A stretch of DNA of 64,000 nucleotides, from IMG/VR virus record IMGVR_UViG_3300044608_002890. The stretch is one strand, 5' to 3'. This stretch comes from a virus. Under the pieces are notes generated by a model. That model ran no database searches and was not told the DNA's origin. It saw only the letters and a list, made by a program, of their open reading frames with translations. Position numbers and translations under genes: made by a program. This document shows, piece after piece, positions 1-64,000 of the stretch (position 1 is its first letter; every line of letters begins with the position of its first letter).

Positions 1-1
1 G

Positions 2-1426
2 TATCCGGATTGCTCCAGTGCCATTGACGAAATTGTCAGTGAAGCCATAGCAGCCGTAGATGATGAAAATCCTGTTGACATCAACCTCGACGAAATTGAT
101 CTGGACGAAGGCATCAAGAAAACCATAAGCAAAGAATTCAAAGAAGTATTGCGTTTGCTGGAATTCAACAGCAAGGGATTCGACATCTTTCGTCGTTGGT
201 ACATCGATGGCCGCCTGTATTTTCAGAAAGTCATTGACATTAAAGCACCCAAACGTGGTGTGCTAGAACTTAGACAGATCGATCCACGCAAGATTCGCAA
301 GGTTCGAAATGTCAGCAAAGAAAAGTTGCCTACAGGTGTTGAAGTCATCAAGAACATCGAAGAATTTTTCATATACAATGATAAAGGCATTCAGTTCAAT
401 GCCAACTATTTTTCCGGTGGACCCAGCCATACCAATCAGGGCATCAAGATTGCACCGGACAGCATTACCTTTGTTCCCAGTGGATTGCTGGACCTGGAAA
501 AGAACGTAGTTCTAAGCTATTTGCACAAGGCCATCAAACCCGTAAACCAGTTGAAGATGATGGAAGACGCTCTGGTCATCTATCGCCTCAGCCGTGCACC
601 GGAACGCAGAATATTCTATATTGATGTGGGTAACCTGCCCAAGATCAAGGCCGAGCAATACATGAAAGACATCATGGCTCGGTATCGCAACAAAATCATC
701 TATGACTCCAGCACCGGTGAAATACGTGATGATCGCAAAGTCATGAGCATGCTGGAAGACTTTTGGTTGCCTCGCCGCGAAGGTGGACGTGGCACAGAAA
801 TTACTACCTTGCCTGGCGGTGAAAATCTGGGCCAGATCGATGACATTAACTACTTTCAGAATAAACTTTATCAGTCTCTGAATGTACCCGTAAGTCGCAT
901 GCAATCACAGACTGGTCTGAATTTTGGTCGTGTTGCCGAAGTTACCAGAGACGAACTAAAATTTGCCAAATTTGTCAGCAGACTTCGTAAAAAGTTTAAC
1001 GATCTATTCAATGATGTGCTGAGAACACAGCTCATACTCAAGGGCATCATTACACAAGCTGACTGGGAAATCTTACAAGAAGGCATACAGTATCAGTATG
1101 CGCAGGATCAGTATTTCCAAGAACTCAAAGAAGCCGAGACCATGCGCAACCGCATCGATCTGCTCAATCAAGTACAGCCCTATGTTGGCTTTTACTTTAG
1201 CAAGAAATACGTACAGCGCAACATCTTGCGTCTAAGTGATGACGACATCGAGGACATGGACGAAGAGATTGGTGAAGAACCTCAGATGGTGGCACCTGCA
1301 GATGGTGCACCTTTACCCTCGGCTACAGCAGTGCAAGCAGCCAGCTCAGAAAACCGGCCTGCGAGCCAAATAAATACTCAGAATGAATCAGTTGCGGAGA
1401 ATGTAAAATGGATTTCAGCCAAGTAA
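2..1426 (+). CDS. gp20: Portal protein (T4 gp20), 5'-truncated by the window edge
   Basis: Frame is open from position 2 (YPDCSSAIDEIVSEA...); T4 portal motifs RRWYIDGRLYF, APERRIFYIDVGNLPK, MLEDFWLPRREGGRGTEITTLPGG; first gene of the head module. Confidence 0.97.
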   Translation, partial: YPDCSSAIDEIVSEAIAAVDDENPVDINLDEIDLDEGIKKTISKEFKEVLRLLEFNSKGFDIFRRWYIDGRLYFQKVIDIKAPKRGVLELRQIDPRKIRKVRNVSKEKLPTGVEVIKNIEEFFIYNDKGIQFNANYFSGGPSHTNQGIKIAPDSITFVPSGLLDLEKNVVLSYLHKAIKPVNQLKMMEDALVIYRLSRAPERRIFYIDVGNLPKIKAEQYMKDIMARYRNKIIYDSSTGEIRDDRKVMSMLEDFWLPRREGGRGTEITTLPGGENLGQIDDINYFQNKLYQSLNVPVSRMQSQTGLNFGRVAEVTRDELKFAKFVSRLRKKFNDLFNDVLRTQLILKGIITQADWEILQEGIQYQYAQDQYFQELKEAETMRNRIDLLNQVQPYVGFYFSKKYVQRNILRLSDDDIEDMDEEIGEEPQMVAPADGAPLPSATAVQAASSENRPASQINTQNESVAENVKWISAK

Positions 1427-1611
1427 TCGACACCATGGTCACAGACATCATGAACAATAGCAGCTCAGATGCGCGTTCTAAGTTCAATGATGTTATGGCA
1501 TCTAAACTGACCGATGCCCTTGATGCCAAAAAACAAGAACTACAACAGACGTTGTACAGAAGCGAACCCGCAGCAGCCGAACCGGAGTCCACTGAAAATG
1601 TTCCAGCTTAG
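1408..1611 (+). CDS. Small prohead core protein (gp67-like)
   Basis: 67 aa, helical with acidic tail, at the gp67 position directly after the portal. Confidence 0.55.
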   Translation: MDFSQVIDTMVTDIMNNSSSDARSKFNDVMASKLTDALDAKKQELQQTLYRSEPAAAEPESTENVPA

Positions 1612-1819
1612 AGATTTCAGACAACTACAGATTGAAAAAGAACTCGAAGGACTGGATGAGCTCTTAGAAAAGCTCAAGCCTTCGGATCCTACCAGCAAGT
1701 ATATTCACGATTTCGTTCATAGTGACAATCCAAAGTTTGCTGGCAAAAGCAAAAAGGAACGCATTCGCATGGCCTTGGGTGCCAAGTATGGCGCCATGCG
1801 CAAGATGAAACAAGGATAA
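1598..1819 (+). CDS. Small conserved head-module protein
   Basis: ATG at 1598 overlaps the previous ORF; motif HSDNPKFAGKSKKERIRMALGA resembles small proteins of T4-like head operons. Confidence 0.55.
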   Translation: MFQLRDFRQLQIEKELEGLDELLEKLKPSDPTSKYIHDFVHSDNPKFAGKSKKERIRMALGAKYGAMRKMKQG

Positions 1820-1823
1820 AAAA

Positions 1824-2219
1824 ATGCCTCAGCACATCCTAAAAAAGGTCAGACAACAGGCCGTAGTACAGTACATAGGTTCAGGTTCTAGTACTGTGGA
1901 CCTAGCAGCCTTGGCCTTGGCTGATGAAACTTTCGATAGAGCCAACAGTAAAGTAACTCTGGCCCATGTATATTTTAACTTTGTAACCGCAGGCAACATA
2001 CAAAGAGCCGATGGTACAACCATTCTAGAAGTTGGTGCAGGTGCTCTGGATAACTGGGACATGAGCCAGCAAGGCGGATTTGTACTAAGCCAAAGTGCCA
2101 ACACCAATGTCATTGTTAACATGGGTGCTAGTGCTGGTACTGTCATACTTACCCTGCATAAATCTGCAGGCTATGCTGAGCCAGATAATCAATCCAGAAC
2201 AACCGCCAATAAGTGGTAA
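1824..2219 (+). CDS. Hypothetical head-module protein (gp68 position)
   Basis: 131-aa ORF packed between the portal and prohead protease genes. Confidence 0.55.
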   Translation: MPQHILKKVRQQAVVQYIGSGSSTVDLAALALADETFDRANSKVTLAHVYFNFVTAGNIQRADGTTILEVGAGALDNWDMSQQGGFVLSQSANTNVIVNMGASAGTVILTLHKSAGYAEPDNQSRTTANKW

Positions 2220-2222
2220 GCC

Positions 2223-2873
2223 ATGAAACTAATCAGAGAAAGTACTCAGGAACTGCAGTACATTACCGAAGATGCCAAAAGTGGCGGCAAAAGCTACTTC
2301 ATCGAAGGTATCTTCATGCAGTCCGATCAACAGAACAGAAATGGTCGAGTATATCCTTACTCGGTCATGGAAAAAGAGCTCCAGCGTTATCAGAACATGA
2401 TAGCCGAAAAGCGAAGCTTGGGTGAATTAGGACATCCTGACAACCCTAGCATAAACTTAAATCAGGTAAGCCACCTGATCACCAGCCTAAAATTCGAAGG
2501 CAAGGACGTCATAGGTCGTGCTAAGATTTTAGAAACACCCATGGGCAAGATTGCCCGCAACTTTATTGATGAGGGTGTGCGCCTTGGTGTTAGCAGTCGT
2601 GGACTAGGTAGTCTCAAAGAGAACAGGGATGGCATCATGGAAGTGCAGGATGATTTTCATCTTGCTACTGTAGACATTGTTGCTGATCCTAGTGCTCCAG
2701 ATGCCTTTGTTGCTGGCATCATGGAAGGCAAGGAATGGATTCTGGAAAATGGTCGTTGGACCAGCGTGCAGGTAGAAAAAGCACAGGCGACCATTAAAAA
2801 AGCATCCAAGGCAGCATTGGACGAAACCAAGATTAAAATCTGGGAACAGTTCATGGCAGGCCTTTCAAGGTAA
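2223..2873 (+). CDS. gp21: Prohead core protease (T4 gp21)
   Basis: Motifs FIEGIFMQ, NRNGRVYP, LGELGHP, GVSSRGLGS, VDIVADPSAPDAFV. Confidence 0.96.
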   Translation: MKLIRESTQELQYITEDAKSGGKSYFIEGIFMQSDQQNRNGRVYPYSVMEKELQRYQNMIAEKRSLGELGHPDNPSINLNQVSHLITSLKFEGKDVIGRAKILETPMGKIARNFIDEGVRLGVSSRGLGSLKENRDGIMEVQDDFHLATVDIVADPSAPDAFVAGIMEGKEWILENGRWTSVQVEKAQATIKKASKAALDETKIKIWEQFMAGLSR

Positions 2874-2880
2874 TCATTCT

Positions 2881-2888
2881 TATAAATA
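2881..2888 (+). promoter_or_regulatory. T4-type late promoter TATAAATA upstream of gp22
   Basis: Exact gp55 consensus in the intergenic gap. Confidence 0.8.
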
Positions 2889-2921
2889 AACAATAGCAAA
2901 AAATCATTTAGGAGACTCTAA

Positions 2922-4079
2922 ATGTCGGTAGATAGTAAAATTAAACAGTTGCTGGAGCGTCTAGAGGCTCGCAAACTTGATGAGGCCGAAACCATGGGTG
3001 CCGGAAGCGTTACCAAGGACAGCACAATGAAGACTCAAGTATCAGGCGATGCAACTAACCCCATGCAAGGTTCTAGCGAAAAGGCTAGCTTTGAAACCAG
3101 GGATGAAAAAGAGCCCAATCAAGGTGCCGTTGCTGCTAAGCCACTGGGCATGAAGAATACACTTACGGCTCAGGGACCTGGCCAAGCTCCTAACTTTACA
3201 ACAGTTGCCAATCAGCCAGCCAATGCGGTGAATCAATCCACCAGTAAGGGCAATGTTCATCAGGAAGAAACCGAAGTAGAAGCTGATCTCGTCGAAGAAA
3301 TTACCGACGATGAAGTAGCTGCTAGCGCCGAAACAGCTGAGCCAACCCAGGTACAGGCCATCGACCTTAGCCCAATCTTTGGTGCTGATCTTAGCGAAGA
3401 ATTCAGAGAAAAAGCAACCAGCATTTTTGAAGCTGCTGTTGTTGCTCGTGTAAACCACGAAATGGAAAAAATCAATGCAGCCCTCGATGAGAAGTTTGCC
3501 GAGGATGTAGCTGAATTCCAGAAACAAATCGTGGAAAAAGTAGATTCCTACCTCAACTATGTGGTAGAAAATTGGATGAAGGAAAACGAAGTTGCGATTG
3601 AACAAGGTCTCCGCACCGAAATCGCCGAGGACTTTATCCAAGGTCTCCAGGTACTATTCAAAGAACACTATATTGAAGTGCCTGAAGAAAAATATGATGT
3701 ACTAGGTGAACTAGAAGCAACAGCATTGGAACTTCAGACTCAAGTAGACGAAGTCATGAACGAAAATGTTGAGCTCAAACAACAGGTTGTTGAGATGCAA
3801 CGCCTGGCTGTTATTGCCGAGATGAGCAAAGATCTCGCCGACACCGAAAAGTCAAAGCTGAACAAGCTCTTGGAAGGTGTTCAATTCGAAGATGAGCAGT
3901 TATTCAAAGACAAAGTAAATGTCATCAAAGAAAATTACTTTCCTAAGAATGCACCTGCTGCAGCATCGTCAGTTCAGAATCTGGTCGAAGACGCTTCACA
4001 AGCACCGGCCAACATGAGTGCTGATAGTGTTGTAAACCAGTATGCTCAGGCTCTCTCAAGAACCGTCAAGAAAAAGTAA
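2922..4079 (+). CDS. gp22: Prohead core scaffolding protein (T4 gp22)
   Basis: Acidic coiled coil; motifs EFREKATSIFEAAV, VDSYLNYVVENWMKEN, LFKEHYIEVPEEK, IKENYF; between gp21 and gp23. Confidence 0.93.
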   Translation: MSVDSKIKQLLERLEARKLDEAETMGAGSVTKDSTMKTQVSGDATNPMQGSSEKASFETRDEKEPNQGAVAAKPLGMKNTLTAQGPGQAPNFTTVANQPANAVNQSTSKGNVHQEETEVEADLVEEITDDEVAASAETAEPTQVQAIDLSPIFGADLSEEFREKATSIFEAAVVARVNHEMEKINAALDEKFAEDVAEFQKQIVEKVDSYLNYVVENWMKENEVAIEQGLRTEIAEDFIQGLQVLFKEHYIEVPEEKYDVLGELEATALELQTQVDEVMNENVELKQQVVEMQRLAVIAEMSKDLADTEKSKLNKLLEGVQFEDEQLFKDKVNVIKENYFPKNAPAAASSVQNLVEDASQAPANMSADSVVNQYAQALSRTVKKK

Positions 4080-4115
4080 GTAATAAATATTACAAAGATC
4101 CTTTAGGAGACCTTA

Positions 4116-5414
4116 ATGTTTTTGTCCGAACAACTTCAAAGCAAATGGGCACAGATTCTGGACCATCCAGATCTCCCCGAAATCAAAGACAGCTATAAGC
4201 GTCAAGTAACCAGTGTTCTTCTTGAGAACCAAGAAAAAGCACTGCGTGAAGAGCGTAGCTCAATGTTGACCGAAACTCCTGCTAACAGCATTGGTGACGG
4301 TACAGTTGGTGTTGCCAAGTATGACCCCATCCTTATTGGATTGGTTCGTCGTGCCATGCCTAACCTCATGGCCTATGACATCTGCGGTGTTCAGCCCATG
4401 ACTGGTCCTACGGGCCTGATTTTTGCAATGCGTGCCATGTATGGTTCAAACCGTACAGCCACCGACCGTGGTCAGTACGAAGCACTGTACAACGAAGCCG
4501 ACACCGACTTCAGTGGTGACGCAACTAGCACCCACAGTGGTTCTATTAGCAACATCCTGGCAACTGGCAGCTATACCACTGGTACAGCTAATAGCACAGC
4601 CAACATGGAAGCTGCTCAAGACTACAATGAAATGTCTTTTGCAATTGACAAGACAACTGTTACTGCCAAGAGCCGTGCGCTTAAAGCAGAATACACAGTT
4701 GAACTTGCTCAGGACCTGAAAGCCATTCATGGTTTGGATGCTGAGGCTGAGCTAAGCAACATCCTTAGCCAAGAGTTCATGTTTGAGATCAACCGCGAAG
4801 TAGTTCGTTTGATCTACAAAGTAGCCAAAATTGGTAGCCCAGCTACTGCAGCTCCTGGTACTTTTGACCTTGACGTTGATTCCAACGGTCGTTGGAGCGT
4901 AGAGCGTTTCAAAGGTCTGTTGTTCAACATTGAGCGTGATGCCAACCATATTGCCCAAGACACACGTCGTGGCAAAGGTAACATCATTGTTTGCTCTGCA
5001 GACGTAGCTAGCGCCCTGGCCATGGCTGGTGTGCTTGATTATGCTCCTGCACTGAGCACCAACCTCACAGTTGACGATACAGGCAATACTTTTGCTGGTG
5101 TATTGAACGGTCGTTTCCGTGTATACATCGACCCATATACTGGCAACCTTGGTGCTGCTAACCAGTTTTACATGGTAGGTTATAAGGGTGCAAGTCCTTA
5201 TGACGCTGGTATTTTCTATTGCCCATACGTGCCTCTGCAAATGGTTCGTGCCATCGATCCTAACAGCTTCCAGCCAAAGATTGGCTTCAAGACTCGTTAC
5301 GGTCTAATCGCTAACCCATATGTAACTGCTGCTAACGGTGCTAACGATGCAGATAGCTTCACCGCTAACCGCAATCAGTACTATCGCAAGACCCGTGTTG
5401 TAAACCTCATGTAA
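4116..5414 (+). CDS. gp23: Major capsid protein (T4 gp23)
   Basis: Motifs LVRRAMPNLMAYDICGVQPMTGPTGLIFAMR, KSRALKAEYT, EINREV, FYCPYVPLQM, FQPKIGFKTRYG. Confidence 0.98.
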   Translation: MFLSEQLQSKWAQILDHPDLPEIKDSYKRQVTSVLLENQEKALREERSSMLTETPANSIGDGTVGVAKYDPILIGLVRRAMPNLMAYDICGVQPMTGPTGLIFAMRAMYGSNRTATDRGQYEALYNEADTDFSGDATSTHSGSISNILATGSYTTGTANSTANMEAAQDYNEMSFAIDKTTVTAKSRALKAEYTVELAQDLKAIHGLDAEAELSNILSQEFMFEINREVVRLIYKVAKIGSPATAAPGTFDLDVDSNGRWSVERFKGLLFNIERDANHIAQDTRRGKGNIIVCSADVASALAMAGVLDYAPALSTNLTVDDTGNTFAGVLNGRFRVYIDPYTGNLGAANQFYMVGYKGASPYDAGIFYCPYVPLQMVRAIDPNSFQPKIGFKTRYGLIANPYVTAANGANDADSFTANRNQYYRKTRVVNLM

Positions 5415-5464
5415 TAAAGTTGGTCTTGCGGGACCGACTATGAAGTCGACACAGATCGACGATT

Positions 5465-5489
5465 GGGGCGCTTAGGCGCCCCTTTTTTT
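5465..5489 (+). terminator. Rho-independent terminator after gp23
   Basis: GGGGCGC-TTAG-GCGCCCC followed by T7. Confidence 0.9.
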
Positions 5490-5492
5490 CAA

Positions 5493-5500
5493 TATAAATA
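5493..5500 (+). promoter_or_regulatory. T4-type late promoter TATAAATA
   Basis: Exact consensus just after the terminator, upstream of the methyltransferase-gp3 unit. Confidence 0.8.
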
Positions 5501-5524
5501 TTGATATTACATTAGGAGATTTTT

Positions 5525-6181
5525 ATGCTATGGCGTAATGATTTGGTAAAAGATATAAGATTTCATGATTCAGATGATGATGTTGATGAACCCCTACGTG
5601 CAAGAATGAATGTATCTTGGAATATTCCGCCCGATCAGGCTGGACCATATTCGCACTTTACATTGGATAATCACAGAGCTTTGCAGTTTTCCATAGATAA
5701 CTTCAAACAACGAACTGGCAGACCTCTTAGAACAATTTTAGAAATTGGTGTTGGTATAAAGTTTTTCATGGATCATGGATCAGCATCTACTTCGACTCTT
5801 TTGAAAAACCTAGATGCTGATGGTAAGTATTTGGGTATCGATATTCAAGATTCAAGTCATGTGCATGATCCCAACAAGGGGATTCATACCATGATTGTTA
5901 GGTCTGAAGACATAGCAACAGTTCGTAAAAAAATGCTAGAAATTGGTATCAATGAAATTGATTATTTGTTTATTGATGGATGGCACAGTATTAATCAGGT
6001 TTTAAAAGAATGGGAATATACACAATTCCTTAGTCCTGGCGCTGTAGTCGGCTGGCACGATACCAAGGCTCATCCTGGACCATATTTGTTTTTGCGAAAT
6101 CTAGATAAAAACAAATGGGTGTCCTATGAAAACCTATGCCCAAACGACTATGGATTTGGATACTGCTATAGAAAGAATTAA
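5525..6181 (+). CDS. Class I SAM-dependent methyltransferase (Methyltransf_24-like)
   Basis: LEIGVG motif I, YLGIDI, FIDGWHS, PGAVVGWHDT. Confidence 0.8.
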   Translation: MLWRNDLVKDIRFHDSDDDVDEPLRARMNVSWNIPPDQAGPYSHFTLDNHRALQFSIDNFKQRTGRPLRTILEIGVGIKFFMDHGSASTSTLLKNLDADGKYLGIDIQDSSHVHDPNKGIHTMIVRSEDIATVRKKMLEIGINEIDYLFIDGWHSINQVLKEWEYTQFLSPGAVVGWHDTKAHPGPYLFLRNLDKNKWVSYENLCPNDYGFGYCYRKN

Positions 6182-6750
6182 TGTACACAAGCAACGCCAC
6201 AATAATCAAAGAAAATTGGACACGCACACGTCCAAGTACGGTCAATTTCCTTAGACCGAATAGTTTTCTATTCAGCATCAAAGATTTGCCCAATACCAAT
6301 TTTACATGTCAGAGTGCTAACCTACCGGCCTTGAATTTAGGCTTTGCAGTTCAATCGACACCTTTTACGGACTTGCCTAGAATAGGCGATAAGATAAATT
6401 TTGGAGAATTTACTGTTCGTTTCATCATAACCGAAGACATGGGCAATTATCTTGAGCTCTATCGTTGGCTCATAGCTCTTGGTTTTCCCTATGACTTCAA
6501 CCAATTTGGTAGTTTTGTTCAATCGCGTCGCGACATCTTCCCATTCAATACTGGTGATGGTGGAGCCTATAGTGACGGTACTTTGACCATACTAAATAGT
6601 AGTAACCTACCACAGACCAGAATTTTGTTCAGGGATTTATTCCCTATTAGCCTAGAAGCACTTGACTTCGATGTCACAGGTGCTACACTAGAGTATTTTA
6701 CTGCCATTGCATCATTCAAATATAAGTATTTTGATGTAGAGGTTCTTTAG
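6181..6750 (+). CDS. gp3: Tail completion / sheath stabilizer (T4 gp3-like)
   Basis: NFLRPNSFLF..LP..NFTCQSANLP, FIITEDMGNYLELYRWL, FKYKYF; upstream of uvsY/uvsW as in T4-like phages. Confidence 0.82.
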   Translation: MYTSNATIIKENWTRTRPSTVNFLRPNSFLFSIKDLPNTNFTCQSANLPALNLGFAVQSTPFTDLPRIGDKINFGEFTVRFIITEDMGNYLELYRWLIALGFPYDFNQFGSFVQSRRDIFPFNTGDGGAYSDGTLTILNSSNLPQTRILFRDLFPISLEALDFDVTGATLEYFTAIASFKYKYFDVEVL

Positions 6751-6772
6751 TTATTTTTGAATTGGAGATATT

Positions 6773-7696
6773 ATGTCTGATCAAGTTCCTACCTCTGTCC
6801 CGCCAGTAGAGGTAAGTAGTTTCCCACCAGGTTTTACGCCTGAAGAATTCAAACAAGCCACACCACAACTCCCCCCGGCCCCAGGTCAAAATACCATTCA
6901 GGTCAATATTGGTGATCTACAGAAAGAGCGTATCTTCGTAGCAACTCCTTGTTATGGTGGTGCTTTGACCGAACCCTACTTCCGTAGTACGGTAAAATTG
7001 TTGACTTTCTGCAATCAACATAAAATTCCCCTGGCTTTTGGTACCATTGCCAACGAGAGTCTGGTGACTCGTGCTCGTAATGTTTTGGTTGCATATTTCC
7101 TGCAGTCTAACTTTACCAAGCTCTTGTTCATTGATGCTGATATCGAATATCAGATCGAAGATGTCATCAAGCTCATGTATCACGACAAAGATATTGTTGT
7201 TGGTGCCTATCCCAAGAAAGGCGTCAACTGGCAGCGCATCAAGGAAGCTGTATCAGACCAGAAAGATGTACGGCACGATGATCGTCAAATTGCTGCTTTT
7301 GGTTCGGATTATGCCATCAACTTTCAGTTTGTAAATCGTGATCTTAAACAGATTGCCATTGAGCGTGGACTCATTAAATTGCATGATGCTGGAACAGGTT
7401 TCATGATGATCAAACGTACAGCCATTGACAAGATGATAGCTGCATATCCTGAACTCAAATACAACAACGACCTCAACATCGGTCAGGATTTGAATGACAT
7501 GTTCTATGCGTTGTTCGATACCATGATTGATCCCAAGGATCGCCGTTATCTGAGTGAGGACTATACATTCTGTCGTCGTTGGCAGAGCATGGGTGGTGAT
7601 ATTTGGTTGGATCCTAGCATCAGTCTTAACCATTATGGCAGCTTCTGCTTCCAGGGCAATCCTGCTCAGATCATTAACTTTGGTCCGCAGTCATAA
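6773..7696 (+). CDS. GT-A-fold glycosyltransferase-like protein
   Basis: FVATPCYGG, ESLVTRARN, DxD motif FIDADI, AGTGFMMIKR, YLSEDYTFCRRW, LNHYG. Confidence 0.75.
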   Translation: MSDQVPTSVPPVEVSSFPPGFTPEEFKQATPQLPPAPGQNTIQVNIGDLQKERIFVATPCYGGALTEPYFRSTVKLLTFCNQHKIPLAFGTIANESLVTRARNVLVAYFLQSNFTKLLFIDADIEYQIEDVIKLMYHDKDIVVGAYPKKGVNWQRIKEAVSDQKDVRHDDRQIAAFGSDYAINFQFVNRDLKQIAIERGLIKLHDAGTGFMMIKRTAIDKMIAAYPELKYNNDLNIGQDLNDMFYALFDTMIDPKDRRYLSEDYTFCRRWQSMGGDIWLDPSISLNHYGSFCFQGNPAQIINFGPQS

Positions 7697-7711
7697 TTTT
7701 GCTTTTTTGTT

Positions 7712-8152
7712 ATGAAACTCAGTGAACTCCAGGATGCCTGGTCCCAAGATAGTCGCATTGACGAAACCAATTTAGGTCGCGAAGCAGTTCGTACACCACA
7801 ACTGCATGCCAAGTACCTAAATTGGCTGGGCAGCGCCAGGCTCAATCTCCGCAAAGCCGAAAGTGACTACCTAAATCTTCGTAGAAAAAAGTATAAGTAT
7901 TACAGAGGTGAAATGACTCGTGAAGAGCTGGCTGCCGAAGAATGGCAGCAGTTTCAGGGCAACAAACCGCTCAAGAACGAAATGGATGAGATCCTAACCA
8001 CCGATGCCGATCTCATTGCTCTGGAAGACAAGGTAGAATATTTTAAAACTGTTCTGAATCAACTAGAACAAATTGTGCGCAGCATCAACAGTCGAACCTG
8101 GGACGTTAAAAACAGCATAGAATGGCATAAGTTTACCAATGGCATGATCTAA
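7712..8152 (+). CDS. uvsY: Recombination mediator UvsY
   Basis: PQLHAKYL, KYKYYRG, INSRTWDVKNSIEW; directly before uvsW. Confidence 0.92.
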   Translation: MKLSELQDAWSQDSRIDETNLGREAVRTPQLHAKYLNWLGSARLNLRKAESDYLNLRRKKYKYYRGEMTREELAAEEWQQFQGNKPLKNEMDEILTTDADLIALEDKVEYFKTVLNQLEQIVRSINSRTWDVKNSIEWHKFTNGMI

Positions 8153-9630
8153 TGATTCGAGTTCGACAAAAAGACGCAGTCTACATACAAATCGATACAG
8201 ACCCAGGCATTAGCCAAGAGCTAAATGATCATTTCAGTTTCGAAGTACCTGGAGCAAAATTTCATCCCCTGTACAAGTCCAGAATGTGGGATGGACGTGT
8301 TCGATTGTTTAGTATGTTTACTCGCGAGCTTTATGTGGGTCTTCTGCCCTATGTCAGAAAATTCTGCAAGGAAAGAGACTATGAACTCGATGAATCCGAA
8401 CTTATTATTCCAACAGACGCTCCTAGTCGTGAAGAAGTTGAAGAATTTTGTCGTGGCCTAAATCTTGGTTCCCGTGGATCCACTCTGGACATACGAGACT
8501 ATCAGATCGATGCAGTGTGGATGGCTCTTAGTGAAGGTCGGAAACTCTTGCTCAGTCCTACAGGGTCGGGCAAGAGTCTGATCATCTATAGTCTGATGCG
8601 TTGGAATCTAGAACGTAATCGCAATCAACTTATCATTGTTCCAACTACCAGTCTGGTAGAACAGTTATTTGCTGACTTTCAGGACTATAGTTGCCTGAAC
8701 AATTTCAAAGTTCCAGATCATGTCTATAGAATCTATGCTGGACATGAACGTTCTAATCTTTATCCTGTGGTGATCAGTACCTGGCAGAGCCTCTACAAAT
8801 TACCCAAGGCATTCTTTGCACCCTTCCATTGTGTGTATGGTGATGAGGCGCATTTATTCAAAGCCAAAAGCCTTAGCAACATCATGCACAAGTGTGTGAA
8901 TGCCCACCATAGATTTGGTACTACGGGTACATTGGATGGTTCTAAAACTCATAAACTGGTGCTAGAAGGTTTGTTCAATCCAGTCTATAAGGTCACCACC
9001 ACCAAAAAGCTCATGGACAACCAACAGTTGGCTGAGCTAAAAATCTACAACATCATTCTAGAATATCCCGATGACGTTCGAAAGGCTGTCAAAGACCACA
9101 GCTATCAGGAAGAAATGGATTTCATAGTCCAACACGAACGTCGTAATCGGTTTATTCGTAACCTGGCTCTGGATCAAAAGGGCAATACTCTGGTATTGTT
9201 TCAGTTCGTAGAAAAACATGGCAACATACTCTATGACATGATTGCAGGCAAGGCCGATGCCAACCGTATGATAAAATTTGTCTATGGTGGTACCGAAACC
9301 GAACAAAGAGAACAGGTACGGCAATTGACAGAAACTGCGTCGGATGCCATAATAGTAGCAAGTTTTGGGACCTTTAGCACGGGAATAAATATTCGTAACC
9401 TGCATAATATTATCTTTGCCAGCCCTAGCAAGAGTCGTATCCGAAACCTCCAGAGCATTGGTCGTGGTCTGAGAACCAGTGAGAGCAAGACCAGTTGCAA
9501 CCTATATGACATCGCCGACGACCTAAGTTGGAAGTCTCGTAAAAACTATACATTATTACATATGATTGAACGAATTCGCATATACAACGAAGAATCCTTC
9601 GACTATAATCTAGTAAAGGTGCAACTATGA
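8152..9630 (+). CDS. uvsW: SF2 DNA helicase UvsW
   Basis: RDYQ, SPTGSGKS, DEAH, GTTGT, SPSKSRIRNLQSIGRGLR. Confidence 0.96.
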   Translation: MIRVRQKDAVYIQIDTDPGISQELNDHFSFEVPGAKFHPLYKSRMWDGRVRLFSMFTRELYVGLLPYVRKFCKERDYELDESELIIPTDAPSREEVEEFCRGLNLGSRGSTLDIRDYQIDAVWMALSEGRKLLLSPTGSGKSLIIYSLMRWNLERNRNQLIIVPTTSLVEQLFADFQDYSCLNNFKVPDHVYRIYAGHERSNLYPVVISTWQSLYKLPKAFFAPFHCVYGDEAHLFKAKSLSNIMHKCVNAHHRFGTTGTLDGSKTHKLVLEGLFNPVYKVTTTKKLMDNQQLAELKIYNIILEYPDDVRKAVKDHSYQEEMDFIVQHERRNRFIRNLALDQKGNTLVLFQFVEKHGNILYDMIAGKADANRMIKFVYGGTETEQREQVRQLTETASDAIIVASFGTFSTGINIRNLHNIIFASPSKSRIRNLQSIGRGLRTSESKTSCNLYDIADDLSWKSRKNYTLLHMIERIRIYNEESFDYNLVKVQL

Positions 9631-10091
9631 CACAACCATCATCGTTGTTCTGCAAATACATCAAATTCTCCAATGGCGACAACATTGTGTGTCTGACCGA
9701 TGATAACTGCGATGATCTTGGAAATTTACGCAGCATCGTAGTCATGGAACCCATGAGCGTTGTTCCCATACGCATACCTAGATTTGGTAAACTCATGGAA
9801 ACCTATGTATTGCATCCCTGGTTGCCCTTGACTGATGAGAAGGTAGTTGAAATAAGCACTGGCAGCATCATCAGTGCTGTTGAAGCTCGTAATTCTTTCA
9901 GGGAACAATACGAGCAATTCATAGAACAACAAAACCAATCTCCGGACATTGAAGAAAATCAAGAACTTGAAATCGAAGAAGACCTATCACGCGCACAAGA
10001 ACTTTTGAAAACACTTGCCACAACCGAACACGAGGAAGATGATGACAACGACGACGGACACTGGAATCCAACCAGTAGAACCCTCCACTAA
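9627..10091 (+). CDS. Conserved hypothetical protein between uvsW and gp55
   Basis: ATGA overlap with uvsW; IKFSNGDNIVC...HPWLP pattern typical of this syntenic slot. Confidence 0.65.
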   Translation: MTQPSSLFCKYIKFSNGDNIVCLTDDNCDDLGNLRSIVVMEPMSVVPIRIPRFGKLMETYVLHPWLPLTDEKVVEISTGSIISAVEARNSFREQYEQFIEQQNQSPDIEENQELEIEEDLSRAQELLKTLATTEHEEDDDNDDGHWNPTSRTLH

Positions 10092-10632
10092 AAAAGCCAA
10101 TGCACATTATGTTGACAACAAGAAATTCTATGATGCTCTTGTTGACTACAGAAACCAAGTCATAGCTGCATTGAGCGAAGGGCGTGAAAAACCTCAGATT
10201 AGCAATTACCTAGGCGATTGTTTCATAAAGATTGCCACGCATTTGAGCTACAAGGCAAACTTCATTAACTATACCTTTAAAGATGACATGATCAGCGACG
10301 GCATAGAAAATTGTCTGGCGGCTGCTGATAAATTTGATCCCACAAAAAGCACCAATCCTTTTGCCTATTATACGCAGATCGTTTACTTTGCCTTTATTCG
10401 AAGAATTCAGAAGGAAAAGAAACAGCAAGCCACCAAATACAAGATCATAGAAAATCTGGATCTAGAAGATCTTTTGAACAACGAAACTGATTTAAATGAA
10501 TTCAATAACCAGTTTCTTGACTACATGAAGAAACAATTGGATCAGGTAGACATTGAAAAGCGCATCATCAAGAAACCAAAAAATAATGTTTTGGCAGAAG
10601 AAATAGATACACCCATTGACAACGACAACTAA
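10039..10632 (+). CDS. gp55: Late-transcription sigma factor (T4 gp55)
   Basis: HYVDNKKF, KIATHLSYKANFINYTFKDDMISDGIENCL, NPFAYYTQI..FAFIRRIQKEKKQ; start chosen at ATG 10039 after GAGGA. Confidence 0.95.
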   Translation: MMTTTTDTGIQPVEPSTKKANAHYVDNKKFYDALVDYRNQVIAALSEGREKPQISNYLGDCFIKIATHLSYKANFINYTFKDDMISDGIENCLAAADKFDPTKSTNPFAYYTQIVYFAFIRRIQKEKKQQATKYKIIENLDLEDLLNNETDLNEFNNQFLDYMKKQLDQVDIEKRIIKKPKNNVLAEEIDTPIDNDN

Positions 10633-10644
10633 ATATACTACAAT
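10616..10644 (+). promoter_or_regulatory. Sigma70-like promoter for the deazaguanine cluster
   Basis: TTGACA-17 bp-TACAAT upstream of queE. Confidence 0.7.
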
Positions 10645-10667
10645 TCAGTATATTCAGGAGATATATT

Positions 10668-11513
10668 ATGAGCAAGATTAAAATATCAGAATTATTCTAT
10701 AGCATTCAAGGTGAAGGTCGATTCATGGGTGTGCCCAGTGTGTTCTTGAGAACCTTTGGATGTAATTTTACCTGTGATGGCTTTGGCATGCCCCGAGGAG
10801 AAAAAAGTGACGAGCGAGAAATCATTGCACAACATGCGGATCAGTACAAAAATTATAAATCTTTGCCTCTGGTTACTACAGGTTGTGATAGTTACGCTAG
10901 TTGGGATGTTAGGTTCAAGCATCTTAGCCCTGTTGTGTCTGTTGATGTTATTGTTGATGCCATTCTACATATGCTACCTCATGGCAAGTGGACAAGTGAG
11001 CATCTCGTTATTACAGGAGGAGAACCACTGCTTGGGTGGCAAAGGTCGTATCCTGATCTCCTCTCGCACCCCGATATGGTCAATCTTCAAGAACTCACAT
11101 TCGAGACCAACGGAACCCAAAAACTAGAACCTAAATTTTCTGAATATCTCAAGACTCATTGGCGCAAGGGCTGGGATCGACTTACTTTCAGTGTGAGTCC
11201 CAAACTAAGTGTCAGTGGTGAGAAATGGTCGGATGCCATCAAGCCCGAAATAATCATGCAGTATCAGGAACATGGGTTTGTATATCTGAAGTTTGTTGTA
11301 GCCACCGAAGATGATGTCGCCGAAGCATCCCAGGCAGTTCAGGAATATGTTGATGCAGGGTTTACGGGTCCTGTGTACCTCATGCCCGTAGGTGGTGTTG
11401 AATCAGTTTATGCCATGAACAATAAAAATGTCGCGCTCATGGCCATGAAGAAAGGCTGGCGATATTCAGACAGACTTCAGGTGCCATTGTTTAAGAATGA
11501 ATGGGGTACCTGA
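10668..11513 (+). CDS. queE: 7-carboxy-7-deazaguanine synthase QueE (radical SAM)
   Basis: ELFYSIQGEG..MGVPSVFLRTFGCNFTC...CDS, VITGGEP, ETNGT, VSPK; clustered with folE and queD. Confidence 0.93.
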   Translation: MSKIKISELFYSIQGEGRFMGVPSVFLRTFGCNFTCDGFGMPRGEKSDEREIIAQHADQYKNYKSLPLVTTGCDSYASWDVRFKHLSPVVSVDVIVDAILHMLPHGKWTSEHLVITGGEPLLGWQRSYPDLLSHPDMVNLQELTFETNGTQKLEPKFSEYLKTHWRKGWDRLTFSVSPKLSVSGEKWSDAIKPEIIMQYQEHGFVYLKFVVATEDDVAEASQAVQEYVDAGFTGPVYLMPVGGVESVYAMNNKNVALMAMKKGWRYSDRLQVPLFKNEWGT

Positions 11514-11650
11514 TGCAACGTTTTCCGAGTTACTGTTGCCAAAAGTGTGGAGAACATATAGGTTGGTTAGGCAGATTTTTTAACGCTCTTTTACCCGGGT
11601 GGCACAAGTGTCCACCAACTGAAAGAGATTCAAACAATTGGGGTATTTAA
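11513..11650 (+). CDS. 45-aa Cys-rich microprotein (not in the ORF track)
   Basis: MQRFPSYCCQKCGEHIGWLGRFFNALLPGWHKCPPTERDSNNWGI; TGATG overlap with the queE stop and TAATG overlap with the folE start. Confidence 0.6.
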   Translation: MQRFPSYCCQKCGEHIGWLGRFFNALLPGWHKCPPTERDSNNWGI

Positions 11651-12384
11651 TGAGTAATAAACTAGTAGAACAAGCACCATATCATCCAGGCTACGAAGGT
11701 GCTGTGTTTGGTCGTCCCATGAGTGAAGTCATCCGTGAACGCATTCAACAAGGGCAGGCAAGATTTTTCGCCAATGACAACATTTCTCCATTTATTCATG
11801 ATGAAGAAGAAATCGATCGGTTGGTAGATGAAGTAGCCGATAAGTTTCAAGGCGTATTACGCAGTCTCATCATTGATACCAGCAACGATCATAACACGCA
11901 AGATACTGCACGTCGTGTAGCCAAGATGTTTGTTCGTGAAACATTCAGTGGTCGATATGCCAATCCACCCAAGGTAACTGCTTTTCCTAACGTAACAGAA
12001 TACGATCAGCTTTATGTCACAGGTCCTATCACTATTCGGAGCACTTGCGCGCATCATTTCCAAAATATTGTTGGCAGGGCTTATATTGGTGTTTTTCCTG
12101 GTCGCAATGTTATTGGGCTTAGTAAGTTTAATCGTATAACCGATTGGATTGCTAGCCGCCCACAGATCCAGGAAGAAATGACCGTACAGATTGCCGATGC
12201 CATTGAGCGCGAAACCGAAGCCGATGGTGTAGCAGTATTGATTCAAGCCGAGCATCATTGCATGACTCATCGTGGAGTCAAAGAGCATGAATCAGACATG
12301 ACCACCAGTGTCATGCGTGGCAAGTTCCGTGACGACCATGCCCTCAAGCAGGAATTTTTCAGCATTGTTGGAAAGATGAAATGA
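11650..12384 (+). CDS. folE: GTP cyclohydrolase I FolE
   Basis: DTARRVAKM, RSTCAHH, GLSKFNRI, RPQIQEEMT, AEHHCMTHRGV. Confidence 0.96.
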   Translation: MSNKLVEQAPYHPGYEGAVFGRPMSEVIRERIQQGQARFFANDNISPFIHDEEEIDRLVDEVADKFQGVLRSLIIDTSNDHNTQDTARRVAKMFVRETFSGRYANPPKVTAFPNVTEYDQLYVTGPITIRSTCAHHFQNIVGRAYIGVFPGRNVIGLSKFNRITDWIASRPQIQEEMTVQIADAIERETEADGVAVLIQAEHHCMTHRGVKEHESDMTTSVMRGKFRDDHALKQEFFSIVGKMK

Positions 12385-12884
12385 CGCAAGTCATGATTGA
12401 CCTAGAAACGCTAAGTACGCAATACAATGCCACCATACTTAGCATAGGCGCCGTAAAGTTCCAGGATCAAAGTATCCTGGATACTTTTTACGTAAACATA
12501 GATCCGGCTTCGTGCAAACAAGCCGGTCTGCATGTGGAACGTAAGACCATAGAATGGTGGAGCAAGCAAAACGCCGAAGCCCGCAAAGCCATCATGAAGG
12601 ACCAACGGTCATTGACAGATGCGCTCAAAGCATTTAGAATCTGGTATGGTAGCCAAAGCGTACCAACCTGGGGCAACGGAGCAGCATTTGATCTGGTCAT
12701 CATGACCAGCGCATTTCGCAGCATCGATACCGAACCTCCCTGGAAGCCCTGGGAAGAACGCTGCTACAGAACCATCAACGCCATTGTAAAGATACCGCAA
12801 GATGAACGGCAAGGAACATACCATAATGCACTTGATGATGCTCTGCACCAGACACGTCATCTCATGAAGATTCTAGGAAGTTAA
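12381..12884 (+). CDS. DEDDh-family 3'-5' exo(ribo)nuclease
   Basis: MIDLETL, ILSIGAV, WGNGAAFD, HNALDDALHQ. Confidence 0.82.
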   Translation: MTQVMIDLETLSTQYNATILSIGAVKFQDQSILDTFYVNIDPASCKQAGLHVERKTIEWWSKQNAEARKAIMKDQRSLTDALKAFRIWYGSQSVPTWGNGAAFDLVIMTSAFRSIDTEPPWKPWEERCYRTINAIVKIPQDERQGTYHNALDDALHQTRHLMKILGS

Positions 12885-12885
12885 C

Positions 12886-14175
12886 ATGTACGAATACGTA
12901 GCCAGTGGTACCAGCTATTTCAAGCTCATGTACCAGGAAAGTTATAGACGAGAGAATCTCGAAGTCTTTGAAAAGACCTTTGCCAGTCTCAATGGACAGC
13001 ATAAGCACAACATCAGTCTATTGTACAATGCCTTTACGGAATCCAGGACCGGTCCACGCATCAGAGAAAACTATGGATCAATGATTCATAGTGTGCATGC
13101 AGACTCCGGTGGCTTGCAGGTCATCACTCTAGGCAAGCAGATTACCCCAGAGCTCAAAGAGCAGGTCTATGCCAATCAGGCTCTGAATTCCACCATTGCC
13201 ATGTGCTTTGACATGATTCCAGTATCTACCCGAAGTGGCGATCGCAGTGGTCGATTGGATTTAGAAAATCGTTATTTTGATCATGACAAGCTGGAAGCCT
13301 GTGCACGTGAGACCGGAAAGAACCTAAGACGTCAGATTGACCATTTCGATGAGAAAAAGAGTCAGGCTCGCCCCATGCTCATTGCACAGGGCAACTGTTA
13401 TGACACCTACATGCGTTGGGTGGACTATATTGTTCAAGAATTAACTCCCTATCACATAAGTCGCATCGGCGGCATAGCCATGGGAGCTGCGGCTCTGGGC
13501 AAAGGTCCTCTGGAGGACATCAAGCGAGCATTTTACTTTACCAAGTTGCCCATTGAACTACAGAGTCCGCACATGCACTTGTTGGGCGTGGGCAGTGTTT
13601 ATAGACTGTTGCCCAACATCATATTCTTTCAGAACGGACTATACGAAGGCGTTGAACTAAGCTATGACAGCACAACGCATACCAGCGGAGTAACGCAGGG
13701 TCGTTATTACTTGACTGGTGATAGAGTCATCAATGGCAAGTATCGTACCAGCGAATATCAGTTGTCGTTCACCAGAACCTTTGACGATAACTATAGAATC
13801 GTCTGGGAAGATATCTGCGCAATCTTTCCGTTCATGTCTCGTTACAGTCTCAACACCTTTTATGAAGTTCTTCAGATCAGCGCTCGTGATTACGAAGCCA
13901 AACATGGCAGCATAGATCCCAGCATTCAGATCTATATTGCCTATGTCAGTGCCTGCATCAAGAACTTCATGCGGCACGTAGAGCATGTTACTGAGAGTCG
14001 TGAAAATCTCATAGACTTTGCTCGCGGTGATGACAAGAATGCGTTTCATTTTCTATACGAAGTACAAAGCACCGATGATTTCAATCATTGGCTAAACAAC
14101 ATAGGCAAGACCATTGATAGTGAACCCGTAGCTGTCTCACAATCAAGCGTCGATTTAATGGAGATGATGTCATGA
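12886..14175 (+). CDS. dpdA: TGT-fold base-exchange transglycosylase, DpdA-like
   Basis: TGT motifs in order: ADSGGLQ, FDMIP, AQGN, GGIAMG, HLLGVG, YDSTTH; no CxCxxC zinc site; within the folE/queD/queE cluster. Confidence 0.8.
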   Translation: MYEYVASGTSYFKLMYQESYRRENLEVFEKTFASLNGQHKHNISLLYNAFTESRTGPRIRENYGSMIHSVHADSGGLQVITLGKQITPELKEQVYANQALNSTIAMCFDMIPVSTRSGDRSGRLDLENRYFDHDKLEACARETGKNLRRQIDHFDEKKSQARPMLIAQGNCYDTYMRWVDYIVQELTPYHISRIGGIAMGAAALGKGPLEDIKRAFYFTKLPIELQSPHMHLLGVGSVYRLLPNIIFFQNGLYEGVELSYDSTTHTSGVTQGRYYLTGDRVINGKYRTSEYQLSFTRTFDDNYRIVWEDICAIFPFMSRYSLNTFYEVLQISARDYEAKHGSIDPSIQIYIAYVSACIKNFMRHVEHVTESRENLIDFARGDDKNAFHFLYEVQSTDDFNHWLNNIGKTIDSEPVAVSQSSVDLMEMMS

Positions 14176-14576
14176 ATATCCGTAGATGGATCGAAGTAAG
14201 TTTTCAGAAAGAAGGTATACACAAGTATCCTGCAGCAGCCGAAGATCCCAAACTAGCTACTGGCGGTTGGGATGATGTTAGTTTCCTGGCAAATCCACAT
14301 CGTCACATGTTCCATTTCAATGTTAGGCTCGAAGTAGAACACAACGATCGCGATGTTGAATTCATTCAGTTCAAGCGCTGGCTGGAGAGGCTGTATTCAC
14401 AGGGTACGCTGGAGCTTGATTATCACAGTTGTGAAATGATGGCCGAAGAACTAATCGAACAAATCATGACGACCTATCCAAATCGTGACATTGAGGTTCG
14501 AGTATTCGAAGATGGTGAAAATGGCGCCATACTGACTGCCAGTCGCGATCGTCAGTGGAGAATTGTTGAACTATGA
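14172..14576 (+). CDS. dpdL: QueD paralog (T-fold), DpdL-like CDG decarboxylase candidate
   Basis: EGIHKYP, LANPHRHMF (LxxxHRHxF), EFIQFKR, SCEMMAEEL, VFEDGENGA; a separate canonical queD lies downstream. Confidence 0.6.
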   Translation: MNIRRWIEVSFQKEGIHKYPAAAEDPKLATGGWDDVSFLANPHRHMFHFNVRLEVEHNDRDVEFIQFKRWLERLYSQGTLELDYHSCEMMAEELIEQIMTTYPNRDIEVRVFEDGENGAILTASRDRQWRIVEL

Positions 14577-14944
14577 TAGCCGAACCAATGACCGATGACT
14601 TTAGCATCGAAGGACATAAGGTTGTTAGAGTTGCCAGGAATTGGGGGCACTACAAAGTATTGCAGGAGTATCCTGGCGTAAAGGTCAAAGAACTTCTGGT
14701 TGAGCCCGGTCAGAGTCTTAGCCTGCAACGGCATTTCCACAGAGCAGAATTTTGGATTGTAGTTGATGGTAACGGTATGCTAGAACTAGACAATAAAAAA
14801 CTAGAGCTCAAGCCACAGACAACCGTTACCATTAAACCACTCCAATGGCACAAATTGTGGAACACCAGCAATCGACTTTTACGCCTAGTTGAGATACAAT
14901 ATGGGTCTGAATGTGACGAAGCCGATATTGAAAGGAAAACATGA
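14573..14944 (+). CDS. Cupin, type II mannose-6-phosphate isomerase C-terminal-like
   Basis: RNWGHY, VKELLVEPGQSLSLQRHFHRAEFWIVVDG, WHKLWN, EIQYG..C.EADIER. Confidence 0.85.
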   Translation: MIAEPMTDDFSIEGHKVVRVARNWGHYKVLQEYPGVKVKELLVEPGQSLSLQRHFHRAEFWIVVDGNGMLELDNKKLELKPQTTVTIKPLQWHKLWNTSNRLLRLVEIQYGSECDEADIERKT

Positions 14945-16020
14945 AGAACTTTTATATTGTGGACATTGAGCCCTTGGATAATAGGTACACCAAGCAATGG
15001 CGTACCTGGATTCCTAAGGTCGCCCAAGAGTATCTGGGCGAAGGGTTCAAAGTGGTGAACATAGCCGGCGAAGAAGGTGAATACAAGAAGCCCGAACCCG
15101 GCGCATTTTTTGACTTTTTAGGTACTTGCAAATACAAGGCCAGTCAGACCATTCGTATTGCCGAGCTCTTTGAGCAAGGCAAAGTTCGGGATGGTGATAT
15201 CTTCTACTTTACTGATGCCTGGAATCAGACCATTCACTTCCTGAAGTACATGGCTGAACTCAAAGACATACAAATCTATACTGCAGGTATCTGGCATGCT
15301 GGTGCCTATGATCCTACAGACATCTTGGGTGTTAAGATCAAGAATAAGCCCTGGGTCTATGGTTTTGAAGCATCTAGTTATTATGCTTTTGACATTAACT
15401 TCTTTGGTTCACATTACAATAAAAACCTTTTCTTGCAAACACTAGGGCTGGAATCCCAAGAAAGAGTACTAGGTAGATGTGTAAGTCCTGGAGCCTATTG
15501 TCTGGAATGGATTCGTGACCTTAAGAACGACCATGCCAAAGAGAACATAGTTGTATTTCCGCATCGGCTGAATTACGACAAAGCACCCTATGTGTTCGAT
15601 GAAATTGCTGCTGAAGTGCAAAAGACCAGACCTGATATTCGGTTCATCAAGACACAAGAACAGAACTTCAGCAAAGAAGAATACTATGACTTCCTCAAGA
15701 CCTGCAAGGTAATCTTTAGTGCCAACAAGCACGAAAATCTTGGCATTGGTACCTTCGAAGCCATGTGCTCGGGTTGCATTCCCTTGTTGCCTGACAAACT
15801 AAGCTATCATGAAATGTATGATCCAGTTTTCAAATATGAAGTTCAAGATAACCTTTATGACGTTGGTGCCAACAGAGAATATCTAGCACGTCGCATCATT
15901 TACTATGTTGACTACTATGAAAATTATAGAGCCGACTTAAATAATAACATCGATAGGCTTCATGACACCTATTTCAGTGGTCGTAACATGTTTGAAATTA
16001 TGAAAAGGACCTTTGTATGA
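14941..16020 (+). CDS. GT-B (GT4-like) glycosyltransferase
   Basis: C-terminal VVFPHRL..DK, HENLGIGTFEAMCSGCIPLLPD (E-x7-E nucleotide-sugar motif). Confidence 0.8.
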   Translation: MKNFYIVDIEPLDNRYTKQWRTWIPKVAQEYLGEGFKVVNIAGEEGEYKKPEPGAFFDFLGTCKYKASQTIRIAELFEQGKVRDGDIFYFTDAWNQTIHFLKYMAELKDIQIYTAGIWHAGAYDPTDILGVKIKNKPWVYGFEASSYYAFDINFFGSHYNKNLFLQTLGLESQERVLGRCVSPGAYCLEWIRDLKNDHAKENIVVFPHRLNYDKAPYVFDEIAAEVQKTRPDIRFIKTQEQNFSKEEYYDFLKTCKVIFSANKHENLGIGTFEAMCSGCIPLLPDKLSYHEMYDPVFKYEVQDNLYDVGANREYLARRIIYYVDYYENYRADLNNNIDRLHDTYFSGRNMFEIMKRTFV

Positions 16021-17036
16021 GAGCAGTAATTACGGGCGTGACCGGCCAGGATGGAGCCTATCTAGCCAAACTACTTCTAGAGAAAAACTATAAGGTCTAT
16101 GGAGCCTATAGGCGTACAAGTACTCCAAACTTTCATCGCATGCAAGAATTGAACATTCTTGATCATGAAAATTTAAAACTTGTAGAATGCGATTTGACAG
16201 ATCTAGGAAGTTGCATAAGACTTTTGGATCAGGCCAAACCCAAAGAGGTCTATAATCTTGCAGCACAGAGTTTTGTGGGAGCTAGCTTCAACAGTCCAGC
16301 AACCACAACACTCATCAATACCATGGGCCCGTTGAATTTGCTGGAAGCCATTCGTACCCTGGATCGCAAGATTAAATTCTATCAGGCCAGCACCAGTGAA
16401 ATGTTTGGCAAAGTACAGACTGTACCACAGAACGAACATACGCCTTTCTATCCTCGCAGTCCCTATGGTGTCAGCAAACTCTATGGACATTGGATTACAG
16501 TTAATTATCGAGAAAGCTATGACATTCATGCCAACAGCGGCATCTTATTCAATCATGAAAGTCCCTTGCGCGGTCTGGAATTTGTAACCAGAAAAATTAC
16601 CGATGGCCTGGCTAGAATTCACAACAGGCAACAGCAGGTGCTTAAGTTAGGGTTCCTGGATGTCAAGCGAGATTGGGGGCACGCCGAAGATTATGTCCAT
16701 GCCATGTGGCTCATGCTCCAACAATCCCAACCACGAGACTTTGTTGTATCCACTGGAACACAATACAGTGTAAGGCAATTCTGTGAAGCCAGTGCACGTG
16801 CTCTGGATTATGACCTTATCTGGGAAGGCAGCGGTGTTGACGAAGTTGGCATCAATGCCAAGTCCGGCAAAGTAGTTATTCGCATTGATCCAGAATTCTA
16901 TCGTCCAGCCGAAGTAAATACCCTGTTGGGTGATAGTTCCGAAGCTCGAAAAGTCCTGGGCTGGATGCCCAAGCATACTTTTGATAGTATGGTTACCAGC
17001 ATGGTCGAAGCTGACCTTCGACGCACTGCTAAATAA
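16017..17036 (+). CDS. gmd: GDP-mannose 4,6-dehydratase
   Basis: ITGVTGQDGAYLA, YNLAAQSFV, YQASTSEMFG, FYPRSPYGVSK, LFNHESPLRGLEFVTRKI, RDWGHAEDYV. Confidence 0.96.
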   Translation: MRAVITGVTGQDGAYLAKLLLEKNYKVYGAYRRTSTPNFHRMQELNILDHENLKLVECDLTDLGSCIRLLDQAKPKEVYNLAAQSFVGASFNSPATTTLINTMGPLNLLEAIRTLDRKIKFYQASTSEMFGKVQTVPQNEHTPFYPRSPYGVSKLYGHWITVNYRESYDIHANSGILFNHESPLRGLEFVTRKITDGLARIHNRQQQVLKLGFLDVKRDWGHAEDYVHAMWLMLQQSQPRDFVVSTGTQYSVRQFCEASARALDYDLIWEGSGVDEVGINAKSGKVVIRIDPEFYRPAEVNTLLGDSSEARKVLGWMPKHTFDSMVTSMVEADLRRTAK

Positions 17037-17040
17037 CAGA

Positions 17041-17110
17041 AGCGGCCTTAAGACGCTCATCCCGCTCTATAAATTCTGCGTGTCATCAAACTTACTCCAA
17101 GAGGCAAGAG
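17041..17110 (+). promoter_or_regulatory. Candidate preQ1-I-like riboswitch in the queD leader
   Basis: P1 AGCGG/CCGCT, loop ending CATC, A-rich tail CTATAAATT, loop ACGC can pair with tail GCGT (H-type pseudoknot); downstream CTT-CTC/GAG-AAG hairpin covers the SD. Confidence 0.5.
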
Positions 17111-17617
17111 ATGGCTTTAATAAATACATCACATCCTTACAAATACGTTAGTACCAAAGAATATCATGATGCATTTCCCTGCGCATATCGCCAATGGCGA
17201 GCCGACAGTCATTGCAACATGATTCATGGTTATAGTTTTAGCATGAAATTTTACTTTGGTACCGATGATCTCGATGTTCGTAACTGGGCAGCTGATTATG
17301 GCGGCCTAAAAGAACTAAAAAAGATTCTCGAAGACCAATTCGATCATACCCTGTTGGTTGCCGAAGATGATCCTGAACTAGAAACCTTTAAACTCCTGCA
17401 AGCCAAGAAGATGGCTAAACTAACTATACTACCAAGACTGGGTTGTGAAGGTTTGGCTGATATGTTATATAAGTATGTCAATGGTGTTTATATACCAGAT
17501 ATGTGGGGCCTGGGCGAACACAATCGCTTATGGTGTTTCCGAGTAGAAGTTCGCGAAACACAAGCCAACATGGCCTATCGTGAAGGTCACAGACATTGGA
17601 ACGAACAACTACTCTAA
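17111..17617 (+). CDS. queD: 6-carboxy-5,6,7,8-tetrahydropterin synthase QueD
   Basis: CAYRQWRADSHCNMIHGY, DYGGLK, FDHTLL, EGLA, VEVRETQAN. Confidence 0.9.
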   Translation: MALINTSHPYKYVSTKEYHDAFPCAYRQWRADSHCNMIHGYSFSMKFYFGTDDLDVRNWAADYGGLKELKKILEDQFDHTLLVAEDDPELETFKLLQAKKMAKLTILPRLGCEGLADMLYKYVNGVYIPDMWGLGEHNRLWCFRVEVRETQANMAYREGHRHWNEQLL

Positions 17618-17626
17618 GGAACCATT

Positions 17627-18250
17627 ATGCTCAGTAAATTATTAGACGGTGTAGATCGAAGTTTAGTATATAAGTTGATGGCAGCTCATGTCATCATCAT
17701 AGCCATTAGCAATTACATAGTTCAGTTCAAGATCGATGTCCTGGGGCATCCTCTGGCTCTGGCTGCGTTTACTTTCCCTCTGGTTGTTGTTCTTACTGAC
17801 CTAACAGTTAGGTTGCTGGGCAAACAGACCGGTAGAGCTGTCATTGGTCTGGCGTTCATCCCTGCTATCCTGGTCAGCATGGCTGTTGTTAAACTAGGCG
17901 GCGCACCAGACTCAGTGGCATTCAGAATTGGCTTGGGCAGTGGCATGGCCTATTTTGTAAGCAATCTGCTGGATGTCTATGTGTTCCAATACTTCAGAGA
18001 AAAGTATACATCATGGTGGATTGCTCCTGCTTTAAGTTGCATAGTCAGTACTTTTATTGACACCTATGTATTCTTCTTTACGGCCTTTGCCTATGGCGCC
18101 AACGAATTCATGGCAGCAAATTGGCACATTGTAGCGACCAACAATAGTTGGGCAAAGATTTTAGTCAGCCTCCTGGTCATTTTACCATCATATGGCATCT
18201 TGCTGAGCCATTTGCAAAAGAAATTGAGCCATGAGCAAGCAACAGCATAA
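17627..18250 (+). CDS. yhhQ: Queuosine-precursor transporter YhhQ (Vut_1 family)
   Basis: Multi-pass membrane protein; AISNYIVQ, AFTFPLVVVLTDLTVRLLG, VSNLLDVYVF, STFIDTYVFF; follows queD. Confidence 0.85.
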   Translation: MLSKLLDGVDRSLVYKLMAAHVIIIAISNYIVQFKIDVLGHPLALAAFTFPLVVVLTDLTVRLLGKQTGRAVIGLAFIPAILVSMAVVKLGGAPDSVAFRIGLGSGMAYFVSNLLDVYVFQYFREKYTSWWIAPALSCIVSTFIDTYVFFFTAFAYGANEFMAANWHIVATNNSWAKILVSLLVILPSYGILLSHLQKKLSHEQATA

Positions 18251-18584
18251 CGTTAAATGGGAACGTTACGACACCATTAACTTTGTTGCTGACCAAGAAG
18301 TTTTGGTCAGCAATACCCGTGAGTACGTTGATCGTGCCTATGATTTTTGTCGTAACAATAACATAGACAATCCTTCGGCCATCATAAGTTGTGCAATCAT
18401 GACGGCTGCTTGGGTGTATAGCAACATGGGCTATGTTCTGAGCAAAGGCATCATACCAGACATTCTGGGTCTCAAAGAATATGAACCCAATCCCAATGCC
18501 GTCATACATCTAAGCAAGAAGTACCAGGATATGTCGCACGATGAATTGCTGGCATGTGTCATAGAAGCTTTTTATGAAGGATAA
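18231..18584 (+). CDS. Hypothetical protein
   Basis: 117-aa ORF coupled to neighbours; no motif recognised. Confidence 0.5.
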   Translation: MSKQQHNVKWERYDTINFVADQEVLVSNTREYVDRAYDFCRNNNIDNPSAIISCAIMTAAWVYSNMGYVLSKGIIPDILGLKEYEPNPNAVIHLSKKYQDMSHDELLACVIEAFYEG

Positions 18585-18589
18585 AGATC

Positions 18590-19762
18590 ATGAAAGTACT
18601 CGTAGTAGGTGCTGGTATTACGGGTGTGATGTTGGCATACTATGCCTACAAAAAGGGCTTTGATGTTACCATAGTAGACCAACACGGCATAGCTACCAAG
18701 TGTAGTTATGCCAACGGTGGTCAAATCAGTGTATGCAATAGTCAGGTTTGGAATACCTGGAGTAACTTGGCCAAAGCCATAACCTGGCTAGGTCGAGAAA
18801 ATGCTCCATTGTTGATTAGGCCTGATCTTGATCTAGAAAAATATTCTTGGCTCATGAAATTCTCCCGGGAAATCATCATGGGCACAGCCGATGTCAATAC
18901 AGCTCGCACCATAGATCTTGGCCTACAGAGTCGCAAACTGTATGCTGAAATCATGCTGGAAATAGACAAACTTGAACAGCTAAGCAACATAGAATACAAT
19001 GGCATCCTGCACATCTATACTGATCTTGCAGACTACAAACAGGCTCTAAATCGAACTACATTCTTCAAAAATCTAGGACTGTCCTGGCAAGACGTGCCAG
19101 CCAGCAAACTTAGCAAAATAGAACCTTCGCTCATAGGGTTCGGCAGTAACTTGATGGGTGGAATTTTTACGCCCGAAGATTTTACTGGTGACATACATAG
19201 ATTCTGTGTGCATGTTCTTACCTGGCTACAGGCCAAGGGCGTAAGATACATACCTGCCATGATAAGCACCAAAGATGAATTGCTGGATAAGTTTCCAAGC
19301 AACTTTTACATATTGAGCACTGGAACCGAACTTCAACAGCAGGCTCAATGGTTTGATACTAATTTGGATATCTATCCAGTCAAAGGATATAGCCTAACCA
19401 TTGAAGCTCCAGCCAACAACATACCTAAGGTCAGCCTGCTTGATGAAAAGGCCAAGATCGTAAGCAGCAGATTGGGCAATAGATTTCGTGTAGCCGGTAC
19501 CGCAGAGTTTACTGGGCACAATGATGCCATTAATTCAAATCGTCTTAAACCTTTGTATGCATGGGTGCAAAAGAACTTTTCGCTTATAGATACTAGTAAG
19601 GCCAAGGAATGGGCCTGTCTAAGACCCATGCGTCCCAACATGTTGCCTGTGTGGGGCAAATTCAAATCTAGTAGCAATGTATTTTATCATGGCGGTCATG
19701 GACATTTGGGCTGGACTCTGGCACCCGCAACTGCAAAGAATTTAATTGATCAACTATTATGA
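18590..19762 (+). CDS. dadA: D-amino-acid dehydrogenase (FAD-dependent, DadA-like)
   Basis: GAGITG, SYANGGQIS, YPVKGYSLT, RVAGTAEF, WACLRPMRP, GHGHLGWTLAPATA. Confidence 0.85.
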   Translation: MKVLVVGAGITGVMLAYYAYKKGFDVTIVDQHGIATKCSYANGGQISVCNSQVWNTWSNLAKAITWLGRENAPLLIRPDLDLEKYSWLMKFSREIIMGTADVNTARTIDLGLQSRKLYAEIMLEIDKLEQLSNIEYNGILHIYTDLADYKQALNRTTFFKNLGLSWQDVPASKLSKIEPSLIGFGSNLMGGIFTPEDFTGDIHRFCVHVLTWLQAKGVRYIPAMISTKDELLDKFPSNFYILSTGTELQQQAQWFDTNLDIYPVKGYSLTIEAPANNIPKVSLLDEKAKIVSSRLGNRFRVAGTAEFTGHNDAINSNRLKPLYAWVQKNFSLIDTSKAKEWACLRPMRPNMLPVWGKFKSSSNVFYHGGHGHLGWTLAPATAKNLIDQLL

Positions 19763-20817
19763 AAATTGCCTTGATTACGGACACCCATTTCGGTGCCCGA
19801 AGTGATAATCTGACCTTTGATGGCTTCTTTAGGGACTTTTATACACATGTATTTTTTCCGACGCTCGAAAAAAACAACATCGACACCATCATACACCTGG
19901 GTGATATCTTTGATCGTCGCAAGTATATCAATTTTAATACCCTAAAAAATTGTCGTGAATATTTCTTCGACGAACTACAGCGTCGTGGAATCTTCATGCA
20001 TCTGCTGGTAGGCAATCACGATACCTTCTTTAAGAACACCAACGACGTAAACAGTCCAGGCTTGTTGCTGGACAGTTACGACAACATCAAATGCTACGCA
20101 GAACCTTTTGAGTTGGTAGGACTCAAAGACAACATCTTGCTCATGCCCTGGATTTGTTCTGATAACTATCAGCAGTGCATGGACATGATTGAACGCACCG
20201 AAGCCAAACGATTGTTCGGTCATTTGGAAATAGCAGGCTTTGTCATGCATCGTGGTCAGGAAAGCGAAGGTGGCTTTGACCCCAAAATCTTTGCCAAGTT
20301 TGAACAGGTTTTTAGCGGGCACTTTCATCATCGCAGCACCAAGGGCAACATTACCTATCTGGGCAATCCCTATGAAATGACCTGGAATGATTATGATGAT
20401 CCGCGAGGGTTTCATCTTTACGATACCAAAACACATGAACTTGAGTTCATAGAAAACCCTTATAGAATGTTTCATAGAATCGTCTATGATGATAGCAACG
20501 ACATCAACAAGAACATGGAACTTAGTAACCTGAAAGAACGCATGGTGAAATTAGTGGTTGCCAACAAGACAGATTTTTCGGAATTCGATAGGTTTGTGGA
20601 TCGACTCTATGCACAGAATCCCTTAGAATTAAAAATCATCGAAGACTTTTCAGAGTTTGAATCCGAAGCACTAGACGAAGAAAATTTAAATCTCGAAGAT
20701 ACCATGACACTGTTAAGTCAATACGTAGACAGTCTAGAGACCGATGCCAACAAGGATCGCATAAAAACCATTCTAAAAACTCTATATGTCGAAGCACAGG
20801 ATTATGAAGGCGCATGA
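19759..20817 (+). CDS. gp47: Recombination endonuclease subunit (T4 gp47, Mre11/SbcD-like)
   Basis: DTHFG, HLGDIFDRRK, GNHD, GHLE, SGHFH, YLGNPYE. Confidence 0.95.
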   Translation: MKIALITDTHFGARSDNLTFDGFFRDFYTHVFFPTLEKNNIDTIIHLGDIFDRRKYINFNTLKNCREYFFDELQRRGIFMHLLVGNHDTFFKNTNDVNSPGLLLDSYDNIKCYAEPFELVGLKDNILLMPWICSDNYQQCMDMIERTEAKRLFGHLEIAGFVMHRGQESEGGFDPKIFAKFEQVFSGHFHHRSTKGNITYLGNPYEMTWNDYDDPRGFHLYDTKTHELEFIENPYRMFHRIVYDDSNDINKNMELSNLKERMVKLVVANKTDFSEFDRFVDRLYAQNPLELKIIEDFSEFESEALDEENLNLEDTMTLLSQYVDSLETDANKDRIKTILKTLYVEAQDYEGA

Positions 20818-22529
20818 TAAAATTTTCCAAAATACGCTGGCGAAACTTTCTAAGTACTGGCAGTAACTTTACTGAGATACAACTAAATCGCAGTCCTAGC
20901 ACTCTGATCATAGGTGAGAATGGAGCCGGTAAAAGCACCATATTGGATGCCATTTGTTTTGCATTGTTCGGAAAACCCTTTCGCAGCATCAACAAGCCAC
21001 AGCTGGTAAACAGCATCAACGGTAAAAATTGCGAAGTAGAAATAGAATTCAGCATAGGCAGAAAAAACTATAGCATTGTTCGTGGCATCAAGCCTGCGAT
21101 TTTTGAAATTACCTGTGATGGTGAAGTGCTTAATCAGGATGCTGCCAGCCGGGACTATCAAAAGATTCTCGAAGAACAAATACTAAAATTAAACTATAAG
21201 TCTTTCACACAGATTGTCATACTAGGCAGTGCCAGCTTTACACCCTTCATGCAGTTGCCACCATCGCACAGACGCGAAATCATCGAAGACATTTTGGATA
21301 TTCAGATCTTTACGGTCATGAATACTGTGCTAAAAGATAAAATAAGCATTGTCAAGGACAGCATCAAAACCATTGATGGTCAGATCGAAGTAGGCAAGCA
21401 AAAAGTCAAAGTTCAAGGCGAGTATGTAAAAAAGTTAGAAGATGACAAAAAGAAACGAGAAGCAGATGCAAACCTGGCCATCACCGAATCACAAGCAACT
21501 ATTAATAGATTACAACAAGAGGCAGCGCAGCTGGCTGAAAATCTACAGACTCTCAAAGAATCAACAGCGGACGAGTCAACTGTCTCGCAAAGAAGAACTG
21601 AGATGGTTACTTTACTTAAATCACTCAATCAGCGTATCAACTCTGCCAGGGATCAGATTACCTTCTACGAGGAACATGATAATTGTCCAACATGCGCTCA
21701 GCTTCTTACTGGAGAGCTTAAGTCTACAGCGATTGAGAAACACTCGCATAAAATCGAAGAAATCAACGCGGCACTTGATTCCCTTAACCATAAAATCTCA
21801 GAAGTTGAAGCAAGAATTGATGCAATATCTGCTATCAAAAACACGATTGCCGATGTACAGGATTCGATCGTTGACATCAACAGTAAAATTATCAGCGAGC
21901 AAACCTTTATCCGTAAGATACAGACTGAAGCAGAGAAATCGGTTGATACAGAAAACAGTTTGGATAGCGCTAAATCAACCCTCAAAGAACTTGCCAAAGA
22001 AGTTGTATCGGCGTCAGAAAGTAAAAGTAAGTTCCGCGAGGACTCGTATTATCTTGAAGCCTGTGCCACGTTACTCAAGGATACTGGAATCAAAACTAGA
22101 ATTATAAAACAGTATCTGCCCGTAATCAACAAGCTGGTAAATAAATATCTAGCAGCCATGGACTTCTTTGTGAGCTTTGAGTTGGATGAAACCTTCAAAG
22201 AAGTCATTCGCAGTCGTCACCGAGACGATTTTAGCTATGCCAGCTTTAGTGAAGGGGAAAAGCAACGCATTGACCTTGCTCTCCTATTCACCTGGCGTAC
22301 CATAGCCAAGATGAAGAACAGTGCAGCCACCAACCTTCTCATACTCGATGAAGTATTCGATTCTAGTCTTGACAACAACGGTACTGATTACGTCATGGGT
22401 CTTTTGAACACTCTGGGCGAAGAAACCAATACATTTGTCATTAGCCATAAAGGTGATCAGCTCTTTGATAAGTTTAGAAGTCTGATCAAATTCGAAAAAC
22501 ACCAAAATTTTAGCCAGATGAAATTATGA
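20814..22529 (+). CDS. gp46: Recombination ATPase subunit (T4 gp46, Rad50/SbcC-like)
   Basis: NFLSTG, GENGAGKST, CPTC zinc hook, SFSEGEKQRIDLAL, LILDEVFDSSLD, VISHK. Confidence 0.96.
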   Translation: MIKFSKIRWRNFLSTGSNFTEIQLNRSPSTLIIGENGAGKSTILDAICFALFGKPFRSINKPQLVNSINGKNCEVEIEFSIGRKNYSIVRGIKPAIFEITCDGEVLNQDAASRDYQKILEEQILKLNYKSFTQIVILGSASFTPFMQLPPSHRREIIEDILDIQIFTVMNTVLKDKISIVKDSIKTIDGQIEVGKQKVKVQGEYVKKLEDDKKKREADANLAITESQATINRLQQEAAQLAENLQTLKESTADESTVSQRRTEMVTLLKSLNQRINSARDQITFYEEHDNCPTCAQLLTGELKSTAIEKHSHKIEEINAALDSLNHKISEVEARIDAISAIKNTIADVQDSIVDINSKIISEQTFIRKIQTEAEKSVDTENSLDSAKSTLKELAKEVVSASESKSKFREDSYYLEACATLLKDTGIKTRIIKQYLPVINKLVNKYLAAMDFFVSFELDETFKEVIRSRHRDDFSYASFSEGEKQRIDLALLFTWRTIAKMKNSAATNLLILDEVFDSSLDNNGTDYVMGLLNTLGEETNTFVISHKGDQLFDKFRSLIKFEKHQNFSQMKL

Positions 22530-23116
22530 TTATAATCCGTAAAGACCTAATCAACATTGTTGATCCTGCTAGCGACATCATGCGTACTCCCTTGCAGGAC
22601 TTTAATTTTGATGAACACGCTCAAGCTGAAATCGACATGATGGTAAATGTTCTAACCAATAAAATGGTAGAGCTTGGTGGTGTTGGTCTTAGTGCCAACC
22701 AGGTTGGTTTGCCATATAGAGTGTTCGTCATGGGCATCAAAGAATATCATGGAGCATTTTTCAATCCTCGAATCATTGAAACCATTGGTGAGCCCCAGGC
22801 TTTCAAGGAAGGTTGTCTAAGTTATCCCGGCCTGTTCATGTACATCAAACGTCCAGATTCAGTGCGTGTAGGTTATCAGAATCAACGAGGAGAGCATCGT
22901 GAAACTACATTTTCAGGTTTGACGGCAAGAATTTTTCAACATGAATATGATCATATGGAAGGCAGAGATTTTACCATGGGCGCTAGCAAGCTAAAAATGA
23001 AAATGGCCAAGGATCGATACGAAAAGAAAAAGAAGCAACTAATCAGGCAACATGCCATAGCCACCATGCGAAAGGCCATCGAAGATGGACACCAAGAAAA
23101 TACTAAAGCAGTATGA
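22526..23116 (+). CDS. def: Peptide deformylase
   Basis: GVGLSANQVG, EGCLSYPG, QHEYDHMEG. Confidence 0.94.
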   Translation: MIIIRKDLINIVDPASDIMRTPLQDFNFDEHAQAEIDMMVNVLTNKMVELGGVGLSANQVGLPYRVFVMGIKEYHGAFFNPRIIETIGEPQAFKEGCLSYPGLFMYIKRPDSVRVGYQNQRGEHRETTFSGLTARIFQHEYDHMEGRDFTMGASKLKMKMAKDRYEKKKKQLIRQHAIATMRKAIEDGHQENTKAV

Positions 23117-23360
23117 AGAACATGACTTCGGTTTCACGACCGAAGACGACCTCGAAGAAAAATTAGACAATCTTCATGGTCAATATCTGGACGAAGTGTC
23201 GGCTCTCAAGGCCGACATTCAACAATTAGAAAAGTTAATCATGCCCTTGCTGGTCAATCTCATGAAGAACCCCGACAAGCCTACCATTAAATGGCCTAAT
23301 CGCAAGGAACAGATCGAAGGGCAAATTGAGAAAATCCTAGCCATAACGAGGAAATCATGA
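23085..23360 (+). CDS. Hypothetical protein
   Basis: DFGFT...LEKLIMPLLVNLMKNPDKPTIKWPNR; coupled to neighbours. Confidence 0.6.
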   Translation: MDTKKILKQYEEHDFGFTTEDDLEEKLDNLHGQYLDEVSALKADIQQLEKLIMPLLVNLMKNPDKPTIKWPNRKEQIEGQIEKILAITRKS

Positions 23361-23557
23361 ATCACGAAGTTGAAAAATACGAAGGTGAACTAAGGGAATT
23401 ACGCGAACAAGTAAGAATGTTATGCACAGAAAACAAGGACTATGTTCTCATAGCTGCCAACAAAAAAATGATAAGGTACAATTCTAATCGTCCTATCAAA
23501 CAAATTTTAGCTGACTTGCCCTATGAAGTCACCGAGGTTTATGCGAGGATCCTATAA
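23357..23557 (+). CDS. Hypothetical protein
   Basis: 66-aa ORF, ATGA overlap, GAGG SD. Confidence 0.5.
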   Translation: MNHEVEKYEGELRELREQVRMLCTENKDYVLIAANKKMIRYNSNRPIKQILADLPYEVTEVYARIL

Positions 23558-23877
23558 TGGCAAATCAATTATTGATGTGGGATCTGGATCATGGTACTAA
23601 GGTTACATATGAAACTTTGGCCATCAAAGGAAGCATGCAGACTGTTGAGTACTATCTTAGTAATACGCAATTAGTACAGTTTGAAGATGATGATGAAGCC
23701 AAACGCTATGTAAAGGAGGAGCTTGCCAAGCTTGTAGCTAAACAGATCATGGAAAACCAAGATTTGGTTAGCTTTGTAAAATCCGAAGATTATAACCAGG
23801 GCATAACCAGGTACAAGGCAAGGTTTTGTTTGGTACCTGGAGAAATGGTTCAAGAAATGATAAAGTTAAAACATTGA
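23557..23877 (+). CDS. Hypothetical protein
   Basis: 106-aa ORF, TAATG overlap. Confidence 0.5.
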   Translation: MANQLLMWDLDHGTKVTYETLAIKGSMQTVEYYLSNTQLVQFEDDDEAKRYVKEELAKLVAKQIMENQDLVSFVKSEDYNQGITRYKARFCLVPGEMVQEMIKLKH

Positions 23878-23898
23878 TTTCAAAGCAGAAAATAGTGC

Positions 23899-23927
23899 TT
23901 GACTCTAGGTTGCAAAGGTGCTAGAAT
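23899..23927 (+). promoter_or_regulatory. Sigma70-like early promoter with extended -10
   Basis: TTGACT-17 bp-TAGAAT preceded by TG (GTGCTAGAATAGC). Confidence 0.75.
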
Positions 23928-23949
23928 AGCAGTATAGTAAGGAGAACAC

Positions 23950-26169
23950 ATGGAAAACCGAGGTATTCTAGCCCGTCTCATGGCTGTGGAGAACATTACA
24001 GTCGAACATCGCAACATCGAAACTGCTAGTTTCGATGTACTAAATCGTGTGCTCACCCTTCCGACCTGGAAGGCCATGAGCCCCGAGCTCTATGACATGT
24101 TGAGAGCTCATGAAGTTGGTCATGCTCTGGAGACGCCTGCACAGGGTTGGCATGGTACGGTCATTGCTGATCGACGCCTAAAAAGTTTCCTCAACGTAGT
24201 CGAAGATGCTCGCATTGAACGTTTGATCAAGAATCGTTTTCCTGGTCTGCGTCCTAGTTTCGTCAAAGGCTACAAGGAATTGTACGACCAAGACTTTTTT
24301 GGTACGGCCAATAAAAAACTAGACACTCTGCTGCTGGTTGACCGCATCAATTTGCATTTCAAGATTGGCAGTCATCTAAATGTTCCCTTTGACGACTACG
24401 AACAGACCATTGTCGATCGTGTAGCACAAGCTCGTACCTGGGATGATGTTGTGGCCCTGGCCAAGGAAATCTATGACTTCGATGCCGAAGAGCTCAAGCG
24501 TCAAATCGAAGAAAGTCTTGATGCTCAACGCATGCTTTCGGATGGTTTGGGTGATTTGGAATACGACGAAGATGCCGAAGGCCTAGAATCCGAAGAAGAA
24601 GCCGAAGGCGAAACTTCCGATGAACGCCACAAGGTTGGCGGCGATGGTGCCAGTGGTAATGTACATACTCCTGGTCGCAAGGTACTAGATGATTGGTATG
24701 AGTTTAGAAGCGAAACTGATGGTCCAGAAAGCATGACCGACACCATATTCAGACAACGCGAAACAGAACTGCTGGATGAAAAAACTCTGCCCAGAATCTA
24801 TGTTGACGTTCCAACGGCTAACCTAGACAACATCATTGTTCCGCATAAAGTCGTAGCCGATCAATTTAAATTTGTTGCTCTGGAAGGCGCAGAAATTGAC
24901 CAGCATCTCAAGAACAACTTGAAATTTCCAGAGTACAAGGCAGACTTCATGTTGCGCAACAGTAGATTTGTTGATCACATGGTGCGCGAATTCGAGATCA
25001 AACGCAATGCTCGTCAGATGGCCAGAGCCGGCAGTGCCAAGACAGGTGCATTGAACCTCAAGAAGGTACATCAATACAAGTTGACCGATGACCTGTTCCA
25101 ACGGCTAACAGTTGTACCCAAAGGCAAGAATCATGGCATGATCATGATGTTTGATCAGAGCGGCAGCATGGGCGAATACTATGGCCAGACTTTGGAACAG
25201 ATAGTTGTACTCAGCATGTTCTGTCGTAAGATTAATGTACCATTCCATGTCTATGGGTTTACCGACAATACCGATCATCTTCCCAACAACCAAAGATATG
25301 TTGAGCGTGCAAGTTTCTCAAGCAACGTTGGTGAAATTGCTTTCCATGGTCGGAATTATTTTACTCTGCGCGAATATTTTTCACATACACAGACATCAAC
25401 AGAATTCAAAGCCATGGTGGACAGAGTTTTGATATTGGCTGCTAGTTGGCGTAGGCGTAGTAGCTACATGGTTAGCATGTTGCCCTTGAGCGAACGTCTG
25501 TGTGGTACTCCCTTGAACGAAGCCATTGCCAGTCTCATAGAAATGGTTCCGGCCTTCAAAAAAGCTCATAGGTTGGACATTGTAAACACCATTCTGCTTA
25601 CCGATGGTGAAAGCAACAATGCTCTGAGTTCTTTTGTTGCCAATACAGATACCACTGAAAATTCACGACCCAAGACCGCAAACTATGTACATCGTTATGC
25701 TGGCTCAACTTATCTTTGCTTTAGGCACAAGGTCAGCAAATTAGAAGTGCAGACTTTGACCCATCACGACAATCGTGATGCAAGAACTACTGCGGCCTTG
25801 CTGCGGTTGATGTCCTCAATTACGGGTGCCCGTACCATTGGCTACTTTATTTCCGAAGGACACCGCAATCGTTTGCGTGAATGGTACAAAAGCAATCATG
25901 AACTATCCAATCCTAATTCCGAAGAAACTTTTGCCGAGTCAGCCGCTCTTGAAATTAGAAAACATGGTTATTGGTTATCCAAGGATGAACTGTTGACTGG
26001 TTACAAGAACTATTTCAGAGTAAGCGGTAAGTTCCTGGACTTCAAAGAAGAATCGTTGGAAGTTGATAGTGCAAATACCAAGGATCTTCGCAAGGCATTT
26101 GCCAAGTTACATGGTGACAAACGCAAGCATCGTTTACTTCTTAGTAATTTTATTGAGCAGATTGCTTGA
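23950..26169 (+). CDS. Metallopeptidase-vWA protein (CobT-like partner of a MoxR ATPase)
   Basis: N-terminal AHEVGH and NVVEDARIE; acidic linker; MIDAS-like MFDQSGSM, GTPLNEAI, LLTDGES. Confidence 0.82.
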   Translation: MENRGILARLMAVENITVEHRNIETASFDVLNRVLTLPTWKAMSPELYDMLRAHEVGHALETPAQGWHGTVIADRRLKSFLNVVEDARIERLIKNRFPGLRPSFVKGYKELYDQDFFGTANKKLDTLLLVDRINLHFKIGSHLNVPFDDYEQTIVDRVAQARTWDDVVALAKEIYDFDAEELKRQIEESLDAQRMLSDGLGDLEYDEDAEGLESEEEAEGETSDERHKVGGDGASGNVHTPGRKVLDDWYEFRSETDGPESMTDTIFRQRETELLDEKTLPRIYVDVPTANLDNIIVPHKVVADQFKFVALEGAEIDQHLKNNLKFPEYKADFMLRNSRFVDHMVREFEIKRNARQMARAGSAKTGALNLKKVHQYKLTDDLFQRLTVVPKGKNHGMIMMFDQSGSMGEYYGQTLEQIVVLSMFCRKINVPFHVYGFTDNTDHLPNNQRYVERASFSSNVGEIAFHGRNYFTLREYFSHTQTSTEFKAMVDRVLILAASWRRRSSYMVSMLPLSERLCGTPLNEAIASLIEMVPAFKKAHRLDIVNTILLTDGESNNALSSFVANTDTTENSRPKTANYVHRYAGSTYLCFRHKVSKLEVQTLTHHDNRDARTTAALLRLMSSITGARTIGYFISEGHRNRLREWYKSNHELSNPNSEETFAESAALEIRKHGYWLSKDELLTGYKNYFRVSGKFLDFKEESLEVDSANTKDLRKAFAKLHGDKRKHRLLLSNFIEQIA

Positions 26170-26194
26170 CAGTCGAAGAAATTCGTGCTAGAAT
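26166..26194 (+). promoter_or_regulatory. Sigma70-like early promoter with extended -10
   Basis: TTGACA-17 bp-TAGAAT (GTGCTAGAATAGC); -35 overlaps the preceding stop codon. Confidence 0.75.
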
Positions 26195-26220
26195 AGCATT
26201 ACATATATCATGGAGCCTGT

Positions 26221-27402
26221 ATGAAATACACTGATCTTAGCAAAAAGTCCCTGGTTGAAAAGCTTCTTTCGGACAATGGTCCCAGGGTCGATCGCCGTAC
26301 CATCGAAGCCGCAGCCCAGGCCATGGGCTTGCCTTTTCCCAGATTCATCATCGACAACAACAATCTTAAGGTTGGTCGTGGCATTTGGGATCTTGGTAAT
26401 TTTGATCCCGCTGTCCCTGCACCTGTTGCTAGTTATGAGCAACTAGCTGCACCAGCCCTGGCTGCTTCGGTTACGGCCATTGAGACTGTGCGCCAAAAGC
26501 GACTCATGAATGAGTTTGTTGATCTAGTTCCCGAAGAAGATGCTAACTTTGTTAGCCATGGCTTCTTCAGGGACCTTACTCAGATCATTCGCAGCAAGGA
26601 TTTCTTTCCGGTGTTCATTACGGGCCTGAGCGGCAATGGCAAAACCAGCATGGTTGAGCAGGTATGTGCTCGCCTAAAACGCGAAATGTTTCGTGTGAAC
26701 ATCAGCATTGAGACCGACGAAGACGATCTCATTGGTGGTGCTACGCTGGTGGATGGTAACGTTGTATATCGTGAAGGTCCAGTGTTGACTGCCATGCGTC
26801 GTGGTGCAGTGTTGTTGCTTGACGAAGTCGATCGTGGCAGCAACAAGTTGCTTTGCTTGCAGAGTGTGCTAGAAGGTAAGTCCTACCTGAATAAAAAGAC
26901 TGGTGAAGTAGTTCGTCCAGCTCCGGGCTTTACGGTGGTTGCCACAGCCAATACCAAGGGTCGTGGTACTGAAGATGGCAAGTACATTGCTGCGCAGATC
27001 CTGGACGAAGCATTCCTGGAGCGTTTCAGCATCACAGTCGAGCAAGAATATGCTGAACCCAAGGTAGAGAAAAAGATAGTCATGAACTACATGGCTAAAT
27101 ACAACATATCAGATGAAGATTTTGCTTCGAAGCTTGTGGCTTGGGCCGATATCATTCGCCGTACTCATTCCGAAGGCGGTGTGGATGAAATTATTAGTAC
27201 CCGCCGTCTGGTGGATGTGGTCAAGACCTTCAGTAAGTTCAATGATCGTAAAAAAGCCATTGAGCTCTGTACCAACCGTTTCGATGAAGAAACCAAGTTA
27301 GCCTTCCGTGAACTGTATGCCAAATTGGAAGCTCCTCCGGTCCCCGAAGAAGTTGCTCCAGCAGCTCCTTCTGTAGACCCCAGTGTAGAGATTCCTTTCT
27401 AA
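26221..27402 (+). CDS. cobS: MoxR-family AAA+ ATPase (CobS-like of T4-like phages)
   Basis: Walker A GLSGNGKT, DEDDLIGG, Walker B LLLDEVD, ATANTKGRG, LDEAFLERF, ISTRRLV. Confidence 0.85.
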   Translation: MKYTDLSKKSLVEKLLSDNGPRVDRRTIEAAAQAMGLPFPRFIIDNNNLKVGRGIWDLGNFDPAVPAPVASYEQLAAPALAASVTAIETVRQKRLMNEFVDLVPEEDANFVSHGFFRDLTQIIRSKDFFPVFITGLSGNGKTSMVEQVCARLKREMFRVNISIETDEDDLIGGATLVDGNVVYREGPVLTAMRRGAVLLLDEVDRGSNKLLCLQSVLEGKSYLNKKTGEVVRPAPGFTVVATANTKGRGTEDGKYIAAQILDEAFLERFSITVEQEYAEPKVEKKIVMNYMAKYNISDEDFASKLVAWADIIRRTHSEGGVDEIISTRRLVDVVKTFSKFNDRKKAIELCTNRFDEETKLAFRELYAKLEAPPVPEEVAPAAPSVDPSVEIPF

Positions 27403-27410
27403 GGAGTATT

Positions 27411-28127
27411 ATGCAAAGTCTTAAGAATGATAAACATGTTCTGACGGTCATCACGCCCACCATTGGGCGTGATATTTTGGATCGTCAGATTGAGAGCATT
27501 GATGCACAGACCGTAGCCGGTCAAATTTTTCACCTCATCATGTGGGATGAAAAGCGAATCGATGCAGGCATAGACCCCATGTCCTACAACGGTCCCAATC
27601 GTTACAGCATGGTCTTGCCCTGGGGGTTGGGACGGTACAAAGGAGCTCCAGGATCTAGTTTGAGAGCCGTAGCACTCATGGCTGCTAATACTACTTGGGT
27701 AACATTCGCTGACGATGATGTAGTATGGCGACCGACGCATGCTGAAAGCATGCTTAGAGCTGCCAACGGCCATCATTGGGCCGCTTGTCTGCGTCACATC
27801 TATGCACCAGGATCAGGTACCAGATTCCAAGAACAAGGGCGTGGTGAATATCTGGGCATAGACAGATTTGAGAGTGTGGGCGATGATCCAAATCGCAACG
27901 TACCCTATGAAATGATAGATAATAATTGCCTGATGTTCAATCGCATTCTGGGTGTGCATGCTGCACATCTGTATCGCCTGATCGAAGGTCCTGGTGATGA
28001 CCGACACTTTTATGCCTTCATGAAGCAAAATGCCGGACCCTTGGCACGTACCAACGAAGCCACCATCGAACATACATGCCCAGACCATCTCATAGACTTC
28101 TTTAGTCAAAACTGCAGCAAGGAATAG
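27411..28127 (+). CDS. Glycosyltransferase family 2-like (GT-A)
   Basis: VITPTIGR, WVTFADDDV (DxD), IDNNCLM, GDDR. Confidence 0.75.
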   Translation: MQSLKNDKHVLTVITPTIGRDILDRQIESIDAQTVAGQIFHLIMWDEKRIDAGIDPMSYNGPNRYSMVLPWGLGRYKGAPGSSLRAVALMAANTTWVTFADDDVVWRPTHAESMLRAANGHHWAACLRHIYAPGSGTRFQEQGRGEYLGIDRFESVGDDPNRNVPYEMIDNNCLMFNRILGVHAAHLYRLIEGPGDDRHFYAFMKQNAGPLARTNEATIEHTCPDHLIDFFSQNCSKE

Positions 28128-28129
28128 AC

Positions 28130-28840
28130 ATGTCCAACAAATACATTTGCTATAGCTTCTGGGGAGAAGACGAGCGTTTCAGTCTAGGCGCAGTTAAAAA
28201 TGCCGAACTAGCTCGTACACATCTGCCAGACTGGCAGGTCATCATGTATCATGATGACACTGTTCCCACCAAGTATATTCGTATACTTAACAACATGAGT
28301 CATGTAGAGGTTCGCAACATAGCCACCATAGATCCAGGCTATAAGATGGTGCACGGAGCATTCTGGCGTTTCTTGCCCATGTTTGAACGCGAAGGCCATT
28401 TTATCATGCGAGACACCGACAGCCGACTGACCAAGCGTGAAGCAAGGGCCGTTGAAGAATGGGTGAGCTCGGATCGTACCTTTCATGTAATTCGCGATCA
28501 TGAAGCCCATTATGAATGGCCAGTATTGGCAGGCATGTGGGGCATCAAAGGTGTAGTACATCCTTTCTTTCATGAACAAATGAAAAAGTATTGGCTGGCC
28601 AACTTTTATACAGTTGACCAGGTTTATTTGGCACAGGTACTTTGGCCAGCAGTCCAGCAGAGTGTGCTGGTTCATGGCATGCGTGAAGGTGGTTGGTTTG
28701 CCGACACCAGAAAGAATGTTGGCTACAATTTTGTTGGTGAGGGTTGGTATGAAGATGACACACCAATCTATAGCTTTGACATGCCCAGCCGTAAGTTCAA
28801 CAAGGGGCAAGAGAAAAACGTCTATAATTCGAGTCTGTAA
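28130..28840 (+). CDS. Glycosyltransferase-like protein (GT-A-type RDTDS motif)
   Basis: ICYSFWG, FWRFLP, MRDTDSR, FHVIRDH, LAGMWG, VDQVYL. Confidence 0.55.
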   Translation: MSNKYICYSFWGEDERFSLGAVKNAELARTHLPDWQVIMYHDDTVPTKYIRILNNMSHVEVRNIATIDPGYKMVHGAFWRFLPMFEREGHFIMRDTDSRLTKREARAVEEWVSSDRTFHVIRDHEAHYEWPVLAGMWGIKGVVHPFFHEQMKKYWLANFYTVDQVYLAQVLWPAVQQSVLVHGMREGGWFADTRKNVGYNFVGEGWYEDDTPIYSFDMPSRKFNKGQEKNVYNSSL

Positions 28841-29529
28841 TGTTCAAAAGATTATTAGTCTACCATCATTTAGGTCTTGGTGACCATTTTATTTGCAACG
28901 CACTTGTACATCATTTTGCGGAAAACTTTGCCGAAGAAATATGGTTGCCAGTCAAAGAAGCTAATCTACCAACTGTCAAGCATCTCTATGAAGATCATGA
29001 AAACATCAAAATCATAAGTACTTCGGAAAATGAATATCATAAAGAGATTCTTGGTATAAATAACCTCAGCACCCAATACAATGTACCTTTGCTTAAAATT
29101 GGTTTCAATGGCGACAACAGCAAAGAATTTGATCGCTCATTCTATGACCAAGTTGGTTTGGATTTTGACCTTAGATGGGCCGGATTCAAAGCTCCGTATA
29201 ATGATCAATCAGCCATGGATTTCTACAATGAGATCATAGGCAATGGTGAGCCCTATGCTCTGGTTCATGATACTGGCAGCATAGGATCTTTCAATTTGAA
29301 TCTAGATACAAATCTACGCATCATTAAAATACAGGCTGGTCTCACCGACAGTCTTTTGAACTGGAAATCTATCATAGAAAATGCCGAAGAAATTCATTGC
29401 ATAGACAGCAGCGTAATTCATCTTGTTGATAGTCTTAGGGTTGGGGCTTCTAGGTTAGTATTTCATGATGTTGGTCGACCAAGTAAATTCAACTTATTTT
29501 ATGAGTGGGAGCGAAAGACATATAAATGA
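28840..29529 (+). CDS. Putative GT-B glycosyltransferase-like protein
   Basis: HHLGLGDHF N-terminal motif and AEEIHCIDSS C-terminal motif resembling GT9/fucosyltransferase-type folds. Confidence 0.5.
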   Translation: MFKRLLVYHHLGLGDHFICNALVHHFAENFAEEIWLPVKEANLPTVKHLYEDHENIKIISTSENEYHKEILGINNLSTQYNVPLLKIGFNGDNSKEFDRSFYDQVGLDFDLRWAGFKAPYNDQSAMDFYNEIIGNGEPYALVHDTGSIGSFNLNLDTNLRIIKIQAGLTDSLLNWKSIIENAEEIHCIDSSVIHLVDSLRVGASRLVFHDVGRPSKFNLFYEWERKTYK

Positions 29530-30248
29530 TGAACATTGTCATACCCATGGCCGGACTGGGCAGTAGATTTGCCGAAGCTGGTTTTAGTATCCCCAAGCCG
29601 CTGATTCCGGTCAATGGCGAAGCAATGATCAGCAAAGCAGTTAAAAGCCTAAACCTACAGGGCCAGTATTATTTTATACTGTCAAGTAATTCTTATACCA
29701 AGCACATAATAGAAGTACTTGAAAGCATCGTCAAAAAACCGCATTTTTGCATCATAGATTATGTTACAAACGGTCCAGCTTCCTCAGTGCAGTTGGTTAG
29801 CGAACATATAAATAATTCTGATGAACTAGTTGTTGCCAACTGTGACCAGATCATGACCTGGAACAGTGCAGCATTTTTACATAATGCCAGACTATACGAT
29901 GGTTGTTTAGTGACCTATCATTCGGATACTACTAAAAATAGTTATGCTAAACTCAATGCCAAGGGTCTAGTAACTGAAGTCCGAGAAAAACAAGTTATTA
30001 GTAACGTAAGTCTTAACGGTATCCACTATTGGAAGCAGGGTCGGTATTTTTGCGACTCATATGAAGCCATGGTCCAAAATAATGATACAGCACCTAATGG
30101 TGAGTTTTATGTAGGACCTTCGTACAACTATATGATTAGAAATAACAGGATAGTAGGTATCTATCATATTCCTAACGAACAACATCATCCAGTAGGTGTG
30201 CCCGATGATCTTAAAGCATATCTACAGTTTGAGAATAACACCTTATGA
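29526..30248 (+). CDS. Sugar/polyol-phosphate nucleotidyltransferase (NTP_transferase)
   Basis: IVIPMAGLGSRF..AGF..PKPLI, GPASSV, NCDQ, NGEFYVGP. Confidence 0.85.
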   Translation: MMNIVIPMAGLGSRFAEAGFSIPKPLIPVNGEAMISKAVKSLNLQGQYYFILSSNSYTKHIIEVLESIVKKPHFCIIDYVTNGPASSVQLVSEHINNSDELVVANCDQIMTWNSAAFLHNARLYDGCLVTYHSDTTKNSYAKLNAKGLVTEVREKQVISNVSLNGIHYWKQGRYFCDSYEAMVQNNDTAPNGEFYVGPSYNYMIRNNRIVGIYHIPNEQHHPVGVPDDLKAYLQFENNTL

Positions 30249-30260
30249 AAGAAGGAGAAG

Positions 30261-30953
30261 ATGGCAACAGATCTTGAAAAAATTGAAGCGTTTTTAGTCT
30301 ATGAGGTTGGAATTTGTCCAACCAATGACAATCATTTTGGTGGCAATCCAGAAGCACAGGCACAGTTAAATTTAAAAATTCAACAGCGTCCAGCTGAGCT
30401 AGCCAATTTGATTTATTTTCTTTTTAACAGAAAAGCGGCCGGTGAAAAGCTAGACTATTATGCTGAGATAGGTGCCTGTTCTGGTGGTACTACATTCTCC
30501 ATAAACAAATTTTTAAACTTCAAAGAGTTGTTGATTATTGATGACGGTGGAGCTGAAGCCGTTCATTATATCAATGCACGTGGCAATCAACTAAGAAGTC
30601 AAAATCTAGGTACAATTCCTCGCATAGAAATCATAGGTTCCTCTGCTGAACAGCGTGTCATTGACATGAGCAAACATATAGCTAGCAAACAACTATATGA
30701 CATTCTTTTTATTGATGGTGATCATAGCTATGAAGGTGTAAAAAATGATACTATTAATTACCTATCCATAGTTAGGTCTGGCGGTTATGTAATTTTTCAT
30801 GACACTAACCACATCAAAGGCATCATGGATTGGATGCAAGAAATACCATCGAGAGTTCCTGAATTAGAATTTGTTAATAAATTTAGTTTTAAAGACTCAT
30901 ACACAGATAGATTTCCAACTGGTATAGGAATTACTATTTTCAGAAAGTCATAG
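30261..30953 (+). CDS. Class I SAM methyltransferase (Methyltransf_24-like)
   Basis: EIGACSGGT, LFIDGDHSYEGVKND, GGYVIFHD. Confidence 0.85.
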   Translation: MATDLEKIEAFLVYEVGICPTNDNHFGGNPEAQAQLNLKIQQRPAELANLIYFLFNRKAAGEKLDYYAEIGACSGGTTFSINKFLNFKELLIIDDGGAEAVHYINARGNQLRSQNLGTIPRIEIIGSSAEQRVIDMSKHIASKQLYDILFIDGDHSYEGVKNDTINYLSIVRSGGYVIFHDTNHIKGIMDWMQEIPSRVPELEFVNKFSFKDSYTDRFPTGIGITIFRKS

Positions 30954-30954
30954 C

Positions 30955-31278
30955 ATGCAAGTAATGAAGTTGACAGATTTTACTAGAGGATGGTTCATAG
31001 GAAATTTTGACCCTAGTATTTTAAAAACCAAAGATTTCGAAGTTGGCGTTCTCACGCACAAAAAACATGAAGTATGGCCCAGACACTATCATAAAATTGG
31101 TACAGAGTATAATGTATTAGTTTCAGGAAGTATGACAGTGGCCAATACCCTTATTGGTCCTGGTGATGTATTTGTGTTTAATCCCCTGGACGTTGCTGAT
31201 CCTGTTTTTCATGAAGATTGTATTGTGGTATGCGTAAAGGTACCCAGTATACCTGGAGATAAGTATGAACTTGTTTAA
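30955..31278 (+). CDS. Cupin-fold protein
   Basis: RGWFIGNF, HYHKIGTEYNVLVSG, GDVF; overlaps the RLP start. Confidence 0.75.
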   Translation: MQVMKLTDFTRGWFIGNFDPSILKTKDFEVGVLTHKKHEVWPRHYHKIGTEYNVLVSGSMTVANTLIGPGDVFVFNPLDVADPVFHEDCIVVCVKVPSIPGDKYELV

Positions 31279-32458
31279 AGAAAAGAGTGAAATAGATTCA
31301 TCCAAATACTTTATAGCTACCTATGCTGCTATTTCAAAAACTACGCTCAAAGAATTGGCCTGGGATATAGCGGTTGGACAAAGTGTAGGTAACCCCAATG
31401 TTAGAAGTAAATGGGAAGACGATGCGTTATTTGAAACACATAGCTGTCTCATCCTAAACAATCAACAAGAGCTTGAAAACACTAACCGTGGCATCATAGA
31501 GATTGCTTTTCCGGTAGCCAACATAGACCTAGAGACCGACGGCGTTAATCATTTAATCTGTCAGCTCATGGGTGGGCATACTGACATAGATATCGTTCAG
31601 AGATGCAGGCTCATTGATCTAGACTTGCCCGATTGCATGAAAACAGTTTTCAAAGGACCTAAATTTGGTCTTTCAGGGCTAAGAAAAATAACTGGTAATT
31701 ATAACAAGCCCTTGTTGGGCGGCATAATTAAACCTAAAATTGTACATAAGAAACATGTGCTTGAAGATATGGTCAGAGCACTCATAGATGGAGGTGTCGA
31801 TTTCATCAAAGAAGATGAAATCATGAGCAGTGTACCTCATCTTCCTCTGGAGCAACGTGTAGACATAGTTGCCAATCTACTTGCCAAAGCAAACTATAAG
31901 CTGGCCTATTGTCATACCATCAATTGCGATCCGCATGATTTACAAAATCGCATCAACACAGTTGTTGAATTGGGCGGCAATGGGGTTCATATCAACATTT
32001 TGGGTGGCCTGGGTACGTATCATAGTGTGCGAAAAATGGATGTACCTATTTATATGCATCTGCAAAGTAGTGGTCAAAAGGTCCTGACTAATATTAATAA
32101 TCCTTATAGCATAAGCTGGCCTGTGGTCTGCCAACTTGCTACTCTAATGGGAGTAGATACCATACAGACTGGTATGATTGGTGGATATAGCAATGACGAT
32201 CCAGCAGAGATTTTAAAATGTTTGAACATTCTCAGAGCAGGCAATACTGTTCCAGCACTTAGTTGTGGGTTTCATCCAGGCATGGTAGACTGGGTGACCA
32301 AACAGGTAGGTAATGATTATTTGGCCAATAGCGGTAGTGCCATACATGGCCATCCTGGCGGAACTCTGGCCGGCACCAAAGCCATGCGCCAGGCCATAGA
32401 CAATGATCACAATACTGAATATGCTGATGCTATTAGGACCTGGGGGCTGGTGCAATAA
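31265..32458 (+). CDS. RuBisCO-like protein (form IV RLP)
   Basis: GPKFGLSG, GGIIKPK, GGVDFIKEDE (carbamylated Lys plus Mg ligands), SCGFHPG, AIHGHPGG. Confidence 0.88.
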   Translation: MNLFKEKSEIDSSKYFIATYAAISKTTLKELAWDIAVGQSVGNPNVRSKWEDDALFETHSCLILNNQQELENTNRGIIEIAFPVANIDLETDGVNHLICQLMGGHTDIDIVQRCRLIDLDLPDCMKTVFKGPKFGLSGLRKITGNYNKPLLGGIIKPKIVHKKHVLEDMVRALIDGGVDFIKEDEIMSSVPHLPLEQRVDIVANLLAKANYKLAYCHTINCDPHDLQNRINTVVELGGNGVHINILGGLGTYHSVRKMDVPIYMHLQSSGQKVLTNINNPYSISWPVVCQLATLMGVDTIQTGMIGGYSNDDPAEILKCLNILRAGNTVPALSCGFHPGMVDWVTKQVGNDYLANSGSAIHGHPGGTLAGTKAMRQAIDNDHNTEYADAIRTWGLVQ

Positions 32459-32460
32459 TC

Positions 32461-33183
32461 ATGCTAAAAGACAGACTAACGAACTACATCTACAGCGGTC
32501 AAGAGAGCGTAGCTAGCCAAAAGATGCTACAGGTTCTGAATCATATTCAGGATCTTGATGTTAAATGTATTTTAGATGTTGGCAGCTGGCATCTAAAACA
32601 AAGCATGGAATTCTTAAATGCTTTTCCTGATGCTCAGGTACATGCCTTTGAACCTGCGCCCGATAATTTCAACCTCTGTAAAAATACTCACATGTACATG
32701 GATCCACAGAACCGGGATCGCTTAAAGGTATACAATGTGGCCTTAGGCGATGTCAATGGAACCATAGATTTTTATGTTATTGATGACACCAAGGGCGACA
32801 GCAACGCAGGTGCTGCCAGTAAGTTTAAATTCAAGCCTGGAATGAATGGCAGTTTTTATAACCAAAATTGGATTCAAAAACAAGTAACAGTTAGTCAGTA
32901 TAGATTAGATGATTTTGTTCCCAAGTACATTAATATGCCTGTGGATATTTTGTGGATTGATGTACAGGGCGCAGAGTTGTTTGCTTTTAAAGGTGCTGAA
33001 AGGACCTTGAAGGATACTAAAATGATTTTTACTGAGGTTGGTCTAGAAGCCTACTACGAAGGTCAGAGTCTTAAACCACAGATTGATGAATATTTAAACA
33101 GTTTAGGATTCGAAGAAATTAAAGAAGCGTTTGAGCTGAACGGCTTTGCATACGAAGGCAACGCAGTGTATAAAAGAATATGA
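32461..33183 (+). CDS. FkbM-family methyltransferase
   Basis: LDVGS, HAFEP, VALGD, DILWIDVQGAEL, IFTEV. Confidence 0.88.
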   Translation: MLKDRLTNYIYSGQESVASQKMLQVLNHIQDLDVKCILDVGSWHLKQSMEFLNAFPDAQVHAFEPAPDNFNLCKNTHMYMDPQNRDRLKVYNVALGDVNGTIDFYVIDDTKGDSNAGAASKFKFKPGMNGSFYNQNWIQKQVTVSQYRLDDFVPKYINMPVDILWIDVQGAELFAFKGAERTLKDTKMIFTEVGLEAYYEGQSLKPQIDEYLNSLGFEEIKEAFELNGFAYEGNAVYKRI

Positions 33184-33659
33184 AAATTATAGCACACCGA
33201 GGCAATACACAGGGCCCTAACACACAAGAAGAAAACTATCCTGATTACATACAAAATGCCATTAGGCTAGGGTTTGATGTAGAGGTAGATCTTTGGGTAC
33301 AGGACAACGAACTTTGGTTAGGCCATGATGAACCTACTTATAAAATATATAAAGGTTGGCTCAACGAACGACATAATCGATTATGGATACACTGTAAGAA
33401 CCTAGATGCCCTAGAGTATTGCAGCATGTACAAAGATTTAAATTTCTTTGCGCACGATTCGGATCCCTATGTTGTAACCAGTAAAGGTTATATTTGGGCC
33501 TATCCTGGTCATTATGGTAAAACTGCTACAGTCATGGTCATGCCCGAATATGTGTTTCAGTTAGCACAGGCTACAGCTAGATTGCGCACCCACTATGGTA
33601 TCTGTACAGATTATGCTCAAAGGGTAAAAGATGAAACGGTCAGTAATAATACGAGGTAG
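33180..33659 (+). CDS. Glycerophosphodiester phosphodiesterase / PI-PLC-like protein
   Basis: IIAHRGN, EN, GFDVEVDLW, LGHD, WIHCKN, GICTDY. Confidence 0.75.
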   Translation: MKIIAHRGNTQGPNTQEENYPDYIQNAIRLGFDVEVDLWVQDNELWLGHDEPTYKIYKGWLNERHNRLWIHCKNLDALEYCSMYKDLNFFAHDSDPYVVTSKGYIWAYPGHYGKTATVMVMPEYVFQLAQATARLRTHYGICTDYAQRVKDETVSNNTR

Positions 33660-34431
33660 TCTGGGTAACAGTAAAAATCCAACTAATTTTACCCAGCAAG
33701 TCGTAGACAGCATCAGAAGCTGGCATAATGATGAAATAATACTTAGCACCTGGGAACATCAGTTAGACCAAGCCCGACATATACTGGGCATAGACAAGAT
33801 TATACTTAGCAAAGACCCTGGTCATGATCCTGGCCATACCATGCGTCAATACATTACCTATGAGGCAGGACTCAACGTAGCTCAAGGTGAACAAATACTA
33901 GTAACTCGAACTGACATGCTGCATTTTAGAAATTTGTTTGAATTCATAGGCAGCAATGTGGCTCGTACACCAGAAAACATGGGGGCATTTACACACAAAT
34001 TGGTCATAGGCAACATGATGACCATTAGGCCCGATAGTTCAGAGATTGTTAGAACCTTTAGACCCAGTGACTGGTTTCAGTGCGGTTGGGCTCAGGACAT
34101 GCGCAAATGGTGCGGCATTGGTCAGGAAATTCGTAGTATAAATTGGAATCTATATGCTGATCTGTATGCCAGACAGCAGACCTGTACTGAAAAATTGTGG
34201 TTTAGTTTGGTACTGCAGAAGTATTTTAACAATGATCTCACCTGGAATAATACTGCTGAGTTCGATGGGTTAGCCTGGCATGCCATTAATGATAACTTTT
34301 TAGTTTTAGATAACATAAGTACAGCCCGCACCATGAATCTAAACTGGACATTTCAACCACAAAGATTGCACTGTTACTACACAGAAAAACTTTATAACAT
34401 GAAACTTCAAGAACTATGTACAAGGAATTAA
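33631..34431 (+). CDS. WavE-like LPS synthesis protein
   Basis: SVIIRG, ILSTWE, DPG, VTRTDM, SDWFQCG. Confidence 0.55.
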   Translation: MKRSVIIRGSLGNSKNPTNFTQQVVDSIRSWHNDEIILSTWEHQLDQARHILGIDKIILSKDPGHDPGHTMRQYITYEAGLNVAQGEQILVTRTDMLHFRNLFEFIGSNVARTPENMGAFTHKLVIGNMMTIRPDSSEIVRTFRPSDWFQCGWAQDMRKWCGIGQEIRSINWNLYADLYARQQTCTEKLWFSLVLQKYFNNDLTWNNTAEFDGLAWHAINDNFLVLDNISTARTMNLNWTFQPQRLHCYYTEKLYNMKLQELCTRN

Positions 34432-34432
34432 C

Positions 34433-35386
34433 ATGAAAGATTTTTTATTTTTTAATTATGATTGGGTAGCAAATAGTACATATTTGTTCAAAAGTTTCGA
34501 AGTGTCTGGTTACAGTTGTGATTTTGTAAATGAACAACAACTCCAATCTTTTGTACCACCATCTCAATATAGGGTAGTTGTTGCTTACCTGCATGAGCCC
34601 TGGCAGATTCCCATAATCAACAGGCTCATGTCTATGTACTTTAAGGATAGTTTCTTTGTACAGCATGATGACACTGACGAAGAACATGTACAACGTTGGT
34701 TTGAAAGATCTCCTGACCTAATCATGCAAAGGGAATTGACTGCTGCAAGCCAGAACCCTTATAATTGTCCTACGTACCCGCAGCATTTTCCCATACCCAG
34801 CATATACCGTGACAACAGCGAAAAGACCTTGGATGTGATGTTCATGGGAACGCCAACTAATCCTGGTAGAGTTCGATTTGTGCAGAAGTTGTTGGAACTT
34901 AGTACTGGTCCGCTTAAACATCTTAACTGGGGACTGCAGTATAGCAAAGAAAGAGCCAAGGGACGTAATCCAGATTTGTTTATAAAAGCAGCAAATTCAA
35001 CAAAGATTGGATTGAACTTTCCTGGTAACAGTCGTGATCAATGGAGGACCTGGGAGTTAGCCAGTGCTGGTTGCGCTATACTTATGCCCCAGAGTCCACT
35101 GCTAAGTATCAGACCCGATCATCAGCCCTTTGAAGAATATGTTAGGTTTAAAGATGATTTGTCTGATCTAGAAGAAAAAATTGTTTGGCTTTTGGAAGCA
35201 GATAGGTGGAAGGACTGGGGCAATAAGGCCAAACAAAGCTATGATTTATTTCATACACCGGAAAAATGCTTTGAGCACTATCATGATTGCGTACTAAGGC
35301 ATGCTCCGGTTCAGCCACGTACTATCATTCCACATAGTGCTGAAAGCTACTTTGACGCCTGGCGTAAAAACCCTAACAACTACTGA
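34433..35386 (+). CDS. Glycosyltransferase (GT-B, CgeB/Glyco_trans_1_2-like)
   Basis: DVMFMGT...R, KIGLNFPG, RTWELASAGCAIL, DLEEKIVWLL. Confidence 0.65.
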   Translation: MKDFLFFNYDWVANSTYLFKSFEVSGYSCDFVNEQQLQSFVPPSQYRVVVAYLHEPWQIPIINRLMSMYFKDSFFVQHDDTDEEHVQRWFERSPDLIMQRELTAASQNPYNCPTYPQHFPIPSIYRDNSEKTLDVMFMGTPTNPGRVRFVQKLLELSTGPLKHLNWGLQYSKERAKGRNPDLFIKAANSTKIGLNFPGNSRDQWRTWELASAGCAILMPQSPLLSIRPDHQPFEEYVRFKDDLSDLEEKIVWLLEADRWKDWGNKAKQSYDLFHTPEKCFEHYHDCVLRHAPVQPRTIIPHSAESYFDAWRKNPNNY

Positions 35387-35392
35387 GGATAT

Positions 35393-35680
35393 ATGAAATA
35401 CAAGTATCGAGAAAATGAGCTCATGCAACAACTACAGGCCTATGTTGACAGTACCTATGGTGAACATTATGCTCAGGGAAAAATTCAGACCACCGAATTC
35501 ATCATTGATTGTGGTGATGGCATACCGCACACACGGAGCAACATCATCAAATATTCGCAGCGTTACGGCAGAAAAGGAGGCCGAAACAGAAAAGACATAT
35601 TGAAGATTTTACACTATGCCCTTATAATGTTGTATGTGCATGATTTGGAAACCCAAGGAGTAGATAATGCAGATCAGTAA
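35393..35680 (+). CDS. Conserved T4-like protein upstream of the sliding clamp (DUF3310-like)
   Basis: YVDSTYGEHY, NIIKYSQRYGRK, DILKILHYA. Confidence 0.75.
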   Translation: MKYKYRENELMQQLQAYVDSTYGEHYAQGKIQTTEFIIDCGDGIPHTRSNIIKYSQRYGRKGGRNRKDILKILHYALIMLYVHDLETQGVDNADQ

Positions 35681-36329
35681 TGAGACCATCCAGCTTCTAA
35701 AGAACTTTGCTACCATCAATAGCAACATCATCTTTAGGCCTGGCGACAAGATTGTTACCATGAGTACGGCCAAGAACATCTTTGCGGCTGCTACGGTAGC
35801 TGAAAATTTCCCTCGCGAAGTAGCCATCTATGACCTGAACAGTCTTTTGGCACTCATGACCTTGAATGAGAAATGTGAAGTTGACTTTAATGAAGAAAGC
35901 CTCCGCATCGCCCGCAACGGTGGAGACTTTGAATATTTTTATTCGGACCCAAGACTAGTAACTGCGCCACCAGCCAACAAGAGCATCGAAGTAGACAACC
36001 ACTTCCAGTTTAAGCTCAGCGCCGAAGACGTTCAGACCATGCAAAAGGCCATTGCCATTACGGCCAGCCCTAATATCTTCATCACCAGTAAGCTAAACCA
36101 AGTAACACTTAGCATCAGTGATAAGAAAAACGCCAAGGCCAATAGCTATAAAAAGGTCATTGGTCCAGGCTTCGATGACTTCAATGTATTCTTCGGCGTA
36201 GACATCTTCAAGATCATCCCCGATGCCTATACGGTAACAGTAAGCAAGAAAAAATTCCTGCATCTCAAGCACGAGACCAAGAATCTTGAATACTGGTTGG
36301 CCTGTGATCCAGATTCGACTTTTGCCTAA
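35667..36329 (+). CDS. gp45: Sliding clamp (T4 gp45)
   Basis: LKNFATINSNI, AIYDLNSLL, YFYSDP, YWLACD; precedes gp44. Confidence 0.93.
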   Translation: MQISNETIQLLKNFATINSNIIFRPGDKIVTMSTAKNIFAAATVAENFPREVAIYDLNSLLALMTLNEKCEVDFNEESLRIARNGGDFEYFYSDPRLVTAPPANKSIEVDNHFQFKLSAEDVQTMQKAIAITASPNIFITSKLNQVTLSISDKKNAKANSYKKVIGPGFDDFNVFFGVDIFKIIPDAYTVTVSKKKFLHLKHETKNLEYWLACDPDSTFA

Positions 36330-36505
36330 TGAATTCGCAGCCCAGCAAAGCCGAAGAGAACATTCGATATGTCGCTAGAATCATCAGCGAGCGCGAATGT
36401 GGATCTCAGGACCAATGGGAATATTATGTTCCACGCGCCTGGGAAGTAATTTTATTGGTCGAACAGTTAGGTTTTTTGAACAAGAAACGTTTCTGGGGTG
36501 AGTGA
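36329..36505 (+). CDS. 58-aa hypothetical protein (not in the ORF track)
   Basis: TAATG overlap with gp45; MNSQPSKAEENIRYVAR...RFWGE. Confidence 0.45.
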   Translation: MNSQPSKAEENIRYVARIISERECGSQDQWEYYVPRAWEVILLVEQLGFLNKKRFWGE

Positions 36506-36529
36506 AGTAAAATAAATTATGGAGTTATT

Positions 36530-37468
36530 ATGGAAATTCGTGATGAGCAGTTTTTGTGGGTTGAAAAATATCGTCCTCAGCGCTTGGCTGATTGTATCTT
36601 GCCCTCAGACCTATTACAGATGTTTGAGCAGCAGGTCCAGAAGGGACAGGTCCAGAACATGCTGCTATGCGGCACACCAGGCACAGGCAAAACCACAGTA
36701 GCTAGGGCACTTTGTGAAGAATTGGGCGTCGATTTTATTGTTATCAATGGCAGTCTGGACGGTGGTATTGATACTCTTAGAACCAAAATCAAAGACTTTG
36801 CCAGCACCGTCAGCTTCGGTGGCGGTATTAAGGTTGTAATTCTCGATGAGGCAGACTATCTGACTACGGCCACGCAGCCTGCGTTAAGAAACTTCATCGA
36901 AGAGTTTAGTGCTAATTGCAGGTTCATCTTTACCTGTAACTTCAAGAGTCGCATCATTGAGCCACTGTGGAGCAGGTTGGTAGTGGTGGAATTTAAGATA
37001 CCCAAGTCCGACAAGCCCAAGATTGCCAGTCGCTTCATGAAGCGTGTCAAATTCATTCTGGACAATGAAAAGATTGCATATGACGAAAAGGCCCTGGCCG
37101 CAGTAGTCATGAAGCATTTTCCGGACTATAGACGCACCATCAATGACTTGCAACGCTATGCCAGCATAGGTCGCATCGATGCCGGCGTGCTAAGCACCCT
37201 GGATGATGAAACCTTCAATGCTCTGGTAACTGCTCTGCGTGAAAAAGATTTCAAGGCCATGCGTACCTGGGTTGTGAACAACAATGATGATCCACATGCA
37301 GTATTTCGTCGCATCTATGACAACATCACAGACATCATCAACGAAGTGCCACAGGCCATTCTGATCCTGGCTGACTATCAGTACAAGGCAGCATTCGTAG
37401 CAGATCAGGAGTTGAATCTAGTTGCCTGTCTGACTGAACTCATGGCCACAGTTACCTGGAAGAACTAG
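36530..37468 (+). CDS. gp44: Clamp loader large subunit (T4 gp44)
   Basis: WVEKYRP, GTPGTGKTT, INGS, ILDEAD, LRNFIEEFS, FPDYRR. Confidence 0.96.
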   Translation: MEIRDEQFLWVEKYRPQRLADCILPSDLLQMFEQQVQKGQVQNMLLCGTPGTGKTTVARALCEELGVDFIVINGSLDGGIDTLRTKIKDFASTVSFGGGIKVVILDEADYLTTATQPALRNFIEEFSANCRFIFTCNFKSRIIEPLWSRLVVVEFKIPKSDKPKIASRFMKRVKFILDNEKIAYDEKALAAVVMKHFPDYRRTINDLQRYASIGRIDAGVLSTLDDETFNALVTALREKDFKAMRTWVVNNNDDPHAVFRRIYDNITDIINEVPQAILILADYQYKAAFVADQELNLVACLTELMATVTWKN

Positions 37469-37469
37469 C

Positions 37470-37646
37470 ATGGAAACTACCTGGACCAAAGACTACAAGA
37501 CAGCCCTGCTTCGCACCAGAGGTACTGGCTGGCGTCTGGTGTTGATCAACAGCATCACTGAACATCAGGAAGAGCTTTTCTTCGACAACATCTTCGATGC
37601 TCGAAGCTATGCACAAAACTGGATAGATGAGGCTGTAATATCATGA
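37470..37646 (+). CDS. 58-aa hypothetical protein (not in the ORF track)
   Basis: METTWTKDYK...WIDEAVIS; ATGA overlap with gp62. Confidence 0.45.
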   Translation: METTWTKDYKTALLRTRGTGWRLVLINSITEHQEELFFDNIFDARSYAQNWIDEAVIS

Positions 37647-38086
37647 AGTTCTTTGACGACGAAGTAGCTGATAAGCCCGTATTCGAAGAAATCGATGTAC
37701 GTGTTACCAAAGTCTCGCCCTTTGCCTGGGCCGACAGTATCTATCAGCATAACTACATGATGACCGCTGACAATGAGAAAGATTATAGCTCATACATGGT
37801 GAATAGAGCGCTGAGCATGGGCGAAGATACTGTGGCTGTAGCCAATGCCATGAATGGTCGCACGCATCTTGACCGAAAACTACAATATGATTTTCTTATA
37901 AATATCGTAAGAGCCAGAAAAAGATTCAACAAATGGATCAAGGCCGAGACTGTTGACGCGGTAGAAGTAATCAAAACATACTATGGCTATAGCACTGATA
38001 AAGCCGTCCAGGTTTTGCCCCTACTGTCCGATGCAGACATTGAAATCATGAAAAAAAGGACAAGAAAAGGTGGCTTAAATGGCTGA
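37643..38086 (+). CDS. gp62: Clamp loader small subunit (T4 gp62)
   Basis: YMVNRALS, QYDFLINIVRARKRFNKW, KTYYGYS. Confidence 0.9.
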   Translation: MKFFDDEVADKPVFEEIDVRVTKVSPFAWADSIYQHNYMMTADNEKDYSSYMVNRALSMGEDTVAVANAMNGRTHLDRKLQYDFLINIVRARKRFNKWIKAETVDAVEVIKTYYGYSTDKAVQVLPLLSDADIEIMKKRTRKGGLNG

Positions 38087-38510
38087 AGATTTCTTCAAAA
38101 TTGATTTCCCTGGCTACATGCCCCTGGAAATCAGTCTAAATCAACCCGACGATTTTTTAAAGGTTCGGGAGACTCTGACTCGCATCGGCGTAGCATCACG
38201 CAAAGACAATACCCTGTATCAAAGTTGTCACATACTGCACAAGCAGGGACGTTACTTCATAGTACATTTCAAAGAGTTGTTTGTGCTTGACGGCAAACCC
38301 GCTGATCTTACGGACAATGATCTGGAACGACGCAATACCATAGCCAAACTGCTGGTTGACTGGGGTTTGGTAAAGGTCCTGGATGCTGAAAGCATTCGTC
38401 ATCAGGCTCCTCTGAGTCAGATCAAGGTCATCAGTTTCCGTGAAAAGGACCAGTGGAATCTGGAAACAAAATACAATATCGGCAAAAAGAAACCCGACAA
38501 GACCTTATAA
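38079..38510 (+). CDS. regA: Translational repressor RegA
   Basis: DDFLKVRETLTRIGVAS, LYQSCHILHKQGRYFIVHFKELF, RRNTIAKLL. Confidence 0.97.
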   Translation: MAEDFFKIDFPGYMPLEISLNQPDDFLKVRETLTRIGVASRKDNTLYQSCHILHKQGRYFIVHFKELFVLDGKPADLTDNDLERRNTIAKLLVDWGLVKVLDAESIRHQAPLSQIKVISFREKDQWNLETKYNIGKKKPDKTL

Positions 38511-38513
38511 ATA
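38506..38513 (+). promoter_or_regulatory. T4-type late promoter TATAAATA upstream of hsp20
   Basis: Exact consensus overlapping the regA stop. Confidence 0.7.
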
Positions 38514-38525
38514 AAAGTATCCCCG

Positions 38526-38627
38526 GGATGGGACTAGCATGCCAGCGAAGGCTAGTAAAATATCCACTGGTGCCAACGCCACATGGGTTGGCAATCATCA
38601 ATCTCGCTTTCGAGGAGAACCATTATG
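38526..38627 (+). promoter_or_regulatory. ROSE-like RNA thermometer in the hsp20 leader
   Basis: Upstream hairpins (ACTAGC/GCTAGT, TGCCAAC/GTTGGCA) then TCTC-G-CT-TTCG-AG-GAGA, in which UCGCU pairs with the SD AGGAG around a bulged G; AUG at 38625. Confidence 0.65.
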
Positions 38628-39122
38628 ACACTTATGCTGAAAAACGGCACTTTCGACATGTTTAAAGACATTGAAAAATTTTTCGTAGGTTTTGACGACA
38701 CCTATAATCGCATGGCCAAGTTCCATGACGATGTGACCAAAAATATTCCTAACTATCCTCCGTACAACATCCGCAAGGTCGAAGATAACCACTATGTTAT
38801 CGAATTGGCTGTAGCTGGTTTTGCACGACAGGACATAGACATCACCTTTGAGGACAACAAGTTAATCATCAGCGGTAAAACCGAAGATGATAACAATAAT
38901 TTCCTTTTCAAGGGCATTGCCAATCGTGCGTTCACTCGCACCTTCTTCCTGGACGACACCATGGAAATTAATGATGCGTTCATGATGAATGGCATGCTTA
39001 AGATTGCTCTGGAAAAGATCATCCCCGAGCACAAGAAGCCCAAGAAAATCGCTGTTGCCGATGGTGAAACCAAATCCAAAACTAAAAAGACACTGTTGAC
39101 CGAAGATGATACTAATATCTAA
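38625..39122 (+). CDS. hsp20: Small heat-shock protein Hsp20 (IbpA-like)
   Basis: NYPPYNI, IELAVAGF, FKGIANRAFTRTF, NGMLKI..EKIIPEHKKPKKI; start after GAGGAG. Confidence 0.95.
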   Translation: MTLMLKNGTFDMFKDIEKFFVGFDDTYNRMAKFHDDVTKNIPNYPPYNIRKVEDNHYVIELAVAGFARQDIDITFEDNKLIISGKTEDDNNNFLFKGIANRAFTRTFFLDDTMEINDAFMMNGMLKIALEKIIPEHKKPKKIAVADGETKSKTKKTLLTEDDTNI

Positions 39123-39258
39123 ACTAAACGACCTTTGGTTATGGTTTAGAAAATGGTCAACGCCTAGCAATCCCATAGAAGATTACCTGGCTCAGAGTGT
39201 TGATAGAGCTGATTATGTTGCTCGATTCAAACAACTAAGACACAGGGGATATCTATGA
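39106..39258 (+). CDS. 50-aa peptide, DUF3563-like
   Basis: EDYLAQSVDRADYVARFKQL resembles the DUF3563 pattern (from recall, unverified). Confidence 0.45.
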   Translation: MILISKLNDLWLWFRKWSTPSNPIEDYLAQSVDRADYVARFKQLRHRGYL

Positions 39259-39365
39259 TGGCATTTCTCAAAGCAGCCTATGATGTATGGTGTACGGGTC
39301 TTGTAGCCAGTCATCTTACTCGCCGAGGCAAATGGCAAAGCGCCAGAAAGTTAATGCAGAAATAA
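39258..39365 (+). CDS. 35-aa microprotein
   Basis: TGATG overlap; MAFLKAAYDVWCTGLVASHLTRRGKWQSARKLMQK. Confidence 0.4.
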   Translation: MAFLKAAYDVWCTGLVASHLTRRGKWQSARKLMQK

Positions 39366-39366
39366 C

Positions 39367-39519
39367 ATGGAACTAGGACTACAAGTAGCTTTTTTGATAT
39401 TGTTTGCTCTTTGCACCCTGGTGGCTCTAGAAGATGCCTTAAAAGAGAAACCAGTATTGGGTGAAGAATGGGATTTTACCAAACCGCACCATACCAGAAA
39501 GGTTCAACATGAAAGTTAG
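39367..39519 (+). CDS. 50-aa membrane-anchored microprotein
   Basis: N-terminal hydrophobic helix; packed between neighbours. Confidence 0.35.
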   Translation: MELGLQVAFLILFALCTLVALEDALKEKPVLGEEWDFTKPHHTRKVQHES

Positions 39520-39589
39520 CTTGAACTGGTGGCCCGTAACCGACGAAGAATGGGAACAGCTAAACTACCCAGATCGTAAAAAGCAGTAA
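39509..39589 (+). CDS. 26-aa microprotein
   Basis: MKVSLNWWPVTDEEWEQLNYPDRKKQ; AGG upstream; followed by a terminator. Confidence 0.4.
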   Translation: MKVSLNWWPVTDEEWEQLNYPDRKKQ

Positions 39590-39593
39590 ATCC

Positions 39594-39615
39594 GGAGGCC
39601 TTCGGGCCTCCTTTT
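39594..39615 (+). terminator. Rho-independent terminator
   Basis: GGAGGCC-TTCG-GGCCTCC-TTTT. Confidence 0.85.
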
Positions 39616-39617
39616 CA

Positions 39618-39625
39618 TATAAATA
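39618..39625 (+). promoter_or_regulatory. T4-type late promoter TATAAATA
   Basis: Exact consensus directly after the terminator. Confidence 0.75.
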
Positions 39626-39636
39626 ATGGAGTTATA

Positions 39637-39915
39637 ATGATTAAAATTGTTAAATTGATCTCTGGCGAAGAGCTCATCGGTGATGTTACTACATCCGATT
39701 CCAAGCTCAATATACAAAAGCCCGCCATCATCCAGCTCATGCCCAGCCGCACCGAACCCAACCAGATCATGGTAGGTCTGATTCCCTATGCACAATATAC
39801 CAAGTCTCATGCCATCGAAGTTGCTTCCAGCACAGTATTGTGGGTAGAAGAACCAGTTGATGATTTATACAACAACTATAATTCGATGTTTGGGACAGGT
39901 ATTCAACTTGTCTAA
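39637..39915 (+). CDS. Conserved small T4-like protein (Sm-like fold suspected)
   Basis: IKIVKLISGEELIG...Y..MFGTGI. Confidence 0.7.
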   Translation: MIKIVKLISGEELIGDVTTSDSKLNIQKPAIIQLMPSRTEPNQIMVGLIPYAQYTKSHAIEVASSTVLWVEEPVDDLYNNYNSMFGTGIQLV

Positions 39916-39924
39916 GGAGAACAC

Positions 39925-40935
39925 ATGATTAAAACTGCGCTTGTGTATGGTGGTGGCGGATTCATTGGTAGTCATCTGGTTCGTAAACTCAGAGCTGAAA
40001 ATTACTTCATTCGAGTCGTTGATCTAAAAAAACCTGAATTCAGCGATTCTCCGGCCGATGATTTTAAGGTCGGGGATCTTACAAATTACGATCTTGTCAG
40101 CCACTCGTTGGTCTTGCCCGCAGGATTAAACACTGAATTCAATGATTTTGATGAAATCTATCAGCTGGCTGCAGACATGGGCGGAGCAGGTTATATCTTT
40201 ACTGGCGATAATGATAGTGAAGTCATGACCAACAGTGCTGCCATCAACATCAATCTTTGCAAGGCCGTAGCCGAAAGAAATATGGCCAGGGGTAAAGTAC
40301 ATTCACGTATTTTTTATAGCAGTAGCGCCTGTATCTACCCCGAACATAATCAAATGGATCCCAACAATCCTAATTGTGTAGAGGATTCAGCCTATCCTGC
40401 CAACCCTGATAGCGAATATGGTTGGGAAAAACTTTTCAGCGAAAGACTTTTCTTGGCCTATAATCGCAATCACGGCATACCAGTACGCATTGCTCGTTAT
40501 CACAATGTATTTGGTCCCGAAGGCACCTGGACCGGTGGTCGTGAAAAAGCACCCGCAGCCATCTGCAGAAAGGTAGCTGAATGCACCACAGGTACCATAG
40601 ATGTCTGGGGCGATGGCGAACAGACACGTAGCTTCATGTACGTAGACGAATGTGTTGAAGGCACGCTCAGACTCATGCGTTCGGACTTTACGGGCCCTGT
40701 GAATCTGGGTAGCACTGAGATGCTAAGCATCAATCAATTAGTTGATATGGTCGCAGGCATTGCTGGCAAATCCATTACCAAAAATCACATTCCAGGACCT
40801 TTGGGTGTCAGGGGTAGGGTCAGCGACAATCGCCTCATCCAGGAAAAACTTGGTTGGGCACCTAGTGCGCCCTTGCAAGCAGGCATGGCCAAAACCTATG
40901 AGTGGGTGCATGAACAAGTTCAACGTGCAAATTGA
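39925..40935 (+). CDS. NAD-dependent epimerase, GDP-mannose 3,5-epimerase-like
   Basis: GGGGFIGSHL, QLAADMGGAGYI, SSSACIYPE, PDSEYGWEKLFSE, GREKAPAAICRKVA, PLGVRGR. Confidence 0.9.
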   Translation: MIKTALVYGGGGFIGSHLVRKLRAENYFIRVVDLKKPEFSDSPADDFKVGDLTNYDLVSHSLVLPAGLNTEFNDFDEIYQLAADMGGAGYIFTGDNDSEVMTNSAAININLCKAVAERNMARGKVHSRIFYSSSACIYPEHNQMDPNNPNCVEDSAYPANPDSEYGWEKLFSERLFLAYNRNHGIPVRIARYHNVFGPEGTWTGGREKAPAAICRKVAECTTGTIDVWGDGEQTRSFMYVDECVEGTLRLMRSDFTGPVNLGSTEMLSINQLVDMVAGIAGKSITKNHIPGPLGVRGRVSDNRLIQEKLGWAPSAPLQAGMAKTYEWVHEQVQRAN

Positions 40936-41170
40936 CATTGTTTTAAAATGGCTGGCAACAGGCATGCTCATCATGGGCGCATTGTTGACCAGCGGTAACT
41001 GGTTTTATCCTTGGAATGTAGCATTCTTCCTGGCAGGCAACATGGCCTGGGCAGCGGTGGGCATTCTCTGGCGCGAAACCAGCCTCATAGTTCTTAACGT
41101 AGGCATCACCTTTATCTATGTTGGTGGTATGATCATTAAATACTGGAGTACATATGCAACGAACAGCTAG
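40910..41170 (+). CDS. Small multi-pass membrane protein
   Basis: About three hydrophobic helices; start uncertain (ATG 40910 or GTG 40925). Confidence 0.6.
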   Translation: MNKFNVQIDIVLKWLATGMLIMGALLTSGNWFYPWNVAFFLAGNMAWAAVGILWRETSLIVLNVGITFIYVGGMIIKYWSTYATNS

Positions 41171-41291
41171 AGTGGATTCAAGAGGTAAGGTCGTTAAAAA
41201 ACGCACCAAGAGTGGTGGTCAGGTTCGTCGTAGCAGCATGAGCAAGCACGAAAAACGAAGCTACAAAGCCTATCGCGGTCAGGGCCGATAG
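41154..41291 (+). CDS. 45-aa highly basic peptide ending YKAYRGQGR
   Basis: GGAG SD at about -10; Lys/Arg-rich. Confidence 0.55.
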   Translation: MQRTARVDSRGKVVKKRTKSGGQVRRSSMSKHEKRSYKAYRGQGR

Positions 41292-41383
41292 AAATATTAA
41301 GTTTCTGTTAAGATTGGCACAACGGTGTTTTTTCATGGGTTAAAAATCTTAAATAATAGTATACCAACATTTTTGAGGAACCC

Positions 41384-42391
41384 ATGAAAAAATTACTTGC
41401 AATTTTACTTTTCCCTTTGTTTTCATTAGCTCATGCTGCTGAGATAACTGGTGCAGGTGCTACCTTTCCCTACCCCATCTATGCCAAATGGGCCGAAGCA
41501 TATAACAAGGCCACCGGCAATACCCTTAACTATCAGAGTATAGGTAGTTCAGGTGGCATTCGTCAAATCAATAATAAAACAGTTACTTTTGGTGCGTCAG
41601 ATGCTCCAGTTAAAGGAGAGGATCTTGATAAACTTGGACAAGTTCAATTCCCTGCTATCATCGGTGGCACAGTGCCTGTTATCAATCTTGATGGCTTCAA
41701 GGCAGGTGAACTTCGCATCACAGGACCTGTACTTGCCGAAGTGTTCATGGGCAACATAACCAAATGGAACGATGATAAACTTGTTAAACTTAATCCTGGG
41801 AAATCCCTCCCCAACACCAATATTACAGTGGTTCATAGAGCTGATGGATCTGGTACTACTTTTAATTGGACTGATTATCTCACTAGTGTTAGCCCAGAAT
41901 GGGAGAAACGAGTTGGACGAGGAGCAGCAGTAAAATGGCCTGCTACCAGTTCAGTGGGTGGTAAAGGTAACGAAGGTGTTGCTGCCAATGTAAATAGAAT
42001 TAAGGGTAGTATAGGCTACGTAGAATATGCTTATGTGAAAAAGAACCTAATGAACTACATGAAGCTACAGAACAAATCAGGTAACTTCGTCGACCCCGAT
42101 GATGCGACATTTGCTGCAGCAGCGGCAGGTGCAGACTGGTTCAGCGTGCCAGGCATGGGGCTGAGCATCGTAAATCAGGGCGGCAAAGATACCTGGCCCG
42201 TTACTACAGCCAGTTTCATCATCATGTACAAGGAACCTGCAGACAAAAAAGCAAGCTCTGAAGTCATAAAGTTTTTTGATTGGGCATTCAAGAATGGTGC
42301 CAAGCTAAGTGTCGAACTAGACTATGTTCATTTACCAGATAAACTACAGGCTGACATTCGTAGTCGCGTCTGGAGTCAGATCAAAAATTAA
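41384..42391 (+). CDS. pstS: Phosphate ABC transporter substrate-binding protein PstS
   Basis: Signal peptide; GAGATFP, YQSIGSSGG, FGASD, HRADGSGTT, GKGNEGV, IGYVE. Confidence 0.97.
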   Translation: MKKLLAILLFPLFSLAHAAEITGAGATFPYPIYAKWAEAYNKATGNTLNYQSIGSSGGIRQINNKTVTFGASDAPVKGEDLDKLGQVQFPAIIGGTVPVINLDGFKAGELRITGPVLAEVFMGNITKWNDDKLVKLNPGKSLPNTNITVVHRADGSGTTFNWTDYLTSVSPEWEKRVGRGAAVKWPATSSVGGKGNEGVAANVNRIKGSIGYVEYAYVKKNLMNYMKLQNKSGNFVDPDDATFAAAAAGADWFSVPGMGLSIVNQGGKDTWPVTTASFIIMYKEPADKKASSEVIKFFDWAFKNGAKLSVELDYVHLPDKLQADIRSRVWSQIKN

Positions 42392-42401
42392 TAGGTGATG
42401 T

Positions 42402-42617
42402 ATGGGTGATGCAGCGGGTGGATTTTTGGGTGTGTTTGAACAAAGAGTAGGTCAATTGAGAAAAAGACTAAAAGAAGAATTAGACAAAGACAAACCCATC
42501 CGCTGTCGTAGAACACTTAAAAAGATTATAAAAGAAATAAAAGAATGGGAAGATGTTCTACATCAACATCGCAAAGATACAAGAAGGTGCCCGCATTGTG
42601 GTGAAAAGTTAGAATAA
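42402..42617 (+). CDS. Hypothetical protein with C-terminal CPHCG
   Basis: 71-aa ORF, AGGTG SD. Confidence 0.5.
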   Translation: MGDAAGGFLGVFEQRVGQLRKRLKEELDKDKPIRCRRTLKKIIKEIKEWEDVLHQHRKDTRRCPHCGEKLE

Positions 42618-42634
42618 TTTAAAGAGGTAACGTT

Positions 42635-42841
42635 ATGCAAGAACTCTTTTGGGATATAAAATTCAACGGTATGTACATAGGTACCGCTCCTGATAGTTTA
42701 AAAGATATCTATGTGCGCTGGTACTTGCTCATGAACAATAGGCCCGATGTGCATTCTACAGACCACATTGAATATGCTCTAAGACACCCGGTCAATCTTA
42801 GAAATGATCTAGATACCTGGAGAGTTCTTGATTTGGCTTAA
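42635..42841 (+). CDS. Hypothetical protein
   Basis: 68-aa ORF, GAGGT SD. Confidence 0.5.
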   Translation: MQELFWDIKFNGMYIGTAPDSLKDIYVRWYLLMNNRPDVHSTDHIEYALRHPVNLRNDLDTWRVLDLA

Positions 42842-42860
42842 AAATATTCAAGAAACGGTC

Positions 42861-42889
42861 TTGACCGTCAGATAAAACATATATATAAT
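42861..42889 (+). promoter_or_regulatory. Sigma70-like promoter
   Basis: TTGACC-17 bp-TATAAT. Confidence 0.65.
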
Positions 42890-42912
42890 GTAAGCATCAA
42901 AAGGAGATAATA

Positions 42913-43242
42913 GTGATCCGTAAACTAGCCGCAGCAGCAATTGCCCTGAGCCTCAGTAGCTCGGTGCTTGCCTACGGCCCACACGGACATAGACACTATC
43001 ATCACCATCATCGTCATGGGTCCCATTGGGTTGGTCCAGCTGTTGCCGGCGTTGTTCTCGGTACAGTCATAGCCAATGCCTATGCCAGACCACCGCTTGT
43101 GATCCAGGAGCCCGTCTATGTTAATCCGGTGCCTCCGACCATAGTAGTTCCAACGCAATGTTGGATAGAGTTTACAAATCCCTATACGGGAATCAGAGAG
43201 ACCCAGCTAGTCGATTGTAAACGAATTAGTTCAGCGCAGTAG
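42913..43242 (+). CDS. Secreted His/Pro-rich small protein
   Basis: GTG start after AGGAG; signal peptide, His run, Gly-zipper-like helix, Pro-rich tail. Confidence 0.65.
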   Translation: MIRKLAAAAIALSLSSSVLAYGPHGHRHYHHHHRHGSHWVGPAVAGVVLGTVIANAYARPPLVIQEPVYVNPVPPTIVVPTQCWIEFTNPYTGIRETQLVDCKRISSAQ

Positions 43243-43249
43243 AACAGTC

Positions 43250-43344
43250 GGTAGGTAGCACAGGTGTGCGGCGGGGTCTTATAAGCCCTGGAGACTGGTC
43301 AGATGGGCTGGAACGGAAAGGTTCGATTCCTTTACCTACTACCA
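43250..43344 (+). tRNA. trnI: tRNA-Ile(UAU) with an unusually long extra arm
   Basis: Acceptor GGTAGGT/ACCTACT+ACCA; anticodon loop CTTATAA; T arm AAAGG-TTCGATT-CCTTT; 95 nt. Confidence 0.75.
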
Positions 43345-43361
43345 AATATAGAAAAAATAGC

Positions 43362-43390
43362 TTGACAACTAGAGCCTAAGGTACTATAAT
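43362..43390 (+). promoter_or_regulatory. Sigma70-like promoter for the tRNA array
   Basis: TTGACA-17 bp-TATAAT (perfect consensus). Confidence 0.85.
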
Positions 43391-43402
43391 TATGTTTTAA
43401 AT

Positions 43403-43481
<79 letters not shown>

Positions 43482-43489
43482 AAATTTGC

Positions 43490-43518
43490 TTGACAACAAG
43501 TTGTAGTAATGCTAGAAT
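43490..43518 (+). promoter_or_regulatory. Sigma70-like promoter with extended -10
   Basis: TTGACA-17 bp-TAGAAT with TG; abuts the tRNA-Phe 5' end. Confidence 0.6.
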
Positions 43519-43594
43519 GCTTCCTAAGCTAATCTAGTGAAAGCGTCGGTCTGAAGAACCGAAGAGCCTGGAGCGAAACCAGGAGGGAGCACCA
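43519..43594 (+). tRNA. trnF: tRNA-Phe(GAA), atypical T loop
   Basis: TCGGT-CTGAAGA-ACCGA; T arm CCTGG-AGCGAAA-CCAGG; ACCA end. Confidence 0.85.
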
Positions 43595-43728
43595 TGTACA
43601 CTCGCAGTCCGAAGGATAGTTTTTTGAGATTCATGCAAAATGCCTATGCCGATACCAATCTAACTCTAGCAGAGATTGTTGTGTTGGTCTTATGCGTAAT
43701 TTTGGGGATATATTATGTCTTTGTCTAA
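43594..43728 (+). CDS. Possible 44-aa membrane microprotein
   Basis: C-terminal hydrophobic helix; overlaps the start of the next ORF; no clear SD. Confidence 0.3.
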   Translation: MYTRSPKDSFLRFMQNAYADTNLTLAEIVVLVLCVILGIYYVFV

Positions 43729-44140
43729 AGAACCATTCTTCAGCATAACAGCTCGTGATTGTGAGTGGAGTTATACCCGGGGCACCGGTGCCGGTGGACA
43801 GAAGCGCAACAAGACCAGTTCCGCTGTCCATTGCATTCACAAGGCATCCGGAGCCCACGGATATAGCGAAAGCAGCAGAAGTCAGCTTGACAATCGGAAA
43901 GATGCCTTTAAAAAGATGGCCGAGACCGATAAGTTTAAACGATGGATTCACATTGAATACATGAAGCGAACCGGAGAGTATTTAGAAGCCGAAAGACAGT
44001 TGGAAAAAAGCTTGACAAAAGTTCGTCTAGAGGTTAAAATAGATGGACGATGGACAGAAGTGCGAGCCGACCAGCTTGTAGATGATCCAGATAATTTTGA
44101 TTTTAGTTTCCTAGAGGAGAGTCCAGATGGGCAGCGATAA
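43715..44140 (+). CDS. Standalone release-factor (RF-1) GGQ-domain protein, ArfB/PrfH-like peptidyl-tRNA hydrolase
   Basis: YTRGTGAGGQKRNKTSSAV...H..SG...SRSQLDNRKDAF. Confidence 0.85.
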   Translation: MSLSKEPFFSITARDCEWSYTRGTGAGGQKRNKTSSAVHCIHKASGAHGYSESSRSQLDNRKDAFKKMAETDKFKRWIHIEYMKRTGEYLEAERQLEKSLTKVRLEVKIDGRWTEVRADQLVDDPDNFDFSFLEESPDGQR

Positions 44141-44155
44141 GGTACGAAAGATACT

Positions 44156-44230
44156 GCGGGTATGGCGAAATGGTATCGCATCAGGCTTTTAACCTGTAAG
44201 TTCGGGGTTCGAATCCCTGTGCCCGCACCA
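44156..44230 (+). tRNA. trnK: tRNA-Lys(UUU)
   Basis: GCGGGTA/TGCCCGC; loop CTTTTAA; GGTTCGAATCC; ACCA. Confidence 0.9.
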
Positions 44231-44293
44231 TATTCAAGCACATTGCCGAACAGACAAATGGCGGCAAGCCGATGAGCAGTGTGTTTGAATATG
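44229..44293 (+). repeat. Inverted-repeat cassette 1
   Basis: CATATTCAAGCACA ... TGTGTTTGAATATG; the left arm starts inside the tRNA-Lys CCA. Confidence 0.85.
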
Positions 44294-44296
44294 TTA

Positions 44297-44371
44297 GGGC
44301 TGGTAGTGATAATGGGAGCACGGGGCCTTTGCACGGCTCAGGTAAGAGTTCGATTCTCTTTCGGTCCACCA
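44297..44371 (+). tRNA. trnA: tRNA-Ala(UGC)
   Basis: Loop TTTGCAC; G3-U70 identity pair; ACCA. Confidence 0.88.
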
Positions 44372-44374
44372 ATT

Positions 44375-44449
44375 AGGGGTGTAGTATAACGGTCAGTACA
44401 ACGGGCTTTGAACTCGTGGGTCTAGGTTCGATTCCTGGCACCCCCGCCA
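44375..44449 (+). tRNA. trnQ: tRNA-Gln(UUG)
   Basis: ACGGG-CTTTGAA-CTCGT; G discriminator; CCA. Confidence 0.88.
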
Positions 44450-44461
44450 ATGGAGATAGAC

Positions 44462-44686
44462 ATGGTAAGAAAAACTAAGGTGGCTGAGAAGCCTGCAAAG
44501 AAAGAAGCAAAAGTTGCACCAGTCAAGAAGCCCAAACAGGCCAAGATCGAAGTTGATGCTGTAGAACAAGTTAAAGATGGCACTTATAAAGGTGAATATA
44601 GTACTTCTTCATACAACAAAGGAGAACTAATTAGTTTTGATATTGATTGGGATCGATTGAAAGAACATTTACGGAAGGTTGGCTGA
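44462..44686 (+). CDS. Hypothetical protein with Lys/Ala/Pro-rich N-terminus
   Basis: GGAG SD at 44452; stop codon lies inside tRNA-Ser(GCU). Confidence 0.55.
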   Translation: MVRKTKVAEKPAKKEAKVAPVKKPKQAKIEVDAVEQVKDGTYKGEYSTSSYNKGELISFDIDWDRLKEHLRKVG

Positions 44687-44764
44687 GAGGCTCAAGGCAG
44701 CGGTTTGCTAAACCGTCGATTCAGGAAACTGGGTCCGTGGGTTCGAATCCCACACCTTCCACCA
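44673..44764 (+). tRNA. trnS: tRNA-Ser(GCU)
   Basis: GCGGT-TTGCTAA-ACCGT; long variable arm; GGAAGGT/ACCTTCC. Confidence 0.92.
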
Positions 44765-44765
44765 G

Positions 44766-44840
44766 GCTGATGTAGATCAGTGGTAGATCGCTGACTTGGT
44801 AAGTCAGAGGCCGTGAGTTCAATCCTCGCCATCAGCACCA
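44766..44840 (+). tRNA. trnT: tRNA-Thr(GGU)
   Basis: CTGAC-TTGGTAA-GTCAG; GCTGATG/CATCAGC. Confidence 0.92.
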
Positions 44841-44846
44841 AAAGAG

Positions 44847-45353
44847 ATGAAAATGTTAGATCTACATGTATTTGACAATGTATTTGATGACAAAGTTTTA
44901 AATGCATATCTGAAACGCATCACCGAACATTTTGCGGTACAGCAGCAGACCGGTGAAGTATTACAATGGCATCCGCATCGAAACATTAGATTGGATGTGC
45001 AAGATCCCATGGTATTAGAAGTTAAAGAATTTTTGCAATCCAAACTAAGAATGCGTACCAGTTGTTATGATGTAGAACTACAGACCTGGCCCATAGGTTC
45101 CTACAGCGATTTGCATTGTCATGACAAGACCAATTATGGACGTGCTGGTCTAGGAGACTATAACAGTTTACTGTATTTGAACGATGATTTTGAAGGTGGT
45201 GAATTTTTTACGGAGCACGGCATTACCATTGTACCAAAAAAGAATAGACTCACATTTTTTGATGGGTATAGAATAGCGCACGGTCTTAGGACTGTAGAAA
45301 AACGCAACAGGCATACATTGATTTTTTGGTGGTCAAACACCATGTGGTTGTAG
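44847..45353 (+). CDS. 2OG-Fe(II) oxygenase (prolyl-4-hydroxylase-like)
   Basis: W..GSYSDLHCHD, LLYLNDDFEGGEF, PKKNRLTFF, HGL, R.TLIFW. Confidence 0.85.
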   Translation: MKMLDLHVFDNVFDDKVLNAYLKRITEHFAVQQQTGEVLQWHPHRNIRLDVQDPMVLEVKEFLQSKLRMRTSCYDVELQTWPIGSYSDLHCHDKTNYGRAGLGDYNSLLYLNDDFEGGEFFTEHGITIVPKKNRLTFFDGYRIAHGLRTVEKRNRHTLIFWWSNTMWL

Positions 45354-45546
45354 TATCCCCGGACCTATGCCGGTTATCAGAGGCGCGACAAGACCAGCGT
45401 TAGGAGTCTTAGGTTTCTTTTTTCCTCCCTCTGGGCCATTCATCCAGCAGGGTAAAACAAAAGATAGGACGTGTCATCCGATACACAAGACACTGGACAG
45501 GGCAATACCTCATGTCGGGGCTCTTGGGAAAGAGTAGCCGATACCA
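45354..45546 (+). ncRNA. Candidate structured ncRNA A, ending in ACCA
   Basis: No long ORF; CAGAGG/CCTCTG helix, AGG-GCAA-TACCT and GCTCTT-GGGA-AAGAGT hairpins; family not recognised. Confidence 0.35.
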
Positions 45547-45646
45547 TATTGAAGCACACTTGAAGACCCGTCAAGGACCAACGCTACGATGCATAGACAT
45601 ATAAGCCGGGGCGAAAAAGTTTGGTATTAGTGTGTTTCAATATGGT
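45543..45646 (+). repeat. Inverted-repeat cassette 2
   Basis: ACCATATTGAAGCACACT ... AGTGTGTTTCAATATGGT, 68-nt insert. Confidence 0.9.
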
Positions 45647-45770
45647 AGCAATACCATAACACGTGGCCATCAGCGTGTATAAAGGCGGCGAGTCTTAAAC
45701 GAAGTCGGTGACGGGATAGGTAGAACAGTTACTCCGAAAATGTAACGCCGGATTTTGTAACCGGCAACCA
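45644..45770 (+). ncRNA. Candidate ncRNA B (GGT...ACCA) between cassettes 2 and 3
   Basis: Ends in GCCGG-ATTTTGTAA-CCGGC hairpin plus AACCA. Confidence 0.3.
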
Positions 45771-45868
45771 TATTGAAGCACATTCCTGCCGTATTGGTCT
45801 ACGGTTCGAAAAGCGATAGGACCTAGAGTAACCGCCTAGGGAGTTTGAAGAGTGTGTTTCAATATGGT
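45767..45868 (+). repeat. Inverted-repeat cassette 3
   Basis: ACCATATTGAAGCACATTC ... GAGTGTGTTTCAATATGGT; insert has CCGTA/TACGG and CCTAG/CTAGG hairpins. Confidence 0.9.
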
Positions 45869-46063
45869 GAGTAGGAAGTAACCGTGAGCCGACTTGGTGA
45901 GGTTGCAGACTAAAGATCAACTTCGACCGCGTAGATAGTCCGGACTATCGTTTGAAACGGAAGATGCATCCATCCCCTGCCCTACTGATCATAAGTCCGA
46001 TGTGAAATGAAGGTCAAAGTTTTTCGAGACTCAATTGGCAGTGATTTTCATCTTAGGACACCA
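45866..46063 (+). ncRNA. Candidate ncRNA C between cassettes 3 and 4
   Basis: GTAGG/CCTAC long-range helix; perfect 16-bp palindrome GATAGTCCGGACTATC at 45934-45949; ends in ACCA. Confidence 0.35.
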
Positions 46064-46200
46064 TATTGAAGCGCATTTCAAAATCCCGAAACTTTCTAGC
46101 ACGGGTCGACACAACCTAGAAAGCAACCGAAAAAAGGGTAAGATTGCAAGAGTGGGATACTCGGCGGTGAGAATCCGCAGGAAGTGTGTTTCAATATGGT
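46060..46200 (+). repeat. Inverted-repeat cassette 4
   Basis: ACCATATTGAAGCGCATTTC ... GAAGTGTGTTTCAATATGGT; about 100-nt structured insert (TTTCTAG/CTAGAAA, GCGG/CCGC). Confidence 0.9.
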
Positions 46201-46393
46201 AGATTAAAAATTAGTCCCGCCACACCTGTTGCTCAAATCCCTAGAGTTAGCGGTGCTCCCAGGGCGAGGCGGGTGCAAGCCCCGTCAACTAAAATACACT
46301 TGCAATTGGCGCTGCAAGGTACGGATGTCTAGCCTGAGGACTGTCGTCCAAGACACAGAAGACAATATGAAACCAGTTTAGGGACTGGTGCCA
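46198..46393 (+). ncRNA. Candidate ncRNA D between cassettes 4 and 5
   Basis: T-arm-like GCGGG-TGCAAGC-CCCGT; ends in ACCAGT-TTAGGG-ACTGGT hairpin plus GCCA. Confidence 0.35.
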
Positions 46394-46455
46394 TATTGAA
46401 GCACATTGCTGCGAACAGGTTGATCGCTGTATCTGGTAGTGTGTTTCAATATGGT
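46390..46455 (+). repeat. Inverted-repeat cassette 5
   Basis: GCCATATTGAAGCACATTGCT ... GGTAGTGTGTTTCAATATGGT; final GGT is the 5' end of the next tRNA. Confidence 0.9.
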
Positions 46456-46528
46456 AATGTAGCATAGCGGCTAATGCAGCACCTTCATACGGTGCCTATC
46501 GTCAGTTCGAGTCTGACCATTACTACCA
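46453..46528 (+). tRNA. trnM: tRNA-Met(CAU)
   Basis: GCACC-TTCATAC-GGTGC; GGTAATG/CATTACT; ACCA. Confidence 0.85.
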
Positions 46529-46533
46529 GTTAT

Positions 46534-46625
46534 GGAGGGTTAACCGAGCTGGGCTCGGCACTGTCTTGAAAACAGAGGGATTGGCGATGAGCCGGTTGGA
46601 GTTCGATTCTACCAGCCCTCCTCCA
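46534..46625 (+). tRNA. trnS: tRNA-Ser(UGA)
   Basis: Loop CTTGAAA; long variable arm; GGAGGGT/GCCCTCC; U discriminator and imperfect T stem. Confidence 0.8.
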
Positions 46626-46634
46626 AAAAAATGC

Positions 46635-46662
46635 TTGACAACTAGCATCAAGGTGCTAGAAT
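46635..46662 (+). promoter_or_regulatory. Sigma70-like promoter with extended -10
   Basis: TTGACA-16 bp-TAGAAT (GTGCTAGAATAG). Confidence 0.7.
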
Positions 46663-46680
46663 AGTAGTTGTAGTAATTAT

Positions 46681-46757
46681 TCCAGGACGGCCACAAGGTG
46701 GGGCAGCGGACTGTTAATCCGTTCATCAGGTAGGTTCGATTCCTACTCCTGGAGCCA
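46681..46757 (+). tRNA. trnN: tRNA-Asn(GUU)
   Basis: GCGGA-CTGTTAA-TCCGT; TCCAGGA/TCCTGGA; GCCA. Confidence 0.92.
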
Positions 46758-46759
46758 AT

Positions 46760-46837
46760 GTTGGGATGGCAGAGAGGTCCAATGCAAGTGCCTGCAAAGC
46801 ACTACGGTCGTCGGTTCGAATCCGACTCCCAACTCCA
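46760..46837 (+). tRNA. trnC: tRNA-Cys(GCA)
   Basis: AGTGC-CTGCAAA-GCACT; U discriminator. Confidence 0.92.
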
Positions 46838-46851
46838 GAATGTAAGAATTT

Positions 46852-46926
46852 GGTCTGTTAGTTCATCGGTAAGAATAGCGGCTTGTCACGCCGCAGAGAC
46901 GGGTTCGATTCCCGTACAGACCGCCA
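46852..46926 (+). tRNA. trnD: tRNA-Asp(GUC)
   Basis: GCGGC-TTGTCAC-GCCGC; GCCA. Confidence 0.93.
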
Positions 46927-46933
46927 AGTTTAT

Positions 46934-47008
46934 GCACCGTTCGACTATCGGTTAGGTCACTAGACTTTCAATCTGGAGAGACGGGTTCGACTCCCGTACG
47001 GTGTACCA
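46934..47008 (+). tRNA. trnE: tRNA-Glu(UUC)
   Basis: CTAGA-CTTTCAA-TCTGG. Confidence 0.92.
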
Positions 47009-47016
47009 AGAATTAT

Positions 47017-47090
47017 CTCGGTGTAGTATAATGGCATTACGTCGGTCTCCAAAACCGGTTATGGCGGTTCGAATCCGTCCACCGAGGCCA
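47017..47090 (+). tRNA. trnW: tRNA-Trp(CCA)
   Basis: Loop CTCCAAA; CTCGGTG/CACCGAG; GCCA. Confidence 0.92.
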
Positions 47091-47091
47091 T

Positions 47092-47168
47092 ACCACTGTA
47101 GCTCAGTTGAATAGAGTGCCTGGCTACGAACCAGGAGGTCGTGGGTTTGAATCCTGCCAGTGGTGCCA
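47092..47168 (+). tRNA. trnR: tRNA-Arg(ACG)
   Basis: CCTGG-CTACGAA-CCAGG. Confidence 0.92.
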
Positions 47169-47176
47169 GTTTTAAA

Positions 47177-47265
47177 GGGACCTGCCCCTATCAGCGGACT
47201 GTAAATCCGTCGTCAGAAAACCGATAGGAAGTAGACAAGTGGAGCGTTACCACCAGGGCCCACCA
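47177..47265 (+). tRNA. trnY: Atypical tRNA-Tyr(GUA)-like RNA lacking a normal D arm
   Basis: GCGGA-CTGTAAA-TCCGT; acceptor GGGACCT/AGGGCCC (one mismatch)+ACCA; T loop AGCGTTA; CCTATC pairs with GATAGG. Confidence 0.6.
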
Positions 47266-47269
47266 GATA

Positions 47270-47343
47270 CTCGGATTGGTGAAATGGTATCATTCGTGCT
47301 TTGGGAGCATGAGGCGCAAGTTCGATTCTTGCATCCGAGACCA
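47270..47343 (+). tRNA. trnP: tRNA-Pro(UGG)
   Basis: CGTGC-TTTGGGA-GCATG; CTCGGAT/ATCCGAG. Confidence 0.92.
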
Positions 47344-47348
47344 GTAAT

Positions 47349-47422
47349 GGTGTTGTTAGTGTAGTGGTTGCACACCTGTCTGTGAAACAGGTAGAGAGGG
47401 TTCGATTCCCCACTTCACCCCA
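47349..47422 (+). tRNA. trnH: tRNA-His(GUG), imperfect stems
   Basis: CCTGT-CTGTGAA-ACAGG; G-1:C73; two U-U mismatches in the acceptor stem. Confidence 0.75.
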
Positions 47423-47426
47423 GTTT

Positions 47427-47503
47427 GCCCCGGTGACGGAATAGGTATACGTGTTGGTCTTAGAAACCAAATTTTGGGAGTTCGACTCTCCCCTGGGGCA
47501 CCA
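47427..47503 (+). tRNA. trnL: tRNA-Leu(UAG) with short variable loop
   Basis: TTGGT-CTTAGAA-ACCAA; no class II arm; ACCA. Confidence 0.85.
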
Positions 47504-47513
47504 TATATACGGC

Positions 47514-48152
47514 ATGAAACCAAAAGCCGCCGTATTTGTGCATCATCCTCAGTGCAGCATCCAAAGTGCACATGGCATAGTTAGAACGTTGTACGATGAT
47601 TTTGACATAGATTGCATAGGCAAACCGGATTTAAATGATAGGAAACTTAAGAAGTATGACATACTATGTGTGCCTGGTGGCATAGGCGACAGTGATACCT
47701 GGCATGCGATCCTGGAAGATCAGGCCCACAGTCTGAGAAATTTTACGGCTAGTGGTCGACGTTACCTGGGTATTTGCATGGGGGCATATTGGGCCGGACA
47801 GCATTATTTGAAGTTGTTGGATGGTGTAGATGCAGTACAGTACATTAAAAGACCGGGTGCAGACATACTACGAAGTTTCGGCACCGTTGCCAGCATAGAT
47901 TGGTTGGGTCAAAACGAAAACATGTATTTTTACGATGGTTGTAGTTTGCTGGGTGATGAAGCCCGGTTTAGAACCATAGCACGATATAGCAATGGCGATG
48001 CAGCTGCCATCATACAGGACAACATAGGCTGCATAGGACCACATCCCGAAAGCGATGTGTATTGGTATAGCAAGAAGTTCATGCGGCCCTACTGGCATGA
48101 GTACAGGCATCATGAACTGCTTAGAAATTTTGTAAAGGAAATGTTTGTTTAA
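47514..48152 (+). CDS. Class I glutamine-amidotransferase-like protein (BPL_N-like)
   Basis: LCVPGG, YLGICMGAYWAG nucleophile elbow, IGPHPES; start set at ATG 47514 because the upstream in-frame part is tRNA-Leu. Confidence 0.75.
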   Translation: MKPKAAVFVHHPQCSIQSAHGIVRTLYDDFDIDCIGKPDLNDRKLKKYDILCVPGGIGDSDTWHAILEDQAHSLRNFTASGRRYLGICMGAYWAGQHYLKLLDGVDAVQYIKRPGADILRSFGTVASIDWLGQNENMYFYDGCSLLGDEARFRTIARYSNGDAAAIIQDNIGCIGPHPESDVYWYSKKFMRPYWHEYRHHELLRNFVKEMFV

Positions 48153-48224
48153 GCGGGTTGTTAGAGGAATACGTTTGGCCTTCCAAGCCGAAAGATGCAG
48201 GTTCGATGCCTGTAGCCCGCTCCA
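48153..48224 (+). tRNA. trnG: tRNA-Gly(UCC)
   Basis: TTGGC-CTTCCAA-GCCGA; GCGGGTT/AGCCCGC; TCCA. Confidence 0.85.
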
Positions 48225-48226
48225 TA

Positions 48227-48301
48227 CCCGGATTAGCTCAGAGGAAGAGCAGCGTCTTGATAAGGCGAAGGCGGATGGATCGTTACCATCATCCGGGACC
48301 A
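48227..48301 (+). tRNA. trnI: tRNA-Ile(GAU)
   Basis: Loop TTGATAA; T loop ATCGTTA; CCCGGAT/ATCCGGG. Confidence 0.88.
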
Positions 48302-48308
48302 GTTTTTC

Positions 48309-48383
48309 GCAGGATTAATTCAGTGGTAGAATGTCTCGTTGCCAACGAGAATGTCAAGGGTTCGAATCCCTTATCCTGCTCCA
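48309..48383 (+). tRNA. trnG: tRNA-Gly(GCC)
   Basis: TCTCG-TTGCCAA-CGAGA; TCCA. Confidence 0.93.
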
Positions 48384-48384
48384 T

Positions 48385-48459
48385 TGGGAATTAGCTCAGC
48401 GGTAGAGCAACGCCCTTACAAGGCGAAGGTCCACAGTTCGATCCTGTGATTCCCAACCA
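48385..48459 (+). tRNA. trnV: tRNA-Val(UAC)
   Basis: Loop CTTACAA; TGGGAAT/ATTCCCA. Confidence 0.9.
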
Positions 48460-48481
48460 AATGATGAAAGAGGAGATCATC

Positions 48482-49036
48482 ATGCCAGTGCTTGCCCTAG
48501 ATGTTTCAGGTACACCACGACAGTGGATCAGCAACGAAGATGCCATTAGCTATCAGGCCACCGACAGCGTAGCCTGGAGCATGGGCGATGTCGTTGTTCG
48601 CTACAGAGGTGGTACTCAAAGGACCGGCACCAAAAGCTATCTAGAGTGTGCAAGCATCATAGCCATCAAGGGGCATGGGTTCAATCCACACAAGCATGCC
48701 AAGGTAGCTTTGAGCAATCGAACCTTATTTGGTCGTGACCGAATGATGTGCGCATACTGTGGTACGCAGCATGCCAGTGCCGGCAAATTAAGCCGTGACC
48801 ACATTGTGCCACGCAGCCGTGGCGGCTCCGATGCCTGGATGAATGTTGTAACGGCTTGTCGTAGTTGCAACAGCAAAAAAGACAACTTGACCCTCAAAGA
48901 AAGTGGCATGGAGTTGCTGTACGTACCCTATGTGCCTAACCATTTTGAGAACATGATACTTCAGAATAGAAATATTCTTACCGATCAAATGGATTACCTG
49001 ATGTCTGGTGTACCCAGACACAGTAGACTGCTTTAG
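48482..49036 (+). CDS. HNH endonuclease
   Basis: RDRMMCAYCG, SRDHIVPRSRGG, WMNVVTACRSCNSKK; GAGGAG SD. Confidence 0.9.
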   Translation: MPVLALDVSGTPRQWISNEDAISYQATDSVAWSMGDVVVRYRGGTQRTGTKSYLECASIIAIKGHGFNPHKHAKVALSNRTLFGRDRMMCAYCGTQHASAGKLSRDHIVPRSRGGSDAWMNVVTACRSCNSKKDNLTLKESGMELLYVPYVPNHFENMILQNRNILTDQMDYLMSGVPRHSRLL

Positions 49037-49109
49037 CCCTCTTAGTTAAATGGTATAACATCGGCTTTGTAACCCGAAATTATCTGTTCGATTCAGTTAG
49101 GGGGCACCA
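49036..49109 (+). tRNA. trnT: tRNA-Thr(UGU)
   Basis: Loop TTTGTAA; GCCCTCT/AGGGGGC; mismatches in anticodon and T stems; first base shared with the HNH stop. Confidence 0.8.
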
Positions 49110-49113
49110 GCAT

Positions 49114-49188
49114 ACCACCGTAGTCTAATGGAAAGGCAACGCTCTTCTAAAGCGTCCTATGGGGGTTCGAGTCCCTCCGGTGGTGCCA
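49114..49188 (+). tRNA. trnR: tRNA-Arg(UCU)
   Basis: ACGCT-CTTCTAA-AGCGT; ACCACCG/CGGTGGT. Confidence 0.92.
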
Positions 49189-49190
49189 GT

Positions 49191-49265
49191 TGCGGGGTAG
49201 CTCAGTAGAAGAGCGCCGGGCTCATAATCCGGAGGTCGGGGGTGCGACTCCCTCTCCCGCTACCA
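49191..49265 (+). tRNA. trnM: tRNA-fMet(CAU), initiator-like
   Basis: Unpaired 1:72 (U/U); CCGGG-CTCATAA-TCCGG; ACCA. Confidence 0.8.
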
Positions 49266-49272
49266 GCAAGAA

Positions 49273-49307
49273 GGGTGCGTATATGCCCAAAAGGCTATAC
49301 GCGACCC
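49273..49307. terminator. Strong hairpin at the convergence of the tRNA array and the minus-strand block
   Basis: GGGT-GCGTATA ... TATACGC-G-ACCC with inner GCC/GGC; no U tract, so termination is unproven. Confidence 0.4.
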
Positions 49308-49324
49308 ATACATCAATCCACCAT

Positions 49325-49729
49325 TCAACCGGACTTGGCTTCATCTTTTTTGTCTTTGTCCGCAGCTCTCTGAGCAGCAGCACCTGCCATGGCAGCTTCC
49401 TTGCCTGTACCAGCCAGCATGATGCCGCTTAGTGTACCGCATAAGAAAGTGGCTACTGGTATGATGAGTTCAAAAAACTTCTGATCTATGGGACTGATGG
49501 CATTCAAGGGCTGAGTTACAAACATGATGCTGTATAGCACAGTAAATACAATGCCTATGAGAGTAAAGGCCAAACAGCATCCAATGATGAACTTAAGCCT
49601 GACCATGAGTTCGTTTTCGGTGTAGCGTTCACCCTTTTTGCTTCTAGCAGCATCTTGCTTGGGTGGTTCTGGTTTTGGTTCATCAGATTTTCCAAGCACC
49701 TTATCGATCATATCTTGCATTATTTGCAC
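49325..49729 (-). CDS. Two-TM membrane protein (holin-like topology)
   Basis: Two long hydrophobic helices; charged C-terminus. Confidence 0.6.
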   Translation of the reverse strand: MQIMQDMIDKVLGKSDEPKPEPPKQDAARSKKGERYTENELMVRLKFIIGCCLAFTLIGIVFTVLYSIMFVTQPLNAISPIDQKFFELIIPVATFLCGTLSGIMLAGTGKEAAMAGAAAQRAADKDKKDEAKSG

Positions 49730-49902
49730 TCCTTCTTGGCTTCTTCTTTAAAGATATGTTCAGGACAAGTTTTGTTGATGTCACACCAGGGTTTTTTGCA
49801 TATGTCTTTGTCCCAGTTATCGGGGTTCTGGCATGGATAACGATAGTAATCAGAACACCCTGATAACAATACCATGCCCAGAATACAAAGATACTTTACC
49901 AT
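49720..49902 (-). CDS. Small lipoprotein
   Basis: Lipobox LLSGC; further Cys residues (YPCQNP..W..DICKKPWC..NKTCPE). Confidence 0.65.
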   Translation of the reverse strand: MVKYLCILGMVLLSGCSDYYRYPCQNPDNWDKDICKKPWCDINKTCPEHIFKEEAKKECK

Positions 49903-50420
49903 GGCAACCACATCCACAGAGCCTGGCTGACTATGACAGATCCTATGGCACCGACAATGGTACTGACATAGAACATGGGCATGCTGGCTGCTAAGATGCT
50001 GGCAGTTAATAGTACAATGCTGATCTGAAGGATGCTACCACCCCAGGTAAACCATGGCGAACGTTTCTTGGCTTCATCACGTTCGGCTTCCAGTGCCTTG
50101 GCCTTTTCCTGGATTTCTTTCTTGTCATCGCTCATGCGTTTGGCTTCGGCAAGAAACTTATCTCGATTCTCGGGTTTCTGAGCTTCAGCAGCACTGATTT
50201 CATAAAGCACGCCACGTACATTCTTAGCCTGATACCAGGCCCACATGTTGTTGGCTTGTATGGTGTTGTTTTGAATTTTACTGGAATTTGAACCACCAAT
50301 CATGGTGTTGATGGCTAGCAGAGCCGCAAGAAACACAATTACAAAACCAGCTTTGTCTTTGATCCTAGCTTCTTTTTCGCTGCGAGTCAGCGGTTTTACT
50401 TCGGGTTTCTGTTCACTCAT
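49896..50420 (-). CDS. Membrane protein, DUF4337-like
   Basis: TM; WAWYQAKNVR; coiled coil; LQISIVL.TASIL TM hairpin. Confidence 0.65.
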   Translation of the reverse strand: MSEQKPEVKPLTRSEKEARIKDKAGFVIVFLAALLAINTMIGGSNSSKIQNNTIQANNMWAWYQAKNVRGVLYEISAAEAQKPENRDKFLAEAKRMSDDKKEIQEKAKALEAERDEAKKRSPWFTWGGSILQISIVLLTASILAASMPMFYVSTIVGAIGSVIVSQALWMWLPW

Positions 50421-50421
50421 G

Positions 50422-50649
50422 TTATTTTTTCTCCTCTTGGGCTTCTTCGTCTAAAATTTCTTTGACCTGTTCCATATAACGAAGGTAAGTATCCAAGAAA
50501 CCGTCAAACGTACTGATGCGTTCTTTAACCATCTCATGATCTTGTACCAATCTATTAATCTGTGATTGCAATACATACAGACCGAACGACTGGAGCAAAA
50601 TTACAAGAGCAAATACTACAAGTATTACATTGTCTCTAATCCAGTTCAT
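50422..50649 (-). CDS. Single-TM coiled-coil protein
   Basis: N-terminal TM helix, GGGGAT SD. Confidence 0.55.
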   Translation of the reverse strand: MNWIRDNVILVVFALVILLQSFGLYVLQSQINRLVQDHEMVKERISTFDGFLDTYLRYMEQVKEILDEEAQEEKK

Positions 50650-50681
50650 AACATCCCCAGAAAAAAATACTAAATATATTT

Positions 50682-51914
50682 ATGGAAACCAAATTAGCAA
50701 CCATAGTTTGTAGCGATGTCATTGGCTACAGTAGTTTGATGCAGGCCGACGAAGAAGGCACGCTTCGTCGCCTGGATGCCTGTCGTGCCATCATAGATGG
50801 TTTAATTAGCGAACACAAGGGCAGATTGTTTAATACTGGCGGCGACAGCATCTTAGTGGAGTTTGCCAGCTCCGTAGACGCCGTGCGGTTCAGCATAGCC
50901 ATGCAAGAACACATGCGCAAACTCAACAATGGCATGCGTTGGCGCATAGGCATGCACATGGGTGAGGTATGGATCTATGGAACCAATCTCATGGGCGACG
51001 CAGTCAACCTAGCAGCTCGCACCGAAAGTCTAGCCGACTATGGTGGGGTGACCATGACCAGCGAAGTTCATAAACTGGTAGCTTCCAAGATAAAAGATCA
51101 GAAATTCATCAGCCGTGGCATGCAGGAATTCAAGAATGTTGCTCCCATGGAAATCTGGAGCATTGACATACCGGGTGCAGAACCCAATCCACATCTAGCC
51201 AAAGCAACAAAACGTCCCGAAGTAACTTCAACCAAGAGTCATGCTGAATTGATAGCCGCAGTTGTCAACGATCAAGCAGCACGAAACCGAAATATCAACG
51301 ATGCTCTTGCATTCAAACAAGATGGCAAGATGGGTCCAGCTACTCGCATACTCATGTGGCGTGTGAGTAAACGAGACATGCAGGCCCTGGATGAACTCAT
51401 AAGCATGAGTCAAAAAAATCTAGTACCCACAGAACTCAAGCCCTATGTGTATGCAGTATTCAAAGAATTTTGCAACAAAATAACCAGTGATCTGGCTCTT
51501 AAGATTGTAGACATTGTAGAGAATGATAGTCGCAGTCTTGCCATGCAGTTTCTCAAACAAGCTGCCAAGGTCAATGAACAGGCCAGCTATAAACTAGCCA
51601 TGATGGTTTTCACAGATCCGCATAGCAGTTCTACCGAAATCGATGGCGTCATAGGTGACTTAAAAGAAAGCGCCATGAAGCGCCGAGTACCGGCCATGAT
51701 GAGTTTGGGCAAGTACTACATGCAGATTGGTGACAAGAAAAATGCTTTTAGATGGCTCTATGCTGCTCGTGCCGAGCACGATAAAGAAGCACAGAATTTG
51801 CTGGAATCATTGAACAAGACCATTAGCAAAAGCGATTTCAATAACTACAAGACCGATGGTGATGCATTGGTGGATGAAATTAAATTCATTGATGAAAATA
51901 GGATGCGACAATGA
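50682..51914 (+). CDS. Class III nucleotide cyclase domain with helical-repeat (Sel1/TPR-like) C-terminus
   Basis: ATIVCSDVIGYS, NTGGDSILVEF, RIGMHMGEV, MGDAVNLAAR; C-terminal LGKYY....KKNAFRWLYAA. Confidence 0.85.
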   Translation: METKLATIVCSDVIGYSSLMQADEEGTLRRLDACRAIIDGLISEHKGRLFNTGGDSILVEFASSVDAVRFSIAMQEHMRKLNNGMRWRIGMHMGEVWIYGTNLMGDAVNLAARTESLADYGGVTMTSEVHKLVASKIKDQKFISRGMQEFKNVAPMEIWSIDIPGAEPNPHLAKATKRPEVTSTKSHAELIAAVVNDQAARNRNINDALAFKQDGKMGPATRILMWRVSKRDMQALDELISMSQKNLVPTELKPYVYAVFKEFCNKITSDLALKIVDIVENDSRSLAMQFLKQAAKVNEQASYKLAMMVFTDPHSSSTEIDGVIGDLKESAMKRRVPAMMSLGKYYMQIGDKKNAFRWLYAARAEHDKEAQNLLESLNKTISKSDFNNYKTDGDALVDEIKFIDENRMRQ

Positions 51915-52123
51915 ATACCCTGGGGTTCATTGTATATTATGTTCTCATTGTCTACGGTTCATTTTTTCTTGTTACAGGCATGCATGAGCTTAGCAAAGAA
52001 GCAAAAACCAACATGCCGCCAGATCACATAGAACAATACTATGCTGAAATGAGTCAGAGGCGCATGATTGGACAGTTGCTTCTCGCCATACCTGTGTTTA
52101 GTTTTGTGGTATGGTTAATTTGA
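51911..52123 (+). CDS. Small membrane protein
   Basis: ATGA overlap with the cyclase; two hydrophobic segments. Confidence 0.5.
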   Translation: MNTLGFIVYYVLIVYGSFFLVTGMHELSKEAKTNMPPDHIEQYYAEMSQRRMIGQLLLAIPVFSFVVWLI

Positions 52124-52303
52124 CTTATTAAACAGATCTTTGTTGAGTTTGTTGACCTGATCCCATAGTGCAGTTATCTGCCTGTCATAGTTTTTCTCAA
52201 GGTAATCCAATCTAACCTTTAACGTTACAGCATAGGCAGCTATGGCTACCACGCCTGCTCCCAAGAACCATAACTTACCTATTGCATCTGTAACGTTTTC
52301 CAT
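52115..52303 (-). CDS. Single-TM small protein
   Basis: TM plus coiled coil, GGA SD. Confidence 0.55.
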   Translation of the reverse strand: MENVTDAIGKLWFLGAGVVAIAAYAVTLKVRLDYLEKNYDRQITALWDQVNKLNKDLFNKSN

Positions 52304-52311
52304 GATAGTTC

Positions 52312-52965
52312 CTATCTGTTGGCTAGTGGATTGTCCAAGGCCTTCTTAAGATCGTCATTGATCTTTTTATCCAAGGCCTTTAACCGAGCATCAACTTCTT
52401 TGTTGTTGGCAGCAATGGCCTTGCTGTTTTCAGCAGACATGCGATTGATTTCTTTGGTTGCAGCATTTATGCTTGCATCTGCTTGCTTCTGTATGTTGCG
52501 AACATCGGTTTTAACTTCGGCAACTGTTCGATCAATTTCTCGTTGCTGAGTTTTGTTGCTACGCTCGACTTCTTCTACGGTCTTTTCAATGCGACGTATG
52601 TCATTCTTGAGATCGTTCTTGATGTCTCGGGTGTATTCAGCAGTCTTGTCCGAACCTTCTTGAACTGCCTTCTGTGTTTTGGCAGCGTTTTCTTCTATCA
52701 AGGCCAAACGTTTATCAAACTCTGTTAGGTCAGGTGCTATGTATTCGGCTATTTTTTTCTTCATACCCACATAATCTTTATATACTTCAAAGGCTCCGTA
52801 TAGGCCACCCAATATACTTGATACCAAAGTAAAGGCTACCATGAGCTTGGCTGGTGTGAATTCATAGCCACCGATGCTGATTACGGTATCAGCACTGGCA
52901 TACTTTTTAACTGCTGCTTGGGCATCATCAATCTTTTTGTTTACGTCTTTAATTTCTTCCGCCAT
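52312..52965 (-). CDS. Membrane-anchored coiled-coil protein
   Basis: One TM (LMVAFTLVSSILGGLYGAF) then a long heptad region; GAGGA SD. Confidence 0.65.
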   Translation of the reverse strand: MAEEIKDVNKKIDDAQAAVKKYASADTVISIGGYEFTPAKLMVAFTLVSSILGGLYGAFEVYKDYVGMKKKIAEYIAPDLTEFDKRLALIEENAAKTQKAVQEGSDKTAEYTRDIKNDLKNDIRRIEKTVEEVERSNKTQQREIDRTVAEVKTDVRNIQKQADASINAATKEINRMSAENSKAIAANNKEVDARLKALDKKINDDLKKALDNPLANR

Positions 52966-52973
52966 CTTTTCCT

Positions 52974-53327
52974 CTATTTGTGAAATATTAACTCTATTCC
53001 AAGAACCAATGCAGGATTTCTAGATTTGTTATCAACTGTAGGCATTGCAATAATATTAATGTTTTTATCAATCTGATATCTCGCCAAAACCATCGGTGCA
53101 ATAGGAGAATCAATTGGTAACTTATATCCTGTAACACCTCCTAAAAATATTTCCAATTTATCTTGTTTAAATGTTTTACCAAAATAACTAGAAATTGATT
53201 TATCTGTATTGTAATAAAATCCACCTACTAAATCATTTTTGGATAAACTTAGATTTGGATGTATGCTATTATCCACATGTGCCACGCCTAAATGTAAGCT
53301 TAAAATAGTGCTGAATAAAAAATCCAT
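52974..53327 (-). CDS. Putative small outer-membrane beta-barrel-like protein
   Basis: Signal-like N-terminus, alternating beta strands (GGFYYNTDKSISSYFG, FLGGVTGY), aromatic C-terminus; AT-rich. Confidence 0.45.
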   Translation of the reverse strand: MDFLFSTILSLHLGVAHVDNSIHPNLSLSKNDLVGGFYYNTDKSISSYFGKTFKQDKLEIFLGGVTGYKLPIDSPIAPMVLARYQIDKNINIIAMPTVDNKSRNPALVLGIELIFHK

Positions 53328-53328
53328 G

Positions 53329-55830
53329 TTATTTCCTATACTGAGAATCTACCATTTCTTGATGCAACCTATCACTCGCTAATTGTCTCAAAGCTCTAAC
53401 ATTGTCTACGGTCTTCTGGTTACGATATATTTCTCGTGGTGCATAGAAATTTGCATCCGTCAATGCCACCATATAGGCATTGAAACCAACAGGAGTTCTA
53501 GCAATATTAGCAATAGAAACACCAGCGGCTGCATCGTTGTCCTGAACATTGCTTTTTACCTGTTGTGTGTTGGTGCTTTTTTGTTCCTGATCAGAAACGG
53601 CTTGTTTGCTGTCTATGATTTCATTGATGGGGTTGGTTCGATCTGTGGTAAAATTAGTTGCGGTTAATGGAATGTCGGCTGTGATTACGGGGACTATTAC
53701 GGTTGGCACGTTATTGTTTGATTGGCCTGTGATGACCTGTGCTTGTGGTTGTAAAACATTAATTTGTAGGGCGCCAATATTGACTTGTTGATCGTTTTGA
53801 ATTGTGTTTGTTTGAGTTTCGAATGGGCTTTGTTGTAGCGGTGGTTGATATGCAGCAACGGATGCTGTTGTAGTCTGAGATACTGCTGAACTTTGCAGAG
53901 GATTAAATTCTCTTAATATTTGAACGGGCGTTACAGCCATGGCATTGAATTGCACAACTGCGCTGGTGCTTGTACTAGCTGCTGTTGTAGATGCAGTCTG
54001 TTCGTTATCCATGCTTGTAGATTGAATATTGCGTTGCTGAATGGCCTGAGTCACTACGCTGACAGAACCCTGAGTGGGTCCTAAAGTTACAGAGGCATCT
54101 GATCTAGCAGCAGTCAAGTTATTTTCCGTGTGTGTTTCTGTTTGAATTTGTTGATTCTGACTTCTTGTAACCGCATCAAGAGCTAGACTTTCTGCTTGAC
54201 GCATGCTAGCTGTTGCAATAGAAGCAGCATTTTGAATTGCACCTTGACTGGCCTGATTGGCCGTGGCCGCTTCTCGCTGCTGGTTGTTTCTTATGAGGCT
54301 AAGTGCTGCATTGGTTGAGTCCTGTGAGTCTAAACGAAGACCCGGTCTTGACGCTCCCGAAGTTGGGCTCATGGCATCACCAACCAAAGCAGTTGATGTT
54401 GCAGCAGTAGAGGTTTTGGTGTTAGTAACTGGCAAAGTACTGTTAGGAGTTTCTGTGGTCACAGTGACCGTTGGATTGGTTGTCGTGGCATCTATTATGG
54501 TTGTAGTGACAGTGCTTGTAGGCGTTGTACTTATGCTGGCTACTGTTATCGCCAGCTGCGCATCCTGTAGAGCTTTTTGTTCGGCTGCCAATCTTTTGAT
54601 TTCTGCATTAAAGTTGCTGCAATTAGGACTATACAATGGTTGGCTGAAACATGGGTCAGGTGTCCAAATAGGTCTAGTCCAACCAACCCAACCAAAATGA
54701 TTCCAAACATCACTAGTCCACCACTGTATTGAACCCATGTCTAGACTGTTGATGTTTTCAGTGAACAAGTGTCTATTACTATAACTACCACCCGAATTGT
54801 TACCAGCAACATACCATTGATTTTGAAACAAGGTGGTATTGTTTTTATCGCTAATTCTAAAGTTAATATTGCCACCACCATTAGATCGCCAATCGGTACA
54901 CCAGAACATGAATGTATTATAACAGGCTCCATAGTTCCACCAATTGAAGCCATAATCATAGCCATGGAGGATAACACCTCCACCTATGTGAGGCAGAGAC
55001 TGTGCTATATTATAACTATAATAAAACGCAGGACTTTTAGATCCTTGTAGTATGTTTTGAAATCCCGGGCAGCTAGGATTGAATGCTGGATTGAGTATAC
55101 AAGGGTCAACACTATAGTTTAATCTCATATAAGCATCTTTTATCTGAGGACCATAGCAGTCTGGATTGCAGCCCCAAAATCCAGCATCCATACCTGTTAT
55201 ACTTAGTTTAGCTGAACCCAGTAAATTTATACCTCTAGGACTAGAGAAAGTATATGTTTCAGCTAATTGTTGCCATGTTGGATTATACGCTGGATTACCA
55301 TCATTTATATTTTTTAACCCTAATTGGTAAGTAGCTGTATAATCCACAGTATTATCAGACTTATATGCAGTAAATGTTGCATGTAGAGTATCTTGAGGAC
55401 CATTCAGATCACTACAGTCGTTGCCAGCTTCAACTAAATTTTTTACACCGCCTATTTGATTAGCACACTGAAATCTATACTTGAACCCATACATGATGCT
55501 AGTAGCAAATACAGCACTTGTATTTTGATAACCAAAGTTTATAGCATTTAAGTTTATATTTTGCTCTGTAGTACTAGATGTATAACTAAAAATATAACCA
55601 TCTGGTGTATAAGAACCAGTCATCCCTGAAGTAGTCCAACCAGTTCCTGATGTCATTGTAGGATTTTGTATAAGATTCCCGGTTGTGCTATCAATACTAT
55701 AGCCACTTGGTGTATTAGGTGAAGTCTGAGCATATACTGCACCTACTAGCAGGACCAAGGCCAAGAGTATGGCTATGCCAAAACCCTTGGTCCAACGATA
55801 CTCATAATGCTTATGGTTAAAGTCGTCCAT
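53329..55830 (-). CDS. Large secreted/membrane-anchored protein with Cys-containing beta domains and a Thr/Ala/Gln-rich stalk
   Basis: 833 aa; signal/TM at the N-terminus; CxxNPxxNPxCPG-type motifs; low-complexity C-terminal half. Confidence 0.7.
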   Translation of the reverse strand: MDDFNHKHYEYRWTKGFGIAILLALVLLVGAVYAQTSPNTPSGYSIDSTTGNLIQNPTMTSGTGWTTSGMTGSYTPDGYIFSYTSSTTEQNINLNAINFGYQNTSAVFATSIMYGFKYRFQCANQIGGVKNLVEAGNDCSDLNGPQDTLHATFTAYKSDNTVDYTATYQLGLKNINDGNPAYNPTWQQLAETYTFSSPRGINLLGSAKLSITGMDAGFWGCNPDCYGPQIKDAYMRLNYSVDPCILNPAFNPSCPGFQNILQGSKSPAFYYSYNIAQSLPHIGGGVILHGYDYGFNWWNYGACYNTFMFWCTDWRSNGGGNINFRISDKNNTTLFQNQWYVAGNNSGGSYSNRHLFTENINSLDMGSIQWWTSDVWNHFGWVGWTRPIWTPDPCFSQPLYSPNCSNFNAEIKRLAAEQKALQDAQLAITVASISTTPTSTVTTTIIDATTTNPTVTVTTETPNSTLPVTNTKTSTAATSTALVGDAMSPTSGASRPGLRLDSQDSTNAALSLIRNNQQREAATANQASQGAIQNAASIATASMRQAESLALDAVTRSQNQQIQTETHTENNLTAARSDASVTLGPTQGSVSVVTQAIQQRNIQSTSMDNEQTASTTAASTSTSAVVQFNAMAVTPVQILREFNPLQSSAVSQTTTASVAAYQPPLQQSPFETQTNTIQNDQQVNIGALQINVLQPQAQVITGQSNNNVPTVIVPVITADIPLTATNFTTDRTNPINEIIDSKQAVSDQEQKSTNTQQVKSNVQDNDAAAGVSIANIARTPVGFNAYMVALTDANFYAPREIYRNQKTVDNVRALRQLASDRLHQEMVDSQYRK

Positions 55831-57281
55831 TATCTAAAAGCGCTGGCTGAATATTTTACTGGATCCATCTTGGGAACTTCACTTTCGGTTTTATAATCGT
55901 ATTTGGGAATCTTATGTGGATTGGCTGCCCAAAGTTCGCGAGCACGTTCGCCAATTTGACCTTCATAGGGGCAAGGTGTACCAGCTGCCATCATGGCTTC
56001 AAACACTCTGCGATCCTGGCACATGGTGGCAACAGCAGCAACCTTCATGCCCATGTCATATAGGGTTTTGCTCAACTTTAACCGTTCGCAGTTTAAATCA
56101 CGACCAGTACCACCCAAGGCCATGCCAAACATTTGTGTTTGTATGGCACCAGATTGACCTGTAGTACACAGATCCTGGCCGCCACCGCTCATCATGGCTG
56201 GCGCTATGGCCGTAGGTGGAGGCTGAATGACTCTTTGAGTAATTGTAGTTTCATTGATATTTCTATTGGTCATGTCACCGGTCTGAATGTTCTGATTAAC
56301 AGCGGTGCTGGAGTTGATGTTGGTATTTTGATTGTTGGATGCTGATATAGATGTTGAATTGTTGATGTTGCGATTGGTCATGTCACCGGTCTGAATGTTG
56401 TTATTTGTATTGGTTGTATTTGCAGTTGTCTGATTGATGTTACGGTTGGTCATGTCCCCGGTCTGAATGTTGTTATTTGTATTGACAGCCGTACTATTGC
56501 TTTGGTTTACATTGTTGTTATTGTAGTTCATGGTACCAGTATTGATGTTCTCATTTTTATTCAGACTAGTACTGGTATTGATGTTGTTGTTAGTACTGGT
56601 GCTGGTACTGGTATTGATGTTGCGGTTGGTCATGTCACCAGTCTGAATGTTGTTGTTGGTGTTTACACTGGTGCTGGTGTTGACGTTATTGTTGTTGTAG
56701 GTAACCGAACCACTCATGATGTTGCGATTGGTATTGTCGCTTGTACTGGTATTTTGATTGATGTTGGTTATGCTGCCACTTTGAATGTTTTGGTTAACAT
56801 TGGTGTTGGTATTGTTGCTGGTACTTGTGCTGGCATTGACATTGTTGTTGTTAAATGTCTGAGTACCGGAATTTATGTTGTTGTTGGTATATGTAACCGA
56901 ACCACTCATGTTGTTGTTATTGTTGTTGGTTACTGTACCGCTCTGAACATTGTTGTTGGTGTTGACATTGGTACTAGTGCTGGTACTAGTATTCACATTG
57001 TTATTGTTGTTGGTGCTGGTACTGTTCACCGTTGAGAGATTGGTGTTGGTACTAGTGCTGGTACTGACATTGTTGGTAGTAACCGAGCTGGTGCTGTTGC
57101 TTGTGGAATTAGTATCAACCAGACTTTTGGAATCGTAGGTTCCTTGGTTGATGAGTGTGGTGTTGTTGGTAGTTGTGCCGTTGGTTGTACTTGTGGTACT
57201 AGAATTGGTCGTTTGCGCGTTGGCACCCAAGGTTGTGAACATAACAAGACATGCGCAGATTGCAGCGATAACTGCACGCAT
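55830..57281 (-). CDS. Secreted Asn/Thr-rich repeat protein with a Cys-containing C-terminal domain
   Basis: Signal peptide; four copies of IQTGDMTNRNIN plus degenerate repeats; C-terminal QDLCT...NCERLKLSKTLYDMGMKVAAV..MCQD. Confidence 0.8.
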   Translation of the reverse strand: MRAVIAAICACLVMFTTLGANAQTTNSSTTSTTNGTTTNNTTLINQGTYDSKSLVDTNSTSNSTSSVTTNNVSTSTSTNTNLSTVNSTSTNNNNNVNTSTSTSTNVNTNNNVQSGTVTNNNNNNMSGSVTYTNNNINSGTQTFNNNNVNASTSTSNNTNTNVNQNIQSGSITNINQNTSTSDNTNRNIMSGSVTYNNNNVNTSTSVNTNNNIQTGDMTNRNINTSTSTSTNNNINTSTSLNKNENINTGTMNYNNNNVNQSNSTAVNTNNNIQTGDMTNRNINQTTANTTNTNNNIQTGDMTNRNINNSTSISASNNQNTNINSSTAVNQNIQTGDMTNRNINETTITQRVIQPPPTAIAPAMMSGGGQDLCTTGQSGAIQTQMFGMALGGTGRDLNCERLKLSKTLYDMGMKVAAVATMCQDRRVFEAMMAAGTPCPYEGQIGERARELWAANPHKIPKYDYKTESEVPKMDPVKYSASAFR

Positions 57282-57356
57282 TCTGTTTTCCTTTTTGATG
57301 GTGATTTTCAGGGCCCATAACCATAAATACTCTTAGATTAGATGAAAAATAAGCTA

Positions 57357-57385
57357 TTGACAAATCCACCATGGTTATTTATAAT
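57357..57385 (+). promoter_or_regulatory. Sigma70-like promoter for DNA polymerase
   Basis: TTGACA-17 bp-TATAAT (perfect consensus). Confidence 0.85.
57376..57383 (-). promoter_or_regulatory. Minus-strand T4-type late promoter overlapping the pol -10 box
   Basis: TATTTATA on + equals TATAAATA on -, about 95 nt upstream of the minus-strand block. Confidence 0.6.
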
Positions 57386-57408
57386 GTAGGGATTCAGGAG
57401 AACCCTTT

Positions 57409-59901
57409 ATGCGATTTTACACAAGCGTCGTCCAGTACGGCAACCGGTTGTTGGTTCGTGGCGTAAACAAAGGACGAAGCGTTCAAGAACGGCTAGAATT
57501 CAAGCCCACTCTCTGGTTACCCAGCAAGAACAAACAAAGCAAACATCGAAGTCTCATGGGAGTACCCCTAGAGAGCATACGATTCGACAGCATCAACGAA
57601 GCCAAAGACTACATGAAACGCTATGGCGATGTGGATAATTTTGCCATCTATGGCAATACCAACTTTGCCTATCAGTACATCACCGAACTGTTTCCTGGTG
57701 AAATTGACTTTGATATTCGAGAAATTCGCACCCTGAGCCTGGACATCGAGACTACGGCTGAGTATGGTTTTCCAGATGTTCGCAACCCCGCAGAAAGCAT
57801 TCTGTTGATTACGGTGCAGGACTATGCCACCAAGCAGATTGTGACCTTTGGCTCCAGACATGCCGAACCCATTAAAAGCAATCATAGCTACATCCTTTGC
57901 AAGGATGAATATGATCTCCTGAAACGATTCTTAGACTATTGGTCTGCCAACTATCCGCACATCATTACAGGCTGGAACATTGAGTTCTTTGACATGCCCT
58001 ACTTGTTGAATCGCATCAAGCGAGTGTTGGGTGAAGATGCAGCCAAGCAGTTGAGCCCCTGGGGCATAGCCAATGAGCGTGAAGTAGAAAAGTATGGCAA
58101 GAGTCAGCTAGCCGTAGACATCCTGGGCATTACAGCTCTGGACTACATAGACCTCTATAGAAAATTTACTTATACTGCACAGGAAAGCTATAAACTAGAC
58201 TACATTGCCAAGGTAGAGTTAGGCAAAGAAAAACTAAGCTATGATGAATACGACAGCTTCCGAGACTTTTATAAAAATGACTGGCAGAAATTCGTAGAGT
58301 ACAACGTGGTAGATACCGAGCTTGTAGATCAGCTCGAAGAAAAAATGAAGCTCATTGAGCTCATCCTAACCATGGCCTATGATGCCAAGTGTAACTTTAC
58401 CGACATTTTCAGTGCAGTTCGAACCTGGGATTGCATTTTATACAATCATCTCTGGAACAAGAACATCATTGTACATCAGCGTGACACCAGCAAACGTGCT
58501 CGCCAGATCATTGGAGCCTATGTCAAGGAACCACGTCCTGGCAAGTATGATTGGGTGGTGAGTTTTGATGCCACCAGTCTGTATCCCAGCATCATCATGC
58601 AGTACAATCTAAGTCCCGAAACCATGGTGCCAGGCTTCTTGCAGACCACCATAGAAGAACTACTGGATCAGAAGCACAATCTGCATAGCCTAAAAGAAGA
58701 TGGATTGTGTTTAACGGCCAATGGTTATAACTTTAAAACTGATACTCAGGGCGTGTTTCCAGAGATAGTTCAAAAGTTGTTCGATGATCGACAGAAATAC
58801 AAGAAGCAGATGATTGAAGCTCAAAAGCAGTATGAGCTGACCAAGCAGCCGTTCCATCAGAATCAGATTGCCAAATTTAATAACTTTCAGATGGCTCGAA
58901 AGATTCAGCTCAATAGTTTGTTTGGTGCCTGGGGCAATGAGTTCTTCAGATACTATGACGATCGCATCGCCGAAGGCATCACACTGACCGGACAATACAT
59001 CATTCAGACTGTTGGCCTGGAGTTGAATCGTTGGCTGAACCAGATCTGTGGTACCACCAATGTAGATTATAGTTTTTATTCGGACACTGATTCATGCTAT
59101 GTTACTCTGGATCCTTTGGTGCAAAAATTCTATAAGGATCTACCCAAGGACAAGATTGTCGAAATACTAGACAAGATTTGTGCGGAAAAGATTGAATCTG
59201 TACTAAACAAGGCCTGCGACAAGCTAGCCGACTATACCAATGCCTTTGACAAGAAGATAAAGTTTAAGCGTGAAGCCATTGCTGATAGAGGCATTTGGGT
59301 TGCCAAGAAAAGGTATGCCTTAAATGTTTATAATAACGAAGGTGTTAGCTATGCTGAGCCTAAACTTAAAGTCATGGGCCTGGAGATTGTTCGTTCAAGC
59401 ACTCCTGAATATGCTCGTAAGGCTCTTAAGAAAGCAGTTGGTCTTGCGCTTACAAAGAATGAAGCAACGCTTCAGAAATTTATTCAGGAAACCGAAAGCG
59501 AATACCGACAGCTCAGACCCGAAGCCATAGCCTTTCCGCGTGGTGTGAATGGATTAACTGAATATGGTGATGCAGCCAAGATCTATCGCAAGGGAACGCC
59601 CATGCATGTTCGTGCCAGTCTGTTGTACAATCATCAGCTCAAGGTTCGAAGTCTGGAAAAGAAATATGAACGCATTCGCGAAGGTGACAAGATCAAGTTC
59701 ATCTATCTAAAAGTTCCCAATAACATTGGTGAAAATTGCATTGCCTTCATAGGCAGCATACCCGCAGAGTTCGATCTGCAGAAGTTCATTGATTATGATA
59801 CCATGTTCCAGAAGTCCTTTCTGGAACCATTAAATACTATTCTAGAAGGCATGGGTTGGTCAGCCAAACCACAGGCCACTCTAGAGAGTCTTTTTGCCTA
59901 A
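57409..59901 (+). CDS. gp43: Family B DNA polymerase (T4 gp43)
   Basis: Exo DIETT, TGWNIEFFD, YNVVD; pol SFDATSLYPS, KIQLNSLFG, YSDTDS, AKKRY, MGLEIVRSSTP. Confidence 0.98.
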   Translation: MRFYTSVVQYGNRLLVRGVNKGRSVQERLEFKPTLWLPSKNKQSKHRSLMGVPLESIRFDSINEAKDYMKRYGDVDNFAIYGNTNFAYQYITELFPGEIDFDIREIRTLSLDIETTAEYGFPDVRNPAESILLITVQDYATKQIVTFGSRHAEPIKSNHSYILCKDEYDLLKRFLDYWSANYPHIITGWNIEFFDMPYLLNRIKRVLGEDAAKQLSPWGIANEREVEKYGKSQLAVDILGITALDYIDLYRKFTYTAQESYKLDYIAKVELGKEKLSYDEYDSFRDFYKNDWQKFVEYNVVDTELVDQLEEKMKLIELILTMAYDAKCNFTDIFSAVRTWDCILYNHLWNKNIIVHQRDTSKRARQIIGAYVKEPRPGKYDWVVSFDATSLYPSIIMQYNLSPETMVPGFLQTTIEELLDQKHNLHSLKEDGLCLTANGYNFKTDTQGVFPEIVQKLFDDRQKYKKQMIEAQKQYELTKQPFHQNQIAKFNNFQMARKIQLNSLFGAWGNEFFRYYDDRIAEGITLTGQYIIQTVGLELNRWLNQICGTTNVDYSFYSDTDSCYVTLDPLVQKFYKDLPKDKIVEILDKICAEKIESVLNKACDKLADYTNAFDKKIKFKREAIADRGIWVAKKRYALNVYNNEGVSYAEPKLKVMGLEIVRSSTPEYARKALKKAVGLALTKNEATLQKFIQETESEYRQLRPEAIAFPRGVNGLTEYGDAAKIYRKGTPMHVRASLLYNHQLKVRSLEKKYERIREGDKIKFIYLKVPNNIGENCIAFIGSIPAEFDLQKFIDYDTMFQKSFLEPLNTILEGMGWSAKPQATLESLFA

Positions 59902-59958
59902 TGGTCATCGATTTTCATACATCAACATACTACAATACTAAAAATACAGGAGATATAC

Positions 59959-61020
59959 ATGTCACTCATAGATAGACTCAAAAAGAATTCAACCATCAAA
60001 GACACCGAAATACTTAACCGAAGCAAGTTCTTCAATGCCAAGGACATGATTCAGACTTCGGTTCCCATGATCAACGTTGCTCTGAGCGGCAGACTAGACG
60101 GCGGCCTTACACCAGGGCTCACTGTATTTGCCGGTCCTAGCAAACACTTTAAGACAGCCTTTGCGCTCTTGTTGGCCAAGAGCTACATGGAGAAGTACAA
60201 TGACGCCGTTGTTTTATTTTACGATAGCGAGTTTGGTAGTCCTCAATCTTATTTTGACAGCTTTGGTATTGATACCGGCCGAGTCGTCCATACTCCGATT
60301 ACGGATATTGAACAGCTCAAACACGATAGCATGGCGCAGCTTAATAGCATTGAACGTGGTGATCATATCATTATTATTGTTGACTCAGTTGGCAACCTAG
60401 CCAGCAAGAAAGAAGTCGAAGATGCACTCGAAGGCAAAAGCGTAGCCGACATGAGTCGAGCCAAGCAGCTCAAGAGTTTGTTCCGCATGGTAACGCCGCA
60501 TCTGACCATCAAAGACATTCCCATGATTGTGGTCAATCATACCTATAAAGAAATGGGACTGTTTCCCAAGGATGTCGTAAGTGGTGGTACTGGTGTTTAC
60601 TATAGCGCCGACAACATCTACATCATCGGTCGCCAGCAAGAAAAAGAAGGTCAGGAGCTCATTGGATATAACTTCATCATCAATGTGGAAAAGAGTCGTC
60701 ATGTTCGTGAAAAGAGCAAGATTCCCATTGAGGTAAGCTTCGAAGGTGGCATCAGTCAATGGTCCGGTCTCTTGGACATTGCCATGGAAGGTGGTTTTGT
60801 GGTCAAACCCAGCAATGGCTGGTATGCACACAAGGGCTCAGAAACCAAGTATCGACAAAAAGATACCTATAGCAAGGACTTTTGGATGCCCATCATAACC
60901 AACAAAGAGTTCAGAGATTACATCAAGGATCAATATCAGGTCAGCAATACCAGTTTGGTGCAGACCGATCTCAGCACACAAGAATTAGATGAGGAGTTTG
61001 AAAATGCTGGTCAAGTATAG
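59959..61020 (+). CDS. uvsX: RecA-like recombinase UvsX
   Basis: AGPSKHFKT, YDSEFG, VDSVGNLAS, NHTY, VVSGGTG..YSADNI. Confidence 0.97.
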   Translation: MSLIDRLKKNSTIKDTEILNRSKFFNAKDMIQTSVPMINVALSGRLDGGLTPGLTVFAGPSKHFKTAFALLLAKSYMEKYNDAVVLFYDSEFGSPQSYFDSFGIDTGRVVHTPITDIEQLKHDSMAQLNSIERGDHIIIIVDSVGNLASKKEVEDALEGKSVADMSRAKQLKSLFRMVTPHLTIKDIPMIVVNHTYKEMGLFPKDVVSGGTGVYYSADNIYIIGRQQEKEGQELIGYNFIINVEKSRHVREKSKIPIEVSFEGGISQWSGLLDIAMEGGFVVKPSNGWYAHKGSETKYRQKDTYSKDFWMPIITNKEFRDYIKDQYQVSNTSLVQTDLSTQELDEEFENAGQV

Positions 61021-61294
61021 TCCCTGGAGACATGGTGAAGAAGTTTGGGGAGTAAAAATCGAAGAGGGGCAATTCAATGAAACTGTAATCAGCATCAACA
61101 GCATTGATCTTTCCGATGAAAGCAACGACGTTGCCATAGATTTTAATTTCTTAAGTACTACACCGGGCACAGATCCCGAGCGCAACGACAAAGATGCTTT
61201 TGATGGCATCTTGGCACCCATCATCGAAGATATCATTCACAAAGCCGTACAACACTATCAAGAGCATGAAGCTAGAAACACTGATACTCAGTAG
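61004..61294 (+). CDS. Small protein at the T4 gp40 position
   Basis: Between uvsX and gp41; GAGGAG SD; homology to gp40 not demonstrable by eye. Confidence 0.55.
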   Translation: MLVKYSPWRHGEEVWGVKIEEGQFNETVISINSIDLSDESNDVAIDFNFLSTTPGTDPERNDKDAFDGILAPIIEDIIHKAVQHYQEHEARNTDTQ

Positions 61295-62660
61295 TTTGAT
61301 TCACAACGTCGATTATGCCCGCAGCATTTTGCCGTTTGTTCGTTCCGAATATTTCAATGACGAAGCCGAACGACATGTGTTCAACATAATCGACGAATTC
61401 TACAAGACCTACAACAAGGCTCCCAACATCGATGTACTGACCATTGAACTTCAGAACGATCGAAGTCTCAAGGAGAATGAATACAAGACACGAGCAGAAA
61501 TTGTCATCAATCTCGAACCCAGCACAGCTGAAATGGACTGGCTCATGGCCGAGACCGAAAAGTTCTGCAAGGATCGAGCCGTGTACAATGCCATACTAAA
61601 GAGCATCGGCATCATTGATGGCAAGGATCGTGAACACAATCAGGATGCCATACCCAGCCTATTGCAAGAAGCTCTAAGCGTTGGATTCGACAATCGTGTA
61701 GGGCATGACTATCTGGAAGATGCAGCCATTCGCTATGACTTCTATCACAAGGTAGAAAATCGCATTCCATTTGATTTGGATCTGTTCAATAAAATTACCA
61801 ATGGTGGCATGCCCAACAAGACTCTCAATGTAGCCTTGGCAGGGACGGGTGTTGGTAAAAGTTTGTTCATGTGTCACGTCGCAGCCAGCACCCTTACACA
61901 GGGCAAGAATGTCCTGTACATTACCATGGAGATGGCCGAAGAGCGCATCGCAGAACGCATTGATGCCAATTTGATGAATATCACCATGGACCAGCTCAAG
62001 GATCTGCCCAGGCCCATCTTTGACAATCGTGTTGCCAAGATCACAGAAAAGACACAGGGCCGACTCATCATCAAAGAGTATCCAACTGCAGGTGCACATA
62101 CCGGTCACTTCAAGAGTCTGCTCAAAGAACTACAGCTCAAGCGCAACTTTAGACCTGACTTAATTGTCATAGACTACCTAAATATCTGTGCGAGCTCGAG
62201 GTTCAAGGCCGGAGCCAACATCAACAGTTATACCCTGATCAAGAGCATTGCCGAAGAGCTGCGTGGCATGGCCGTAGAACACGACGTACCCATACTAAGC
62301 GCTACTCAGACAACACGCAGTGGCTATGGCAATACCGAAGTTGAACTCACAGACACCAGCGAGAGTTTTGGTCTGCCAGCCACAGTAGACTTCATGTTTG
62401 CCCTGATCAGCACCGAAGATCTCGAAGCCCTGAACCAGATATTGGTCAAGCAGTTGAAAAATAGATACAATGATCCCACCATCAACAAGAAGTTTGTTGT
62501 TGGCATAGACCGAGCCAAGATGCGACTCTATGATCTAGAAAACAATGCCCAGCAAAGCATTAGCAATTCAGGCATAAAACTAGACCCCGAGCAAATTGAC
62601 AGCCTAACCATGAAGAAAACGTTTAATAAGCTTCGTGACTTCAGTTCCATAAAAATCTAG
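61266..62660 (+). CDS. gp41: Replicative helicase (T4 gp41, DnaB-like)
   Basis: LAGTGVGKSLFMCH, TMEMAEERIAERIDAN, IKEYPT, IDYLNI, SATQTTRSG, SESFGLPATVD, KQLKNRY. Confidence 0.97.
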   Translation: MKLETLILSSLIHNVDYARSILPFVRSEYFNDEAERHVFNIIDEFYKTYNKAPNIDVLTIELQNDRSLKENEYKTRAEIVINLEPSTAEMDWLMAETEKFCKDRAVYNAILKSIGIIDGKDREHNQDAIPSLLQEALSVGFDNRVGHDYLEDAAIRYDFYHKVENRIPFDLDLFNKITNGGMPNKTLNVALAGTGVGKSLFMCHVAASTLTQGKNVLYITMEMAEERIAERIDANLMNITMDQLKDLPRPIFDNRVAKITEKTQGRLIIKEYPTAGAHTGHFKSLLKELQLKRNFRPDLIVIDYLNICASSRFKAGANINSYTLIKSIAEELRGMAVEHDVPILSATQTTRSGYGNTEVELTDTSESFGLPATVDFMFALISTEDLEALNQILVKQLKNRYNDPTINKKFVVGIDRAKMRLYDLENNAQQSISNSGIKLDPEQIDSLTMKKTFNKLRDFSSIKI

Positions 62661-62668
62661 GAGTAATC

Positions 62669-62827
62669 ATGTTATTCGATCCCAAGACACGTCAGGCTCA
62701 GGTAGATCAGGCCCTAAGCGAAGCCAAAAAAGTTTTGGCTGAATACGAACATCATGATGCCAACGTTCGCCCCCAGGTGAATCTCATTCAAGAATACGGC
62801 CAAGAACCCGAAAAGTTTACGGACTAA
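62669..62827 (+). CDS. 52-aa hypothetical protein (not in the ORF track)
   Basis: AGGAG SD; TAATG overlap with the next ORF. Confidence 0.55.
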   Translation: MLFDPKTRQAQVDQALSEAKKVLAEYEHHDANVRPQVNLIQEYGQEPEKFTD

Positions 62828-63312
62828 TGAAGGTTTATGTTAGGAATGCACGTGATCGAAAGTTCACGTCCATTCTAAAACTTGCCTGCGATACCTATGC
62901 CCGGCGTTTGTTCAAACGCCAGATGTTGCCCAATCTGGTTTTTCATATTCACATACATGAAAAGTTGGGCTACAATGGTCTGTGTGGATCGCTTGATCTC
63001 TACAAACCTCGTGAATTTGAAATAGACCTGGCCAGACAACGCAACAAGCTCAACATCATGGCCACTCTAGCTCATGAAATGGTGCATGCCAAGCAGTTTG
63101 CCTATGGTGAAATGCGAGACAGATACATCAAACGTCGCATGGTCACTCTCTGGAAAGGCGAGGATTACAGTCATCTCAAATACTGGGACCAGCCCTGGGA
63201 AATCGAAGCCTATGGCCTAGAACCCGGGCTCCTGGCTCATTTTTTAAACCAGCATAAACTTTATGCCTACTTCAAGACTCCAGCCTGGCTCTGGAGCGAG
63301 GATCACCAATGA
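62827..63312 (+). CDS. Zn metallopeptidase-like protein (HExxH)
   Basis: TLAHEMVHAKQ and PWEIEA. Confidence 0.8.
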   Translation: MKVYVRNARDRKFTSILKLACDTYARRLFKRQMLPNLVFHIHIHEKLGYNGLCGSLDLYKPREFEIDLARQRNKLNIMATLAHEMVHAKQFAYGEMRDRYIKRRMVTLWKGEDYSHLKYWDQPWEIEAYGLEPGLLAHFLNQHKLYAYFKTPAWLWSEDHQ

Positions 63313-63485
63313 ACTGGATGGACCTAGTACAAATCGTTCTGCTGTTGCTTGCCTGTGTAGCCTGTTACTTCAAAGGGTTGGGGCAGGGCGTACAAGATGC
63401 CCTGGATTTCTGCGTAAGGGAAAAACTGGTGGATGAGCACTTGCTGCATACAAAGATGAAACGGATCGCAGAAGATGATGAGTAA
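63309..63485 (+). CDS. 58-aa membrane-anchored protein
   Basis: ATGA overlap; N-terminal TM. Confidence 0.45.
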   Translation: MNWMDLVQIVLLLLACVACYFKGLGQGVQDALDFCVREKLVDEHLLHTKMKRIAEDDE

Positions 63486-63522
63486 TCATGTAAGTCATTG
63501 AAGGACAAGCACAAAATACTGC

Positions 63523-63551
63523 TTGACAAAAACGTCAAAATCTGCCATAAT
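63523..63551 (+). promoter_or_regulatory. Sigma70-like promoter
   Basis: TTGACA-17 bp-CATAAT. Confidence 0.65.
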
Positions 63552-63573
63552 AGCATCATTGCATGAGGAAATT

Positions 63574-63948
63574 ATGGCATATCAAATTGGATCTCAGGTA
63601 GAAATTCAGACTCAGCGCCCTAGCATTGTCCTGGGTCGAGATTTTGATCGGCACACCTATAGGGGTGTTGTCGTACAAACGCCACACTGGCTTGACAAAA
63701 ACTATGTAAGCGTCAATACTGGTAATCCAGAACATCCAGTCAGCCACATTCACCAAAGCGTTATTGTTGGCTTCGTTCAGCCCGAAGTCGATGTAGGCAT
63801 TCGAGTATTTCGAGTGACCAGCAAGAGCAAGGGCAAGAGCTATGAAGTAACTGTGCATGCTGGTCGAGTCAGCTGCGATTGTGTGGGCTTTCAGTTTCAT
63901 CGTTATTGTCGGCATTCAACTGCTGTGAAAGCAAAACTAGGAATTTGA
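63574..63948 (+). CDS. Hypothetical protein with a C-terminal SWIM zinc finger
   Basis: CDCVGFQFHRYCRH (CxCx7CxH); GAGGA SD. Confidence 0.7.
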   Translation: MAYQIGSQVEIQTQRPSIVLGRDFDRHTYRGVVVQTPHWLDKNYVSVNTGNPEHPVSHIHQSVIVGFVQPEVDVGIRVFRVTSKSKGKSYEVTVHAGRVSCDCVGFQFHRYCRHSTAVKAKLGI

Positions 63949-64000
63949 CATGCAAATTATATTCAAAAAGGGAAGTTATATCACCCATGCAGTAGGTGGT

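Follow-up and report, generated by a model that had tools for sequence, protein, structure and literature searches.

We analyzed a 64,000-nucleotide stretch of DNA (the window) from an uncultured T4-like lake phage (IMG/VR record IMGVR_UViG_3300044608_002890) and found six coupled genes that probably represent a variant of a widespread cassette making a nucleotide-activated carbohydrate for a glycan. Within it, a RuBisCO-like protein (RLP) would isomerize or epimerize a ketose phosphate. We observed directly the gene identities, the residue pattern of the RLP, the linkage of the genes, and an exclusive alternation between the RLP and a class II aldolase; from these, we infer the type of reaction, the class of substrate, and a glycan as the target.

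A coupled six-gene cassette in a T4-like phage

The six genes lie on the plus strand at positions 29526 to 33659 of the window, with open reading frames (ORFs) exactly where the initial annotation had placed them, and the Pfam matches agree with the gene order that it gave. They encode a sugar- or polyol-phosphate nucleotidyltransferase (29526..30248), a Methyltransf_24/CmcI-like SAM methyltransferase (30261..30953; Pfam E value of 1.1e-11), a 107-amino-acid (aa) cupin (30955..31278), the 397-aa RLP (31265..32458), an FkbM-family methyltransferase (32461..33183; Pfam E value of 4.6e-24 and 82.9 bits to TIGR01444), and a 159-aa miniature GDPD-fold phosphodiesterase-like protein (mini-GDPD; 33180..33659). 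Adjacent cassette genes overlap or are separated by gaps of 1 to 12 nt, and the 3' end of the cupin ORF overlaps the start of the RLP gene by 14 nt. Downstream on the same strand are genes for a WavE-like putative transferase (33631..34431; Pfam WavE E value of 2.7e-12) and then a GT-B-type glycosyltransferase (34433..35386; Glyco_trans_1_2, 27.7 bits against a cut-off of 25), a variable gene found in 9 of 84 RLP loci. Homologues of gp44, gp62, and regA and an hsp20 gene at 36.5 to 39.1 kb mark a genuine phage context, and the replication genes gp45, gp44, and gp62 adjoin the cassette. A megablast search with the cassette found no match among deposited phage genomes.

The RLP keeps a RuBisCO Mg site and probably has a different active site

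The RLP is a member of the RuBisCO large-subunit superfamily (PF00016, 112.2 bits against a cut-off of 30.1, E value of 3.8e-32) and is matched by 99 solved RuBisCO or RLP chains at an E value of ≤1e-3. We called active-site residues from a HMMER alignment to solved RuBisCO/RLP chains and from a MAFFT alignment that included a form I reference. Both alignments bore out the initial manual alignment, in which the protein keeps the KPK lysines and the K-E-D-E Mg site and replaces His294/Arg295, His327, and the loop-6 Lys334. The retained residues are K175 and K177 (IIKPK) and K201, D203, and E204 (FIKEDE); the replacements are H294 to Q and R295 to S (MHLQS), H327 to Q (TIQTG), K334 to Y (GGY), and also E60 to G. 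The HMM alignment also places a G where N123 would be. The RLP thus does not have the full residue set of carboxylating RuBisCOs (forms I to III), since E60, N123, H294, R295, H327, and K334 are all changed.

The catalytic core was kept in all 50 family members examined, with K175, K177, K201, D203, E204, S379, and G381 invariant across sequences diverging to 35% identity. The changes of H294 to Q, K334 to Y, and G380 to C were likewise fixed in 50 of 50. An alignment of 31 phage RLPs had a mean column identity of 68%. A retained core together with Q294, Y334, and C380 fixed in every member suggests that purifying selection maintains an active site of another kind. On its residues, we predict that the RLP is an intact RuBisCO relative incapable of CO2 fixation.

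That the RLP is nevertheless a true CO2-fixing RuBisCO, carried as a photosynthesis-type auxiliary gene, would suit the PF00016 match and the retained Mg site, but we consider this extremely improbable. E60, H294, and K334 are lost family-wide and R295 and H327 are lost in the subclade of this phage, G stands at the N123 position, and the score against the form III equivalog (rubisco_III in NCBIfam) is 158.4 bits against a cut-off of 497.45; small-subunit, phosphoribulokinase, and carboxysome genes were not seen nearby. It is also very unlikely that the protein is a noncatalytic scaffold or binding protein that merely keeps the RuBisCO fold. Several canonical residues are indeed replaced, and the activity of the RLP family is not known, but the seven core positions are invariant down to 35% identity and the replacements at 294, 334, and 380 are invariant too, as expected of a working, different active site.

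The initial annotation had assigned the RLP to an uncharacterized pathway, and the protein does fall outside the characterized clades. Its NCBIfam scores (127 to 158 bits against cut-offs of 409 to 700) reach no characterized enzyme (MtnW, OiaX, or form III), and a quick tree separated it from MtnW, from OiaX-type RLPs, and from form I. This tree left out DeepYkrW, IV-Photo, and IV-AMC references, so the RLP may have a distant tie to the Rhodospirillum rubrum isomerase clade; two rows with branch lengths of 10 (L105 and L246), probably misextracted ORFs, were ignored. We know of no characterized close homologue of the RLP, the cupin, or the mini-GDPD.

The protein collection holds 2392 relatives of the RLP, the best 120 of which are all 60 to 82% identical and about 397 aa long, and 177 IMG/VR stretches encode relatives. 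A tblastn search of 50,697 deposited phage genomes gave no match, and hence there is no cultured phage model for the RLP. The matches from a plasmid search were all below 31% identity and so served as outgroups only. A protein from a Beckwithbacteria MAG (L096) is 46% identical to the RLP and lies inside its family in the tree.

A phage RLP as such is not new. Jaffe et al. (2019, Mol Biol Evol; PMC6389311) described about 80 phage "form IV-like" RuBisCO-related proteins, for which the available part of the text gives neither a function nor a gene context. Like our RLP, these are phage-borne and have key residues that diverge from canonical form IV; some were assigned to Myoviridae, and they group with Beckwithbacteria outside the classical RLP clades. 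The RLP fits this phage/Beckwithbacteria clade, matched by its description and not by the sequences of that paper. Relative to that description, what is new here is the set of conserved partners, the occurrence in cellular genomes such as those of SAR11 and an actinomycete, and the alternation with a class II aldolase.

A conserved core of nucleotidyltransferase, RLP, and mini-GDPD

We counted neighboring genes in 47 RLP loci with full flanks or in a wider set of 84 RLP loci. The nucleotidyltransferase was present in 45 of the 47 full-flank loci, the mini-GDPD in 39, the cupin in 36, the Methyltransf_24 methylase in 21, and the FkbM methylase in 18. A WavE-like/DUF7796-type protein was found in 32 of the 47 when clusters joined by hhalign, which was run on selected pairs of neighbor clusters, were pooled. 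The conserved core is thus the nucleotidyltransferase, the RLP, and the mini-GDPD, with the cupin close to core; the two methylases are frequent accessories and, like the glycosyltransferases, vary by locus.

The gene set recurs in a Pelagibacter chromosome, in Nonomuraea rosea, in CPR bacteria, and in DPANN archaea, and linkage holds at 35 to 39% RLP identity in Elusimicrobia, Nonomuraea, and Sphingobacteriales. The trio of nucleotidyltransferase, cupin, and RLP that had been singled out at the start is therefore kept together across phages, bacteria, and archaea. The Pelagibacter locus has GT9/heptosyltransferase, CTP_transf_3/cytidylyltransferase, and HAD-nucleotidyltransferase genes as neighbors, and the Nonomuraea island has extra adenosylhomocysteinase-like and deoxynucleoside-kinase-like genes. 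The initial annotation had embedded the RLP in a nucleotide-sugar or glycan module. The neighbors and the Pelagibacter locus support this setting, but the methylases and glycosyltransferases vary between loci and are not part of the conserved core, and nothing in the analysis shows the branched sugar that had been proposed. The cassette of this window has no kinase or phosphatase that would define the entry or exit of the pathway.

The core nucleotidyltransferase belongs to its family by both NTP_transf_3 (36.5 bits against 27) and NTP_transferase (28.8 bits against 21.2). The closest solved chain is 4evw, an NDP-sugar pyrophosphorylase of Vibrio cholerae (E value of 9.6e-14), and an NCBIfam search reached no equivalog.

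The 107-aa protein carries the motif G-X5-H-X-H-X4-E-X6-G, with H44, H46, and E51 invariant in 43 homologues, 38 of which match Cupin_7 and 22 Cupin_2. Its AF2 model is all beta (pLDDT of 95.6) and is matched by 165 PDB cupins at an E value of ≤1e-3, with the mini-cupin phosphomannose isomerases 7zvm/7zvy and the "sugar phosphate isomerase" cupins 3i7d/3l2h as the best Foldseek matches. Motif and model together identify the protein as a cupin superfamily member with motif 1 on a predicted double-stranded beta-helix and a putative metal site; a histidine-bearing motif 2 is not apparent in the 107-aa protein. In phage Bellamy, a cupin homologue comes after a nucleotidyltransferase-RpiB fusion, suggesting that pentose phosphates are involved.

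At 159 aa, the mini-GDPD is about 60% of the size of a normal GDPD (a TIM barrel of about 240 aa). The GDPD-type HR...EN...E-x-D...HD motif is invariant in 50 sequences (H6, R7, E18, N19, E35, D37, H49, H71, and K73). A profile of the family matched PDB GDPDs with an E value of 2e-4 over the first 53 residues only, and the AF2 model (pLDDT of 95.6) matched GDPDs in Foldseek with a probability of 0.95 to 1.0 and a TM score of 0.45 to 0.61. Pfam GDPD (PF03009) matched 2 of the 50 members, with an E value of 0.03. The family is represented in metagenomes by >7,800 unnamed clusters, and mini-GDPD loci occur in at least 587 viral stretches.

The RLP alternates with a class II aldolase

Cassettes with the mini-GDPD and nucleotidyltransferase carried the RLP in 108 loci and a class II aldolase with a mini-HAD protein in 53 and never both, although the loci counted were sampled with an anchor bias from related phages and cannot be taken as independent events. 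When 80 viral loci were anchored on the GDPD, 53 had the aldolase, 4 had the RLP, and none had both; none of 104 RLP-anchored loci had the aldolase. The two kinds of cassette have in common the nucleotidyltransferase, the mini-GDPD, WavE-like/DUF7796 proteins, a 236-aa protein family, and both methylase families. Sister cassettes with a class II aldolase and a small phosphatase in place of the RLP suggest that the RLP probably reshapes a keto-sugar phosphate. A phosphoribulokinase-like kinase had no Pfam match among ten representative neighbors and was also absent from the window's cassette.

The aldolase-type cassette occurs in the cultured cyanomyoviruses S-SM2 (SSM2_204-209) and Bellamy (genes 206-214), within large glycan islands with many glycosyltransferases. 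These cassettes have a mini-GDPD at 39 to 45% identity, a related nucleotidyltransferase, WavE-like/DUF7796 proteins, the same methylase families, and a similar layout, with a transferase-like gene some 450 nt beyond the start of the GDPD. They differ from ours in having no RLP, in having Aldolase_II and a 103-aa HAD-like protein directly upstream of the mini-GDPD, and in a nucleotidyltransferase with a tandem double domain.

There are precedents for pentulose phosphates being handled by either a class II aldolase-family enzyme or a RuBisCO/RLP (PMC9700705, PMC5893883). Archaea use either Rubisco or a HAD phosphatase with a Ru1P aldolase (PMC9700705), and Rhodopseudomonas palustris metabolizes methylthioadenosine by an RLP1 or an Ald2 route (PMC5893883).

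Comparison with characterized RLPs

MtnW, the 2,3-diketo-5-methylthiopentyl-1-phosphate enolase of form IV-YkrW (2oek, 2zvi), is among the best-scoring solved relatives of the RLP (E value of 5.7e-30 over residues 17 to 379). Both proteins have K175, K201, D203, E204, and the phosphate loops. MtnW, however, has I or V at 177, A at 294, and S or N at 334, whereas the phage RLP family has K, Q, and Y. The RLP misses the MtnW NCBIfam cut-offs (155.8 against 409 and 127.4 against 513.6), and eight Bacillota MtnW-type sequences formed a separate clade with starred branches between them and the RLP. No mtn genes were seen near the RLP in the cassettes.

OiaX, the 3-oxo-isoapionate-4-phosphate decarboxylase of IV-NonPhoto, is an RLP whose substrate is a branched or acid sugar phosphate, the precedent behind the branched sugar proposed in the initial annotation; it is 29 to 30% identical to the phage RLP. 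It keeps H294, R295, and K334 and has no K177. The RLP scores 133.1 bits against the OiaX cut-off of 700 and lies in a separate clade. OiaX is catabolic and adjoins four-carbon acid sugar kinase and aldo/keto reductase genes.

In the MTA-isoprenoid shunt (PMC5893883), RLP1, a 5-methylthioribulose-1-phosphate isomerase of the R. rubrum type, acts alongside a small cupin on a pentulose 1-phosphate, and the class II aldolase-family enzyme Ald2 is an alternative in the same organism. The phage cassette has the same pairing of RLP and cupin, a likeness drawn from the published description, but the shunt serves salvage and lacks a nucleotidyltransferase, a methylase, and a glycosyltransferase.

A proposed pathway and its alternatives

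The carbamylated-lysine Mg site and both active-site lysines are kept, and the RLP therefore probably carries out proton abstraction. We propose that its substrate is a ketose monophosphate, likely a pentulose phosphate, which loses the proton beside its carbonyl, and that the RLP reprotonates the resulting enediolate to give an isomer or epimer; CO2 would play no part. By interconverting aldose and ketose, the cupin probably provides or withdraws the ketose form, and the mini-GDPD may make or cut a phosphodiester at some step. The nucleotidyltransferase would activate the product, which could be an NDP-sugar, a polyol phosphate, or an NMP-ketose. One or two SAM methylases would then decorate it, and WavE-like and other transferases would attach it, most likely to a host or virion surface glycan.

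The genes could instead belong to another kind of pathway. It is unlikely, in our judgment, that the RLP works with the cupin and phosphodiesterase in a module for salvage or catabolism, methionine-salvage-like or for the breakdown of nucleoside-derived pentoses, that recycles host metabolites beside glycan genes that are mere neighbors. Such a module would accord with the RLP-cupin pairing of the MTA-isoprenoid shunt (PMC5893883), with MtnW and form III as the best-scoring solved relatives, and with the adenosylhomocysteinase-like and deoxynucleoside-kinase-like genes of the Nonomuraea island. However, the constant partner is a nucleotidyltransferase, an activating and not a degrading enzyme, the methylases and transferases are interleaved and translationally coupled with the core genes, and we saw no mtnA, mtnP, mtnK, R15P isomerase, or nucleoside phosphorylase gene in the cassettes. 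We give an equally low probability to the idea that the cassette makes a sugar donor for hypermodification of the phage DNA and not for a surface glycan. T4-like phages do glycosylate their own DNA and replication genes adjoin the cassette here, but the same cassette sits amid LPS-type genes in cellular chromosomes and in glycan islands in cultured cyanophages, and it contains no base-modifying enzyme.

Beyond a glycan cassette with a ketose-phosphate RLP, we tentatively suggest a more specific scheme. The RLP branch may be biosynthetic, with ribulose phosphate or another pentulose phosphate as the starting material for a rare phosphorylated keto-sugar or polyol. After nucleotide activation and methylation, this product would enter the surface glycans of SAR11, of CPR/DPANN cells, and of the hosts of many aquatic phages; the RLP would then be a nonhomologous replacement for a class II aldolase/epimerase and phosphatase. 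All RLPs characterized so far, to our knowledge, act in carbon fixation, sulfur salvage, or sugar-acid catabolism. If correct, this scheme would give the RuBisCO fold its first anabolic, glycan-building function and widen its known chemistry, define a new, environmentally abundant sugar, and explain a gene common in aquatic phage metagenomes. It would also identify one constituent of the surface glycans of SAR11 and of those directed by phages, glycans that influence how phages adsorb and how cells are grazed in lakes and oceans. The alternation with class II aldolase offers a concrete handle on the RLP substrate.

Other features of the locus

A CobS-like AAA+ gene with a CbbQ_C domain (26221-27402) was considered as an RLP activase and rejected, because only 2 of 84 RLP loci have such a gene. 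The T4-type late-promoter motif TATAAATA occurs at 29055 and 29807, both within ORFs; its 9 occurrences in the window against 2.7 expected are a weak excess from which expression timing cannot be read.

Three further plus-strand genes precede the cassette. The first, in a variable part of the island, encodes a GT2-like glycosyltransferase (27411..28127; Glycos_transf_2 E value of 3.8e-4, below the cut-off) and is present in 3 of 84 RLP loci. The third encodes a 229-aa protein of no assigned function (28840..29529), found in 10 of 84 RLP loci, with no Pfam match and only viral hypothetical clusters as Atlas matches. Between them lies the gene for the 236-aa protein (28130..28840), which has no Pfam match and has relatives in 10 of the 84 RLP loci and in aldolase-type loci (hhalign 100%). 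Its Atlas neighbors include clusters auto-named "putative Glycosyltransferase" and GT8/Nucleotid_trans clusters at 0.92 to 0.93, an Atlas lead by which it is possibly a GT-A-like glycosyltransferase.

Gene content of the region

The stretch comes from an uncultured T4-like myovirus and carries homologues of the clamp loader proteins gp44 and gp62, regA, and hsp20 at 36.5 to 39.1 kb. Between this block and a gene for a CobS-like AAA+ ATPase with a CbbQ_C domain (26221-27402), plus-strand genes follow one another without a break. Pfam names six of them: a nucleotidyltransferase (29526-30248), a Methyltransf_24 methylase (30261-30953), a 397-amino-acid RuBisCO large-chain homologue (RuBisCO-like protein [RLP]; 31265-32458), an FkbM methylase (32461-33183), a WavE-like protein (33631-34431), and a glycosyltransferase (34433-35386). 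Two small open reading frames (ORFs) without a Pfam match could also be identified. The initial annotation had described an RLP with altered RuBisCO residues inside a nucleotide-sugar module; its gene list was correct, and the observation as a whole was confirmed. T4-type late-promoter-like TATAAATA motifs lie at 29055-29062, within a 229-amino-acid ORF, and at 29807-29814, within the nucleotidyltransferase ORF; the window holds 9 such motifs versus 2.7 expected. CbbQ-type ATPases serve in RuBisCO activation. The CobS-like gene is preceded by one for a 739-amino-acid protein without a Pfam match (both genes, 23950-27402); because only 2 of 84 RLP loci carry this pair, its closeness here looks coincidental.

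The first small ORF (30955-31278) encodes a cupin of 107 amino acids, in which motif 1 is perfect and H44, H46, and E51 are unvarying among 43 homologues; Cupin_7 matches 38 of these 43 family members in Pfam. Its AlphaFold model (pLDDT, 95.6) was nearest to miniature phosphomannose isomerases of Thermococcus and to structural-genomics cupins labeled "sugar phosphate isomerase." The second (33180-33659) encodes a 159-amino-acid protein with the HRG...EN...ExD...GHD signature of glycerophosphodiester phosphodiesterases (GDPDs), unvarying in 50 homologues, at only about 60% of the usual GDPD size. A profile of this mini-GDPD family matched solved GDPDs (E value, 2e-4), and Foldseek matched its model (pLDDT, 95.6) to GDPD barrels with probabilities of 0.95 to 1.0. 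Public metagenomes contain more than 7,800 mini-GDPD clusters at 90% identity, all of them lacking both a Pfam domain and an informative name.

The RLP family and its active site

The RLP scored far under the NCBIfam equivalog cutoffs for form III (158 bits; cutoff, 497), both MtnW models (156 and 127 bits; cutoffs, 409 and 514), and OiaX (133 bits; cutoff, 700). In a quick maximum-likelihood tree, built without DeepYkrW, IV-Photo, and IV-AMC references, well-supported branches set its family apart from eight MtnW-type sequences and from OiaX, S. meliloti and Streptomyces RLPs, and form I, placing it outside the characterized clades sampled. Within the family were 30 viral rows and 18 cellular ones, and two more cellular rows, Elusimicrobia and Nonomuraea, were basal to it; the window RLP fell in a 16-row all-viral clade whose sister clade contains Pelagibacter sequences. 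A plasmid search returned no protein more than 31% identical to the RLP. Jaffe et al. 2019 (PMC6389311) reported roughly 80 proteins from phages as "related to Form IV"; a number of these were from Myoviridae, and they grouped with Beckwithbacteria, had divergent key residues, and were of unknown function. A protein from a Beckwithbacteria metagenome-assembled genome (46% identity) falls within our family, so the two appear to be the same clade, which is already known from the literature. Our literature search found no function for it in later papers. A 273-amino-acid protein in a public collection (P0026), identical to 69% of the window RLP, appears to be a shortened call of the same gene.

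The active site was read by aligning the RLP to solved structures with HMMER and to a form I reference with MAFFT. The KPK lysines and K-E-D-E magnesium site seen earlier were indeed kept (K175, K177, K201, D203, and E204), together with S379 and G381. The reported losses of His294/Arg295, His327, and Lys334 were borne out as H294Q, R295S, H327Q, and K334Y, alongside E60G; the N123 position is G in the HMM alignment. All of the retained residues are unvarying across 50 viral and cellular family members, as are G60, N65, Q294, Y334, and C380. Most members have K (36) or S (12) at position 295, and position 327 is occupied by H (34) or Q (16); S295 and Q327 mark the subclade of the window phage. 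The pattern is that of a working active site predicted to enolize its substrate on a carbamate-Mg center; the sites for the second phosphate and for the CO2 adduct have probably been lost.

Conserved gene linkage

A search of the protein collection found 2,392 RLP relatives, the best 120 of which are about 397 amino acids long and 60 to 82% identical. Among 67 loci with distinct RLPs, 65 had the nucleotidyltransferase, 52 the mini-GDPD, and 48 the cupin. When the count was restricted to loci flanked by 4 kb or more on each side (n = 47), the partners were the nucleotidyltransferase (45), mini-GDPD (39), cupin (36), WavE-like/DUF7796 (32), Methyltransf_24 (21), and FkbM (18), most often in the order nucleotidyltransferase, cupin, RLP, methylase, GDPD, WavE-like. 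The window's own glycosyltransferases are seldom present elsewhere. Core linkage holds to RLP identities as low as 35%.

The core set also occurs in cells. In a complete Pelagibacter chromosome it lies among genes for a heptosyltransferase, a CMP-sugar-type cytidylyltransferase, a HAD-nucleotidyltransferase fusion, and a 2-hydroxyacid dehydrogenase, and it was found further in Elusimicrobia, Verrucomicrobiae, Saccharibacteria, Beckwithbacteria, and Nanoarchaeia. Nonomuraea rosea JCM 17326 (locus L102, 7477-12923) has the mini-GDPD, RLP, cupin, and nucleotidyltransferase together with GT2, adenosylhomocysteinase-like, and deoxynucleoside-kinase-like genes. Genes for a phage-type integrase and a transposase border this cassette, which is therefore a mobile island, and this cultured actinomycete could be a genetic model. 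The nucleotidyltransferase/cupin/RLP trio that the initial annotation had singled out is thus conserved together in viruses and cells.

Possible alternatives are that the cassette is a salvage or catabolic module or supplies a sugar donor for DNA modification, or that the RLP is a noncatalytic protein or a true carboxylase. All four are harder to reconcile with the cellular contexts and the constant presence of the nucleotidyltransferase than is a role in glycan synthesis.

Alternation with a class II aldolase

A search of deposited phage genomes found no RLP in cultured cyanomyoviruses, which carry the mini-GDPD (39 to 45% identity). In Synechococcus phages S-SM2 and Bellamy, an Aldolase_II protein and a 103-amino-acid HAD-like protein (mini-HAD) precede it, downstream of a tandem double nucleotidyltransferase, which accompanies the aldolase-type cassette. 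The S-SM2 protein (522 amino acids, "dN-sugar pyrophosphorylase"; locus L113, 2388-3956) is assigned as such because the window's 240-amino-acid nucleotidyltransferase matches it twice. Bellamy gene 206 (locus L112, 2172-3646) fuses a nucleotidyltransferase to an RpiB-type sugar-phosphate isomerase, with a 106-amino-acid cupin homologue (43% identity) directly 3'. Among 80 viral loci fetched with the mini-GDPD as anchor, 53 had a class II aldolase, 4 had an RLP, and none had both, and no aldolase occurred at 104 RLP-anchored loci; these counts are descriptive and carry no probability, the samples being biased by anchors and relatedness. Both cassette types share the nucleotidyltransferase, mini-GDPD, both methylase families, WavE-like/DUF7796 (hhalign, 99.8%), and a 236-amino-acid family (100%). 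One slot is thus filled by either the RLP, usually with the cupin, or the aldolase with the mini-HAD.

Class II aldolase-family and RuBisCO-family enzymes alike stabilize a metal-bound enediolate of a phosphorylated ketose. The S-SM2 aldolase scored best, under the cutoff, against L-ribulose-5-phosphate 4-epimerase and ribulose-1-phosphate aldolase models, which, with the Bellamy RpiB fusion, points to pentulose phosphates as the likely substrate class. The two families are documented alternatives in other systems: in halophilic archaea, a HAD RuBP phosphatase and ribulose-1-phosphate aldolase take the place of Rubisco in the pentose bisphosphate pathway (PMC9700705), and Rhodopseudomonas palustris has two routes for methylthioadenosine, one through RLP1 and the other through a class II aldolase (Ald2) (PMC5893883). 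From the alternation, these precedents, and the pentulose-phosphate clues, we read the RLP as a putative enolizing isomerase or epimerase that would ready a ketose phosphate, its product then being nucleotide activated, methylated, and passed to a glycan. The presence of the mini-GDPD suggests involvement of a phosphodiester, with a polyol- or sugar-phosphate link, an NMP-ketose donor, and a cyclic phosphate as candidates. The earlier proposal of a biosynthetic pathway to a rare nucleotide sugar was reasonable and is strengthened here, short of proof, and RLP function is now more sharply testable.

Farther downstream, 4.5 kb from the cassette, is a gene of the GDP-mannose-dehydratase/epimerase family (39925-40935). 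Such dehydratase-like genes adjoin the RLP at 19 of the 47 full-flank loci, suggesting that a 6-deoxyhexose route serves the same glycan.

Follow-up and report, generated by a model that had tools for sequence, protein, structure and literature searches.

The five inverted-repeat units in the tRNA operon of the window, by which we mean the whole 64-kb stretch of DNA from an uncultured lake phage that was analysed, are members of an extensive and so far undescribed family of clamp hairpins. We found at least 370 such units in at least 183 contigs of uncultured phages, and the carriers are uncultured freshwater T4-like and jumbo phages. The explanation that we favour, with a probability of about 0.6, is that the unit is an excisable, IVS-like clamp hairpin that serves both as a carrier of small RNA and as a recombination joint. 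Each unit would be transcribed within the operon on the tRNA-sense strand, and its stem of about 20 bp would start by pairing the CCA 3' end of the preceding RNA (a tRNA, or a non-tRNA RNA ending in a hairpin followed by NCCA) and would end on the first G's of the RNA that follows. The unit would then be a spacer cut out by host enzymes, an event that would free the CCA end and the next 5' end. The variable insert would be a small structured RNA that the clamp carries and that evolves separately, and the near-identical arms would provide short DNA homologies at which co-infecting phages recombine, so that inserts and spacer RNAs would be shuffled as modules. Excision, the enzyme responsible and the mechanism of recombination are the elements of this explanation that we infer.

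The operon is laid out as follows. R1 is a covariance model of the stem whose training set comprised 60 units, and insert lengths are counted between 15-nt arms.

44012..44040, + strand: sigma-70-like promoter, TTGACA-17-TAAAAT, 11/12 match; the last strong + strand promoter upstream of the array
44156..44230, + strand: tRNA-Lys(UUU); the stem of unit 1 takes its first three bases from the 3' CCA of this tRNA
44227..44295, + strand: unit 1, clamp hairpin with a 37-nt insert and compensated arms TTCAA/TTGAA; R1 56.5 bits
44297..44371, + strand: tRNA-Ala(UGC), beginning 2-3 nt past unit 1
45354..45542, + strand: S1, structured non-coding RNA of about 190 nt upstream of unit 2, ending in a small hairpin and then CCA
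45543..45646, + strand: unit 2, clamp hairpin with a 72-nt insert; R1 match and fold
45647..45766, + strand: S2, 120-nt spacer RNA, with a GGUA-GCAA-UACC mini-hairpin first and a hairpin plus AACCA last
45767..45868, + strand: unit 3, clamp hairpin with a 70-nt insert containing T-loop-like GGTTCGAA; R1 60.7 bits
45869..46059, + strand: S3, 191-nt spacer RNA, a mosaic of S3a (45869-45993) and S3b (45993-46059)
46060..46200, + strand: unit 4, clamp hairpin with a 109-nt insert; left arm GCGCA, giving G.U where the others have A-U; R1 49.9 bits
46201..46389, + strand: S4, 189-nt spacer RNA, its 3' end a hairpin CCAGU/ACUGG plus UGCCA
46390..46455, + strand: unit 5, clamp hairpin with a 34-nt insert; fold -34.9 kcal/mol, z -6.7; R1 56.9 bits
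46453..46528, + strand: tRNA-Met(CAU), directly 3' of unit 5, its nucleotides 1-2 being the last GG of that unit
48446-49036: HNH endonuclease gene, near the units

A search of the window with R1, filters off, returned exactly these five units, all on the + strand, with E values of 1e-10 to 1e-13. Units 1, 2, 3 and 5 match by construction because they are part of the training set; unit 4 lies outside it and still scores 49.9 bits. The 15-mer CCATATTGAAGCACA, allowing up to 3 mismatches, has 13 matches in the window compared with 3.2 expected (13 was reached in 0/100 shuffles), and ten of the 13 are the five left and five right arms. The helices of the window units span 19-23 bp. At every unit the + strand outscores the - strand by 7-26 bits under R1, and its fold is the more stable by 5-15 kcal/mol. 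An earlier reading made from the sequence alone had placed five units here, and all are present within 2 nt of where it put them; the double change TTCAA/TTGAA in unit 1, the G.U of unit 4 and a G.U at AAGCAC/GTGTTT common to all five units, which it had also described, are there as well.

The window cassettes are non-coding and contain no ORFs. After the promoter at 44012..44040 the next strong + strand promoter lies at 46635, and between 44040 and 46635 we found no + strand promoter of at least 10/12 matches and no + strand terminator; likewise, there is no promoter of at least 10/12 and no terminator in or beside any window unit. A weak 9/12 promoter match (44285-44313) overlaps the right arm of unit 1, and separate TTGACA promoters occur elsewhere in the tRNA cluster. 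We discarded a MotA-box promoter in the right arm: that arm has TGTTTCA, not TGCTTCA, in the window units, and the match is on the wrong strand.

Across the family, the units have terminal inverted repeats that form a helix of 17-23 bp, most often 19-20, with 1-2 further outer pairs (343 unique units). In the 60-unit alignment the 18-bp stem is 96.6% paired, compared with only 29-50% in slid controls, and eleven of its pairs show double changes (47 cells), a result matched in 0/500 shuffles. Divergent stems have other sequences and keep the pairing. When units are oriented by their adjoining tRNA, the tRNA-sense strand carries 303 G.U against 98 A.C. A conserved U.G is found in 167 of the 216 tRNA-registered units. 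One arm subclass, with 71 of these 216, has a fixed A.C mismatch in the sense strand, a point that counts against our explanation. The idea of an RNA-level, strand-specific, covarying stem around exchangeable inserts is supported.

The stems are also placed precisely with respect to tRNA ends. In 216 of the 370 units the CCA or GG is shared with a tRNA, and the register is exact: the CCA of the stem is the 3' CCA of the tRNA, and the GG that closes the stem supplies nucleotides 1-2 of the following tRNA. The sequence-only reading had made the same point for the window, where unit 1 has its CCA in common with tRNA-Lys and unit 5 its final GG in common with tRNA-Met.

A related arrangement is found in the permuted tmRNA genes of four contigs from the same set of relatives. 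There, an intervening segment of 70-100 nt separates the CCA of the acceptor piece from G1 of the coding piece, and in all four it is a hairpin whose stem starts at the acceptor CCA; in three, it contains the distal box of the clamp, GAA(G/A)CA(C/U)AUU ... AGU(G/A)UG(U/C)UUC. The intervening segment has to be removed, and the two-piece mature tmRNA lacks it (PMC11915505). Like the clamp, the permuted tmRNA segment has a CCA 3' end on one side and, on the other, the G1 with which the next tRNA-like 5' end begins (PMC11915505), and in these phage contigs, which also carry the clamp, it is itself a clamp-type hairpin. Unlike the clamp, it occupies a single site in one gene, lacks the basal CCAUAUU/AAUAUGG part of the stem and leaves 3-5 unpaired nucleotides before G1. 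The suggestion, made from the sequence alone, that the arms are a processing signal gains support from this shared stem type, although excision is a step that we still infer.

IVSs of bacterial 23S rRNA, which are excised by RNase III (PMC4990558), offer a second comparison. Both IVS and clamp are optional, sporadically distributed stem-loops in the precursors of stable RNAs, with complementary ends that form a long near-perfect stem (about two turns of terminal helix in the clamp) around a variable interior, and for IVSs the distribution has suggested horizontal transfer (PMC4990558). IVSs are removed without re-ligation; for the clamp, excision is proposed, with RNase III as one candidate enzyme. 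IVSs differ in being set within the helices of rRNA, as a rule one or two to a gene, and their stems have no sequence in common across taxa, whereas the clamp has many copies with one stem, sits between tRNAs or small RNAs, starts exactly at CCA and encloses hundreds of conserved inserts. Stems of about two turns also separate functional RNAs in polycistronic precursors at the RNase III stalks of rRNA operons and the early-region sites of phage T7; to our knowledge these share no sequence across many phages and have neither exchangeable conserved inserts nor a CCA register. T4 species 1 and 2 are small stable RNAs co-transcribed and co-processed with phage tRNAs, and we know of no clamp stem or cassette organisation in them.

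If the units are excised, a serious candidate route, at somewhat less than even odds, is that host RNase III cuts inside the two-turn helix and that RNase P and exonuclease trimming follow. A slightly weaker candidate is that the tRNA-end enzymes alone cut at the base and release the clamped hairpin intact, and some other enzyme route would account for the rest. RNase III cuts leave 2-nt 3' overhangs, whereas mature tRNA ends (after CCA, before G1) have a 1-nt stagger, so RNase III would be unable to make both mature ends directly. Nor is the clamp needed for the processing of its neighbours, because the tRNAs of the window are mostly separated by spacers of only 1-10 nt, and S1-S2 and S2-S4 occur joined without a clamp. 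A host enzyme of loose specificity does not account for the strong conservation of arm sequence beyond pairing. We considered and rejected a dedicated phage-encoded nuclease, since neither RNase III nor the RNaseH-like protein PF04308 is encoded in the complete unit-carrying records that were examined. RNase III (PF14622) is absent from five large records. PF04308 lies 0.2-7 kb from units in 46 of 183 loci; it is missing from two complete unit-carrying records and from the window, and is therefore not an obligate partner.

The inserts are highly diverse. The 370 units fall into 228 insert sequence clusters, 148 of them singletons in this sample, and the difference in cargo between related phages that keep the same arms, which the sequence-only reading had proposed as a test, is found: 15 different insert clusters stand behind tRNA-Glu, and one insert family follows Lys, Gln or Glu tRNAs, depending on the phage. 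In the insert of unit 1 the core positions of a hammerhead or K-turn do not fit, and the inserts are too small for a group I intron.

Metatranscriptome contigs from four runs of three lake and river studies cover 45360-46450 at high depth, and in the same runs the ORFs at 44436-44603 and 44856-45191 have zero cover. S1 reaches a depth above 1400 in two runs, S2 is covered in four, and S4 is represented in run X18. These data are assembled contigs, from which ends and strand are not readable. Contigs span, without a break, the boundary between the right arm and S2 and also the insert of unit 4 together with its right arm, so at least some molecules are uncut at those points. Adapter-bearing contig ends at about 45366, 45504, 45725, 45753, 45878 and 46080, as well as the contig starts at 45629 common to four runs, are indistinguishable from fragmentation or assembly branch points.

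These observations on inserts and transcripts bear on a rather doubtful alternative, in which the hairpin is a protective scaffold: tRNA-end enzymes would release it whole, and its blunt helix of about 17 bp would shield a functional insert RNA from exonucleases. The array would then be mainly a small-RNA expression system, with decoys, tRNA mimics and protein sponges as possible cargo. Such a role would suit the conservation of some insert families, whose internal helices covary while their arms change, and the occurrence of one family under two distinct classes of clamp. The inserts are enriched in a T-loop-like motif (43 of 370, compared with 18.3 +/- 4.0 in shuffles), the exact CCA/G1 register would set the ends of the hairpin precisely, and RNA contigs from four runs give good cover of 46080-46200, comprising the insert and right arm of unit 4. 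In contrast, there is almost no cover (0-8) on the inserts of units 2 and 3, beside well-covered spacers, although short structured RNAs are poorly captured in such libraries, and the large share of singleton clusters also counts against a scaffold. This alternative overlaps with the excisable clamp hairpin rather than excluding it.

A bolder possibility, which we put forward tentatively, is a standardised plug-and-play RNA cassette system. Lake phages would have in common more than 200 families of small structured RNA, such as tRNA mimics, decoys and protein sponges, that all use one universal clamp; the clamp would set the RNA ends by way of host tRNA-processing or RNase III enzymes and supply the homology for swaps between co-infecting phages, and the RNAs would be used in host takeover or counter-defence. 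Such a system, if real, would parallel integron cassettes at the level of RNA. The tRNA clusters of phages are commonly interpreted as sets that serve codon usage or anti-defence, and a large share of the window operon consists instead of non-tRNA RNAs organised by one conserved stem. Were our main explanation to hold, phages would possess a large store of small RNAs that has gone unannotated, part of which ranks with the phage sequences of highest cover in four lake and river metatranscriptome runs, and there would also be a simple rule that defines small-RNA ends and a mechanism by which small RNAs are exchanged between diverged phages. The clamp has a practical use in searches, where a single short motif retrieves hundreds of candidate functional RNAs, and it could serve as a natural scaffold for RNA expression from polycistronic transcripts.

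No described family or cultured carrier emerged from our searches. Rfam 15 gave only tRNAs and chance matches lying on tRNAs in 42500-50000 of the window (E up to 1), and only tRNAs and one group I intron at gathering score in fifteen related loci, in agreement with the impression of the sequence-only reading that this is not a named RNA family. RF02553 (bacterial Y RNA, YrlA) matches tRNA pairs only, and does so below threshold, with 21-22 bits where the gathering score is 69. None of 50,697 isolate phage records carries the clamp family: blastn of 44100-46700 matched tRNAs only, a 70-nt unit searched at E up to 10 found no record with both arms, the freshwater T4-like cyanophage S-CRM01, which has many tRNAs, has no model match, and no cultured carrier was found among these records. 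An exact gapped pattern had 0 matches in 185,579 species genomes. A loose pattern had 32 matches in cellular genomes, with proper pairing in only two contigs and perhaps a third; all three are short MAG contigs, and the two or three that carry units are probably of phage origin. The arm sequences appear in no paper that we found, and general literature searches found no account of the family. Single units may be among the 10,006 motifs of an IMG/VR survey (PMC10690425).

Exchange between phages is evident from the distribution of sequence identity. Between phages that share 68-85% identity in the neighbouring genes, the modules bounded by arms share 97-100%; in the window this holds for unit 2, S2, unit 3 with S3a, and S3b, relative to loci in which ORFs and most tRNAs stand at 68-85%, and high identity begins and ends at the arms. 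Each module has its own set of relatives (L numbers denote loci). L008, L011 and L035 have the whole of unit 2 at 99-100% identity, and L017 and L080 also have its insert at 100%; in all five it stands behind tRNA-Ile(GAU). S2 is 97-100% identical in L011, L013, L033, L008, L117 and L066, the unit 3 insert 98.6% in L011, and S3a 98% in L011, L103 and L088, while S3b is found apart from S3a in L013 at 98.5%. S4 has homologues of 75-83% identity in L066, L089 and L019, and the insert family of unit 1 recurs with covarying arms in L013, L014, L033, L066 and L082. S1 has 14 covarying pairs among seven homologues, and its derivation from an RF-1 gene, to which a 35-nt repeat and a weak BLASTP match (E 0.005) had pointed, was ruled out on the ground that S1 is a covarying structured RNA. 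Some relatives have S1-S2 and S2-S4 joined without a clamp, and RNA contigs show S2 directly joined to S4.

Could such mobility reflect a DNA element that is selfish and palindromic, resembling a MITE or propagated by a homing nuclease, with the 3' ends of tRNAs as its insertion sites and without an RNA function of its own? Mosaic identity and optional presence fit this idea, as do the relatives that have S1-S2 joined without unit 2 and an identical unit behind tRNA-Ile elsewhere in the same contig, and HNH endonuclease genes recur near units at 25 loci as well as in the window. We nevertheless regard it as unlikely. The interiors of copies in one genome are unrelated (228 clusters overall), which is not the case for MITEs. 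There is no target-site duplication, the flanking CCA...TGG being inverted and part of the stem, and the difference at the S1/S2 site is bounded by a pre-existing imperfect repeat of 12-15 nt, the trace expected of homologous recombination. Each record has its copies only within a single zone of 1-10 kb, judging from model matches in four large phage records of 190-400 kb, and the 64-kb window has only its five units. The sense-strand G.U bias and the conserved U.G point to selection on RNA, and there are old insert families with covarying arms. Of the tiny mobile element that the sequence-only reading had offered as an option, what survives is that units and spacer RNAs move between phages as modules; it is not borne out in target duplication, a shared interior or genome-wide spread.

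It is very improbable that the arms are sites for a site-specific recombinase, like integron attC, with RNA pairing incidental, even though the cassette-like exchange has that appearance, its breakpoints lying at inverted repeats that are imperfect and variably spaced. The 20 commonest neighbouring protein clusters include no integrase or recombinase (the ten annotated ones are the RNaseH-like protein PF04308, a metallophosphatase, T4 RNase H, two HNH endonuclease clusters, dCMP deaminase, rubrerythrin, Hsp20, a phosphatase and one without a Pfam match). The arms lack attC core sites (R''/R'), the cassettes lack ORFs, and the strand bias of the wobble pairs fits a transcript.

A parallel for the clamp as recombination joint is found in the PeSL cassettes of T4-type phages (PMC2839356, PMC4122927), where short conserved repeats are likewise points of homologous exchange, coinciding with the breakpoints, between sequences that are unrelated in other respects, and modules are shuffled among close relatives. 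PeSLs differ in being a terminator-like stem-loop with an early promoter, flanking protein ORFs in hyperplastic regions (PMC2839356, PMC4122927), whereas the clamp has neither promoter nor terminator in its arms, has RNAs within or beside it, and is selected for pairing in the RNA. Two joints in the metatranscriptome contigs, 45987>46182 and 46406>45631, probably reflect relatives with other module orders.

Five units with shared arms had been described inside the tRNA cluster by the sequence-only reading, and the region reads as stated. The array is also registered to tRNA ends, as proposed, with the flanking tRNA genes called by ARAGORN:

44156-44230, + strand: tRNA-Lys, whose CCA opens unit 1
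44227-44295, + strand: unit 1
45543-45646, + strand: unit 2
45767-45868, + strand: unit 3
46060-46200, + strand: unit 4
46390-46455, + strand: unit 5
46453-46528, + strand: tRNA-Met, whose first two G's close unit 5

Each unit is a hairpin, here called a clamp, in which a 5' (L) and a 3' (R) arm pair around a variable insert. With up to three mismatches, an arm 15-mer has 13 matches in the window against 3.2 expected, a count reached by none of 100 shuffles, and the five units account for ten of the 13 with their L and R arms. The predicted fold of every unit is an 18-23-bp stem closed around a branched or hairpinned insert (z -4.6 to -6.7), and the - strand folds are worse by 5-15 kcal/mol. 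A covariance model trained on 60 family members matched the five units and nothing else in the 64 kb, the + strand scoring best every time; because units 1, 2, 3 and 5 are among the training members, the independent test inside the window is unit 4 (49.9 bits) alone. Strong sigma-70-like promoters lie on the + strand at 44012 and 46635, and between them we found neither a + strand promoter of comparable strength nor a terminator, so the five units are co-transcribed along with the genes from tRNA-Lys through tRNA-Met. The idea that the clamps are terminators is contradicted by the features tested, this interval included.

Comparison across the family indicates that selection acts on the clamp RNA. 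Pairing in the 18-bp stem reaches 96.6% over 60 units, with two-sided changes at eleven stem pairs (47 cells), far above shuffled and slid controls, and more divergent members retain the stem length with a quite different sequence, in which only the basal ACCAU...AUGGU is kept. When arms are oriented by the adjoining tRNA, G.U outnumbers A.C by 303 to 98, with 71 of the 98 A.C cases falling at a single position in one subclass of arms; the wobble pairs include a U.G close to the stem top in 167 of the 216 tRNA-oriented units and a mid-stem position that is G.U, G-C or A-U. Helix length stays within narrow limits: counted inward from the C:G pair it is 17-23 bp, most often 19-20, with one or two further pairs outside, or about two helical turns. 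In the subclass CCATATAAAAACACA / TGTGTTTCTATATGG, arm position 8, counted from the first C of CCA, is a fixed A.C mismatch on the tRNA-sense strand, as at 8356-8439 of the related uncultured-phage locus L002; 71 of the 216 tRNA-registered units are of this kind. The subclass is without the usual U.G, and its mismatch would be G.U on the opposite strand.

An exact arm 15-mer scan of IMG/VR returned at least 119 loci, with an L-R arm distance of 35-130 nt in nearly all those listed. When six stem positions were left free in a looser pattern, at least five of the six were paired in all 110 matches listed from new loci. Both scans together give at least 370 units in at least 183 loci, each locus having between 1 and 6. 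The family is new to Rfam, to the papers searched and to cultured phages: Rfam 15 holds no family for the clamp units of the window and 15 related loci, the arm sequences were not found in those papers, no isolate phage record has both arms, and among 185,579 species genomes the arms occur on two or three short metagenome-assembled contigs only. In four large phage records, model matches are all confined to one 1-10 kb zone. At locus L019, a solitary R-type arm at 13102 has a group I intron (13185-13378; Rfam 53.4 bits) ~70 nt away.

Register with a tRNA, where the first CCA is a tRNA 3' end or the last G/GG a tRNA's first bases, is seen in 216 of the 370 units listed, many of which sit exactly between two tRNAs. 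The non-tRNA upstream neighbors S1, S2 and S4 end, on direct reading, in a small hairpin, one or two bases and CCA, which makes a tRNA-like 3' end. S2 (45647-45766), S3 (45869-46059) and S4 (46201-46389) are spacer RNAs in 'tRNA slots', S3 being a mosaic whose two pieces (S3a and S3b) are found separately in other phages. S1 (45354-45542) is a structured RNA of ~190 nt, with 14 covarying pairs across seven loci, single-stranded stretches that do not vary, a CCUCCC run among them, and no Rfam match.

Permuted tmRNA genes, which in phage contigs specify a two-piece tmRNA, occur in six related loci (L281, L076, L360, L297, L296 and L051). In four of the six, the 70-100-nt segment from the acceptor-piece CCA to the coding-piece G1 is a predicted hairpin with its stem starting at CCA, and three of these four contain the clamp's distal box; judged by these predictions, the intervening segment in the four genes is a clamp-type hairpin. 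Mature two-piece tmRNA lacks this segment (PMC11915505), a parallel that favors excision of the clamp. The closest described analogue of the unit is the intervening sequence (IVS) of 23S rRNA, an optional stem-loop of sporadic distribution with complementary ends, excised by RNase III (PMC4990558). A helix of two turns and the resemblance to the IVS speak for RNase III as the processing enzyme. The exact CCA/G1 register and the tmRNA precedent favor tRNA-end enzymes alone, a route that would free an intact clamped hairpin, and since the mature ends have a 1-nt rather than a 2-nt stagger, RNase III could not make both directly. In the unit-bearing records and neighborhoods examined we found neither a phage RNase III nor any other constant partner protein, which makes a host enzyme the likelier candidate. 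A PF04308 protein (RNaseH-like, formerly DUF458) lies 0.2-7 kb from units in 46 of the 183 loci listed (e.g. L011 691-1161); as a constant partner it was rejected, since the window and two complete unit-bearing genomes lack it.

Inserts vary while arms are kept, as had been proposed: the 370 listed form 228 clusters (148 singletons) within one clamp family. Depending on the phage, the insert family of unit 1 comes after tRNA-Lys, tRNA-Gln or tRNA-Glu, and among the units listed 15 different insert clusters follow tRNA-Glu(UUC) and 12 follow tRNA-Lys. Insert families are conserved: their inner helices covary and their loops are invariant, and the arms around them change by compensatory steps; one insert family is housed by two different clamp classes. 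T-loop-like motifs are enriched in inserts (43 of 370 vs 18.3 +/- 4.0 in shuffles).

Identity between the window and its relatives is sharply mosaic, with the breaks located at arms. Unit 2, the run from its R arm through S2 and unit 3 to S3a, and S3b with the unit 4 L arm match other loci at 97-100% identity; in these loci, the identity of ORFs and most tRNAs to the window is 68-85%. The RNA genes of the cluster do diverge, since S1 and its L011 homologue share only 77% identity. In L008, L117 and L017, S1 is joined directly to S2 without unit 2, an identical copy of which lies elsewhere in L008, after tRNA-Ile. The clamp is dispensable for its neighbors, which suggests that the inserts themselves are kept by selection. 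The S1/S2 junction has no target duplication, its bounds being a pre-existing imperfect repeat; this and other tested features contradict a transposon, and tested features likewise contradict an attC-like site. The mosaic shuffling pattern is that of the promoter/stem-loop (PeSL) cassettes, reported to mediate shuffling in T4-type phages (PMC4122927), although the repeat in the clamp array is of another kind.

Four freshwater or riverine metatranscriptome runs (three studies) have contigs over S1, S2, S3 and the 3' half of unit 4; S4 has RNA contig cover in one of the runs. Depth over S1, summed over relatives, exceeds 1400 in two runs, the highest of the stretch. The ORFs at 44436-44603 and 44856-45191 have zero RNA contig cover, making DNA carry-over unlikely; the unit 2 and unit 3 inserts have almost none. 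As assembled contigs show neither ends, strand nor level, and their depths sum over relatives, our conclusion is limited to expression of the non-coding array and abundance of its RNAs. Contig joints record other module orders in relatives: unit 4 then S2 or S3, S2 then unit 5, and, without clamps, S1-S2 and S2-S4. RNA contigs of two or three studies join 45987 to 46182 (S3a directly onto an R arm), and one contig links 46406 to 45631 (L arm directly onto R arm); both joints could stem from different module orders in relatives or from reverse-transcription artifacts at repeats.

We suggest, with a probability of roughly 0.6, that the unit is an excised, IVS-like clamp that carries a small RNA and doubles as a recombination joint. 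The clamp would be cut out of the operon transcript in the manner of an IVS, holding a small RNA as its insert, while its arms would double as the joint for recombination. The finding relates to two known kinds: stems that intervene in or process a transcript, and module exchange mediated by repeats. An RNA cassette system, the more radical alternative, seems to us less probable.

The window derives from a T4-like phage, with a gp43 polymerase ~50% identical to cyanomyovirus gp43 and gp46-like, gp41-like, PstS and 2OG oxygenase proteins. No close cultured relative was found, and its DNA is present in many lake-water metagenomes. ARAGORN called 24 tRNA genes in the cluster; outside these calls, Rfam matched a long-arm tRNA at 46534-46621, which as tRNA-Sec reaches 44.3 bits against a cut-off of 47, and a tRNA-like sequence at 43519-43591 (48 bits). 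The cluster also encodes a stand-alone RF-1/GGQ domain protein (43715-44140; 141 aa, PF00472) and an HNH endonuclease (48446-49036) whose family adjoins clamp units in 25 related loci. An A-rich motif followed by GCTTGACAAC recurs at 43352-43372, 43480-43500, 44004-44018 and 46625-46645; these are near-consensus sigma-70 promoters within the tRNA cluster and recall the promoter cassettes (PeSL) of T4-type phages.
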